Below the pieces are notes generated by a model that worked only from the letters and a program-made list of their open reading frames with translations, was not told the DNA's origin and made no database searches. Positions 1 through 64,000 of a stretch of DNA of 64,000 bases are shown here, one piece after another. The stretch covers positions 3,844,001 to 3,908,000 of the forward strand of contig JBLDXI010000013.1 in the NCBI GenBank assembly GCA_047495785.1. Direction: 5' to 3'. The translations under genes and the position numbers were made by a program. How positions within the stretch are numbered: the first letter of the stretch is position 1; each line of letters begins with the position of its first letter. This stretch comes from Lepidodermella squamata. Taxonomy: Eukaryota; Animalia; Gastrotricha.

Positions 1-1048
1 CAATCGCATCAGCCCACCGGCATTGAAGCAAAAATCGACCGATATCAGCCGTCGAAAATGATTTCGAAGTCCCGAATCGCTGCGGGCCGAAATAGTTCGC
101 GAAACCAAAATCTCGGATGGCCTCGCAAGTTTTATTCACAGAATCGACTTGTTTAATATTTCGCAAAACAACCTGAAAATGATTGCCGGCCAGTTCGCCC
201 AGTTTAACCGGGTCGGGTTCGTAAGAAAAGTCGGAAACCATAATGCAAGAACTAGGATTTTGATAACCCCTCACAGCGTTCAGAATTTTGTCGGCAGACA
301 TTCGATCAGCCGAAACTCGCTGAGTAGTCGAGCCTCGTTTATCCTTCATACCCGCGAATTGAAACGACCTAATAGGGGCGTGTAAACACCTTGAAAGGTA
401 AGCTAATGCCGCTGATGTGTCGATTTGTTCCTTGTATAGGCGGAAATGGCAATAGCGTTGATCGCCCGGCCAACGCTGGTCATTCGGTCGACGGCGCCCG
501 CCAAATGACGCCTTGGTCACCTTAATCAGGCGCCGATCATCAGGAGTATTGATAGTTTCGGCGACTAAACCCGGCCACAATACTTTGATGGCACAGTGTT
601 GCTGTTTTCTCTCGTCTTTATCGTCAGATGCCTGAAATTCCACAACATCTCTACATTTGTCCTCCTTTCCCGATAGTTCGTTAAGTTGATTTATGGTTTT
701 TTCGTCGAAAAACTCATACAACTTTGTGTTAGCTTCGGAATTTTCGTTAGGCTTTTCAACCGCCTTAACCAGCCAGGATGCGAAAGGAGGTGAGGTATTT
801 CTAGTCAGGCGAATTACTTGGCCATCGGTGGTTAGTTCGTGAACTATGAAATCTGTGTATCGTTGCTTGAATTCGCCGCCAAGACCTGCCGTCGATGGGT
901 TCCAGTATGCCTTCATTCCTATTGATTTCGGATCACGATGGGACGAAATATACGGCATTGGTGCCGAGAGCTTTCCATCGACCGTAGTCGACACATTTTC
1001 GACCAAATCACTCACAACCGCTGAAATTTCACTTTCATTTGAAGCCAT
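1..1048 (-). CDS. PUS7: TruD-family pseudouridine synthase 7, N-terminal part (runs off window start)
   Basis: Manual translation from ATG at 1048 (MASNESEIS...) stays open to the window edge and contains FKQRYTDFIVHE, FAGMKDKRGSTTQ (catalytic Asp), LGELAGNHFQVVLR and FGFANYFGPQRFG. Absent from the ORF track because there is no stop in the window. Confidence 0.92.
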   Translation of the reverse strand, partial: MASNESEISAVVSDLVENVSTTVDGKLSAPMPYISSHRDPKSIGMKAYWNPSTAGLGGEFKQRYTDFIVHELTTDGQVIRLTRNTSPPFASWLVKAVEKPNENSEANTKLYEFFDEKTINQLNELSGKEDKCRDVVEFQASDDKDERKQQHCAIKVLWPGLVAETINTPDDRRLIKVTKASFGGRRRPNDQRWPGDQRYCHFRLYKEQIDTSAALAYLSRCLHAPIRSFQFAGMKDKRGSTTQRVSADRMSADKILNAVRGYQNPSSCIMVSDFSYEPDPVKLGELAGNHFQVVLRNIKQVDSVNKTCEAIRDFGFANYFGPQRFGTSKSFSTADIGRFLLQCRWADAI

Positions 1049-1241
1049 AATACCACTTTGTTAACTCTAAACACAAAAATTGTAAACCACTTAGTTGTTT
1101 ATTTCACTTCATTCGAATGGAATAAATATTAAAGAAAGCAGTGCATCCACCAACATCACAAAATCGTGTTTAGTAGGTAATTGCAAAAAAAGATGAGACC
1201 AACTCTTTGAGTGGCCATGGAATGAACAAAGATGTGTCAAT

Positions 1242-2165
<924 letters not shown>

Positions 2166-2912
2166 TTAATTATACCTAAAATTGTGAATTAATGTTTAAT
2201 ATCAATTCATCGTTATAGAAGCTGCCATCCTACTAAAAGAAAACTAACCGCTCACGCAGCAAGAAAAACGATGCATTCTATAAATCCTAGCAATAGCTCG
2301 TCGGTATCGCTATACGAATCCGTGATCATTCGAATGCGCAAGATTAGTCAAACATTAAATGGCTAACGTGATCATCTATTCAAGAATATCTAACTCGCTT
2401 TTTTCTGTACCATTCTGACTTTTCCACCGTAAAAAAACACAAATATTTACCTGCACTGCTTACTTATTGTCACTGAGCAATCGACCTCTCGATGTCTGTC
2501 TTTCGTCAACATTACTGATAACTTACTGACATCGATTCTACATCGAATTCACCTCTGTAGCATGCAGGGCTTTTTAGAATTGTTACCGACTGTTTCCGAC
2601 GGTTATTAAAGCAAATCGATGGAAACACTTTCGTAAATCGTGTGTTCTTAAGGAGTAACTCTTTAGAAAGAAACTAATCTGCGAGCAACTGCTCTAGCAG
2701 TAACTAGAGCTCAGAGTAATAAACCCAAACAGTTATCTACTCCAGGAGTAAGAGCGTTCTACTCCGGGAGTATGCTACTCTTAAAGTAGCCCTCGGATCA
2801 CCAAATACCATAACATACGACCTCAGTTCGTTAACGTCGCGGAGTACGGTTGGCTGACTTTATTTTCCATCATCATCATCATCATTTTATTGTTTTCCTT
2901 CTGATTGCACCA

Positions 2913-5480
2913 TTTTTTTTTTAATTTTATAAAAGAATAACAGTATTTAGGAATGGATTTATAAATGGGCAAAAAGAGGATCGAGCGCAGAAGTAAGGCG
3001 ACCGTACACAGCATATAAGAATGTTTATATAGGATGATGCGCGCAAGGCACGCATACATTAGATAAGGTGATTAAAATAATAATTAGTTTTATTTAACTA
3101 AGGCCAAATTTGTAAGGACAGGCCATTCTTCCAATATAAATTTTTTGCACGAGTTAACAAAAAGATTTATCGAAGTAATGTTAGTGATAGAGGCAGGTAG
3201 AAGGTTCCATAATTTGGCAGTTCTAATAGCAAAGCTAAAGCCCCTAGGGCAAAGTGAATGTTGAGGAATTGTTAATTTGTTATTAGAATGATGTCGAGTA
3301 GTAGAGAGATTAGGTTTGAGAAAGAAAGTATCGAATTCTAGAGGATGAGACATATTATTAATTATTTTGAACGCCATCGTAAGATCGCGGACTAACCATC
3401 TTTGGTTTAAGGATAGCAATTCAAACTTAGCCAGCCTCTGAATATAGTCGAGGGGAGCCATAGGGGGAGATATAAATCTAGATGTGAAGTTTTTTAAGCA
3501 CTTTTCTAAAAGATTACGATGCTTGATTAAATAAGGCTGCCAGACGCATGAGGCATATAGTAGGTTGGGTAAGACATAAGAATTGAAAGCACGAATTAGA
3601 ACTGAGTGATTTCTGGTGGAAAAAGAGTTCAGGATCAAACCACAAAGGCGACGGCTTTTAGCGTATAGTTGGTTGCAGTGAGACGAGAAGGTCAACCTGC
3701 TATCTATGATGACGCCAAGATCGCTAGTTTCTGTCACCGAGTTGATAATGTGAGAACCGAGTAGATAATTATGGAGTAAGTTCTTAGATCCAAGACGAAG
3801 AATGAAACATTTTTTAAGATTAACTGATAGTTGGTGGGAAGTGAAAAAAGAATAGATAGAGTTAATATCCTGCTGTATATCAGCCGGATTTGTACCCAAT
3901 TTGGGGTAAATCTTAACATCGTCAGCAAATAATCGAATAATGCAAGATTTCACACAGGATGGCAAGTCATTAATGAAAAGAAGGAATAAGATTGGGCCCA
4001 GCACGCTTCCTTGGGGCACACCGGAAGTGACTGGAGACCACTGACAATGAGCATTGTTAATAACGACGCGTTGAGAACGACCAAGTAAAAAATTAGATAT
4101 CCAGTCAAGTAGGCGACCAGAAATGTTGTAGTGTTCTAGTTTATTTATTAGTTTTAAGTGAGAGACGGAATCGAAGGCCTTTTTAAGGTCAAAGTAAATG
4201 CAGTCAACGGGGATGCCCCTGTCAAGTCTAGACGACCACTCGTTGATATTTTCGAGTAGCTGCATTTCGGCACTGCGGCCTGATAGGAACCCAAACTGTT
4301 CGGGAGATAGAATATTATTTTTAGTGAGATGAGATACCATTTCAATCCGAATACAAGACTCCATAACTTTACATGGTATACTGGTTAGGCTAATGGGCCG
4401 ATAGTTTTCGGTTGAAGAGGGGGAGCCACTGTTTTTGAAAATGGGTACAACGTTAGCTAATTTCCAAAAGGCTGGAAGTACACCGGATTCGAAACTTCTA
4501 GAAAAAATTAACGAGAGAGGAAATGCGAGAGAATCGGATAACTTCTTTAATATTGTGGGGTGGACACCGTCAGGCCCCATAGAAGAATTTGCGTCGAGAT
4601 TACGTAATAAAGATTCAATAGTTCTAACAGGAAAAGATACTCTAGACAATTCAGAAGAAGGCGTTTTGGCCAATGATGGAATAGGAATACCATTATCTAC
4701 AGTGAAAACGGATGAAAAGAACGAGTTGAACAATGCACATTTGCTGCTGTCGTCAGTAACAGTAGCACCATTTTGGTCTTTGAGAGATGGAATAGAAGGT
4801 TTAGATTTCAATCTGGTATTAGCATAGTTGAAGAAAGTTTTCATTTTACCATTGTTTATAATGAAGTTTTCATAATCCGCTCTAAGGTTATCATTAAGAG
4901 CCTTCCATTTACGAGAAAATTGATAAAATTTGTCGAGATGGTACTGTTTTTGAGATCGACAGTACTTCGCCCACCATCTTTCACGCTGGTTTTCCAAGCT
5001 ACGAAGATTCTTGTTGAACCAAGGGAGCGAGTTTTGTTTCATCGAGTGATTTTTTAGAGGAACGAAACGAGAGTAACCTTCAAAGATAATGCTAAGAAAG
5101 GTGTCATACATAATGTCAATATTTTCACAAGATGCAAACGTACTGTACCAGTCAAAACTATCAAGATACAAGTCGAAACTAGGCCAGTCGGTTTTGTGAA
5201 AGTTAAGTAGTTTGAGTGGGTTCACAGACAGAGGTTTCATGAAGTCGTTGAAGGACAGTTTGAAGCCCACTGCAAAATGGTCGGAAGTATAGAATGGTTG
5301 AAGGCGTTCGAGGTCATAAACTACAGACGAGCTGTTTGAGAAAACGAGATCGAGAATATTTGTTTTTCTAGTTGGAAACGTAACTAGCTGTTTTGCATCA
5401 AGATCAAGAATTGCATTCAAAAATTTACGGGCTTGAGCATCATACTTAACATCAAAATTAATCCAATCAATAGAATCCAA
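2913..5480 (-). mobile_element. 5'-truncated non-LTR retrotransposon (CR1/Jockey-group LINE) with a 796-codon open ORF2 (end of endonuclease, RT, C-terminus) at 3090-5480
   Basis: ORF has PTRKTNILDLVF..SDH (APE end), GPDGVHP, NYRPISLTS, QFGF, YFDLKKAFDSVSH, GVPQGSVLGP and LFADD. An A-run tail lies at ~2913-2922 on the minus strand. No TSD found. Confidence 0.93.
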
Positions 5481-6195
5481 TCAATTAATCCATGATTCTT
5501 AAACCTACCGTACTCATTGTACTGTCGGACTTTTCCAAAGTGCGAGTTCTTCCGCGACGTGAACGAGTTACGCCCTGGTTCTTCCGAACAGTAACACCGA
5601 ATACCGACAACAGCAACGTCTAGGATAACACCACGTCATCTACAAGTATTTTCCTAACGGCTGTCATTAGTTTCATTAAGCACCCGGATACGACAATTCA
5701 GCAGCTAATCCAAAGCGACAGTTAAGCTTTGACGCGATGAATTCAGAATTGATGGTGCGCGAAAATCCGCCTAATCCGCTCAAAGCTACGGGTATTATTG
5801 AAGACGCACTTGATGAGCATTTAGGTGGCCGTGAGCAATGGCCAATTTTTACAAAATCAAGCAAGTTCGCTGCTTCTTGCACTTACTTGAATTTCCAGGA
5901 CGAAGTCTTGAAATTCGAAATTAGAAATTCGAAGTGACATCAACAGTTCGAAATGTTTTTCTCTAATCCTTTTCTTTCTGTCCCGTGAAATAAAGAATGA
6001 GGTGTAAAAGTTTATACTTTTATGTGGTTTGGATCGCATATAAGTGCCTTAAAAAGTTTTTTCCTAGTATGGTTCAACACACATTTCATGTGAGACTTTC
6101 AGTAACTCTTCGAACGAACTTCGAACTTTCGATTATTGCAAGTCTCGAATAAAATGATCTTCTACAAAAGCATAATTTCAATTTTGAACTGGTAG

Positions 6196-6330
6196 CTAAG
6201 GCCATGCAAGATCTGTACCTGTCCTTAGTCTACGTGCTAAATGTAAACAGCGCCTACAGCGATAACTGATTTCATGACGAATGAAACAGCCAACACCACC
6301 AGTAAAGATTTCGGCAGAATCAGTCTTGCT
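6196..6330 (-). mobile_element. Possible degenerate LINE endonuclease fragment
   Basis: GGVGCFIRHEISY resembles the GGGVxxxV motif of APE endonucleases. Short and otherwise unsupported. Confidence 0.3.
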
Positions 6331-6554
6331 CCCGCAGCATGCCATAATCGAGAAACAGAAACACAAAAATACTAAATTTGCGCGGGTAGTTATCACATTA
6401 AATTTGCAAAATATGCAAAATCAATAAATAATTATGGTTCGTTTAAAATGAAACGTTTAAATAATAGCAGTTACTATGGAGATGGCGTTTACGTAACAAT
6501 TGGGCCTTGTATTGATATCGCGATTCTATTTTTCAAAGCCTATACTCAACCAAA

Positions 6555-7248
6555 GTGAAGAAGCTAGGAAGCCTCATCGGCGACAAGGAGGACTTGGAAC
6601 ATCGTATCCATCTATCGTCATACGCCTTCAACAAGCTCAGTGCCATCTGGAAATCGAATGTCAGGGTCGATCGAAAAGTCAGGATCTACAATTGCAAAGT
6701 GTACTCCATCCTAATGTATAACTGCGAAACGAGAGGTCTAACATCAGACCAGGAGGAACGACTCGATGCCCATCACCGGAGACAACTGCGCAGGGTCCTA
6801 GACATCTACTACCCAGAAGTCATCACCAATGCTGAACTATACGCCAAGACAGGCACTACACCAGCCTCGGAGACAGCCAGACTGAGAAGATGGCGTCTTT
6901 TCGGCCACATTCTACGGCTACCGGCAATGACACCAGCGCAAGCTGCGATGGACCTGTATTTTCGAGCTGGGGGCCAACCATACCTTGGACGGGGTCTGAC
7001 CACACTGCCAAAAGTGCTAGCCAGAGAAATAAGGGAAGCACACAACCACCTCAAAGTCATATATGAAGACCACAACTACGGGAAACTCTGGTATCCTGAT
7101 GTAGCCAGCGCAAAAGACATGGCGATGCTTCGCGATCTCGCCAGCAATCGCAACGGATGGCGACGACTGACCGCTCGAATCTGTACCTCCGCGTCGAAGG
7201 CGGCGAAACCCTCACGGGTGTAAAGCCGTAATCATCATCATCATCATC
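6555..7248 (+). mobile_element. 5'-truncated RTE-like non-LTR retrotransposon 3' fragment with (ATC)n tail and 13-bp TSD
   Basis: ORF 6555-7223 has KVRIYNCKVYSILMYNCET, HRRQLRRVL and RRWRLFGHILR, typical of the RTE ORF2 C-terminus. (ATC)n tail at 7231-7250. Direct repeat ATACTCAACCAAA at 6542-6554 and 7249-7261. Confidence 0.9.
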
Positions 7249-7622
7249 ATACTCAACCAAATGTAATATACTTTATTTTCTTTATAGCTCCGTCATTAAA
7301 TTATCTTATATTTTGGCTCCGTGAATTACCTCTTGTAAATTATCTCTACTCTTGTAAATATTCCTCCAAACTAGTCCTTTGGTAGCTTTCTTGCTACGAC
7401 GGCGTTTGTAGGCTTCGCTGAGTGAGTGGAAAAGCCACCTGGGCACTAATGCCTGGGCCCTGGAGAAACAGTCAGCAATAACTGGAGTACCAGGGGTAGG
7501 GATTTCAATTATGTAGTTATTAAACCAGTTTCAAACTTTCCTAGAGCGTAAGCTCGCGATTTTCTCACAAGCTCCGCCTTATGGTGAAAGCTTGAGTCCG
7601 TCAGGGCGAGGAGAAATCGTAA

Positions 7623-7652
7623 ATCCTGATCCTGATCCTGATCCTGATCCTG
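7623..7652. repeat. (ATCCTG)5 microsatellite
   Basis: Seen directly. Confidence 0.9.
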
Positions 7653-8316
7653 CGAGCACGCGCATAATGGTTGGCTTTTCCTTGCTTCCACCTTCGACCA
7701 TGCAATATACATACTTGGCTGTCGCATGTACATACAGCCCATTATTTGTCTTACTAGCAGGGTTGCGAAGTACTATTCCATGTGGTTGGTCCACGTTGTG
7801 CTGGGGCTATGTAGTTTTCTGCTAAGAGAAGATTTTACGTTTCTTTATATTTGATCATTTACTGGGTCATTTATTTGATATTGGTCATTAATTGCTTATT
7901 TAGACGCCGGAGCGACCTGATTTTACCGAATGTACCGAATTGCGAATTATTAGGCATTATTAGGCCGAAATAAAGGATAGGACCAGACCCTTTTATGATT
8001 TTAACATCGTTTTGCAGCGATCTAACCAGGCACCAGGCAAGCTGGTTGGTCTGATAATGGTCTTTGAAACTTTAAAATACCGTCCCTTATAAATCTATTT
8101 ATATGATAAATTCTTGTTTCTTGTGATCCTTCTGTCCTCATTTGCGCGGCTAATACATATGTATTACATATTCTTCTTTACCGGTCACAATCCAGTCTCT
8201 TGTGCCATCACTTACACCAACATTTCATTTAGTTTGAATTGCTAATAATTAAATGTAAAGTGAACCTTAAAACTTAAAACAATAGTGATTCAGATTTCGT
8301 CGCGATTCCTATTTGA

Positions 8317-9875
8317 ATGGAGCTGGTTACAAGCGCTCCCGGTAAAACTGCTGCTGATATTGAGGCTGAGCTCATCTCTCAGGTTTGTTTGATTTCCGCT
8401 TCAGCTTTTTACAATCAACGAGCTATTTTCAGAATATTTTTAATTGTTCGAGCCTTAGATAATTCACACTAGCACTTTTCATACAATTGATCATTATTTT
8501 CTTCCTTTAGCTTCAATTGGCAATTAGTAAAGACCATTCCGGCCCAGTGAACGCTGTGGCACTATGTGAAAAGGACACATTTGTTGTATCCGTCTCGGAC
8601 GATCATTTAATCAACGTTCATCGATATGATCATCCCAGCTTGGAGGACTTTTCTATGAAGCTAGTTCAATCATTTGATAACCACTCGGAGGAAATAAATG
8701 GTTGCTCTCTGGACAATGATGCGACAAGGTAATTTTACTCACTCAAATTGTTCCCAATGATTAGGAGTTGGTTCTAATAATTCACTAGGTTGCTTACGTA
8801 TGGGTATGATTGTAAAGCAGTCATCACAGACATGGCGACTGGGAATCCTATCGTTAGCTAGTTTTTTTCAAGCCAATACTGCGAATTACATTGCGAGTTA
8901 TATTTTGCTTTCAGTGGCAGTATCAGACGGAGGATGTGATCACTGCTGGTCATATATCACCGAACGGTCAGTTCGTTTCTTTGGCTATAAGTGGAGGCAA
9001 AGATCTCGTCATTGTTGACTCTGGTGCTGCCAATGCCGTTCACTCTCTTCCAAGTTTTCATTCCGGAAAAACAATTTTATCAACTCGATGGTCTCCGAAC
9101 ACGTCTCGTCTGGTTAGCTGCGGAGCAGATAATATTGCCAGACTTTACGATCTTCGGACTAACAAAGCTACTCTTGTGCTTAAAGGCCACACTAATGCTG
9201 TTTCCGACGCAGCTTTCTCCACAAATGAACATTGGCTAGTAACAACATCTTGGGATAAAACTATTGCAATGTGGAGCCTTTCAAGTGGCACTTTCCGCAA
9301 CGAGGGTCCTGGAACATTTGGTCGCGGCCATAACAGTTCCGTATCATGCTGTAGCATCAAGCCTGATGGCAGTCAAGTGTGTAGTGGAAGCTACGATAAG
9401 AGTATTTTTGTTTGGGACTCTGAATCTGGAAACGTTATCGCACGATTACCGGTAAATTTTGTTAAATATTTTGTTATCCATCTTGAATTTTTTGTTTTTA
9501 TCAGGGCTGTACCGATTGGGTGAATGACGTTGAAATGACTGCTAATGGCGAAGTAGTATTTGCAGCTTCTCGAGACGGAACGCTGCGTGCCCTGAGTGTC
9601 GAACGTGCGGCTGACAGCAGATTGGCCGCGTGTGGTCGTCGAGCTTTAGGTGTAACGGTAGTTCGTTGCTCAATGTGTGGAAAGGTAAATTTTTTGTTCC
9701 ATTTTCATTACCTGCTCAGCTAATCTCGCTTTTTCAGCCTTACTCAATAGGAGACACTACTGAACTGGACGATGTCGAAATGCGATATTGCGTGTTTTGC
9801 CGATTGTCTCGGCGTGAGAAAAAGAAGTTTTTGACTGACTCGAACTTCGGTAAACAAGAAGCTGCTGCCAAATGA
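8317..9875 (+). CDS. WDR88: WD40-repeat protein with C-terminal CxxC...CVFCR module (multi-exon)
   Basis: Several GH...WD repeats. GTFRNEGPGTFGRGHNSSVSCC and the C-terminal RCSMCGKPYSI...YCVFCRL match the WDR88 layout as I recall it. The first exon at 8317 is inferred from ATG plus a GT donor. Confidence 0.75.
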
Positions 9876-10427
9876 TATACCATGATTTTTAAAATAAAAT
9901 TTTTCACAAAATGGTTTGGAAATATTTTCGTTTTGTTTTATTCCATATTCCAATCAGCATTGTCGTAAAGTTAGTCTTTGTTCATCAAATTTTACAAAAG
10001 GGAGGGTAAAAGCATATTCGTGAATCATGATCGCAGTCACGTCGAGAGAAGAAAAGCGCGCAAAACTACGATGAAATGGCGCAGAACACAGAGAAATTCG
10101 ATGCCATAACGCTAAAAATTGAATATTATATTATTAATAAACAATAGATTCCTGCTCAGATCGTGTGTTAGACGTTATTCATCTCGTTGTGTTTGTTCTT
10201 GTTGAAAGCGAGGTAATAACATGCAAACACTGACAAGTGTTAAAAATTTCTACGTAAACTTGACATAGATAATGCATAAAGTATTTTGCCAGTCAATTAT
10301 ATTTTACAATAAATTAATGAAGGTTAAATTATCGCACTTGCAGGTGACAGTAATTTAAGGTACCAGGAGAGAGGTGGTTAAAATAGTAGAGTAAATACAT
10401 TTATAGAAACATTAATTCCTGCTCGTT

Positions 10428-12837
10428 TCATAAGGCCGATTCATTTTTGGAGCTCTTCTTTTTCCGCGAGACTTTCGGACTGTCATGGACTCCACTGTCA
10501 TTTGAGTTAGAATTCCTATCATCAGCCGCTCCGTTAGCTTTGCTGACGCAAAGAGCCGACAAAAGCGGGTGACATGCCGAGATCAAGGCGCTCTGAGTCG
10601 CTGGTCCCGGAAGTTTGCTCCCTGAGGGTGACCTCGAACGAGACCTTTCCGACTTTGTTCGGGCTAGGGTCGTTTCTACTTGATCCGAGCCATTCGCCTG
10701 GCGAACTAATAACGAATTGGTTCTTGACGGCTTGTTTGACGATGGGTTGCGAAGTGAGCCCGAAATCGAGCCGTTGATAGAACTGCGCCGGCTCGTGTCT
10801 TTCGGTTGCTCCTCCATAATGGTACCGGCGTTGTGATGGATCCAGTGCTGAAGAAGGGCGGCGAGTAGGGTTCGGATGTTAAGGCTGATAACGGCGGAGG
10901 TTTCCAACCAGCTGGCACCGACTGATTTGGCGGCAGCTCGGCCGGCTGATCGGCTGACGGAACCGCCTGAAAGTTCGCGCGTGAGTCCTCGAAGTGGCGA
11001 GCCGCTGAGACTAGCAGCGGCGTTATTGGCCACGACGCCGCTTAGGTCGGCTTTATTCGCGACCATGCAAAGCGCCGTTCGTTTCGGGGTTCGCTGGGCT
11101 GTGTATGAAAGCAGGGTTCGAGCGACAGATACGCTTGACATGTCGGCTACTGAATAGACGGCTATCGCCGCATCGGGAATGCCTTGAGACTGAAATAGAC
11201 ACAAAATCGATTAATATAGTATAGGTATAAGTTTTTCTCCGCATTATTTAACATTTGATTGTGATTCCGAAAAACCTCAGGGACACGATTGATTTTAGCG
11301 AGAATTTTCCAATAAATGACGCTCTCCGATTTCGGAAGTATAATTTCCTCATCTGATTGCCGAATAGTTTTTTTTCTAAAATTCTAGATTTTGGTGAATT
11401 AAAGTTGAAACAACTAGATTCCCACTGAGCTTTTATGATTTTTCCAAGTTGACCTGCTTTTTAGTCCGGATTATAATGGGAAGGCCGAAATAGTATCTAA
11501 CTAGGTCGGAGTATTAACCTGAGGCAAGACACTGAAACCCTTCAGTTCTGCACTAGTTTTTTCGCAGAATTAAACTTAAACACAAAGGAAAACAGCTTAC
11601 CAGGCAGCGTTCAACATCTTCTTCGTTCGCAGCACAACGCGCCGTAAAATTGACAATATCCTGATCGACCTCGAGATAGGACCTTGCGACAATGCAAGTT
11701 TGTTCGTCCCAAGAAATTTCACTGTCTGAAATGGAAAAAAAATTGAAATATTTAAAAAAAGCGTGATCATTACTAACCAATGCTAGCCAGACGGTTTCGG
11801 TCATTTTCGTTGCCCATAGGAGGAGCGGAGGCAGCTGTTAGCAGGCTACGGACAATCTCCTTCTTGCCGACACCTTCTTGCCCAATCAGCAGAAGTTCCA
11901 TCAATTTGATATCAGCTGATGATGGCACGCTGCTCGCCTCAAGCGGCGTCAACTGCCGAATCGCAATTTCACACCGCTTCGGCTCTGGCCTCGCGCCAAG
12001 AAACGACAACAAACGACTGGCAACACTAGGCCGGCGTTCGACGGCGAAATGGAAAATCTGCCCGCCACTCATACGTCGGCCGCCGTCGTGACCGTTCGGC
12101 GTATTCGTGCTATAGGCACGCGGACGATACGGTTCATCGCCCGTGTCGGAAATCGCGCAGTCACGGTCGAGTGGGTCGACTAAAGGATCGTCACTGTTGC
12201 TTTGCACACCGCCATGTTGCTGAGGGTGCTGTGGGGGTGATCGGCTCGAAGGGCGCCCGGAGAAGGTGTACGCCCTAGGCCGGCTGCCACTGCTCGACGA
12301 CCCGGATGAAGCCATGTCATGGAAACGGCTGTTATTCTCGTCGTCAGTGATCATTATTCGATGGCTGGTACTACCAGGGTGGTCGCCATCCATCGCCGCT
12401 CGCCATTTTTCAATGATCTCCTCCATCAAACCCTCTCGGGTGACTGCAACCCGTTCTGGGATTGAGAGGCCCCGTTGCGACGACCCGCTGCTGCTACTTC
12501 GACTGCGAGACGAGGCTCGTGAAGATGCGTTTGAATACCTCCGATCGACATTTATAGTCGCCAAATTTTTCTGGTAAATACTATTTGCATCGACGCTGTT
12601 TGGTAGCATAGGCGCACCGGTTGCTCCGCTGGGTGATCGGCGAACGGCCTTGTTACTACTGCCATCGCCACTACTATCCTCGCCGTTGTCTGGGATAGTT
12701 TCAAGCTGGTTTTCATTCGTTGAGTCGAAGCTCTGACCCTGGTCGAGCGATGAATTTGGGTCAGGGATGCGAACACCGCCCGACAACGATTCGGCGTAGT
12801 ACCGATCGAATTCGTCCGCAAATCGGCCGTTTTGCAT
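10428..12837 (-). CDS. Divergent RGK-like (Rad/Gem/Rem) small GTPase with long low-complexity N- and C-terminal extensions (3 coding exons)
   Basis: LLLIGQEGVGKK (G1-like), DAAIAVYSVAD, MVANKADL (G4) and WLETSA (G5). Ser/Arg-rich N-terminus. Confidence 0.7.
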
Positions 12838-15800
12838 ATTTTTTCAATCGAAAATATATACTGGATTAAATGTGTAAATCTTTCCGAAAAAGTAAAACTA
12901 CATCTATATCAGAAAAAAAAACAAATGCGATGAGAGTCTGGGAATATCACCGCCGAATTTGTCGATTTTTTGCGTCTCCAGACATTAAAAATTGCGCCAA
13001 TGCTCAGGGGCGATGAACCTTGATAAAAAAAATCAGATATGATAGGACAATGTGCGCAATTTTTATACACGCTCCATTGCGATATCCATTAGGAAATTCG
13101 ATTACGTAGTTTCTTTTAAAAAGCCTAGGGGTCATATGTTAAAAAGCCGCGCGCACTAAAAATGCGAAGTCACATCCGCAAATTTGTGAGTGCGCAGCAT
13201 GTAAACTCAAAAAAGTCATAGTACACTAAATTAAATTTCGGTGTTTCAGAAGGAAAAAAAACGAAACAAAAATTAACGCTGTGAATCAAATGGTTATATA
13301 GGGTGTTTGGACTATTCATCATGTGCGCGTAGTATGGCGGAAGTTGTGCCTAGCGCTTGTCATATGAGTAATAAATTTAGCTAAATGAAACCAGCAGCGG
13401 AGTGTTTTAACCCTTCATTTTTCTAGGGTGTATGAGCTGTCGCGTTGCCTAGCCGTCGTCATCGAGTTTTGATATGAAACTCGAGAGTTAGGCCTACTAC
13501 TACTGCCTTATTCATCGACGGCAAAACCACAATATAAAAATAGGCTCTTAGTATATTTTTCGTAGTAAATATAGGCTTATGCTATTATTATATAGAGCAC
13601 AGAATTTGTGTCCACAAACGCGTATCGGCTAGTGAGCGAGTGCGAGCACACACGCGAGCGGGAGCGAAGAAGCGAATCTGTGTGCGCGAGACGAGACTGA
13701 TCGCCATCCTACGCACGCGCAAAATTTCGATTCATGGCTAGCGTCTATTCATACATGGTGATTTGAGCTGCGCATGCCTCAATACTGAGTGAGTAGAATT
13801 CATGCGAGTCCGTCATCGCGAGGCCTGAGACAACACACGCGCTAGGCACATATATATCGTAATTATTGTTGGCTTTCGGTACGATAACACAAAAAATCGA
13901 TAGCTATGGCCGCAGCACTCGCATTTTTTAGCGATGTATTATATTTTTTGTAATGCAACGTACACACCGCCGCGGCGTCACGCGCTGTCATACAGCCAAG
14001 AAGGGTGCATCGTGATAAATCTTTCATGCTATAAAAATAACTTATTTCGAATCCTATTGATAAATCGTTATTGAAAAAACTTTCTCCTTCCGTTGTATAA
14101 TATTATTTCAATCGACTGATTCATAAAGTACACATTCATTGTTTGCATGATGATGGAGAGTATATATGCTGCAAATTTGTCGAGGCAATTTATATTTTTG
14201 ATGAAAACTCAAAATCTATAGTAGCAAGTGCGTTGGTCACACATATTTTCGTTAAAACAAGGCTAGTAAAAAATAAAACTAATATTTCCTCATGCCTCAG
14301 ACCGGGTATATAAATAAATAATGACGACGAGACATCTTTTGCACCGAGAAAAATTTGCGAAAATCTGAGAATATTCATCTAGGGGTAATTTTATTTTCCG
14401 TGAGAAAATTTCCACGTGCCTGAGGAAAAGTAATGAATGAATTATTAAAATCAATGAATCAGCGTGAAAAATACGGAACTCTAACACGTGGATCAGTAGT
14501 TGTAATATATCCTTTGCGGGAAATTCATACAAAATCCGATTGGAGATTAGGAAAGTTGCGACGTAGGCGGCTTGCCTAGGTGGCTAAAAAAAACTTGACG
14601 TCATCAGCGCGCGCGTAAACAACCGCGCGAAATCTCAACAAGTGCGCAATTTTTTATGAAGGCGAGCCATTCACAGGCGCGTAAACAGTAATAATTACCG
14701 TAATTTTCCGCCGAAATATGTGCGGTTTGGCGCGGATTTTCACGTGATAATTTTCGATAAAAAATCGCACCTGCCATTTGTAATATATTAGAATTTCCGC
14801 GCGTGCACTGGAAGTCGGCTCCGTCAACTCTCGGGTCTATATTATTATAAGTGCATATGCATTAAAAAATGTTTGCTATTATATTGTTTGGCCTGGAATA
14901 ATGGATTGAGATGGGACTGGAAAGTAAAAAATTAAAACTACTACTTAGCGCCTGCGGTTGATCGGTGGAAATTAATATTCATGGCCTGGAGTATTTTAAA
15001 ATCGAATAAAGTATAAATAGGCCCGCTTAATTTTCGAACAAGACAGATCGGGAAATGAGAATAATATTTTTGATTATCGGTCTTTCGGGCATGGAACACA
15101 TTGTTTTGTGTTTTTTCTCGTGCCAATCGCAAAATATGGCCGCCTCTAAAACAACAATAATTTTTTTTTTAACATGCGCACCAAAAGCGCGTCAGCTAAA
15201 TAAAAAAAAAGCGCGCATAATGATAATAAGGCAGAAGAAACGACCAGTAAGTAAGCGAGTGATACTGCTAGATAAAATATATGCGTATAGCTTTAAATAC
15301 CGTGTTCGCATTATCATCTGGTCTACTACAATAAGATGCTTTTATACATAATACTATCCCCTACATGTTGATCGATTGCGCACGCTGTAAACAACGCGCT
15401 GGCTCTTCTTTAATATATTGTTGTGCTCCGCTGCCGTTGTGTTCTTCAGCTACTGAGCTCTGAAAATTCTATCTATATCTACTACTTACCGGTGCTCGGG
15501 CTGGTGCCAATAATATAGCGCGTGGGCGCGCAAGATATTTTCCACTCGCGTTAATACATATATATTAACTAAAAGTCTAGTCGCATCCGCATCGCCGCGG
15601 CTAAATACGGTTTTAAGGCGGTATAAAAGAATTAGCCTAGGAATTGGCGCCTATTTTGGAGGCTTGTACAAAATGTACAACGCAAGAGCAGGCCAATAAT
15701 ATAGGAATAACAAACAGTTTGGCTAAAAACTCGCAGATTACCCAGCACAGAGATAGAAGATTCTGCACCCTTCAAATACTTGTTTGTTGCCAAAAGTGGA

Positions 15801-16558
15801 GCGTCTGCCCGGCGGGTTCATAGTCATTCACTCGTGTGTTCCATCTGCTAAATTGTAATGGCTACTTTTATATATTGCGCTCATGCATCAAAAACAGCGC
15901 GCTATTGTTTTCTGCGCGCGCTTCACGTGATCATTATTACGCTTTTGAGTTCGATGATGATGATGATGATGATGAAGACAATATTTAACATGTCGACTAC
16001 CTACTGATAATAGGCAAATCATGAGATGAGTTACATGCGTTGATTTCACATCTTGATCAATGTTTACAAATAGTTTTGATCTTTGCGCAACCAATTCCGT
16101 TGCCAAAACAGATTTGTTGCTGCTCCTTATACCATGTGCGATGAATCAGCTCATGGGTACGATTTAATTATTTAATTGACGAGTACGAAGGTATTAAAAG
16201 ACCATTTCCATTCTTATCGCAGCTGAAAAGCAATTACATTCCTCTTTGATTGATATACAGCCGATATATGTTCGAATGTCAACGCAGAAGAAATAAAAAT
16301 ATTTTCCCAAATTTTTCGATCTGTTTTTATTCAATCATAGGTTTTTAGAATCAACAGCTATTTGCTACTCTGCAAGTTATGGTCGATATTGACCTAGTTC
16401 ATACCTGAAAATTGCCAAAAAAGTTCTATCTCTCCGAAAGTTTCGCCCAGTCTTAGAAGTTCAAGATGTGCTCAATATTTGCAGGGGCTGTAATAATCTT
16501 CCAAATAAATTCGGCCAAGAAAAGGTTAATGGGATCAAACCTATTTCCTACAAGGTTA

Positions 16559-17314
16559 CCGTCAAACGGGGTGACTTTAGCCAGTGGGGTGACATTGCCA
16601 TAGGTTTTTGCGATAGAGTTTAGATCACACACAATGTCATTTTCTCAGGCATGATATATGTCAAGTAGGATGTCAATGGAAAGCCCTGATGATGGAGAAT
16701 TGAATTATATACGTCGTGGAACCGTTTGAGCCGTATTTAACTCAATAAATGACGTGGAAGGGTGGCAAAGTGACCCTGAGTACACTGTAAAAAAAAGTTC
16801 GCTATTTAGCACTTGGCATTTAGCACGGCCGGTTATTTAGAATAAAAATTAAAAAAATTTCGAATCGCTAAATACCAGAAAACTATTTAGAATAATCGGG
16901 GGTTATTTATCACTAGTAACATAGGGCAAATTTGAGTTTAGGGTGTCCAAAAATAGATAACTAAGAAAACCCGCCATTTTATACTTTTTCCCTAAAATTT
17001 GGTATTTATCACCTGGAATTTAATTTCTTGGTAATTAGAAGCTTAAATTAAAATTTGTAGGCTAAATAGGAGGCTCCCAGGGTCCTAAATGCCCGAGTAA
17101 AAGTCGGTTATTTAGCGGCTAAATTGCGAACTTTTTTTTATAGTGTATACGGTTTAGATGCAGATGGGGTAACTTTGCCCTAACTCAAACCGCAGGTGGA
17201 AAAGCAGATACCTCTCAAGTGGGGTACCCCCGGATAGCTTGTGCCGAGGGTGAAAGTCGCCCCATTTTTCCGTGGCAAAGTGACCCCGGCTGGCAAAGTC
17301 GCCCCGTTTGACGG
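16559..17314. mobile_element. Non-autonomous Tc1/mariner-type MITE (outer element)
   Basis: TIRs CCGTCAAACGGGG(T/C)GACTTT at both ends, flanked by TA (16557-58, 17315-16). Internal repeated GGGGTGACTTT/AAAGTCGCCCC motifs. Confidence 0.88.
16783..17145. mobile_element. MITE with CACT termini nested in the previous element (CACTA/EnSpm-like)
   Basis: TIRs CACTGTAAAAAAAAGTTCGC / GCGAACTTTTTTTTATAGTG, flanked by TA on both sides. Many subterminal TATTTAG/CTAAAT repeats. Confidence 0.85.
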
Positions 17315-18196
17315 TATCTTACTAATGCTTGCCGCCGAATCTTGTTGCATTTTTCTTTGCGAATTCTGCGTCAGACTTGCAGCTTCCGTCATGTTGCCTA
17401 GATACACTCCCATTGATTCACCTCTTTAAAAGCCATAAAAATCGAACTAAATGCATTTTTATTTCTTCATCAAACCGCATTCAGATCATCATCAACAACG
17501 ACTTTGTTAATCAGCAATCGCCTCCCGTTCATTTCAAAATTACAATTTCATGTTAGTTTTAATATAACAATTATTTACCAGTAAATAAAAGACACAAATA
17601 TTTAAGACGGATTTCAACAATGTATTTCCCGGTGCATTTCGACCTTTTCCTTTATCCATTTGATTGCGAGGAAGGAGAAAATGTTAGATTATTATCACAA
17701 TCGCAGCTAAGCAAGTTACTGTCATGCTAATATGCGATTGTTTATTTACAGCGCTTTGAGATGGATAACTATAAAGGCACATTTTGTTAGAGGTAAAAAA
17801 GTATTTTCCACGACAAAAACGATTCACTTGATGAGAATAGAGTACAGCGATACTCAGAGTTACTCGAAGGCATGAAACAACACAAGATTCTACGGCACAG
17901 AGAAAAAACGACGCGAAAATATGCAGACACGGTAAAAAAGTAATCCAAGGTATGGAGACAAAATTATAAATTTCCAAATCAATCGTTTATACTGTGGAAA
18001 AGAGCCGCAAACACCCTAGCATTAGATGCGAAGTCAGGTGAAGCCAAATCAAGTTGAGCAGTTTCATTAAGGTGACTCTTTACAAAATGTACTACGTGGT
18101 CGGAGAATTATTTGCATTTTCAAGGATTTTTAGCGTCGCTTTGCCAAACTGAAAAATCGTTAGGAAGAACATGTTTTTCCTATATATTAGTTCGTC

Positions 18197-19067
18197 CTAT
18201 CGAAGAATAGCAAGAGAAATGAGGCCGAGGATGTAAGCTGCTACCAACTGGCAATTATGGCTGACTTCTAGCGATTCCGGAACAACTTGGTACGGCCAGA
18301 TCGAAGCAAAAAATGACTGATCAGCCTGATTTTGAGACGAAGCCGACGGCGATTGGGTTGGTTTTTCGCGGTATTGCGTTCGAGTCGGCATAAACAGCAG
18401 AAGAATACATATCAATCCAATAGCAGCTAGTAACCAAATTGAAGAATTCGAAACACGAGTCGCTGGCAGTTGAGGTGAAAATTCTTGCGTTGCGAGAAAA
18501 TCTGGCTGATACTCGCCGGCAACTGACGCCGAGCCACCACCACCTGTTGATCTTCGGTGTTGCAATATCCAGTCTGATGTATTTGTCGATTCAAATGAAG
18601 CATTTCTATCAAATTCGCCGAATCTACGCGGAACTGCAGGAGCAGCTCCAGGGTTTTTACTTGAAGCTAATAACGTGGATGGTACATCTTTCCGACCAGT
18701 TAAAGTTTGCCCGCCCACTGTTGCAGTGAATGATACTCGAAATTTATCAACCTTCCCTTCGTTATCAAGAGTCGGCTCCTTATGCCGTATTGCTCTAAAA
18801 AAATCACAAAATTAATACAAAATTTTTGTAATTTTTTGAAAATAATTACAAGTCGATGCATTTTTTCGTTTGTATCGCCCCGCTCGGTTCGATAACAGAA
18901 TACTTGTTAGGCGCTGTTGAGTAGATTTTGAAATTTACGACAAAATCGTAAGGATTGTACAACGAGAGCATTTGTTTGTGAGACGTCGGGTCATTTGCGT
19001 AGAAAACCAGCGAAGATGGCGACACTACCAACTGGATTTTCCCTCCTAGGTCTCCAACTTCCGACAT
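18197..19067 (-). CDS. MOSPD1: Motile sperm domain-containing protein (MSP domain plus two C-terminal hydrophobic helices), 2 exons
   Basis: SHKQMLSLYNPYDFVVNFKIYSTAPNKYSVIEPSG and C-terminal QLVAAYILGLISLAILR are MOSPD1/3-type. The paralog number is not meaningful in an invertebrate. Confidence 0.85.
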
Positions 19068-19216
19068 TTCAATCGATGATCGCTTTTTTCACTATTCGCT
19101 CATTATTTTGATTTTTAATTATAAAAATAATTTTGACAACCTAGGAAAAATAGCAGAAATGTTTGCAAAAAACTGAGCTTTTTCCAAACTTGAAAGAAAA
19201 CGAAGAAATAAAGCGT

Positions 19217-19594
19217 CTATTTTTTGCCTTCAACCATAATAATATGATAGCCAAATTGAGTTTTGATAGGCGGGTCCGTATAGACTGGTTTGTCGACGGA
19301 AGAAACCGGTAGTTCAAAGGCTGCCTCGGTGAACGCACCGACTAGATCACCGCGCTGTTTCCAGCCCAAATCGCCACCCTGGCGGGCTTTATCCTCACTG
19401 TACTGCATGGCGACTTCGCTGAATTTCACGCCAGCTTTCAATTTTTCCATCGCTTCCATCGCCTTCGAATGCTTTTCGCACAGAATATGACGGGGTTTGA
19501 TGGCCGTGTAGCCAGACCCGCCACTTTTGCCACCTTTACCACCCTTGGCACCGCCTTCTTCCTTAGCGGCCGCTGGTTTGCCTTTAGGAGGCAT
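19217..19594 (-). CDS. PIN4: Parvulin-14 peptidyl-prolyl isomerase
   Basis: MPPKGK basic N-terminus, [22 protein letters not shown] and [19 protein letters not shown]. Intronless. Confidence 0.97.
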
Positions 19595-19769
19595 TATTCT
19601 TAAATTTTTCCTAAAAATTAAGGAATATTTCGCGAGTTGAAATAAATATTTGCCATGCTTCTATTTGAACTGTATAGAATACTCAGTATTATTTTGATTT
19701 TTTTTCTAAACCACAACATCCCGGCATTTAATGCACGTCGTCGAAAGCAAGTTTTCTCGGTTGAAAAAT

Positions 19770-22700
19770 CTACATCAGCGCTTCGAGGTCGATTTCGAGC
19801 GCTGAGCACGGCATGTTGAGCTCGAAAGCGGTCACCACTTCGGGGTGCAAAACACCCATCACACCGATTCGCTTGCTGCCATTCAACAAAATCTCTCCGC
19901 AACGACCAGGGAAGAACGTCGAGTCTAAAATCAGAAAATGAATTGTGTAAGTATTTGGCTCATTAATATCAACATTTGACAGAATTCAAATTCAAATCAG
20001 CCGTTTCAATATTTTCGAATTTCAGTCAGATTCGTTCAAAATCAGGTCCTGATATCACTAGGACATCGACGTCATGGCGGTACTTCGAGAAGTCATTGGA
20101 TCTTGTCTCTTGATCTACGTCACTCAAACATCTAAAATGGCGATGAGGTGGTCTTAACGTTTAGCAATCCCGCACTCGTCCAGCATTTCATCCCCCACCT
20201 CATCCCGGGCCAATCCCACAACCCCCACCCGACAACACTGTTAACGATTGATCTGCGGGATGAATCGCAAGTCAAAATTGAATATGCTCTTTGCGATTCT
20301 ATTTTCGGGCCGGGCACTTCGCGTCAAGTGGATGAAAAGGCCACTCATCAAGCCCTTGGCCCCACTGGTCAAAATGGAGTCTGTTCTTAATAATGCCAGT
20401 TTTGGGCCGAGCTCTTTCAGTATTTTTGCATTTCGGCTCTTTTCAATTTCAGTATTTTTGCAAAAACGCCGAATTGAAACCGAAAATTAGCAATTTTCCC
20501 GATTCTTCAAGTTCAACGGTTGCCTTGAATATGAATTGAAATTCTTCTAATCAGAAAGCAATTTGCTTACCTTCCGCATTCTTCACGCTGTATGTCCGGC
20601 CCTTGCCGTTGGTAGTCGAAGCGCCGGCCCACGGTACAGCCATAACCTGCATAAGCCGGTCCAACAGACCATGAATCTGCTCGAAACCAGTCGTTTTTCC
20701 GTAGAAAACCGCCGCGCAATAACGACGATTTCGCGCGCCAACATCTTTCTCCCCATCCTTGAACACAACATCTGAGATTTCGAACAACCTCAACGGCAGC
20801 GGCATATTGCGATTGCTGGAAATGCACTTCAGAAGACCCGGGATTAAAGTCGTGCGAACAACTTGAAACTCGAGGGTCTTCGGGTTGGAAATATGAACAG
20901 CTGGCAATTGCTCGATTTGCTTCCTCATATTCTTGCCGATGTCATCTCGGCTGCAAAGCGAGAAGGTAAGCGCCTCCGTGAAACCGGCCATTGCAACTTG
21001 CTGCCTAATCAAATCAGTGAAGTGATTCAGGCCGAATTGCGCGCCAATAACGAAAGTTGACGGCAAGGATTTCGGGACTTTGTTGAAACCGTAGGCAATA
21101 GCGACGTCTTCGGCGATATCACAGGCGTGGATTACGTCAGCACGAGTTGGCGGAATGGTTACTATCACTTTCTTGCCGTCACTCGACGGCTCGGAATGAT
21201 AGGCAAGGCGTAGCAGCAGGGTGCAAATCTCTTGCGCGGTCATTTTAATGCCGACCAGATTGCAAATGTAGCCGACATCGACTTCGTCTTTTCGTTCGCG
21301 TAGACACGGATAGACGACAGATTTGGCCGGGTTTTCTTTATGGGCTGTTTCGTAGACCACTTCAACAGCTTCGGTGCTAAAAATGAAATTCAAGTTTTAG
21401 TCAAAATGTCCAGAATTGAAGTGTAATGTAATCAATCAAATAGCATTACGATGGATAATTTTTTCAAGGTTGAAAATTCAACTTAAGGTCATTAAACCAG
21501 TAAATATCGTAGATTTTCCCAATCACCGAGGAAACCCAGTAGTTCGGAAGTTTCGGTATTTACTCGATTTCACAGGATTCTTTCATAGCTTCATTGCTGA
21601 CCGGCATTTCCGCAACTTTAACACGCCCAAGAGGGTATGAAATTGAAAATCCCATCTCATCTTTGACTTTTCCATCCTTTTTCTCAACATTGTTCACTAC
21701 GAGATCCACTGGGATTGAATTAAGGTGGATTCACCCGGCTATACTTTGCAGATAGGAAAAACCCTTTTTCATCTTGAGAGATCCGCCGACGTCCGCAATC
21801 TGGTCAAGTCGACTTAGAATTGCACGCCTTCGAAACAGAAATTATCGACATCGAGGGATACGACAACGAGCCGCAGGTCGTAGAGCGAATCATGAAGATG
21901 GAAGCGCGACTTAAGCACCTATCCGCCTTGCGACTGCAACAGGCGGCAAACATCGGCTAGGCTTTGGTCAAGCTACGCGATCTATTGAACTTGAAAACGC
22001 GGGACGATTTCTTTACTCATATTAATGACAGGTATGACATGAAGAAAACGTTCGCAAATACGATGATGCTGAACTTCTAAGCGGAATTGAGAAATTCCTC
22101 AATTGTGCTCTTCCGGTTTACCAGGCCTATAAGCTTGAAGGGCAGCTGGGGCAGCTGACCCTGGCTTTCACGCGGAACTTTGATGCCCTCGAAATCTGCA
22201 GAGAAGCGATGAGTGAGCAGGATAAATAAAAAATAACCAGGGCAAAATTCAACTTCTTTCAACACTTGGCCAGGCGCTACGCTATACTACTTTACTCATA
22301 AGAATAAATCGAACATCGAGGATGTGCCATTCATGGCCTCAAATATCATAGATAACTAGAGCGAACATGGCATCGATTAATTCATCGATAATCTAACGGT
22401 ACCACGCTAAGATATCGTTAGCGGGTTAGGCGCCAGTATACCCTCAATTCGATACTATTTCGATGTAAAAATTCTGAGAAACTCAACTAACCTGAATTGA
22501 TCGTGGCAGTATTCCGAAAACATGGTGCATAGAATGTCAAGGACGATTTCAGCTTTGTTAAGATCAGTCGCTGTCACCTCGATGAAAATATTCTTCGTCT
22601 CAGTCGTAATTTTCGACCGCTCGCTGTTGATAATCGGCGGCCACGATAGCACCCCACTCGCATCCTCAACAACCGGGTAAACTTTCTGACCATCTAGAAT

Positions 22701-23435
22701 GGGCAGGAAAGCTTTCAAATGGCTTTCACCGGCGTAAAATGTCATCAATTCCTCGGTAGTGAATGTTTTCGTTTGATTCAATGGAACGAAATTGATCTGA
22801 GCCGGCGGTCGGGCGGTGTAAATAATGTCGCCCGGCGCGATTTTGTCCAAATCATGAGTACCCATCGAAACTAGCGACCGCTTACGGCATAACGTGCCAT
22901 GAAGTTTGTCCTGAACTTCGATGAAACTGCGCATTCGCTCCTTGTTGAAGGAAACATTTCGCAGAATCGCGGCAACGCAGAATGGTCGAACAGTTTCAAC
23001 CGGCGATTGAACAATCAATCGACGCATCGCGGGAGGGTTAACTTTTCGGAAAACCGGAGCTTTGGCTTTGTGCAAATAAACAGCTAAAGCTCGAGATAAG
23101 CCTTCGACACACAGTAAATCGTAACGATTCGCTGGAACTTCGATTTTGTAGATGACGTCATCGGAAGCATCGGTCTTAACTCCAGCGCCTTGTTCTTTCT
23201 CTAGCATTTGCTTTTCCGACGTGATTTCGTCCAATTCGAGGCCATATTCGAAGCAAAGTTCTTCAAAATCCTTGTCAGCTGAATAGAAAGACAAAATAAA
23301 TATTAAATCCTTCTTAATATTTCAACATTTCAATTGCTCTCTTCTCTAATTTCTCACTTATTACAAGTGAAACTTACAATATTTCTGCCCCAGCCTTGCA
23401 AACAGCTCGTCTCTCACCACGTTGATGGTCGGCAT
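19770..23435 (-). CDS. FARSB: Phenylalanyl-tRNA synthetase beta subunit (4 exons)
   Basis: [71 protein letters not shown], and last exon [10 protein letters not shown]...GVLHPEV...EIDLEALM*. Confidence 0.97.
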
Positions 23436-23765
23436 AGTGTTAAATAAACTTTAAATATTATAGACCTAACATTGCGTAGAAAAGAGCGTTTATTAATACA
23501 ATAGATTACACATGAACAGTTGAAGCGACGCGAGAAGTAGAAAAATATGAATTGAAACGAGCATCATTTTTCTCAGACTAAATTCATACGTCAGACAAAA
23601 CAAAAACGAAAAACGTCGAGTTAGAAATACTGTAGCGGGAAGCGAATGAATTTCAGATCGTTAAGACGACAGACTATATCAGCTGAGAGCTTTTTCGTTT
23701 TTTGTTGCATTAGGTAAGCAGAAGAAGAGACTGGTCTGTAAACAGTATCAAAAAGTTGATTGTAC

Positions 23766-24645
23766 TCATTTCGGCGCCTGAGGTGGCATGCTACTATAAG
23801 GCGGCGGCGCGGGCGGGTAAATGAAACCTGGCGGAGGAGCACCAGCTGGAGGCATAGTGTACATCATGTTTTGTGGAGGTGGGTACGGTTGACTAGGATA
23901 CATTGGCGGAGCATTGACACCGGTAAGTAATGCTGTTTCGTTGCCGTTGTACGTTACAATCTGCATGGGCGGTTGCGCCCTCGCGAAATAGCCGGGTATG
24001 ATGTTAAAACCCTGACCGCCACGATATCTACGGAAGAAAAAGACACCGCATAAGGCGACGCAGACGAAGACTAGAAGGCACGTGACGATGACTCCAATAG
24101 CCCAATTGGCGAGACCAGAAACCACTCCAACGCTGTAATTTGGCGCCGTAGATCTCGTCCGAATCCGAAGTCGAAAAATCACATCTTCGTTCATATCACC
24201 ACTGATTGTTACAGCAAGACGTCGATCAAAGTAGAAGGGGCCTAGTCGATTATTGTTCACAGATAGCTTCAGATCTCCAGTCCATGGAACGTGTTTTGAA
24301 TTTCGAGTTTGCAATAAAATGAAAAATTTCGAGTTTGTACTCGCTCGAATCGGCTGTGTGACTTCAACCATCAATTGATAAGGATACGACTCGGATTCAA
24401 AAGTCATCCGACATAAACTGGTCTTAATTCTTCCAGTGGCTGAAATACAATGTTTAATCGAAATCTCACATTTCTGAGGAAAAAATACCATGAATATCCC
24501 AGTAATCGAAGCTTTTGAGGTCGTAATCCTTGTCTCCTCTACATTTGTATGCATCTAACGGATCTCTTAGATCCACCGAGTACTGCTTCGAAGAATGGAT
24601 TGAAGTTAGTAAGACTGTTGCCGATATAATCCAATGAGTAATCAT
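23766..24645 (-). CDS. Unknown single-pass type I membrane protein with Pro/Tyr-rich cytoplasmic tail (2 exons)
   Basis: Signal-peptide-like MITHWIISATVLLTSIHS, intron at ~24440-24488, TM helix WAIGVIVTCLLVFVCVALCGVFFF followed by RRYR, and PPMY/PPPY motifs in the tail. Confidence 0.75.
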
Positions 24646-24801
24646 AACAGTTTATCTAAAATAAAAATGAACATAATGCAGAAGTGGCACGGACGATTTC
24701 ATCGATTTTTGTTACATATTCAGTGTCTATTGCGATAAAATAAAGATACCAAAAGAGTGAGGTGTCATCAAATCATATTTGAGTTTGCTGTATATTGCGG
24801 T

Positions 24802-25640
24802 CTAAAAAACATAAGGGGATGCTGTTTCAGGAATAGCCAAAGTATGGTCCGCAACGCTAGAGGGGGCGTGGCTATGCCCATCATGGCTATGACTCAATTC
24901 ATTCAAGAACCTCATATCTATGTTAACTTGCTGTCTTAAACTGGCTGCTTGATGGCGGTTTCTACACCAGCGACACAAAACAAATGTTGCTATTGCCAGT
25001 AACATGCATATAAGCATGCATGCAATCAAGGTCTTAACCACCCAATTATCCAAGAATATTCTAGAAGAAGGCACTGCGTAAACCTTAATTTTAAACGTCA
25101 CTACTTCGTTGATAACCCCAGCTACGTGCAAAACAAAATGACGATCAAAGTTAAAAATTCCCGTTTTGTTTTTCAGTCTGAAAATATGCGAATGTGCATA
25201 GATTAGTGACTAATAAAAAGCATGTGAAATATAATTACTTGGTTATCTCGATTGACCCAGACCACTGCGCGGTTTTTGAATTAACTTGCTGGAATTCTTT
25301 AAATTCGATAATGAGATTTGACTGAGGCGTGCGCTCCAAAGGAGTAATTATCTCTGCTTTCAGCTCATAATTCAAAGATTGCGCTTCAAAGGTCAAACGA
25401 CAAATTGCTATTTTCAGCGGGCCGTTAGCTATTGTGTCACATAGGAAGCGGGCAATATTTCAGTAGTCATTAATTGTTACCGTAAACATCGAATACGTCA
25501 CTATTGCCGACAGAGATGACTTTCTTACACTTTTTCACTCCATACACGTCGCCAACGTTAACTAGAATACGTGTAGAATAGTTAATACACGGACCCTCGC
25601 AATTGAGCGAAAGACTTGCCCGAAAATGCGCCTCGGCTGT
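24802..25640 (-). CDS. Paralog of the 23766-24645 membrane protein (multi-exon; start not resolved)
   Basis: Manually translated exons KKCKK..VFDVY / ICRLTFEAQSLNYEL..QWSGSIEI / GIFNFDRHFVLHVAGVINEVVTFKIKV align with the neighbour. TM helix TLIACMLICMLLAIATFVLC. Confidence 0.65.
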
Positions 25641-26200
25641 TTCTCAACATCAATCCGACAAAAAAGTAAGTAAGGTGAAGGTGAAGGAAAAATCTGGGCA
25701 TCGGTCGCAAAATCTTTCAATGAAATGAAAGATTCATCAGAGTTAGAGAAAATTTCAGTTTTTGAGTTCCAGCTAGTTATGGCCGAACTGCTACTGAGAC
25801 ATTCATCAATTCCTCATGAATCATAAAGGGTTCGGTCTTCGGTGGCGCAAATATGGGGAAATAGTTGAAGATTACTTATTATTATTAACCAGTGAGTCCA
25901 GTATAAGAGGGGTTCTCGGGTACATAAAATAGACAAAACGAAACAAAACGCCCTGAAACGGCACGAGCGGACATTGAGACGAAAGTGGTTTAGAAAGAAG
26001 CGCAGAAAATATCATGATGAAATTTAGTATCAGACGATTATAATGGAAAGAAAGAAGTGTGTTTTACTTTCAGCAATTGCTAAAAATTGGTTGCTGAAGT
26101 CATTGCTATGTTAAATAAAATGTCACGCATAACGAAATGCGGGGCCTTGAATCGCGAATCACAGTATTTGGTAGACGGATCACGGATCAGCCATCAGCAG

Positions 26201-26844
26201 CCGTAAGGTATTCCGGGATAGCCCCAATGTATAGTATACATCGTGTATAGCGCGCACTTGTATACTATACAACCGTATACTATACAGCGTGTATACTATA
26301 CATGAATACTATACAACCATGGAGTGCGCACTAGGTGCTTGTATACCATACATGTATACTATACAAGTTGCAACTTCTTGAGCGCGCTTCTATGCAATCT
26401 ACGCGCAATCTACACAAGAAACAGCTTTTTAAAGCTCCTGAAATTAACTATTTTCGAGCCAATCAAATTATTACTCTTCTAGACATGTCCCTCATTCCAC
26501 AGTCTGGCCACAATTCAATTTGGCTGTAAAATTCATACCTAATTTTCCCGAAGCTGAATGCTAAACGCTTGTTCATAGAGCCTAGAGCAACTACCGATTT
26601 ACTTATCTAAATTCGAATGTTAAGCAGGGGGTCATGCTTCTACCAACTTGATCTGCATTTTAGGTTTGAAAACGGCCGTAATTTTGACGTACTTGTATGG
26701 TATACAAGTGCGCGCGCGCATCCGCAGCTTGTATAGTATACATGTATAGTATACACGCTGTATAGTATACGGTTGTATAGTATACAAGTGCGCGCTATAC
26801 ACGATGTATACTATACATTGGGGCTATCCCGGAATACCTTACGG
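26201..26844. mobile_element. Foldback-type MITE with >100-bp TIRs made of TATACTATAC modules (Mutator-like by TSD length)
   Basis: TIR starts CCGTAAGGTATTCCGGGATAGCCCC and is a perfect inverted repeat for ~104 bp. Direct repeat CCATCAGCAG at 26191-26200 and 26845-26854. Confidence 0.92.
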
Positions 26845-27031
26845 CCATCAGCAGCGCCGAGACCCCGAATCGAGATGATCGCAGGGGAACTTCGAAGATT
26901 TTCCACCAACAAAAACGGAATCCCGCTAATTTAGTCAAATTATTATGACACTAAAATAATTTAATTCTCGTGATGATTTTATGTTAATCTAATTGTTATG
27001 ATAAGATAATTTTTTGTTTAGCCTAGAAAAA

Positions 27032-27076
27032 GGGCGCGAATCTTGAAAAGTGCCCGCCAGTTTGAAGTTCCGCCCT
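27032..27076 (+). promoter_or_regulatory. E2F-like sites and CHR-like TTTGAA upstream of MCM7
   Basis: GGGCGCGAA (27032-40), TGCCCGCC, TTTGAA (27061-66) and TTCCGCCC are clustered ~300 nt before the ATG. MCM genes are established E2F targets. Confidence 0.5.
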
Positions 27077-27373
27077 TGGCATTTCGAAAACGCAATGGCT
27101 GCCAACTTGCACTTGATTCGTGATGTCCTAGTGCCAATCTCCCAAGTCCGAGTGGAGCGGTGGGCTGTGCGCTCTGCAGAATTTTTATTTACTTATTTTT
27201 CGTATTTCCGATAATATGATTGATTGACGCCTTCGATCTGTTCTACCGAAGAATGTCGAATGTCAACTATCAACTAGTCACTAAAAAGCGTCAACTGATG
27301 GTTGAAGATTAGCGTTATTTGAAGACTTGCATTTTCTGACTGTAGGAGTTACAGAGACAATATTATATTCAGA

Positions 27374-29906
27374 ATGCAGGCGCGCCGCAACTATGTGGAA
27401 GATAAAGGTATCTAATTAATTGAATATTTGTTCATTAATACATCCCGAATCTGTGTAATTTAGAAAAGCTGGGTACTTTCTTGCGAGAGTTTCACAGCAG
27501 CTCTGGGGATATGAACAAGCAGTTTAAATACACGAATATTCTGGTATGATTTGTCTGTTATACGATAATGACGTTGCCTTACAAGCCGATTTTAAACAGA
27601 CCCAAGCCGCTAACGAAGATCTGTCGCAGATCTCCATTGACTTGGACGACGTGGCTGATTTCGATGCCAATCTCGCCGATGCTATCTCGGGGAACGTTCT
27701 CCGCTATAAGCAGATGTTTTACGATGTGATCGACGATATGCTACCCAAGTATCGCACCAAGGAGGTTCAACCGGCAAATCCCCTTGACTTCTACATCGCT
27801 CATCAAATGCAAGCTGCTGAACGTGACAAATTGCGCGAAGAAGCTGCAGCTGGCAACGTTCAACAAGCCCCTAAGAAGCCGTATGGTAACCTGCCTCCTG
27901 AATTGGTGCGAAAATTGTGAGCTTGTTACATTGCGTATATTTTATTTCACTGACGAGCCTTGAATTTCAGCGATATCAACATTAAACCTCATTGGCACAG
28001 CAAATCTCTTGCCATTCGCGATGTTCGTTCCGCTCAAATTGGTCACCTTATTTCAGCTCGCGGCATTGTCACTCGTGTCAGTGAAGTCAAGCCCCTTCTT
28101 CGAGTCGCAACTTACACTTGCGAAAACTGCGGTGGCAACACTCATCAGCCTATTTCAGGCCTATCGTTCACACCTCTCAACGTTTGCCCTAGCGAAGTTT
28201 GCAAGGCCAATGTTTCGAAGGCTCAACAATCGCGGCTTGTTTTTGAGACTCGCGCTTCTAAGTTCGTCAAATTTCAAGAAGTCAAAATTCAAGAACATGT
28301 AAGTAACGAAAGTAAAATTCAAGGAATACTTAATTGAACGATTTGTATTTTAGACCGACCAAGTTCCAGTTGGTAATGTGCCTCGCAGTCTGACTGTATA
28401 CTGCTCTGGAAATAACACTGATATTTTGCAACCCGGTGATCACGTTTTGATCTCTGGCGCTTATCTGCCTGCGCCACGTGCCGGTTTCCAGCAAGTCCAG
28501 GCCGGTTTATTGACCGACGCCTACCTGGAAGCGGACACTATTGTCAAAGTAAACAAAAGCAATGACCAAATGGGCGACAGCGAGGAAATGACTCAAGATG
28601 AGCTGGACGTTATCCACTCTAGCGAAAACATTTACGAGCGACTTGCCTCTAGCATTGCGCCTGAAATCTACGGCCATGAAGACGTGAAGAAAGCGCTGTT
28701 GCTCCTTCTAGTCGGTGGTTCTGATTCGAAAGTCCAGGGCATGAAGATTCGCGGTAACATCAACATTTGTTTGATGGGCGATCCTGGTGTTGCTAAATCT
28801 CAACTCCTGTCCTACATCGACCGTATTTCTCCCCGCAGTCAATACACAACTGGCCGAGGTTCCAGCGGTGTTGGTTTGACCGCCGCCGTCCTGAAAGATC
28901 CGTTGACTGGCGAGATGGTGCTGGAAGGTGGTGCCCTAGTCCTCGCTGACCGCGGTGTTTGCTGCATCGACGAGTTCGATAAATTGCTCGAGGTCGACCG
29001 TGTCGCTATTCACGAAGTTATGGAGCAGCAAACCGTTTCGATTGCGAAGGCCGGTATTCTAACGACCCTCAACGCTCGAGTTTCGATTCTAGCAGCTGCT
29101 AACCCTGCTTTTGGTCGTTACAACCCGAAGCGAACTCTCGAGGAAAATATTCAACTTCCAGCCGCCTTATTGTCGCGTTTCGATCTTCTGTGGCTTATTC
29201 AAGATAAGGCTGATCGCGAGAATGACATTCGCTTGGCTAAGCACGTCGCCTACGTCCATCAACACAATGCAAACCCGCCGCGCGAGTTCGAACCGCTTGA
29301 TATGAAGTTGATTCGTAAATACATTGCTCTATGCAAGAATCACACCCCGGTCATCCCGCCGGCCCTGAGCAACTACATCGCCGGCGCCTATGTCTCCCTG
29401 CGCCGAGACGCTCGTGGCGCGAAAGACTCGACTTACACCTCGGCTCGTATCGTCCTCGCGGTTTGCCGTCTCGCCACTGCCCTCGCTCGTCTTCGTTTGC
29501 TGGATGAAGTCGATAAGATGGACGTTGACGAGGCGCTGCGTTTGTTGGAATCGTCGCGCGAGTCGTTGGCTGTTACGAAAATGCGAGCGGCTGCTCATCG
29601 CAAGAACATCGATACCCATGGCCAGATTTACACGCATATCCGCGAGTTGGTCGATCAACAAGCCGCTGAACAGGCTGATTCAATGGAAGTCGATGGCAGC
29701 ACTCAGAAAGAAATCTCAATCAACACGGTATGTTCTAAAATTATTAAGGTGGAATTTTTCGATAACGTCCTATTTTTCAGGTTTACTCGCGTTTGACCGC
29801 CCTTGGCTTCAACCAGGTGCAAATCGATGCTGCGATTGATCAGTACGAAAAGCTGGACGTTTGGTACCTGAACCAGCAGCGCTCTCGCCTCACCTTTGCT
29901 GCCTGA
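27374..29906 (+). CDS. MCM7: DNA replication licensing factor MCM7 (multi-exon)
   Basis: Zn finger TYTCENCG...[69 protein letters not shown] and YTSAR. Confidence 0.97.
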
Positions 29907-30987
29907 GAACTCCATGATAATTTCTTGCTCTGTAATTCTTTTGCCAATATGTGTGTTATCTTTTTGTCTCCATAACATTCATTCCGTGACAACTATTTCG
30001 TTTTTTGTCTTATTAATTCTTCGCATCGTTTTGGAGCTTAATCTCGTCAATGTTTTTATGTCTCTCTGCCAAACTGCTGGTTTCAAGTTTTTTTTGATCG
30101 ACGTTTGATCGATTCGAGTTTTAGGCATGATAATGACCGGTTGCATGCGATTTCCTAGTAAAACAATCCTGGTGTCATAAAATGGTCTCTTTGTCACAAG
30201 TTCTCCTGGGTTCGATGCTCAAGGTTGAATTCAGATATCGATTAGAAATTGCCCGTGATTAAATTGGTAAAGAATTAAAGCAGTCTGCCAGAAACGTGGA
30301 ATGCCATCGAAGGCCACAATGCTAATTTTGAGCGAGTCGAACTGTTCTGGGACAGGAATATCAATGCCGGAAGTGCCATTAATAAGGAACCTTTCCAACT
30401 GTTGAATGAAATACGAACTTCAAATGAGACCAGTTTATATTGGGAAAAAGTGATTCCGAAAACCCAGCGTAAAAAGTAGATTAACCCAACGTACTGGGTT
30501 CTTCAGTCATCTGGAATCCATATCTGGACAGAATGACAGTAATAATTTCAGCGGGCCAGCTCGCCTGAAATTTAATTTCAAAAATTTCAATTTGATGGAA
30601 ATATGGCGATTTCTTATCAATAAATGAAACCCACTTACAGGAAATCTGCTTTGATTTAGCTTCAGCTTTCGAACGGTACCCCATTCAAGGGGCCTCCACC
30701 CTGCTACAACTTTCGAATCTTGCCACGCCGAATTCGCCCCATTTTGGCATGTCAAAAGTGAATGTGATACAAATTTCATACTGTGCTGTGACCAGCTGTG
30801 CCAAGTCTTTCCAAGCTAAACGTGGTGTTGAAACAGGGTAAATATATATTGAAAAATTGAGCACGCGACTACCTCCCGGTGCAACTGAACCACACTACAT
30901 TGACTTCACTTGTTTCTGGGCTATCAAACAACCAGAATAAGTCTCACTTTTTGAACAGCCCAGACATCAGAATAACGTTCAAACAAA

Positions 30988-33900
30988 ATGGGCTCAAAAC
31001 ATTGCCTCTTACTACTATTAATTTTTTATACTATTGTTGAAGTTACTTTTGCGGGTCCTCGCAACAATTATCGAGGTAATAATTTAACGTTTAATAGCTC
31101 AGATTTGAACTTGAATTGCCCCCTTGAATACTCGATCCTAGATGATGAAATTTACACCTAATTTTTGCTTCCTACAGCACGGCGAGATACCCAGCCTTAT
31201 CATGGCATTTGTTCTGGCGACAACATTGTTGACCTATCATCGATAACTTATGGCGAGCTTCTGAGCCACCAATTCGAAGGTTCCCTCGCCAACCAAACGG
31301 AAAAAATCGACAATCCTCTTCCATTGAGGTGTTCATGGCAATTGAATCTAGGTTCTGCCAGCCCGGACGATAAGGCTTTCATCAAACTAGAATTTCACGA
31401 TTTCGACATTCCGTACGAGGCTGATTTTAATGTAGACGATATCTCAGTCGAGACCACTAACATTACCGAGCTGCTTTGCGAGCAGAATTACGTCAAAATC
31501 CAGTCAAATGAAGGACAGGATACTGAATTACTCGGCATTCATTGCGGGGGCGGTTTCATCTCACCCTACAATGTACCAATTGGTAGTTCGGTGACGATTT
31601 CGGTCCTAATTTCCGAGCCTTTCCGAGGATTCCGAATTGAATTCAAGCGCCTATCAGCTAAGGATCGGGCTGAATCTGGCATTGATGAGTTTGCAATTTG
31701 CCCGAGAAATAATTCTTTCGCTTGCCCGGATCCAGCACTCGGCATCAGTTGCTTACCGAATGAATTCAAGGTATTGCTTATCGATTCTCAATCCTATTAT
31801 TCATGTAATTAAATCATTTTTCAGTGCGATGGTTCTAAAGATTGCAAAAATGGCGAGGATGAGTCATCATGCGAAGCTGGCCCTTTGACAAGAAGCGATC
31901 TTGCCGATGAGTCATTTCAAACAGGCAAAACTGGGGTGATACGTTCTATGGGCTATCCCTCCAGTCCTTACTCGAACAACGCTCGACGCCGATGGCGAAT
32001 CCTAACGCCGACTGGAATGGTAATTAAATTTTTTACCAGTCTATAATTTATTTTAATTATTTTACCTTAAAGCACATCAAAATCGAATTCAACACGAAAA
32101 AATTTGGCATCGAAATGTCGGACGATGCGCTTGCCGAAGATTGCCTGCACGACAAATTGTCGTTTTTCGTTGTCGAAAAGAAATTCGTCGAGCCCGTTAG
32201 ACTGATTGGAACAGTTTGCGGCGCCTTTCCGCCAAATGCTACAGTTGTTCCTACTAACGAGCTGTTGGTCGAATTTGAGACTGACGCCGAAAACGCGTAC
32301 GACGGTTTCGAATTTACTTGGACGGCGGTGAAGGAGAACAAAAGTTTGGAACGGCCATCTGAACGGGCTGATTTGGTACACGTTTATGAAATTCCTGAAA
32401 ACGAGGAAGAGGTTGGCGGGGAGGCACCGACTGATAACGAGGAAATTCCGATTGAGCCGTCAGATGACGGCGATAATACGGAAGATCCAACCTCGAATGG
32501 GGACGACGATGGCGAGAATGATGGTAGGATTGCTGACGGAAATCACGACGAGGATGGGGAAAGGAGTGACGGCACAATTACGTATGACACGGGCGAACCA
32601 GAAGACCCAAAACAAAAGGGAGGCTGGCCCGTAAAGAAGAAGGTATTTTTGAACCCTAGACAATTTTTTATCACTGAGGACTAAAATTCCCTCCCAGTTA
32701 TCAGAATTTAAACTCTTTTTACTGTGGATAAGGAACCCTTGGACACTTTAGGCAGGTTATCAAGTTTTCAGGGTTGAAACTGAAAAACATGGGATTTTAA
32801 AGTTTTTAATTGTGTTTATTTTCTGAAGACGACCGTAAAGCCTGCTACTGTCGTTGGAGATGTTGGAAATCGCCAGCAAGGTACGAAAAGAGTGCCAAAC
32901 CCTTGCGCTGGCGGTGGAGTGGCCTATCACGCCCGCAGCGGCATGATCAGCAGCCCCGAGAATATCGCGCCTGGAGTCGTCAAGTGCCATTGGCGCCTAG
33001 ACCCCCGCCTGCCAGCCGGTTCGTACCAGCAAGCCATCGGCATCCGCTTCTACGACTTTGCGATCGACCCGCGCCATACCGACTGCTCGAAGCCTATTCT
33101 TACCATCGAGTTTGTTTCCCCCAAGGATAACAAAATTGTCAAAGTTGCATACTCCTGTGGTGCCAAATTTCCGCCATTTGAAGAGGAAGAAAAAGCTACA
33201 ACCTCTCGGCCTCTTGAGATATATTTCTACCCTAATGGGATGAAGCACAGATTTTCTATGGGTTTCATTGTCCTAGCGACTCGTAATAAGCCAAATGGTG
33301 GTTCAAACATCAGGCCCACTCCCCCTCCTAGCCGTCCGACCTTCATGCTGTCGAAGAATTGCGGCCGATCGAACGCTCTGCCACCAGCGATCGGTGTTCG
33401 CTCGGGGCCTTCGCAACGAATCGTTGGAGGCATTCAAGCTGGTAGAGGGGCTTGGAAATGGACCGTTTCTCTGGCTTTTCGTGGCCTGCACTGGTGCGGG
33501 GCTTCAATTCTCAACAGAAGTATTAATTTATAATTTTTTGTCTCTGGAAACTTTATTCTTTATTTTTATTAGGGTGGATTGTCACGGCCGCTCATTGTTT
33601 CAGACAAGAGCCGTTAAACCGCAAAAAGGGCTGGGAGGTGGTCATTGGTCGGCATGGTAAATTCGATAATATAGCTTTCGATAGCAAATCGCCGCTGCTG
33701 AAACCGAAAATCAAGCACATCATGATACACAGAAATTACGCGAAGCCCCCGAATATCAAACAAAGTGACATCGCTCTCATTCTACTCGAAGAAGGGGTAA
33801 TTTTTAAATAATAAAACCTTCAAGCAGGGTCAAAGTGGAGGTATAGCGCCTGCCGTATTTTGTGATTTTATGAAAAATGTTAAATGTATTAAAAAAAAGT

Positions 33901-34624
33901 TGGAAAATCTGACCTTCAAGTTTTAAAAATTTGTGAATTTGGGTTCCACCACTTGATTTTTCCGATTATTTATGATTCCCAAGCTTTCGTTACTTGATCG
34001 ATGCCTCTTTGGGCCAAAGCTTCAGATTTAGAATTGAAAGGAATTTTGTTCGGCCTTAAATAATTATTCATCGATTATTATTTTTGTACATGCAGATCCC
34101 AGCAACTCATTTGGGGGAATCCATTTGCCTGCCTAGTCGAGATGTACACCTAACCGACAGGTGCATGGTTGTTGGCTGGGGCGACACCAAAAATTCAGGC
34201 AGCGAGAACGTGCTGAAAGAGGCTGCGATGCCGATTGTCGATAACAACGTGTGCAGAGGCATGAACACGAATTACCAGGCTCAAGTTTTACCATCTATGA
34301 TTTGCGCCGGCTACCAGCAGGGCGGCGTCGATTCGTGCCAGGGTGACTCTGGCGGGCCGTTGCATTGCTACATCAACGGGCGGTGGGAACTCCAAGGCAT
34401 TGTTTCGTTCGGCAAAGGATGCGCCGGCAAAAATGCACCTGGCGTTTACACGGTACGATTTTTTTTATTTAAATCGACTTCAGCCAAATTTAATTCGGAA
34501 AATTTCATTTTTAACTCTGTTTCAGCGCGTCTGGCTTTATATGGATTGGATCGAAAAAGTTACTACCGGCTTTACCAGATCGCAGCGATCGATCGACTAT
34601 GAAGATTACGTTTTGCTCGACTAA
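30988..34624 (+). CDS. Secreted modular serine protease 1: signal peptide-CUB-LDLa-CUB-acidic linker-CUB-trypsin (multi-exon)
   Basis: CUB motifs ([20 protein letters not shown]), LDLa [21 protein letters not shown], activation site R-IVGG, triad TAAHC / DIALI / GDSGGP, and S1 Asp (VDSCQG). Confidence 0.9.
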
Positions 34625-35867
34625 AAAAATCGCCACTAGAAAAACGAAGCCAGCTTTCATTCTCTCTTACAAACAAAAGTTTGTGTTGTTGGAATATTTC
34701 TCCTTATGATCACCTTTGTTTTGTGAAATTTGAATAAAAATTAATAAATATTCGTCTGTAAGTACGCCAGAAAATTTCTGAGTTGAATTTCCGAGATAAG
34801 TCGTCATTAATTTTTCACGAGAAATGTTGATAGCTCTCGAGAAACAAATGGCCTGATTCAATGGTTAATGGAGAAACAAATGGTCAGCTGATTCATCATC
34901 GCTTGGAGGTAAAGTGAACAAAATAATCGCTTCCTTTTTTTAACGGTTTCGAGACGGTTTCGATCATTTTTCTGCGGGTTTGGTTGGCGGATTCAGACAG
35001 AGGAAATCACGAAGAATACGCTGGTTCTTTTTTCGGAGTTTTTATAGAAATCTTAACTGGTTTTATTTACGAAAATAAAATTAATTTTTGTGATCAAATT
35101 GAAGCAGTTTATTAACGGTCAGCCCACCATCATGGCCCACATTTCGATACTTGGAGCTTGGAGCGCGTTTGGATTTTCCAGGAATTTTAGAAATAAGTCT
35201 CCCGCTCTACAAAAACTGGAGGTTCCATTCTACAATCTTTGCTGACAGCACGGACGCTATACACCCACATGGCACATGGCCCGTGTCGAAAAATCTTCTC
35301 CAAGTTGGCACCTGTCACCCTAAAATTCTTCTGCATTTATCTTTACCTCCAAGCGCCGATGAATCAGCTGACCATCTGACTACCTTTTCACCCTTTTCTT
35401 GTGAGTAATCAGTCTATTGTAAATTATGTCAATGGACACGTCGCAAAAGAAAGAGGCCTGTTGCGTCACCAAATTTCGGGGTGACTGGGCGCTAATAAAA
35501 ATAATGTACTTGAACAATTCAAAAATATAACCCAACTTAAATAAATATAAGGGCCCTTTTTATACGGCATATTCTAAATATACCGCAGTGTCTCATTTCA
35601 CTTTTTCATCTATGCTTCAAGTCTACCAATCTATCAATAGGTAACGAATAATAGTCATTGACAGATCAATGGCGAGATTGATGATTTATATCGAGCGCAT
35701 GCAAGCACCCCAAAAAACAGTCGCTTTTTTGCGCGTGCCAGCATGAGCCACATCGATTTATCACTGACTAATATTCGTTTTACATACCTCTTTATACTCT
35801 GTAGGTACTTCTTCCCACCCTTTGTAATACACGTAGTTGTCATAATCTTGTTGTAACCAAACAAACA

Positions 35868-36608
35868 ATGAATACTGCCTTACAACAAGCTTTAACTTTC
35901 GGTTTAGCAACTGGTCTGCCGGCTGGAGCTTCGCATTACTGTTTCGGTCCGAAAGGAATATTTCTCGGCGAGTTCATCTTCGCTAACATTATTAACATGT
36001 ATTAATAGTTCGTTTTTAAAAAAAGGTACTGCCGCTGGGATTGCATGGCTCCCGCAAATGCAACCCTTGATAACAAAGGTCGCAGACCGTTTTCTGTCTT
36101 CGGATTACCTGGAAACTGCTGCCCTCAAGGAGAAAACTGTAGAAATATGTGAGGGACTTGCGAATTGCGTCTGTGATCCGACATTTTTAATGGCACCTTC
36201 TGGACCCGCCATGTTTGATCTCATGATGAAATATAATACATCTCCTTCACCTCATCACTTTCGCGTCATTGCTCTCGCTGCTGCGGAACATGCTCGTCAC
36301 AAAATAGCCCCGGCGCTTCTAACAACATTGATAGTCTTCTCAGGAACTGCTCTGGGTACTTTGGCAGGTCCAATTGGAACCGTTGCAGGTATATATACTT
36401 CATTAATTTCAAAGTGAAATAATGAAGGTATTTGATAAATCATTTCACAGGCGCTGGTGTTGGTTCGCTTTTGGCTTACAAAGTTGCTATGCGCGGGGAT
36501 CCAGTTACTCTGGCTTTAAATTTACTGCGAAAGTTGACGAATGAAGAAAGAGAGCAATTCGCCTATGCGCTACGACTAATTGCTGAACAGATTCGCGCTA
36601 CACAGTAG
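35868..36608 (+). CDS. Glycine-zipper membrane protein, C19orf12/Nazo-like in its C-terminal half (3 exons, first intron GC-AG)
   Basis: Spliced product contains GTALGTLAGPIGTVAGAGVGSLLAYK...NLLRKLTNEEREQF, resembling C19orf12 GPPGLAVGGAVGGLLGAW...ILMELPPAEQQRL (recalled). Confidence 0.55.
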
Positions 36609-37440
36609 CTTCTTGTGGAACCGGATTAACCGATTATAACCGAATTGTTTTGCTTACCTTGATGATTTCATCATGAACGAAAAACGAAGTAATTTGCTCA
36701 GTTGGCCTTTCAACTTTCTGGGGCATTACACCATTTTCTTGTTGGCGAAATCATGTGATAATAGCAAAATAAAATTTTGCCTAATTACTACTGCATCGGG
36801 GTGTTATTTCGGACAAGAACGTGTTTTTTGGGATTCGTTTTTCACGGTGAATGAAAACGAATCAAAACGCACTGTGCACCAAAAGATGGGCTTTGAAAAA
36901 GCCTTACAAAAAACTTTAAAAATAACCGAAAAATACACCTGCACAAATATTAACGAGTACAATGGCTGACTAGTCAAATATCTGAAAAAAACTGGCGAGA
37001 TTTCGGACAGTGAAAATTCAAATTAGGGTCACATTTTAGAGAGGGAAAAAATTTAACTAAAACAATCAATATCGTTTAGGATTCAGACACCCTCGATAGT
37101 AATATTCACTCCTAACGCAGCTCAGCGCTGTTCTCACTGATGCATACAGTTTCAATAATTTGAAAAATGATGGAAATCTTTATTACATTTTTGAATTTTG
37201 ATATTTCCGAAATTCTAGGCAAGACAAACTTTTCTTTCAGAAGCAATAAATACAATGTCAAAACTGTCCCTCTCAACTCGACCGAAGTAAGGGGTCACGC
37301 TACAGTAATAATCGCCTCTATTATTTAGTTACCTACGACGTGAAAGTACTTGAGTTGAACAAACCATTTTGTTGTCGGCTGAAAGGGGGCAACTGTTCTA
37401 ATGACGCAAGTAGGCTTCCTTCAAGTTTTCGCTTACATCG

Positions 37441-37887
37441 AAATTTAACCGCCTCAAAATATACCGGAAGGTGAAAATAACCCGTTGCCAAATTCAAGTC
37501 ACATCGAGATACAATCGAGTTTTATATAACGAAGGTATTCAAGAGGCGACGAATTGGCCCCGGGCTAACCAACGTGTCCTACTCAATGGCGCCCGAGGGC
37601 GATTGCAGAGCAGCTGTGGACACGCCAGTCGGCCGGTGGTAAATTGGGGCGGTGTTTTGAGTCGCCGGAACCGTTGAAACGGCCCGGCAAAAATTTCGAT
37701 GTAAGCGAAATTCGAAGTAAGTTTGCTTGCGCCACGACAGGAGTTCCTTCCAGTCGACAACTAGCGGTGAGCGTCGTCGACTTCGCGCGACTTTTGGGTC
37801 GGCAAAGTGCCTGGCCAAGAGCGCCCACTTGAACCCACCTGTCCGCAGCGCAGCGACCGCCAACAACACGCGATGTGTCGATGACAT
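37441..37887 (-). mobile_element. Possible decayed LTR/DIRS-type reverse transcriptase remnant
   Basis: A stop-interrupted frame reads RRLLNTFVI*...LNLATGYFHLPVYFEAVKF, resembling the DLxxGY/AYFHxP RT motif. Confidence 0.25.
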
Positions 37888-38986
37888 GATGGCCGTGCGG
37901 TGACAAGCTTAAAAAAATGAAGAGAAACGACGGCCTTATATACCCTAGCTGCATGCACTCATAAGGCGTGATGCAATGTGCTTTCATTCTGATGCCAGCG
38001 CGCGTTATCAATAAAAAAACGCGTGGAGTATTTGCCCTACTGGACGAAAATACGGCAGATAAAAGAATTATTAAAAAACATTGCTCACACGCCCATTTTC
38101 CGGTCTTGTGATACCCCGGGTTGTCCTCGGTTCGGGTTTTACCCGGGTCCGGGTCGGATCCGGGTCCGCCCCGTGGATTGGGTGGGGGTTACCACGCCAC
38201 AGCTCGAAACTCACCGTACCGTAAAATTTATTGTGTTAAATGTGACTTATCAGCGGGAAAATTGACAAGCCCATTTCCGCAAGGTAGCGGTGAAAATGTC
38301 ATGAAAAAGTACCTTAGACGACCAGGAAAAGCCCCAGAAAAGCCCCCGGTTCGATCCGGGTTTGGGATTCCTAAATCCGAGTCGGATCGCTTCCAATATT
38401 TCAGACACGAGGACAACTCTGGTGATACATGTGAGGAAATTCGAGCTCGAAAAGAGGTCATTCCAGGTAATTCGACCGCGACGACCCGAGATCTCGAATC
38501 ATCGCGAATTGTTGGCAGTACGCAAGAAATGGAAACTGGAACTTACCGTTACTGAGGAAATCAAGTATTAAGTTGGTCACGTGACCTAAACTGAAGTCAC
38601 ACCTCAGCGGCAATCTCGCGAACGGTGATAGCTGGGAAAAACAAACAATTATGAACTGCCGACAAGATGATCGTTAAGCGCTTAGAATTTATTACAGATG
38701 ACCTTATTTTTTTCTTCATTTTCTGAAATTTGCAGAATCTGCACCTCACCTTACCTTTCAACGAACTATAGAATGGATGGGACAACAAGGTTTGTTTTTG
38801 GGATTTAAACCCGCCATTTTATCAAAAATTGCATTAAAAACACGTTATGCTGGCGTTTCAAGCTGATGTATCGTTTCGCTGCTGTAAACATCGCGTGCCG
38901 CCGCAACATGGCGCCAAAATATTGCATTGAAACTTGAGAAAACGAACCTTCTCCGGCCATTTTTCACTCATCCTCATGAAACAAAC

Positions 38987-43006
<4,020 letters not shown>

Positions 43007-43149
43007 ATTTTAAAATAACTAAAAAATGCCCTGATTACACTAGTCTGTCTACTGAACTTTGTTGCCGAAATAAAAGTTGTTACCACCTTGAAAAATTCAA
43101 AATATTTTTCGATTTTAATTAGATTATATTTGAGCAAAGAAAATCATAC

Positions 43150-44783
43150 ATGAATCGCCGTTTTCATGATTTCTTCTTTTTGCTGGCGCTCATTTCGATT
43201 ATTAGCCATAATCTGATTAAAGCTTTGGAAGACTTTCCGACAACTAGTCAAGACTTTCCGACAACTAGTCAGCCGGAACATGGCCGGAACGTCTCTTCTA
43301 ATGATACGGAAAGAATGGTTCTAGACACATCGGAGGAAGACGATGAGGCAAATACTACAACCTTAGGACCGGTCACAACCACATTAACGACGAATTTGAC
43401 GGAGATTGATGACGTTGACGAACTACCATCAGCTTGTAATGCTGGCGGGTTGTTATTAACGGCTATGGAGGGGCGATTCACTCAGCCTTCGGATGACGAA
43501 TTTTCGGAGAATTGTACATGGATAATCGAGCCGATAATCGTTAACCCTGAAATGGTCCTTGACCGCGTAGACATCCAGTTTTTCGACTATGCCTTCGATG
43601 TATCTCAACCTTGCTCGATCAATATCATTGAAATCAAGTTTACTGAAACGAAATCCGAAAATAAGACTACATTGCTGTATTCTTACTGCGAGTGGCCTTC
43701 GATTGATCGAGCGATGACTCTGAATACGAACAAACCTATTCGAATCACGTTTCACCGAGATTCTCCTGATAGGAATCACAACTTCACGCTGTTTTACAAA
43801 GCTTTCACGACGATGGTTTCGCCAATTGAAGTCGGCCCCGAGAAGTCTGAAGACTCTTGTGGACTGCCTTTTTCGACGAAAACAGATCAGGCGACGTCAA
43901 ACAGCTGGGCCCGAGCTTTACCTGGTTCTTGGCCATGGTTGGTTGAACTCATTTATCATCCAAGTGGAACGCGTTGTTTGGCCAATATCATCAATTCAAG
44001 TAACAAATGAATTCAAGTAAAATTTGAATCTTATTTATTCGATTTCAGAGTGGCTCCTAACAACAGCAAGTTGTTTCTCGTCTCGGTCTTTGATTCCGCA
44101 ATGGACAGCTGTTGTAAGGCCCTATTCTGCCCCGGCGCGTTTTTACCGTGAAGTCAATAATGACCCGAATCTGACCCTGAAATTTCGCAACGTTTACATT
44201 CACCCTAAATTCGCAAGGGAGCCACAGGGTGGCTACGACCTCGCCCTGATCTACCTTAATGGTAAAATCCCGCTGGAAACGTCATCCCGTCGCATTTGCC
44301 TGCCCTCGAAGCCCGCTACCGCTGCGGATTCATGCCTTCTAGTCACCCTGGACATATCGAACTGGCTTGGGACACTCTACGAAATCAAATTGTCTGTTAT
44401 CGATGATCAAATTTGCGATGCAGATGCTCGATTGTCGCAATTTGGCCGGACTGGGCCTAACGTTGCTTGTGTTGGGTAAATCTATATTTTTCAAAATTTC
44501 CAGGTCTAATTCTATATTTTTCAGTCATAGCGAATATCGCGTCAATAGTGCTTGCCAAAGTAATTTTTCTGTCAGCTCAACATTTTATTTTAATATCCAA
44601 TAATGTTAAGGTGGCTTCGGTACCAGTCTATTCTGCTTCAAAGATGGAAAATGGGACTTGGACGGCCTTTTGACAGCATCGAATTGCGTTAATAACGCTG
44701 GAACCCCTGGTCTTCACATCAAAGTCTCAAATTTTGTTGAAAATTGGATCTCACCTGTAATCAAACGTTTCACGCTACCTTAA
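43150..44783 (+). CDS. Signal peptide-Thr/acidic region-CUB-catalytically inactive serine protease homolog (multi-exon)
   Basis: PGSWPWLV, CLANII, WLLTTASC (His to Ser), YDLALI (Asp kept), ACQSGFGTSLFC (Ser to Phe). No R-IVGG. The spliced frame appears intact. Confidence 0.8.
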
Positions 44784-45710
44784 AATTGTTGATTGATTTC
44801 CCATTTTTCAAATAAAACAACGTTGAAGTTTTCAAAACAGCAAGCAGCTTTTATTTTTCGTCCTTCGTTTTTCACGGATATGTTGTTGTAATATATAATA
44901 AAATTTCGTCGTTTTTTACTGATACAAATAATCGGTATTTTATGAATTAGAAGACGAGAGATTCATGCAGTTTGGTTCGGTGTATATAACATATAAATTA
45001 TCGTCGTTTCTACCGCTACGTCAAGGTGTGTAAGTGTGTTTCAATAAACTCTGTCATCTTCAAACAAAAACTTGCAACCATTACATTACCCGCAGTATAA
45101 TACAGTTGGAATTAAAAATCGTATAAAAAATTGCCTCGTTCAATAAAATTATAAACGTATTATAAATAATTACCGCTATAGCAAGTATGGAGTGTTTCGC
45201 CATAATGTATAATAATGCCAATAAAAATTCGGAAAAGCAAACAAAAGCTCGGTCAGGAGGATGTCATCATATTATAATCTAATGAGAAATTAATGAAGCG
45301 ATATTTCAAAAATTATAGTACCAACAATTCTAGCCGCATTATTTTCGAGCACGAAATAAGAGCCAGTTTTTTTTTACAACATTCTGTTGATGATAGCACG
45401 GCCAGAAATAATTTTCGCAGTCGATCATTTGAGCGGTACTTTATTCATATACTTTCGCGATTCTCGAGCAATTTTGATGTTTACTGGATTTAAAGTTGAT
45501 GTCATTTTTCGGATCATCATCAGCTCATTACAGGAGAATGATTGGTCAACAAGCAATAATTACATTCGATCATGTAAAGATATCAGAGTGGAAATATCAA
45601 CAAAATTTCGATCGATATATATTATGTAGTAATTTATCGTTCATATTACGCAAAAATTTCCTATAGCATGATTATTTTGCTTGCTTTCCCGTTTCCCATA
45701 GGAGCCAGAA

Positions 45711-46942
45711 TCATGAAAACAGAGTCTGCTCGAATAGAACGCGGCCGAATCCGTTCGGAGGGGTAAGAAAGAACGAGTTGTCAGTGAAATGAGCATCGAG
45801 GGTTGACCTAAAAAATATAGAAAAAGTATGATAATTAGGAACATTATGAATCTTTTTTATAGAGCAGCTGTTAAAAATCATATTTTTCTAAATATAAAAA
45901 ATCTAAATTCGCGTTAATGGCATGTGGAAAGGTAGAAATGACAAAAATTAGCCTATCATTACGAGAAACAAGGGTTTATATATCCACCCTCAACTCACCC
46001 AAATTTGGCTACCCGCCCTTAAATTTCGAGTTTTTATGGGTATTTTTGAGCTTTTGAGGTCAATTTTTACCCTATTTCGCGACTATCCAAACAAAATTTC
46101 AAACGGCTAGAATAACCCTTGGCGAGAATCAACTGGTTAGGTGATATGGGCATTATCAAGACGTTTAAAATTGTATTTTTATCCCGAAAAAATCGATCGA
46201 AAAAATCCACGTTTGAGGTATATTTTTCAAAAACATGAGTTTCAACCCCTCTTGGAATTAAAATGAAATGCGCTTACCCATTGGCGACGTAGACAGCAGG
46301 ATAAAAGGTGCCCTTGAGACCAGAAAACGCAGCGATGCAGTCACCATTCCGCCCGCCCGTTGTCTCATCCTTCATGTAGAACCGCAGCTCGCAGTGGTCG
46401 TACGACACGCCAATCACGTCGCCCTCCTCAATCGCCGCATTAGCGATGGGGCGGCACACGATGGCGCCGGAATTCCACACGCACAGGTCAGATCTGAGCA
46501 CGCACGAGAACATATCAGCACCTAGTGGGATGCGATTCGGATCGCACTGCTCCGCCGCAAGTCCCACACCCCAGTCGCCCGCGGTTTGAATTCGAAACTC
46601 GAAGTACGACTTGTCTTGAACTAGCGGCGCGTTGGCCAGTGCCGCGCCGGTGCCGCAAATGCGCAGGCCGTTTTTCAGCAGGACAACATCATCACCGGCT
46701 CGACTACCGTCGAGACACACGAATTGACGGCTGTTGAAATTGCCACCGGTGTACTGGTTGAAGCTATCACTGGCACCGTTCAAAACATCGCCGTTGCTTT
46801 GCGCGGATTTCGAACTCGTGTACAACCCACCGCTGTCCCATTCGCCGCCTTTATCGCCCATGATCGCCGCCCACGACGACGCTAGCCACCCTGTCGAGCC
46901 ACACATGCCGGAAAATCCGTGGAAACACCCACACGAATCCAT
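45711..46942 (-). CDS. SPRYD7: SPRY domain-containing protein 7 (2 exons)
   Basis: DVVLLKNGLRICGTGAALANAPLVQDKSYFE, EGDVIGVSYDH, and last exon TPPNGFGRVLFEQTLFS*. Confidence 0.93.
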
Positions 46943-47025
46943 CTAAGAAGGTGTTTTAACCACTATTTATTAAAACAACTTCTATATTTTTGGAAGAAAA
47001 AATAGAGTTAATTGATCAATCTCCC

Positions 47026-49279
47026 TCAATAAATTTTTTCAAAACACGCAACAAAAAACCCGATGGTTTTATCATCCGGCCCGAGGCGCAGGCACCTGAC
47101 CCCGCCTGGGAAATGGCCGTCTAAATCGCGGCCGCGCGACGGTATGCTCGGCCACACAGTGACCAGGCGGTACTTACCGGCCCATTTTTGCATGATTTCA
47201 GCGACTACATACTCGTTTTCTTGCTCGTTGATTGAGCAGGTCGAGTAGACAACGCGTTTAGCTTTCGGGAAGCTCAGCGCATGATTGAGCAGCATAGCCT
47301 GGAAATTGGCTAGTTTTGATATTCGGTCGGCTGATAACTGGAGATTGCTTGTTTCCGGCCCGGACATATCGTCCAACATTCGACCAACGTCCCAAAACAT
47401 TCCTGAAATTAAACGAAAATTAAGAAAAAAAAATAAGAAAATTTCAGCAATAATTTCAGAATGAAAGGTCTCGCCTCCAGCAATCAAGCCTTTTCAACTC
47501 ATATTAAACTATTCGAAATTGCCTTGAATTTGTTATTACATAACTCTAGATGAGGTTAAGTCTAGACATTTTTGAAACATTAATCGAATCATTCTAAATT
47601 TTAAAAAATTATGGAGGGTCCTTCGATAGAATCAGTTCATATAGGTATAGAATAATTTGAGCATATAAATCAGCTATTCGTAACTGGAACCCCCGCAAGT
47701 AAGATTAGTGAAAAACGCTTACTTTTTTAGGTTCTGAAATCCATCCAAAAATATAAGATATTATAATGCTAATTTTTGAAAAATGAAAATATTGCCGAAG
47801 ATTTTAACCCCAATTTGAACAAAAACATGCAGTATTAAAATGAAAGCTTAAAACGAAGAATACTCGATGTTTATCAACGTAGATAAAAATACTTGTGAGG
47901 CTTTTTACTGTCATGTACGATGCTTATGATGATAATACGTGTGTATAACAGTGCAAAACTTGAACTCGCAGGATTTATCGATCGAGCACTTCTGAGAATT
48001 GCATTTTCGGCACAAAACACTAACGAGCATATTCCCAGAATAAAATCTCTCAACATAGATAATTTTAGGATAGAGAAATTCATATAAAGAAATAAACTGC
48101 TTCAAAGTGTAATTTTGCAGTAAAAAATGAGTACCTGAACCAGAGCAGGACGGATCGACGAGTAGGTACTCGGCATTTCGAGTCGGTTCATTCGGATCTG
48201 AATGGTTGACTTGCATAAAATCGCGGCACTCAACTTGGCAATTCGTAACACCACGCCGCCTTAACAAGCCCCGCATTACATTCACTCGCTTAAAATCTCG
48301 ATCGAACGCAAACAAATTCCTAAAAAAAAATTATAAATAAATTAAATTCAGAAAAAATGAATAAAAATGCGATATTTACCCCGAATTTTGCAACAAAGCG
48401 GCAAGATGTGAAGTTTTATTGCCTGGAGCAGCGCAGCAATCGATCACCATCGACCCTCGAGGTGGCGCCAATACAGGAGCAACAAGTGCCGAGGCTTTGT
48501 CTTGAACAATGCCTTGCGATGACATGAAAAAATCGCATTCATGCAAATCAGTATTCGCTGCAAAAACGAATAAAGACCGCATATGCATATCATTTGTGAA
48601 CTCTTCCGAGCCCAGTTTATTCACTATCACGTCCAGGTAGTCTCCGTACTCATCTCGCTCAGGTGAATATGTATTTCGAGCGTAATAAAACCCGTCTGAA
48701 AAAATACATAAAATTATTTTCATTATTATTTTTAAAAGTAAAATCAAGCTCACTTTCGGTGATTATTTGCTTCAGCTCGTTCCGATTTGTCTTCAAAGTG
48801 TTGACTCTAACGTATTTAGGTGGTCCGCTTACAACATTGCCGCTATTTGTCACCTCGTCGATTTTCAGCTCGTCCAAAGTAGCACCCGGGCTCAGTTTAG
48901 CCAGCCGGCATTTGTGGATGAACTCCTCCCATGGCGGGTCGCAAGCAGCACTTCCAACTCCTTCACCATAGAGCACGTCATAGGCGAGACAAATGCAGAG
49001 GAAATAATTCGTCTCATATAGCTCGCATTGATCGGCGCCGATTTTCGATAAAAATATCTCAAGAGCTGGTCGATTTTGCACGGCTTTGCAAACCAAGGCG
49101 TAGAGAACTTTTAGGTTCTAAAGCGAGAATAAAAAATCAATATTTTTCGGCGAAAAAATGCGATAATAAGTTCTCACCTTATAATGACTCTGTAGCACGA
49201 GCCGCTTGAGTGTTCCTTTTTTATTCGCAGCAGCTTCAAGGATATTAGCCGCCTCGATATATAGCTCAGCTGCAGACAT
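47026..49279 (-). CDS. NSUN5: 28S rRNA m5C methyltransferase (multi-exon)
   Basis: LYIEAANIL, PKYVRVNTLK, QDKAS, VIDCCAAPGNKTSHLA, LVDPSCSGSG, VYSTCSINEQENE and GFFVACFEK. Confidence 0.93.
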
Positions 49280-50031
49280 ATTTTCTATTCAAAAATTGTA
49301 TTCTAGAGAAAAAACGAAAAAAATGCGGTTACAAAATTGTTTTACTACTGTTCAGTAGGATCTTTCTGTTCGTGCAGTTAGAATCAAGATGTACATTGTT
49401 GTAATCAGTAATCGATAAATTTTGTCTATAAGTAATAGCGTCGTATAATTTTTTTCACATCTCGCTACGATATCTCGCATGTAAGTAACGTAAATCAAGT
49501 GTATAGAAAAAACAGATTAACGATAAACGATAAACAAACAACAGAGACAGCAAGAATAAGGTAGTATTTATAATTCCGTCAATCATCTTTGAGACCAGCA
49601 AATAGGCGCCAAGAGCAGGTATAATATTGACACAAGGCTGTTGAAAGCAATTGCAATACTTTTTTCTTCCCATTTGCAAATCGTCTCGCATCATTTTATT
49701 TACATAATTACGATTTTAAATGTGCGTAAAAACACTCACGTCGCCAAAAACGGCGGTTCAAGTAGCATTTGTAAGTAATAATATGACTGCACAGGTTTTT
49801 CGGATAGATAAAGAGAGAGAAAGAAACAGAGAGAGACTCGAGCAAATTTCATGGCGTAAATAAAAAATATTTTCAAAAAATCCGTCTCAATTTTTTGAAA
49901 ATCAAATTTTTTTACCGGTCGAGCGCGTTTCATTTTTTTAGCCAAACTTTGAGATCGCTAGGCACAGTAAAAATTTACGCCACATCCATAAATCGAAATA
50001 AAACCTCACAAGTCGCCGCAAAACAAACAAA

Positions 50032-51552
50032 TCAGTGTTTCAAATCCCACGCTTCAAAAATCAGCGTGCGATCGAAGGTAAAATTTTTCCAACAATCAGG
50101 CATAAATTTGTCCCACGCCCCGCCGCTGTTTTTAACGCCGGCAGTTTTACGGTGTTTCGTACGAGCGTCATCCGCCGACATACCACCGGCATCGACGGAT
50201 TCAGAATCGCCAGTCGTCTCCTCGTCATCGCTTTCTTCAGCTTCTTCTTCGTTCGATAACGGGTCGTTCTTATCCGTCATCTCGGCATCAGCGTCCGTTT
50301 CTTGCTGCTGCTTCGTGCCTTTTTCAGTGATTTCATCCGGGACGAGTAGACCCAAGGCTGACCGGCTAATAGCGATCGGGGCCGTTAAAACCGGCCGTTT
50401 CGTCACACCCTCATCGCCTCCTTCACCGCTAGTACCGCCCGACAGGCTATTCCGATGCCGTTGATGCTTAGGTAACCGTTTTTTAGCCTGTTCGCCGCCC
50501 GGGAATAGCGACGACATTGGTAGTGGAGAGGCCTCTGGATATTTTGAAGACGACTTCCGCGACGATCCGACCTGAGTAAAAGGCTGATGGGGGCGTGAAA
50601 TCACCACATCGTCGTCATTTTCCGACCCATTACCGGCTACCAGGGAGTAACGGGGCGGGTTGCGTCCACCCCGGCCGATGCCGGACGCAACCGGGGTCGC
50701 GTACTTCTTCTCCCGACGTTCGCGCGTCGCAACACTGGCGCTCATTGAAACCTGCTGCTGCTGCGGCGGCTGGCCACCTGTTGATTTCCGCAAATTTTGC
50801 CCACGCCGCTGTTCACTACCGCCTAACGAGCGGTACTCGCGGCGCTTGTAGGTAACACCGCGGCGTTGAGCGTCGATCCAATTGCGCAGTTTCTTCACGA
50901 AAGGATACACGAATAAAAAGTGATTGTTGCCATGTTCGGCCGGCAACGCGTCGATCGGCCACCATTTAATCGACCGAATTTCATTGCGAGTTTTCGTCTG
51001 GAAAACCGTTTCAAGCGGCACGTCGCGAATAATGTACAACTTGTTGTACTGGTCGTTCATTTTATGCTCCAGATAATCGGTTGGGTCTAAGCGGTCCGCG
51101 GTGCTGAAGCCGATTTCTTCCTCAGTTTCGCGAATCGCGCAGTCAACCTCAGACTCGCCTTCGTTGATTTTCCCCTTAGGGAAGGTCCACGACGAATGCG
51201 GACCCATGCCTCGTACCAAGAGACATTTTTCCATGGTCGGGTCTAGAATAATGACGCCGTACCTAGGCACCGTCAATTTGTACTCGCGCCACGATCGTAG
51301 AATGTCTTCATAACTGCCGTAGTGGTCGACTAAGACCGGGCAGTGGCGGAAAATTTGTTCCGAGAAGTCTTTGATCGCGCACGGTTTGACGCCGCTTTTG
51401 TTGCAGTAAAAGTCGAGAAAGAACCAGTAGGCCTGTTCGACTTGGAAGAACACGCGAACAAGGTCAGAGTACTCTTGTTCGGGAAGATTGTTCAGAAAAC
51501 GCGTTGACAAATCGTCGAGAATGTACGACGGGATTTCTCGATCATGCGCCAT
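50032..51552 (-). CDS. DCP2: mRNA decapping enzyme catalytic subunit (intronless)
   Basis: Box A ILDDLSTRF...QAYWFFLDF, Nudix box GKINEGESEVDCAIRETEEEIG, and aromatic C-terminal motif WKNFTFD. Confidence 0.96.
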   Translation of the reverse strand: MAHDREIPSYILDDLSTRFLNNLPEQEYSDLVRVFFQVEQAYWFFLDFYCNKSGVKPCAIKDFSEQIFRHCPVLVDHYGSYEDILRSWREYKLTVPRYGVIILDPTMEKCLLVRGMGPHSSWTFPKGKINEGESEVDCAIRETEEEIGFSTADRLDPTDYLEHKMNDQYNKLYIIRDVPLETVFQTKTRNEIRSIKWWPIDALPAEHGNNHFLFVYPFVKKLRNWIDAQRRGVTYKRREYRSLGGSEQRRGQNLRKSTGGQPPQQQQVSMSASVATRERREKKYATPVASGIGRGGRNPPRYSLVAGNGSENDDDVVISRPHQPFTQVGSSRKSSSKYPEASPLPMSSLFPGGEQAKKRLPKHQRHRNSLSGGTSGEGGDEGVTKRPVLTAPIAISRSALGLLVPDEITEKGTKQQQETDADAEMTDKNDPLSNEEEAEESDDEETTGDSESVDAGGMSADDARTKHRKTAGVKNSGGAWDKFMPDCWKNFTFDRTLIFEAWDLKH

Positions 51553-51657
51553 TGCAAACAATAATAACTACTGTCGACAACAATTATATATAAAAATAAC
51601 TATTACCTACAGCAAAAAAATCAATAATTAGAAATAATGGAAAATCCAATAAATATT

Positions 51658-52899
51658 TCAAGCCAAAGAAAGAGTTGCTTCACTACGGTAATAGCCATTC
51701 GAGTGGTTATATTCACCCCGCTTTGATATGTGAACCTCCGAAAGAGTAACTTCCCCGAAATCAAAATTGCCAAAATCCTGGGTAATTCAAAAGTCAACGC
51801 TTTAATTTTCAATTTGAACAAATTTACCTTGAGAATTTTCGATGCGTCAAAAGCTATTCTCTTATCGACTTGTTTTCGCTGCCCAGTTGCAACGGAAACT
51901 TCATCCGGCGATTTGCTGAACAAAGAATTCATCAAGGTAATGTGCAGTTTGACCTGTTCACTGATGCTACTAGGACCCTGGCCGGAGTGCAATAACCCAC
52001 AGGCCTTGAATCTCTTAACAAGGCCGTCAGCCAAACGTTGCAAATTATTCGAATGATCATTGGGCTTTAGTTTTGCATACAAAACATCAACACAACTCGG
52101 ATCGTCATTCATATACTCCAAGCCAGAAACGTGAACTTTCATCGGCTGATTATCGGTTAGAGGCCTTGAAAATTAAAAAAATTTTTACAAAATTTAGGTG
52201 AATTAGCAAAAAAAATTACTTGACCAGCTCGTCTTTGCATTTTTTCAGCTCATCTATAGCAGTTTTGACCTCAGCGCCATCGTTCAACAGTAGCATGCAA
52301 AGAGTGAGATGTAATCGTTCGGGCCGTTGAAAAACCGGGCTTTTCACGCCACATTCTTTCTCGACCGTCTCCCGAAAATTTTCAAACGATTCCTTCATTT
52401 TTTCGGAATAAATTGGAATTGAAAGAAAATGAGTTGCTTTCAAGCGCTTTTTAGCTGATTCAACGAGAACTTCGATGCGAGAGTGGCAGGCAAGAACGGC
52501 CCGGGAAGAACTGGCCGTGATAACAACAGGTCCTTTCGCCCCTGCCTGCGGTATGTGAATTCTCGCCTCAGTTTCCTGCTCGGTTCGTCGCTTATTTTCG
52601 CCACCTCTGCCAATTAACGAGCCGTAATACGCAGTCGGAATGTTCAGCTCGAGTCTGTACTCATTTCCATTGTATTTCACATCAAGTCCTTCGGTGTTAT
52701 TTTCTTCGTCATCTCGAGCAGCTGCGCAAGGGGGCTCATCCGAGTAGAGATCTGGAGTGTCCCACGCTGAGGTGAGACTGGTTGTTTGTTTGCTACTTCT
52801 CACCGCCGGTTCATCCTCATAGTCGCGCTGGCTAATGGCATGTAACTGCCGATAACAACGTCCATCAACCGTGACAAAATTCGGTTTTAAAATATTCAT
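51658..52899 (-). CDS. ASCC1: Activating signal cointegrator 1 complex subunit 1 (KH plus 2H-phosphodiesterase; 3 exons)
   Basis: MNILKPNFVTVDGRCYR, KH LIGRGG, THFLSIP, RLHLT, GLEYMNDDP and KLHITLMNS. Confidence 0.93.
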
Positions 52900-52933
52900 T
52901 TCTACAACAAAAAAGAACATTTGTATCACAAGA

Positions 52934-53755
52934 TCATTTATGCGATGTAACGATTTCTTTTAAATATGAAGAATCACGCAGTAGATTGCATTTGAAAACA
53001 GCAGAAAACGCAGAGAGAAATGCGGGTAATACCTCGTCGACGGTTATGTTTCTGCCCACCTGTTCGGTTAGTGAGGTCGCTTTTTTGTCGTTCAAACCGC
53101 AAGCGACAATGTGGTTAAACCATTTCAAATCCGTGTTACAGTTGAGTGCAATGCCGTGAGAAGTGACAAAACGTCGACAGTGAACGCCGATGGAAGCAAT
53201 TTTACCGGTTTCTCCAACGAAAACACCGACGTATGACGGGTGAAGAGTGCTTTGCACTCCGAATCCAAAGCAAGTTGATAGTAGAGTAGTATGCAAGCTG
53301 TCCACATAACACCGAACTCCGTTAATGTGAGGAAATTGTTTCAAATGAATTATAGGGTAAGCTACAAGTTGGCCAGGTCCGTGAAAAGTTATTAGTCCAC
53401 CACGTTCTACTTTAAAAACATCAGCTCCCTGAGACCTGATAAAAATCAATAATAATTATGTCGACTGGCTGTCAGACAAGCTTACGAGCTTACTTTAAGG
53501 AATTAAATAACTGGTCATCATATGACGAATCTTTTCTCAAGCCGATGGTGTAAACAGGTTTGTGTTCAAGCGTTAACAGGAAATTAGAATTATCAGTGGC
53601 AACAATAGAGGCAAGTGCTTGTTGAAGTCCAAGAGCCCAGTTGTATTGAGTTATTGCGGGTAAATGGATATGATGCAAAGTATTCCTGAAACATCATGCT
53701 ATTAAAATCAATCAAATGATTGTCTGTGCAAACATTACTTTACAAGACAGGACAT
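52934..53755 (-). CDS. LIPT2: Octanoyl-[ACP]:protein transferase (LipB family; 3 exons)
   Basis: LEHKPVYTIG, RGGLITFHGPGQLVAYPI, KIASIGV and VTSHGIALNC. First exon MSCLVK joins in frame via a 53-nt GT-AG intron (53686-53738). Confidence 0.9.
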
Positions 53756-54037
53756 TTAATCGATGGTGATTCCTTTACGCTTCAGATCAGCTTTTGCTTG
53801 TTGAATTTCGGCTTTGAGTTCGTCTGAAGCCTCAGGACAATCTTTAATGCTTATCGCCTTGTTAAATATAAATAAAATGGAGAAAATTCCGAACAGAACT
53901 ATCGCAATCGCGGGAGCGGCGAGAACCAGAACTTCGTGCTTTTTCACGAGGCTCGGAAAGAGATTGCCGTTGAGAATGCTCAACCAACTGATGAGGAAAA
54001 CTCCAAGACCAATAAACCACTCAAATGCTCTAATCAT
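53756..54037 (-). CDS. DPM3: Dolichol-phosphate mannose synthase subunit 3
   Basis: 93 aa with two hydrophobic helices, then KDCPEASDELKAEIQQAKADLKRKG. Confidence 0.93.
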   Translation of the reverse strand: MIRAFEWFIGLGVFLISWLSILNGNLFPSLVKKHEVLVLAAPAIAIVLFGIFSILFIFNKAISIKDCPEASDELKAEIQQAKADLKRKGITID

Positions 54038-54146
54038 TTCTAAAAACAAGAGAATGGAATATCGACAACAATTATGTAGAGATATTATACAAAGGCCGTA
54101 AATGATACAATATATCTATCATAGACCATAGACATGACCATAGACA

Positions 54147-54533
54147 TCAGCCCTTGTTTATAGCCTTTGAATTTCTTATTTGAGCGAATCGAGCGAAGGG
54201 TTTGTAACCATTTAAGGTATGAATATTAGACCCACAAAACTTTGAAAGATCATATATTTTCGGTAGTTCACTGTAATGGTAACTTCTATTTCGGCGACGG
54301 GGCGTGGACTGCAATTTGCTTTGTTCGAGCTGGTATATCACGTCAGATTCTAACGGATCGAGAGCAGGCGAGTCATCGTTAACTTTGACGGTTTTCGCGG
54401 AACTCTGATGAGAAATGGCGTTATCAGAGGCTAAACAAGCTGATTCATTGGTTGCGGAGGGCAAAAGTTCATCATTAACAGCATCAGCCTTCCTCTTCCG
54501 CTTCTTCTTCTCTGAGGAATCGTTTCCGGTCAT
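54147..54533 (-). CDS. Unknown 128-aa protein with basic NLS-like patch
   Basis: Open frame after a TTCCAG acceptor, containing EKKKRKRK. No family recognised. Confidence 0.5.
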   Translation of the reverse strand: MTGNDSSEKKKRKRKADAVNDELLPSATNESACLASDNAISHQSSAKTVKVNDDSPALDPLESDVIYQLEQSKLQSTPRRRNRSYHYSELPKIYDLSKFCGSNIHTLNGYKPFARFAQIRNSKAINKG

Positions 54534-54934
54534 TTTCACTTAAAACCTGGAATGGAGGATTAACGCATATTAGACGTAAGTCAAGGAGTCGTTTACTTCG
54601 CATCGATTGAACATTCCACACATAACAGACGGCTTAGACGGCAAAGAAATTCTCAAAGGTATAAAACAGCTCACGGAGTTGTTCAAGTAGTCATATAAGA
54701 GAAGGAAAGCTGGGTCTCAAGCAGTTTGTTCTTTGTTCCTTGCGATACGCGCTTCGAGGCGAGGAGCCGCAAGCTGCAGAAGTCAAGTGACCAAGCGCTT
54801 GAATCCCCGCCGCGATCGCGTCACAACCCCTTTGAAAAACCACTAACTATTTAGTTTTTACTGTAATATTAATATAAGAATATATAATATACCAATTATA
54901 GAGATAAAAAACCCTGAATATTTACAGAAATTGT

Positions 54935-54948
54935 GTTGTCCTGGTAAC
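54935..54948. promoter_or_regulatory. RFX X-box-like element
   Basis: GTTGTCCTGGTAAC lies ~85 nt upstream of the ATG of the flagellar gene ZMYND12. Confidence 0.65.
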
Positions 54949-55033
54949 GTGTCCTCGCATCGCCTCTATAACGAGCCAAACATTCAAACCTGTTGCTTCC
55001 TATATCAGTGACAGCGCTGCCGAATAGCTGATA

Positions 55034-56311
55034 ATGACCACTGTGGTTAATCCTCTTGCCAATCCCAAAGGAGTGAAGCTGTTATGTGAGCTCTGTAAAC
55101 GACCTGCGCACACATTATGTGAAAACTGTCGTGTCACTTACTACTGCAGTCATGAGCATAAAGAACTGGATAAAGATGGAATCCACGACAAAATTTGTGA
55201 AACCATCAAATTCATCAAGACCAAGGTTAATTTCTTACCATCCGAAGAGGAGCGCCGGCTTTTTGAAGAGACGATGCATAACAAAAAATTGGAAGTAATC
55301 GAAACTAGCAGGACCATAGGTCAAAAATCCTTGTTCGAGGGAAAATATCAACAAGCCATCCCGGCTGCTATGCAAGCTCTGAAAATGGCTATTGAAGTGT
55401 ACGGACTTGGCAGTGTGGAATTGGTATTTACTTTTCTGAAGGAAGCCATGATTTTGTGTAATTTTTCCCATTTTGCCAGGTTCCCTCTTATTTGATTCTG
55501 GGAGAAGCTAGCATTGGAACGGGTGATCTGAAGCAAGCCGAGGAGTATCTGACCCAAGCTGAATGGACTGTGTTAAAAGGCGACTGCCCGCCTCAGATCA
55601 AGTACAAATTATTCAGGATCATGGGCATGCTTCGCGCTGCTCGCGGGGAAAACCAAGAAGCTCTGGAAATGTTCGCCGATGATGTATGTCATATTTTTGC
55701 AACCAATTCTTAAGATTTATGAAAATGGTCGTTCAGATTTATCACGCTTCAATTGCGTATAGTCCCGAAGATATTCATGCGGCCGGCGGTTATTTTCACA
55801 TGGCCAGCGTTTTTTTATCAATGAGTGAGGTCGAAACTGCGAATTCATTAGTAAAGAAAGTCACCTCTGTCTGGTTCGAATATCTAACTCGATTGACACT
55901 CTTCCGCCTGAGCGATCCTAAGACTTTTATATCAGAGCTGCCACGTAGAGAAGATCCTCCTTCCTTAGCAGAAGAGGGCTTAGATGAAGCTCAACAAGCG
56001 GAAGCTCATAAAGTGTTATCGTCTATAATTGAGGCTCGCAAGAGCATTCTTCATGATGATGAACAGCTTGCTGATACCCTTTTCTCGCTCTCAATGTTGT
56101 CATTCGCCGTCGCTGATTTCGAAAAAGTGAGTACAAGAAGAGCGAATACTTGAGGATGCACATTTTTTGTTTTTTGCAGGCTACTCGGCTATGTCAGGAA
56201 GGTCTCGCGCTGGTGGCAACGCTTGACGACTACCCACAGCAGAAAGTCGGCCTCATGCAACGGTTGAATCATGAGCTGACAACAAACCCCACCTTCATAT
56301 CTGAGAGTTAA
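55034..56311 (+). CDS. ZMYND12: Zinc finger MYND and TPR protein 12 (4 exons)
   Basis: VNPLANPKGVKLLCELC..CENCRVTYYCSHEH..GIHDKIC, AIPAAMQAL, LILGEASIG and AGGYFHMASVF. Confidence 0.92.
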
Positions 56312-57261
56312 TAGCTGACCAAACACTCATATCTTTGAATGATTCACTCATATATTATATGATTTATACGTTTAACAATAAATTGCATCTAAGACATGGC
56401 ATGATAGGAAAACCGGCACTCCGTCTTTTGATCGAAAGCTTTTGGCGTAAAAAAATTCGCCTTGTAGCGAGTATAATTAATAATTTTGCTAATTTTAAAA
56501 ATAGTTTAATTTATCTATTTTACTAGAAATAGTACTAGTACTAGAAATTTTCAAAGTTTTGAAAATCAAAATTCTCAAGTTGGGAAATGAGCGTAAAAAA
56601 TGTTATAAAAACAGTCGTGTGCATGTGAAATTGCGCCGCCATAGCGCCATAGGACACAAGATTCCGCATTGCGTGAGTCTCAACAACAATTTTTAAGCTA
56701 ACTTTTTCCAATCGCATTAAAAAAAACATTAAAAATTGGTGGCGTTTGCTTATACCTTGACACTTGGACACATTCTTTTCCAGATTCCCCTTCCAGATTC
56801 CTTGGACAGATTCCCCGCCTGAAGTAGCCACCCGGAATAACTTGTCAATAGCGTTGATTAGGCCGTACTTCTTATATAGCTCTTGACAAGTGAAAAACTG
56901 GTCACGCGAACAAGAAAGCAAAAACTATTGATGAATCTTTCGGCACACATAACAGTGCTAGCGTGTCAGATCTCTCTTAATAATTATCTACGCCATACGC
57001 GTGAGAGTACAGTCTAAGGAAATTTATTGATCTAAGCTTTTTTCATGAATCAGTTGTCCATAGCTTGAAAACATTTATGAAGGTCAAATTTCGTTGATAA
57101 ATAGCGCAAAAATAAGCAATTTTTAACCACAGAATCTCCAAGTTATTATCCACATTAAAAGACGCCTTCGCCATCAGTTTCTACTTTCTTTGCAGAATTG
57201 GCGCTTATCATCAGAATATTTTATTAGATACTTATATTGCATTCTTGATTCACCTGTCGTT

Positions 57262-58437
57262 ATGTCTGCAAAAAAGGTTATTTCGATTATCGGAGCAACC
57301 GGCAAGCAAGGCGGAGCTCTTCTTCATGCAATCGTCAGTGAGGGTGCTTCGAGTGTTCATTCCTCGAGCTATCACTCGCGACACATCCTCCGAAAAGGTT
57401 GGTTGCTAGATTTTTTCTGACCAACTTTTTCCGAGATCAGTTTGGGAAGTTTATAAAATCATGGAAAAAATGTTGTCTTTGAATAAATTGATTTTGAGCC
57501 AACTGGCCAAATTTTCATTTTATCAAACTATTCTTTGTACTAACTTTCCGTTTTCGTTTCAACTTCAAGGCACAAGAATTGAAGAAACTCGGCGTTGAAT
57601 TAGCTCAAGCCGATGCCAATGATATACCTGCCCTGACTAACGCCATCAAAGGCTCTTATGGCGTGTTCGTGGTCTCAGTGGTTGACTTCGGAGACCCTGA
57701 GAAGGAGATCGCCCAGGCAAAGAACATGGCCGAGGCAGTGCGGTAACAATGAGACGTCTCTAAACAAAAAAAACTTTAAATTTTTCAATTTTTTTCTGAA
57801 ACGAAGAAATGCCGGGGTCAAGCACGTGATCTGGTCGACGATCGAGGATACTCGAAAACAGTTTCCCTTGGAAAGCACCCGGATGCCGACCTTGCACGGA
57901 CGATTCAAGGTCCCCCATATGGACTCAAAGGGCGAATCTGACGCTTTTTTCGCTGACCTGCCAACTACCTATTTGCTGACCGCATGCTATTGGGACAATT
58001 TTCACCCCAACGGGTTCGTCCGTAAATTCCCTGATGGCAAGCTTTACATCACTCTGCCTGGTTTCGATGACAAGAAAATGCCTGGAATTTCGACTGAAGA
58101 TATTGGAAAATGCGCGTTGGGTATTTTCAAACGCCCTGAACTTATCAATAAGCGCATCGCCATTGCCAGCGATCACGTGACCAAAGCTGAAATAGCGGCG
58201 GTTTATAAGAAGGTTCTCAACGTCGACGTCATTCCTGGCAACGTTACCTTTGACGATTTCCGCAAGCTGGGCTTCAAAGGTGCCGAAGACCTCGGCAGCA
58301 TGTTCCAGTATATGCACGATTCGAAGGATTATCGCCAAGTTCGTAGCGTCGAAGAGACGAGAAAACTGAACCCGGAACTGCTGTCCTTTGAACAATGGGT
58401 TGCCAAAAACAAGGACGGCTTCAATTTTGATGCTTAA
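57262..58437 (+). pseudogene. NmrA/HSCARG-family NAD(P)-binding protein (3 exons) with an apparent +1 frameshift in exon 1; pseudogene or assembly error
   Basis: IIGATGKQGGA in frame 1. FIPRAITRD..SEK continues in the +1 frame from 57356. Later VPHMDSKGE, EDIGK and NPELLSFEQW. Confidence 0.75.
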
Positions 58438-58890
58438 CAGAAATACATTTCTGAGCAGAATCAATTAAAACGGAAATAAGAATTATGTAACTCGAGTCAT
58501 TCATAAATTATTTGAGTGTAAAGCCATAAAATTTCGAATAAAGTTATGATTAAATATTGTGAGGTGGATATATGTGTAGTTGCGATAGCAGAACTGTCGT
58601 GATTGTAAAAAGAGTGGCACATATGACTTTTGAATCAGGTCAAGAATGAGTCTCATAAAAGTTTGATAATATCTCTCGAAATATGCCTTGAAAGATAAAT
58701 CCAGCAGCAAAATTAATCGTTCACAGGTGAGCGATAGACCTTATATTTCTTATACTTATGCATTCTTTTGTCCTTGCGAAAGCCATATTTCTCAGCTGCG
58801 CTCCTGACCTGATATTTCAAACCTCATTCAGCTCATTTTTATTCAATTAAAAAAATTCGAAATCAAATAAACACTGTTGCAACAACTTGT

Positions 58891-58906
58891 GGCCCTGAAA
58901 AGGGCC
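58891..58906 (-). promoter_or_regulatory. Histone 3' stem-loop (H2B)
   Basis: GGCCCTTTTCAGGGCC. Confidence 0.95.
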
Positions 58907-58948
58907 GGTTCGGAGTGGGAAGACGATGTTGATGTCTTCGTCAGCAGC

Positions 58949-59323
58949 TTATTTCGAGCTGGTGTACTTGGTAACGGCCTTGGTGCCTTCAGAGACAGCG
59001 TGCTTGGCAAGCTCACCGGGCAGCAGGAGGCGCACAGCCGTTTGTACCTCTCGACTGCTGATGGTGGCCTTCTTGTTGTAGTGGGCCAGGCGCGACGACT
59101 CGAGGGCAATACGCTCGAAGATGTCGTTGACGAACGAGTTCATGATGGCCATGGCCTTGCCGGAGATGCCGGTGTCAGGGTGAACCTGCTTCAACACCTT
59201 GTAGATGTAGATGTTGTACGACTCGCGGCGGCGATGGCGCTTCTTCTTCTCGCCAGCGGTCTTCGGCTTCGCGGCCTTCTTCGAACCCTTCGAAGCGACT
59301 TTACCAGTAACCTTCGGCGACAT
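58949..59323 (-). CDS. H2B: Histone H2B (separated from its promoter by a LINE insertion)
   Basis: [22 protein letters not shown]...[21 protein letters not shown]. Confidence 0.98.
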
Positions 59324-59348
59324 GATGATTGATTGAGATTGTAAGCGG

Positions 59349-61102
59349 TTTTTTTTTTTTTCCAACGGTCTTGTTTTATTGGAAAAACGGTCTCTTGTTT
59401 AACAACTTCTGACCGACAGTAGTAGCAATGATATCAAATGCAGCAAATCTTAACAATTACAGCATATGTTATGCGTTTCATCTTTTTATAAAAAACAAGA
59501 AATATATATGACAACGCACACACTCATTTACAGTCGTGGCACAGGGCTAATGTGGTTTTGTTGTTTATTTTATTTTGTGTATATATGTGTATTGTGTATG
59601 GGTTTTTGTCGTTTTATTTTCTGTATTAAACTGACTGATGCTCATATAAATACATAGATAGACAAGGCCTAACGGCCCACAAAATTGATGAACTGTCCGA
59701 GCGGGGTACCAGCCACGCCCCACTCTCGACGATGGTCGGCGATCATGGCGGCGACTGGTGGCACGAACTGCATAGCCCGATCAGCAAAGCCGACTGCTAG
59801 TTTCAGCCAGCGGCGTTCCAGCGGCTCCACTCCAGTTAGGCGGTAGAGCTCAGATTCGTCCTGCTTGTCCAGAATAGACGAGCCGATGATCGCCCGCAAA
59901 CAGTTGTTCTGCAGCACGATCAAGCGCTTTTTCTGCGCATACGACGCATCCAACCAGGCCACACAGGAGTATTCAAGAACCGGTCTCACGATCGTCAGAT
60001 ACAGCAACTTCCGCGAGGCAAAGCCAAGCGGCGAACCAGGAAAGCAGACCCGGCGAAGAGCCCCGAGTCGAGATCGCGCATCCGCCTCGATGTTGTCGAA
60101 ATGCGGCTTCCACGATCCGATCGCGTCAAACGTGACACCCAGGTACTTCGCCGTCGCGACCTTCGGCAGCTTCTCGTCACCCACAAACAGCCGGTCGTCG
60201 TCGTTGACTTGTCCGCCAAACCGCAACATTTGGCACTTCGGCGGACTAAGCGGCAACTTCCAGAGTCTGCTCCATCGAGAGACCCGCGTCAGCGCCGTCT
60301 GCACCCGCTGCTTCGCCATCCCAGTGTAGCAAGCCACAGCGAACAAGAGCACGTCGTCAGCGAACGAAGCGGTGAAGGCCTTGCGCTCGTCGCTGTTGTT
60401 GTCCGGCATCAAGTCCGCTGTGAAAAATGCAAAGAGTATAGGGCTCAATGAGGATCCTTGCGGAACCCCTGAGCCGATATCTGCTGTCTCACTGAAGGAG
60501 CTACTCACCTTGACCGTAAAGGTCCGGCCGGTCAGGAAGGACGAGACCCAGCGCACCATTGATCTTGGAACAGCGACGCAGTCTCGAAGCTTCACGCGCA
60601 GCGAGTTGTGACACACCGCGTTGAAGGCGCCTTCGAAGTCCAGCAGGGCCGCGATCATCACCATCTTCGTTCGACGACGCCGCGCCATCGCTCTGGCCTG
60701 CGAGAATCGGAAAGTTTGATCGCTCGTCGATCGGCGTATCTGAAAACCAGACTGATGATCAGGAATTATATTATTTGTCCTGAAAAGAAGAGCTAGCCTA
60801 GTAGCCAAAATGAGCTCTAGCAGCTTCGCAACTGTCGGAAGAAGCGACACGGGACGGTAACCTGACGGTTTCGACAAGTCCTTCCCTGACCTCGGAAGCG
60901 GGACGATAACGGCCAACTTCCACCTCTCCGGCACGAACCCACAAGCTAGGCTATAATTGTACAAATGGCGCAGATACGCCCAAAGTACCGGCCCACCCTT
61001 CTTGATGAGCACGTTCGAAATCTCATCACGGCCTGGAGCCTTGAGCTTCAAACGTCGAACCGCGCTTCTCATCTCAGCCCTTGAGATCATGACTTTCACG
61101 TC
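59349..61102 (-). mobile_element. 5'-truncated Jockey/I-group LINE with open RT ORF (59669-61090), AATAAA, A13 tail and TSD
   Basis: KAPGRDEI, YRPVSLL, QSGF, GVPQGSSLSP and FADD. AATAAA at 59375-80, A-tail at 59349-61, TSD ATTGTAAGCGG(T) at 59338-59349 and 61103-61114. Confidence 0.95.
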
Positions 61103-61114
61103 ATTGTAAGCGGT

Positions 61115-61471
61115 GATAACGCAAAAATTATTACAACTTCCGAACAATCTAGGCGCGCACTTTCGCGTTCCTTTTAACATCCGGTCGGCATTAGTGCGCG
61201 CGTCCTGTTACGCTAACGAGTGTGCCGTTTCAAATTAACGACACGTGCCTGGACGCGAGCAATAATTATTATAAAGACGCGCGCGCGGTAAAAGCACGCA
61301 ATCTGATTGGCTAATAAAGCAATAAACAATGTTTCGAAAATTTGAATTGTGCAGCATCGCGAAATAAATGCCAGCCAGGGGTATTTAAGGGAAATTCAGG
61401 TGTTCAGAAAATTTGTTCGTGCTCAGACTGCAAATTTTGCATTTTAAAGCTTATCAACATCATCATCAACA
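61115..61471. promoter_or_regulatory. Divergent H2B/H2A promoter
   Basis: CTGATTGG (inverted CCAAT) at 61303-10, GCGCGC tract, and TATTTAA at ~61382. The same motifs recur between H4 and H3. Confidence 0.65.
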
Positions 61472-61915
61472 ATGTCCGCTCCAGCTGCTGGTCGTGGTAA
61501 GGGAGGCAAGGTTAACCGCCAGAAGGCCAAGACGAAGTCATCGCGTGCTGGTCTCCAATTTCCGGTCGGTCGTATCACCCGTCTTTTGAAGCGCGGTAAC
61601 TACGCCGAGCGTGTCGGTGCAGGTGCGCCCGTGTACCTCGCTGCTGTCATGGAGTACCTGGCTGCGGAAGTCCTCGAGTTGGCCGGTAACGCCGCTCGAG
61701 ACAACAAGAAGACCCGCATTGTGCCTCGCCACATCCAACTGGCCATCCGCAACGACGAGGAGTTGAACAAGCTGCTGTCGCACGTTACGATTGCTCAAGG
61801 TGGTGTTCTGCCCAACATCCAGACCGTCCTGCTGCCCAAGAAGTCGGCCGAGGCCCCCGCTGCCAAGCCGGCGACTGGTGGCAAGAAGAAGGCCGCCGCA
61901 AGCCAATCTCAGTAA
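61472..61915 (+). CDS. H2A: Histone H2A with extended H2A.X-like C-terminal tail
   Basis: [13 protein letters not shown]...[20 protein letters not shown] followed by [23 protein letters not shown]. Confidence 0.97.
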
Positions 61916-61958
61916 GCGACTTGACCGTCATCGAGCAGCTTTTCAATAAGCATGAACC

Positions 61959-61974
61959 GGCCCTTTTCAGGGCC
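61959..61974 (+). promoter_or_regulatory. Histone 3' stem-loop (H2A)
   Basis: GGCCCTTTTCAGGGCC. Confidence 0.95.
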
Positions 61975-62714
61975 ACAAGTTGTTGCAACAGTGTTTTCTT
62001 TACGTATATGTTTGAAGTCGAATAAAACATCCAAAGGAAAATCAGTGTCAGGTGCACAAACAGATCGAGATGAATTTATTGCTCTTCAGTTTATGATAAC
62101 ACATTGGAGATCAGGATCCTTGATATTGTAAGTCCACCCCATAATGATGCTGAAAATGCGGTTAAGAGCCCAGTTCATGAAAAGTTGAGGAAATATTTCA
62201 AATTCTTGCATAACATCTTTCGAAAATGTTGCAACTAGGACAAGATGCAATTCGTAGACGAAATGTTAATATTACTTGTTGATACCTACATGAACGGGAA
62301 ACGATCAGTCTGGCAAACACAGGTAATCTCGTTATAAAGCAGTCGCCGGGTCACTTCTTTACTTTGACCTGAAATCTCTTCAAATTTTTGATTTCATGAT
62401 GGCATATAACGCGATGGTAGAGGTCATGATAATTTTGGCACATAATTAATATTTGAATGGATTTCTATTCAATTTTGGTTCCGAATCGCAAAAATATTCT
62501 CGAAATTTTGTTCTCTTTCTCTCTCTGAATATTTCACGGAATTATTGCCGGGAACATTTTTCTCGGTTAGTTTTTGGCGATCTGCAATAATTGTAACACG
62601 GGGGTTGACACACCCTCGGAAATTTAGATAGGTAGTAGAAACTCGCTGTACAATTTATTTATTCAATTGAAAGAAATCACGTGAAGATTTTCAAACACTG
62701 TTGCAATAACTTGT

Positions 62715-62730
62715 GGCCCTGAAAAGGGCC
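62715..62730 (-). promoter_or_regulatory. Histone 3' stem-loop (H4)
   Basis: GGCCCTTTTCAGGGCC. Confidence 0.95.
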
Positions 62731-62779
62731 GGTTAGGGCTGAAGACGCTGATGTTGAGAGCAGTTGATGGATGATGATC

Positions 62780-63770
<991 letters not shown>

Positions 63771-63800
63771 GCGACCAGTCTACTGAAGATCACACCGACC

Positions 63801-63816
63801 GGCCCTTTTCAGGGCC
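63801..63816 (+). promoter_or_regulatory. Histone 3' stem-loop (H3)
   Basis: GGCCCTTTTCAGGGCC. Confidence 0.95.
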
Positions 63817-64000
63817 ACAAGTTGTTGCAACAGTGTTTACATTAAATTAAAACCGTGTGAAAAATACTAATAAATAATAGACGACGGTGTATTACCGTAT
63901 CATAATATGTTCCCTGCTAGTAACGGTAGCAAACAGCTGCAGAAAATCTATGAGAACTCGAGGCTAAATGATGTTTCACTGATTCCTAGTGATAAATGGG

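Follow-up and report, generated by a model that had tools for sequence, protein, structure and literature searches.

A DPM3-LIPT2 gene pair with abutting stop and start codons in a spliced-leader gene array, and the case for a bicistronic mRNA

Gene content and junctions of the array

The window analysed here, by which we mean the whole 64-kb stretch of DNA, carries a gene array in which all genes described below lie on the same strand. In transcriptional order these are a 128-aa orphan gene, DPM3, LIPT2, an ASCC1-like gene (KH plus AKAP7-type 2',5' RNA ligase-like domain) and a DCP2-like gene, with more genes beyond. The positions of the features around DPM3 and LIPT2 are collected in Table 1.

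Table 1. Features of the DPM3-LIPT2 locus, with positions in the window
Feature	Position	Strand	Evidence
Orphan acceptor AG, spliced leader joined, 12/15 preceding bases pyrimidine	54547..54548	minus	X3 loose end behind 54548
Orphan gene, 128 aa, upstream of DPM3	54150..54533	minus	conserved in L001; without Pfam match
Orphan poly(A) site, 22 nt before DPM3 acceptor AG	54062	minus	X3 loose end, T run on plus strand
Presumed DPM3 trans-splice acceptor AG, 13/15 pyrimidines, 2 nt before ATG	54040..54041	minus	inferred from place after poly(A) site 54062
DPM3 ORF, 93 codons plus TAA	53756..54037	minus	Pfam PF08285
Weak AG in DPM3 CDS, codons AAA-GGA, candidate cryptic leader acceptor	53773..53774	minus	6/15 pyrimidines; X1 contig end 53775
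TAA-ATG junction, DPM3 stop abutting LIPT2 start	53753..53758	minus	DNA run X2 and RNA run X1
LIPT2 exon 1, 17 nt, MSCLV plus 2 nt	53739..53755	minus	spliced X1 contig; homologous 14-nt mini-exon in L001 1001-1014
LIPT2 intron 1, 53 nt, GT..AG	53686..53738	minus	X1 joint 53684>53738, skips 53
LIPT2 exon 2	53494..53685	minus	sequence, Pfam match, X1 RNA
LIPT2 intron 2, 58 nt	53436..53493	minus	X1 and X3 joint, skips 58
LIPT2 exon 3, stop TGA 52936-52934	52934..53435	minus	PF21948, E = 4.1e-27
ASCC1-like acceptor AG, pyrimidine-rich, 31 nt past LIPT2 stop; ATG 52899-52897	52902..52903	minus	sequence, pyrimidine count

The DPM3 coding sequence (54037-53759, minus strand) is complete and encodes a protein of 93 aa, residues 1-90 of which match the Pfam family PF08285 over positions 1-89 of the 90 in the profile (E = 1.4e-20; 73.7 bits, with a cut-off of 25). 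Its stop codon, TAA at 53758-53756, is followed with zero spacer by the ATG of LIPT2 at 53755-53753. The LIPT2 exons were queried singly and unjoined in every homology search; the LplA/LipB catalytic domain (PF21948) is recognised in exon 2 over profile positions 2-41 and in exon 3 over 54-199, exon 2 spanning the start of the domain and exon 3 reaching 95.9 bits. The best matches of exon 3 are animal LIPT2 proteins, at 50-55% identity. The ATG at 53755-53753 is the sole methionine codon of LIPT2, and it is therefore the only possible AUG start of this gene.

The array uses a spliced leader and nematode-like junctions. Contig 20 of the RNA run X3 (54062-54548) represents the full mRNA of the orphan gene: it opens with 21 nt of non-genomic leader and closes with a poly(A) run. 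On the minus strand the loose end behind 54548 reads TGCGAATTAAATTTGTGTCTA and is continued by the shared AG. The ATG of both DPM3 and ASCC1 is preceded at 0-2 nt by a pyrimidine-rich AG acceptor, and for the orphan gene this distance is 13 nt. A second poly(A) site was mapped at 51635, downstream of ASCC1, in the RNA run X1. Among the X1 and X3 RNA contigs listed, none carries a leader at the presumed DPM3 acceptor; with the 23-nt spliced leader added at 54040, the 5' leader of the DPM3 mRNA would measure about 25-28 nt. We found no leader gene within the 64-kb window, and an Rfam scan of the whole window gave no matches.

RNA and DNA sequences across the stop-start junction

The junction was read in a DNA run (X2, which has no splice joints) and in RNA (the four introns of the stretch are all spliced out in both X1 and X3). 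The letters TAAATG stand unchanged in the X2 DNA contig covering 53157-54429 and in an X1 RNA contig, so the DPM3 stop is not a sequence error. In X1 contig 5 (344 nt), exons 3, 2 and 1 of LIPT2 are joined and introns 1 and 2 are removed; the skipped segment, 53685-53737, equals the 53-nt intron 1 within a 1-nt ambiguity of the joint. The same contig continues for 38 nt past the joint of intron 1, across the ATG and the TAA and through 17 nt of the DPM3 coding sequence, and ends at 53775.

Several claims of the sequence-only reading, which was made from the letters of the DNA, can be compared directly with these data. It had placed the LIPT2 ATG immediately behind the DPM3 stop, as the genomic sequence, the X2 DNA and the X1 RNA now all show, and it had predicted that this ATG splices through a 53-nt intron, a joint that the X1 contig contains. 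Its remark that exon 2 offers no in-frame ATG can be widened to the rest of LIPT2, which has no further methionine anywhere. It had also named an erroneous stop codon as a possible flaw, and the agreement of independent DNA and RNA runs on TAA removes this concern.

Because the spliced X1 contig crosses the ATG and the TAA into DPM3, any 5' end or acceptor belonging to LIPT2 must lie inside DPM3; the LIPT2 5' UTR includes 17 nt or more of DPM3 coding sequence together with the DPM3 stop, and over these 20 nt before the ATG the RNA is colinear with the genome. We also considered a leader that donates the start codon by trans-splicing to exon 2, and rejected it: the leader seen has no ATG, and in the RNA exons 1 and 2 are joined by cis-splicing.

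X1 is a run that covers whole mRNAs; its contig depth, which is weak evidence, is 272-342 over DPM3 and 331-422 over LIPT2, and 26-160 over the neighbouring genes. X3 is a 3'-biased library that reaches about 590 nt from the poly(A) site in ASCC1 and about 675 nt in LIPT2, and that covers the 487-nt orphan mRNA in full. DPM3 has no cover in X3, as expected if over 700 nt separate its coding sequence from the nearest poly(A) tail, bearing in mind that coverage holes prove little. As supporting evidence, the X3 pattern fits a DPM3 coding sequence carried on the LIPT2 mRNA rather than on a short mRNA of its own, and the depth patterns of X1 and X3 together fit one shared DPM3-LIPT2 mRNA. In the RNA contigs listed, DPM3 and LIPT2 are not separated by any poly(A) site: no poly(A) loose end falls between 53756 and 53500, and two are present at other genes.

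A conserved layout and an ATG-free first reading frame

The same arrangement is found in a relative. A 7.2-kb metagenome scaffold (L001) encodes a DPM3 of 67% identity, the one close match in the protein collection, and has the gene order of the window: orphan, DPM3, LIPT2, ASCC1, DCP2 and NSUN5. Its LIPT2 is 64-72% identical to that of the window. The L001 junction reads TAAcaATG, with a 2-nt spacer; behind it lie a mini-exon of 14 nt and an intron whose phase is that of its counterpart in the window. The flanking spacers have drifted between the two species (109 versus 40 nt, and 34 versus 51 nt), whereas the DPM3/LIPT2 spacer measures 0 versus 2 nt. At identical DPM3 residues the codon identity is 45%; synonymous sites are thus near saturation, and the two species amount to nearly independent observations. 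With synonymous sites so diverged, the reappearance of the layout in this relative is more than chance.

The sequence-only reading had proposed conservation of the TAAATG junction as a check, and what is kept is the stop-start layout, not these six letters. It had also pointed out that readthrough would fuse an ER membrane subunit to a mitochondrial enzyme. Such a fusion is not conserved: the 2-nt spacer of L001 breaks the frame between the two ORFs, and we discarded readthrough as a selected product.

Close relatives of this DPM3 are few in the collections that we searched. Word searches for homologues returned the L001 protein and one distant DPM3 only, the exact protein is absent from public assemblies by exact look-up, and two metagenome scans gave no DPM3 relatives. 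DPM3 lies near LIPT2/LipB in none of 80 metagenome loci, all of which are at most 54% identical. An unrelated DPM3 gene (L002, 39% identity) contains 3 ATG inside its ORF, and its 3' flank is ordinary.

In both species the junction is poor in signals for cutting. The last 90 nt of DPM3 contain no pyrimidine-rich AG in either of them (at most 7/15 pyrimidines, versus 12-13/15 at the acceptors of the orphan, DPM3 and ASCC1). The AGs nearest to the LIPT2 ATG are preceded by 5-6 pyrimidines in 15, versus 12-13 at the neighbouring acceptors, which agrees with the earlier statement that no pyrimidine-rich acceptor precedes this ATG. A strong acceptor hidden inside DPM3 was sought in both species and found in neither; the best internal AG of the window DPM3 (53825-53824, 10/15) is polymorphic: a common allele carries the synonymous change T>C at 53825, which removes it. 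The lack of AATAAA after the DPM3 stop, which the sequence-only reading had noted, is real, and it carries no weight because both mapped poly(A) sites of the array are without a canonical hexamer. An ATTAAA (53760-53755) overlaps the DPM3 stop, with ATTAAC in its place in L001, and an AATAAC stands at 53655.

Apart from its own start codon, the DPM3 ORF contains zero ATG in any frame, in the window and in L001 alike. When synonymous codons were resampled with the protein fixed and local codon usage kept, the chance of this was P = 0.048 for the window and P = 0.011 for L001, both moderate values. In the other long ORFs of the window, 0.6% of in-frame windows of 282 nt are ATG-free and the mean is 4.3 ATG; neighbouring exons hold 0.8-3.2 ATG per 100 nt. 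The codon pairs of DPM3 that are prone to create an ATG (E-W, S/L-W, N-G, H-E and D-E) take safe codons, at positions 6, 17, 23, 34 and 72. Such avoidance along the whole ORF fits scanning from the 5' end of DPM3, and not a short UTR; a monocistronic, leader-spliced LIPT2 mRNA with a 17-nt UTR would have no need for ATG depletion. The base at -3 of the DPM3 AUG is G in the window (tagAAATGA, as at ASCC1) and A in L001. This start context is not obviously weak, which counts against efficient leaking, though a low efficiency may suffice.

Translation of LIPT2 and comparison with known systems

We consider it probable that a mature bicistronic DPM3-LIPT2 mRNA exists inside the spliced-leader, operon-like array, and that LIPT2 is made from it mainly by leaky scanning. 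The neighbouring junctions would be cut in the usual way, through a poly(A) site, a spacer of about 20-30 nt, a pyrimidine-rich AG and an ATG. The DPM3/LIPT2 junction has neither room nor signal for such resolution, so that the mature mRNA would carry both ORFs, probably from the DPM3 acceptor to the LIPT2 poly(A) site. The majority of ribosomes would initiate at the DPM3 AUG. A minority may bypass it and scan about 280 nt, presumably kept AUG-free in every frame by selection, and the next AUG that they meet would be the LIPT2 start. Reinitiation after the adjacent UAA may contribute. LIPT2 is an enzyme needed in small amounts. We infer in this way both the presence of the two complete ORFs on one molecule and the route by which the second is translated. 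The sequence-only reading had proposed a DPM3-LIPT2 mRNA from which LIPT2 is translated by leaky scanning or reinitiation, and this proposal gains support from the RNA contig, the relative, the ATG-free ORF and the depth.

It is also conceivable, and in our judgement unlikely, that the spliced leader is joined at the cryptic AG 53774-53773 in the last codons of DPM3, yielding a monocistronic SL-LIPT2 mRNA with a 17-nt 5' UTR that is then translated. Each precursor would give either DPM3 or LIPT2, and the run-through RNA would be precursor or DPM3 mRNA. The 21-nt non-genomic leader is indeed in real use at the orphan acceptor, and the genes sit in an operon-like array. Moreover, X1 contig 5 ends at 53775, just where the leader (...CTAAG) and the genome (..gtAAAG) diverge, AAG being common to both, and such a divergence is expected at a branch of the assembly graph; an AG followed by GAAT stands at the homologous codon position of L001; and the X1 depth of LIPT2, somewhat above that of DPM3, leaves room for a minority leader-spliced form. 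However, the site has 6/15 pyrimidines in the window and 4/15 in L001, against 12-13 at real acceptors, and the conserved (K/R)-G residues that DPM3 has here impose the AG on both species. Among the contigs listed, none bears a leader at 53774-53773, and the contig end at 53775 could equally come from an unlisted variant, from an error branch, the depth there being about 400-fold, or from a poly(A) branch at 53746. Cutting at this AG would not account for the avoidance of ATG over the full length of the DPM3 ORF in both species, for the constant stop-start distance of 0-2 nt or for the absence of DPM3 from the 3'-biased library. A leader-spliced LIPT2 possibly exists as a minor parallel form.

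A bicistronic mRNA on which LIPT2 arises mainly by termination-reinitiation, with ribosomes restarting 0-2 nt past the UAA as in caliciviruses and influenza B, appears to us quite improbable. As a rule, ribosomes reinitiate poorly after an ORF as long as 93 codons, neither the window nor L001 has a UGGGA (TURBS motif 1) in the final 120 nt of its DPM3, and this route needs no ATG-free first ORF, yet the ATG-free ORF is the conserved signature. On the other hand, the stop and start lie a conserved 0 and 2 nt apart in the two species, whereas the spacers nearby have changed by tens of nt, and inter-ORF gaps of a few bases favour reinitiation (PMC11291117). We give least credence to separate overlapping mRNAs, which seem very improbable, with LIPT2 transcribed from its own TSS inside DPM3 or DPM3 polyadenylated through the ATTAAA at its stop. 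The overlap of this hexamer with the stop is suggestive, and a poly(A) branch at 53746 would, with 31-letter words, also end the X1 contig at 53775. Yet the ATTAAA is not kept in L001, the contigs listed show poly(A) loose ends at two other genes and none at 53756-53500, and cleavage at 53746 would cost LIPT2 its ATG; a short DPM3 mRNA is not seen in the 3'-biased X3, and the ATG-free ORF would have no explanation.

Returning to the bicistronic mRNA read by leaky scanning, we tentatively extend it to a single transcription unit with two modes. Most junctions would be resolved by the leader, and the DPM3/LIPT2 junction would be deliberately left uncut and decoded by a leak past the AUG, perhaps with a UAA-AUG restart. 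A minor leader-spliced form encoding LIPT2 only, the making of which destroys the DPM3 ORF, could then be a product switch. We regard this extension as possible rather than probable.

If the bicistronic mRNA is real, an animal keeps a subunit of ER mannosylation and an enzyme of mitochondrial lipoylation, two unrelated housekeeping proteins, on one mRNA, and the signature of this arrangement (an ATG-free first ORF and a spacer of 0-2 nt) has been kept on both sides of a deep split. One gene array could then combine leader-resolved operons with true bicistronic translation. For annotators, a missing acceptor need not imply a missing exon, and a short ATG-free ORF abutting the next start would serve as a search rule for more cases. 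The pair would also offer a testable system for ribosome leak, or reinitiation, past a 93-codon ORF in animals. Our literature searches found no paper on gastrotrich spliced leaders and none on a DPM3 bicistron.

Spliced-leader operons are known from nematodes, including SL1-type operons without an intercistronic spacer, and from the tunicates Ciona and Oikopleura. The array shares with them the tight same-strand packing, the leader at a pyrimidine-rich AG before the ATG and, between the orphan and DPM3, an upstream poly(A) site about 20-30 nt before the acceptor. It differs at DPM3/LIPT2, where there is no acceptor or 3' UTR and the RNA runs through, so that the junction appears to be left uncut. 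In viral termination-reinitiation, as with the calicivirus TURBS and the influenza B M1/BM2 UAAUG, the stop and restart codons are adjacent, as they are in DPM3-LIPT2; here, in contrast, the mRNA is cellular, has no TURBS-like UGGGA and has an ATG-free first ORF that points to scanning.

Among cellular systems, Drosophila stoned and Snapin are described, in the summary that PMC4528330 gives of Wall et al. 2005, as dicistronic genes with scanning through an AUG-poor first cistron, and FlyBase holds 159 dicistronic pairs (PMC4528330). Like these, the pair studied here encodes two unrelated proteins on what we propose to be one processed mRNA, with a short AUG-free first ORF and conservation of the pair. 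Unlike them, DPM3-LIPT2 lies in a spliced-leader array and in a different phylum, has a zero spacer and an intron 17 nt after the second start, and is known from sequence and RNA contigs. Bicistronic loci of green algae are also translated by leaky scanning, and their published hallmark is that ATG is depleted everywhere upstream of ORF2; ORF1 of Auxenochlorella has a median length of 291 nt, the spacers are very short, some stop and start codons even overlapping, and the loci are conserved over long distances (PMC11291117 = PMC11892635). The DPM3 ORF resembles these loci in its short length (282 nt), its ATG depletion, its tiny spacer and its conservation. It differs in being an animal gene and in its start context, which is weak in the algal ORF1 and not obviously so in DPM3, and the algal case has mutational evidence. 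Bicistronic mRNAs, though rare in animals, are thus already known from Drosophila and green algae; what is unusual at the present locus is the nesting in a spliced-leader array, the zero spacer and the phylum.

Orphan gene upstream of DPM3

Directly upstream of DPM3, in the same gene array, lies an orphan gene that is expressed as an mRNA of about 490 nt, which an RNA contig shows to be both leader-spliced and polyadenylated. The Pfam profile search with its 128-aa product returned no matches. Sequence comparison shows that the gene is kept in a relative, on the 7.2-kb metagenome scaffold L001, with the common blocks ...DPLE.D.IY.LEQ... and ...YDLSKF...LNGY.PF.RF... between the two. At its acceptor the spliced leader shows up as 21 nt of loose end, TGCGAATTAAATTTGTGTCTA, to which the shared AG is added; the window itself contains no copy of this leader. 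Within the gene (54179-54248) a contig of the RNA run X1 joins opposite strands, a joint that probably arose as an artefact of the assembly or the library.

Coordinates of mapped features
Feature	Window	Strand	L001
Orphan gene, 128 aa	54150-54533	-	366-674
Spliced-leader junction	54548	-	
Poly(A) sites, mapped	54062 and 51635	-	
ATTAAA hexamer at DPM3/LIPT2 junction	53755-53760	-	ATTAAC
Additional LIPT2 intron			1571-1621

Poly(A) signals

Neither AATAAA nor ATTAAA is present in the 30 nt preceding either mapped poly(A) site. This organism seems to use a non-canonical poly(A) signal, and the absence of AATAAA is therefore no evidence for the absence of a 3' end. An ATTAAA hexamer does occur at the DPM3/LIPT2 junction, where the final codon of DPM3 and its TAA stop run into the first base of the LIPT2 ATG; the relative does not keep this hexamer.

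LIPT2 exons and the RNA cover gap

Across 52937-53685 on the minus strand, LIPT2 has no methionine beyond its start, and its exons contain 0.8-1.0 ATG per 100 nt, below the roughly 2.1-2.2 of the neighbouring genes. Contigs of X1 cover both flanks of 52850-52973, which comprises the 3' end of LIPT2 and the 5' end of ASCC1, but leave this interval itself uncovered. Because the DNA run departs from the window sequence there, with C>T at 52905 and an inserted AG behind 52920, allelic variation may account for the gap instead of RNA processing. Unlike those of the window, the LIPT2 exons of the relative show no ATG depletion, and an additional intron there divides the counterpart of the window's single exon 3.

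Follow-up and report, generated by a model that had tools for sequence, protein, structure and literature searches.

Among the known LINEs, CRE, SLACS and CZAR are similar to NeSL in being spliced-leader-specific. The ORF2 of R1-clade elements harbors a Cys-His motif downstream of the reverse transcriptase (RT), and three CCHC knuckles in ORF1 are typical of R1/I/Jockey-type gag proteins. Three groups account for most target-specific LINE families, namely, the early-branched lineages, which possess a restriction-like endonuclease, and two clades, Tx1 and R1, that encode an AP-type endonuclease (APE) (PMC4640811). Spliced-leader exons are among the known LINE targets, and the spliced-leader-specific NeSL families belong to the lineage with the restriction-like endonuclease (PMC4640811). 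A limited literature search returned no report of an APE-type LINE targeting the spliced-leader RNA gene. Here, we describe a truncated copy of a family of this kind, embedded in the putative 5' leader of one histone H2B gene of Lepidodermella squamata, within a stretch of 64,000 nucleotides (the window). We suggest, with a probability of about 0.9, that a site-specific LINE has recently inserted here off target, by accident, and that the event is an ordinary gene-disrupting one.

The direct reading of the minus strand of the window revealed, in this order, the H2A-H2B promoter, ACCGCTTACAAT, a retrotransposon of ~1.75 kb, AATAAA, 13 A, ACCGCTTACAAT again, 14 nt of leader and the H2B ATG. The upstream copy of the 12-bp target-site duplication (TSD) is located at 61103..61114 and the downstream one at 59338..59349, the first A of the latter (59349) being common to the TSD and to the poly(A) tail (59349..59361). 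The body of the 5'-truncated non-LTR retrotransposon spans positions 59349..61102 and comprises the RT part of ORF2, the 3' UTR and the poly(A). Its polyadenylation signal AATAAA (59375..59380) lies 51 nt ahead of the H2B ATG (59323), with the A tail beginning 13 nt further on and ending exactly 25 nt before the same ATG. The element is co-oriented with H2B. The junction at its 5' end exhibits a 1-nt microhomology and gives rise to a two-codon uORF (ATG ACG TGA, 61096..61104), whose start codon is made up of an A from the target, a T of ambiguous origin and a G from the element. The duplication on both sides, the position of the tail, the co-orientation, the junction uORF and the AATAAA preceding the H2B coding region had been listed in an initial annotation of this DNA, and all of them are present.

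The same target is found only once, as ATCACCGCTTACAATCT and at an equal distance from the ATG, in five paralogous H2A-H2B spacers (L038, L039, L042, L043 and L045); thus, the 12-bp repeat is a genuine TSD generated by the insertion and not a chance repeat. The TSD, the A tail and the 5' truncation are footprints of target-primed reverse transcription, and the family is devoid of LTRs. These features support the idea that the element is a co-oriented, 5'-truncated LINE placed by this mechanism in the putative H2B leader. The published L. squamata assembly, which is likely the source of this sequence, derives from one animal whose DNA had been amplified by multiple displacement, a method known to yield chimeric reads (PMC11660948); a LINE fragment might have been joined to the histone locus by a chimera of this sort, or by an assembly error. 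However, such an origin, which we consider very improbable, would explain neither why the very site present once in the paralogues is duplicated here over 12 bp nor why an A tail occurs at one junction and the H2B leader resumes in register.

The insert separates the H2B coding region (124 aa, 58949..59323 on the minus strand; Pfam Histone, E 1.8e-20) from its promoter. A histone 3' stem-loop, GGCCCTTTTCAGGGCC, can be read directly downstream of the gene on the same strand (58891..58906), and an Rfam scan for the histone stem-loop after H2B gave no match at the gathering threshold; histone fold and 3' stem-loop are combined as in replication-dependent histone genes. The divergent partner, H2A (61472..61915, plus strand; Pfam Histone_H2A_C and Histone), is intact, and the window also contains H4 (62780-63091, minus strand) and H3 (63360-63770, plus strand). 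In the whole genome (121 Mb, 151 contigs), there are 20 full H2B genes, which are dispersed over many contigs in ~20 H2A-H2B pairs and are not arranged in the tandem repeats assumed by the initial annotation. Nineteen of them are uninterrupted, each lying head-to-head with an H2A gene 266-404 nt away. The protein encoded by the disrupted gene is identical to at least 18 of the 19 other H2B proteins and shows 100% identity to all 19 wherever they align, the alignment of L053 starting only at residue 24.

The alignment of the 20 H2A-H2B spacers allowed us to delimit the shared divergent promoter (61115..61471), including, on the minus strand, an H2B TATA-like box TTAAAAG (consensus TTAWAAKG; 61177-61171) and, ~25 nt past it, the block GTTCGGAAG (61145-61137), which is shared by all 20 H2B genes and is followed by ~50 nt of leader up to the ATG. 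The H2B transcription start, placed on the basis of promoter conservation, would lie at or near GTTCGGAAG, so that the insertion site, ~30 nt further on, would fall within the 5' leader. In the divergent promoters (window and L038-L056), a near-invariant block lies next to each gene, GTTCGGAAG towards H2B and GAGCACGAAC (reverse complement GTTCGTGCTC) towards H2A, both of them ~25-30 nt past a TATA-like box, and it is possible that these blocks represent a histone-specific initiator. The disrupted locus also has its own peculiarities. The H2A partner carries a private A14V substitution (all the 19 other H2A proteins read GGKANRQK at this point), and the promoter has a private 14-nt deletion, unique among its closest paralogues, that includes the ATTGG (CCAAT) box; both could be due to chance, or the H2A-H2B pair could already have been under relaxed constraint. 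All 20 replication-type H2A proteins (147 aa; window and L038-L056) have a long basic tail ending in SQSQ, that is, an H2AX-like motif on the bulk H2A.

The search of the genome with the element at the DNA level yielded more than 100 candidates, 40 of which were scored and turned out to be 99-100% identical to it; no histone gene was found within 1.5 kb of any of the 29 other family loci that were fetched. The 3' ends of the family were then counted through a pattern built on the 21 terminal nt of the 3' UTR, which gave 92 copies, plus one more, for a total of 93. As many as 77 of these 93 ends share a single nucleotide position within the intergenic spacer of the rDNA: in 72, a run of 5-21 A is followed by TTAGTATCA; three show the TTAGTATCA flank with a small target deletion; and two have diverged versions of this site. 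The remaining 16 (~17%), which include the window copy, are off-target, scattered on large contigs and surrounded by unrelated flanks. Two of the other off-target copies, read at both ends, possess their own TSDs of ~9-10 bp and different 5' truncations.

These data bear directly on the proposal, advanced in the initial annotation, that the family targets histone genes in the same way as R1 and R2 target rDNA. The one co-oriented insertion in a histone leader, with clean hallmarks of target-primed reverse transcription, speaks in favour of it. Nevertheless, the comparison of all the histone loci revealed that only one of the 20 H2B genes is occupied at this site, even though five of the 19 empty ones offer an identical 17-nt sequence, and the flanks of the family copies, once listed, place most of the 3' ends in the rDNA-spacer spliced-leader gene and none of the 92 others beside a histone gene. 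Taken together, the 20 H2B loci and the 93 3' ends refute histone targeting for this assembly, and we assign next to no probability to it. What holds of the original comparison with the rDNA- and snRNA-specific LINEs is site specificity itself; the target is a different one, that is, the spliced-leader gene of the rDNA spacer.

At this home site, the copies share an identical upstream flank and an 11-bp TSD, TTAGTATCAAT, and differ in the point of 5' truncation (oriented-locus positions 181, 597, 625, 844, 1155 and 1310). Independent truncations, which the initial annotation had proposed to look for in the histone genes as a sign of targeting, are therefore found at another locus, with at least six truncation points. 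According to Rfam, the site is flanked by the 3' end of the 28S rRNA gene and by an oppositely oriented 5S gene, with the 18S rRNA gene starting ~1.3 kb beyond it; both the element and its spliced-leader target are antisense to the rRNA genes. Tandem head-to-tail (telomere-like) arrays, taken into account as a source of the common 3' flank, were rejected, the flanks being 28S, 5S and 18S. Approximately 393 apparently intact target sites, with a spacing of ~8.46 kb, were counted, and their comparison with the occupied ones indicates that about one-sixth of the rDNA units carry the family.

Immediately before the nick site lies ...ATTAAATTTTCTGAG, with GTTAGT after it. The 15-mer followed by a non-G base occurs 14 times in the genome, to be compared with ~0.4 occurrences expected from base composition and none in a reversed control. 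In 12 dispersed loci, the match extends to a unit of ~31 nt, AATATCTGCGATTGAATATTAAATTTTCTGAG, whose 5' ends fall within a few nucleotides of one another and which is joined exactly after GAG to unrelated sequences. These 12 loci are the footprint of retrocopied trans-spliced RNAs, and the home target accordingly lies where the leader exon of a spliced-leader RNA gene meets the intron, with the GT donor next to the exon; the Rfam search gave no spliced-leader match at the home locus. Most often, the nick follows the first nucleotide of the intron (GAGG^TTAGT); in a few events it is displaced by 1-4 nt, with an overall spread of 0-4 nt. Among the leader retrocopies (L080-L092, e.g., G000:C15:4161881, C28:111046 and C54:1650825), three have a common downstream sequence, ATTTCTTAATAAAAATAATT..., which suggests a repeated family whose RNA might have been trans-spliced before retroposition. 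Moreover, three copies of the element (L002, L016 and L028; G000:C93:188063, C88:171707 and C90:36312) are embedded in a second, diverged spliced-leader-like gene (…TTTTCAGGGGTTAGTATCATTTCCG…), so the family uses both paralogous leader genes of the spacer.

By eye, the leader sequence TATCACCGCTT resembles TATCA(TCA)CCACTT of the home site, and the duplications at the two sites both end in CAAT, so that the endonuclease might have been misdirected by the likeness of the H2B leader to its own target. We regard this possibility as remote: the best local alignment between the two 61-nt sites scores 7, a value equalled or exceeded by 66% of random 61-mers from the window (P = 0.66), which led us to reject target mimicry, and the nick positions have no correspondence in the by-eye alignment. 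Furthermore, no motif common to the flanks of the other off-target copies was found in their 300-nt 3' junctions, a comparison that covers both ends for two of these 15 copies and only the 3' flanks for the other 13, and with which a weak secondary preference is compatible. Downstream of one off-target copy (L064, G000:C2:1155110) lies TGTAGTATCTG, whose resemblance to the home site GGTTAGTATCA is faint; it may be a degenerate solo leader-like sequence.

A full-length copy of the element, of ~8 kb, was identified on contig C89 (L034), and the window copy corresponds to positions ~6230-7974 of it. The window copy is also 100% identical over 1,750 nt to six rDNA-spacer copies (L003-L005 and L008-L010); with zero differences over this length, the insertion is very recent. 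The ORF2 of the full-length copy encodes 928 aa, with an AP-type endonuclease at residues 37-216 (Exo_endo_phos_2, E 1.1e-12; Exo_endo_phos, E 1.2e-9) and the RT at residues 530-776 (RVT_1, E 4.8e-28), and it ends ~150 residues past the RT. No restriction-like endonuclease was found after the RT in ORF2, and a regular-expression scan for CCHC motifs detected none in ORF2 and three in ORF1, whose product is gag-like, with ~600 recognisable C-terminal residues including the three knuckles. Ahead of ORF2, the full-length copy contains an open frame of 1,612 codons (L034:3253-8091, minus strand), the first ~900 of which are repetitive (ADVTAFGG.SVS.TP.R and LLPKPSAA units) and have no Pfam match; this upstream part of the ORF1 frame may be an untranslated, unusually long open 5' UTR. 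As for its 5' junction (L034:8113-8145, minus strand), ~26 nt of the spliced-leader intron precede the first unique base, in contrast to the 11-bp TSD of the truncated copies, and the next ~20 nt of the element are also intron-like (TAG..TGC..GG pattern); this could reflect either a long TSD or a target-derived 5' end.

The best PDB matches of the RT are those of R2 and of L1 ORF2p, which are generic RT matches, and no match to the PDB endonucleases of R1Bm, TRAS1 and L1 was obtained at E<=0.01. The closest relatives of ORF2 in a word-based search of 5.8 billion proteins are three metagenome-derived proteins (P0001-P0003), sharing 74%, 52% and 51% identity with it, the next one being 26% identical; the three have the same domain order as ORF2 and presumably come from related uncultured animals.

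Like NeSL-1 in nematodes and CRE, SLACS and CZAR in trypanosomatids, the parent family inserts at a fixed position of a spliced-leader gene, in the sense orientation behind the leader exon. Those elements, however, have a restriction-like endonuclease downstream of the RT, whereas in the parent family an AP-type endonuclease (Exo_endo_phos) occupies the N-terminus and no domain follows the RT; hence, it is not a member of the NeSL/CRE lineage, and the choice of the target is all that they have in common. The R1 and Tx1 clades (R1, TRAS/SART, Keno, Mutsu and others) share with it the combination of APE and RT, multicopy RNA-gene or repeat targets, short TSDs and frequent 5' truncation, to which its R1/I/Jockey-like ORF1 with three CCHC knuckles can be added, but they differ in the target, and the ORF2 of the parent family is devoid of the Cys-His motif after the RT. 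Finally, the window copy is reminiscent of dead-on-arrival, 5'-truncated LINEs such as the gene-disrupting L1 insertions, being a single sense copy in a 5' UTR that brings its own polyadenylation signal and splits the promoter from the coding region; what distinguishes it from them is that the donor is a site-specific family and that the gene belongs to a 20-member H2B set encoding an identical protein.

The truncation, located upstream of the RT domain, leaves an open frame of 473 codons plus the stop (59669..61090, minus strand), with its ATG at 61090 and its stop at 59671-59669, corresponding to ORF2 residues 456-928. The RT domain (RVT_1, E 1.5e-28) with its FADD motif is present, and a Pfam search detected no endonuclease domain in these 473 codons, as the initial annotation had described. 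The frame has zero differences from residues 456-928 of the intact ORF2; therefore, FNAVCH, previously suspected to be a mark of decay, is the normal motif of the family. By the same token, the RT frame is open through youth, and its openness is no evidence of selection or function. The product would retain everything from the PGRDE block, which we take to be domain 0 of LINE RTs, to the C-terminus, together with the Asp of LLDFEGAF, taken to be the catalytic residue of the FNAVCH motif; it is devoid of the endonuclease and of a linker of ~225 residues, which precedes the RT core according to the alignment to human L1 ORF2p residues 390-675. A longer in-frame ORF (503 aa) from an ATG at 61180 appears in the ORF listing, but this ATG lies upstream of the conserved H2B TATA box and the ORF is probably not transcribed.

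This organization, with an endonuclease-less RT frame behind a histone promoter whose core (TATA and GTTCGGAAG) is kept in all 20 H2B genes, is in agreement with the initial annotation and makes a chimeric transcription of H2B leader and RT plausible. One might go further and suppose that the insert has captured the S-phase H2B promoter, so that a chimeric mRNA would supply the cell with an endonuclease-less RT acting, for example, in endonuclease-independent insertion at DNA breaks, or would itself serve as a trans-mobilised template. Indeed, the sense-oriented insert lies downstream of the intact promoter core, its RT frame runs uninterrupted from the PGRDE block down to the natural stop with no difference from active copies, and the insert retains the 3' UTR and the A tail that recognition in trans requires. 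Against this, the junction between H2B leader and RT occurs once in the 121 Mb, even with 2 mismatches allowed, which means that no retrocopies of a chimeric transcript (daughter copies, used as a genomic proxy for it) exist in the genome. Moreover, translation is disfavoured by the junction uORF, which has an A at -3 and ends 5 nt before the main ATG; the protein would do without the APE and the linker; the open frame, given its zero divergence, carries no evidence of selection; and the private 14-nt deletion has removed the ATTGG box from the promoter. All this makes promoter capture improbable. We likewise judge it quite improbable that the H2B promoter expresses, in S phase, an H2B-leader::RT mRNA yielding a stand-alone RT at replication-associated breaks or an RNA mobilised in trans by full-length relatives; if this were true, a dead-on-arrival stray of a spliced-leader-gene-specific LINE would have become a new, differently regulated source.

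Based on the whole body of data, we propose that this stray insertion of the spliced-leader-gene family most likely occurred as follows. The parent element, equipped with its ORF1 and its ORF2 (AP-type endonuclease and RT), normally cleaves the bottom strand at the end of the leader exon, 0-2 nt beyond its final base, and inserts there by target-primed reverse transcription, leaving the 11-bp duplication. About one-sixth of the copies have inserted elsewhere. In one of these events, the nick probably fell in the 5' leader of an H2B gene, where the poly(A) tail served for priming, and reverse transcription ended after ~1.75 kb, with the consequent 5' truncation and the 12-bp duplication. Transcripts starting at the H2B promoter would then run into the LINE fragment and be polyadenylated at its AATAAA, so that this H2B copy, one of 20, would lose its expression and be effectively silenced. 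The cost of this loss is probably small, given the 19 other genes with an identical aligned protein. Leaky scanning past the junction uORF might still allow translation of the RT frame; any RT made from a chimeric RNA would likely be a by-product, limited by this uORF and deprived of the endonuclease and the linker.

The insertion is in itself ordinary, amounting to the loss of a single histone gene, out of 20 redundant ones, to a truncated transposon copy. The stray copy, however, tells something about the family from which it comes. It represents a calibration point for the off-target rate of the parent family (16 of 93, ~17%), its zero divergence from the rDNA copies indicates that the family is active now, and it reveals that targeting is leaky and that off-target events can strike genes. 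The locus also offers a clean natural test of the ability of a host promoter to restore the expression of a truncated site-specific LINE.
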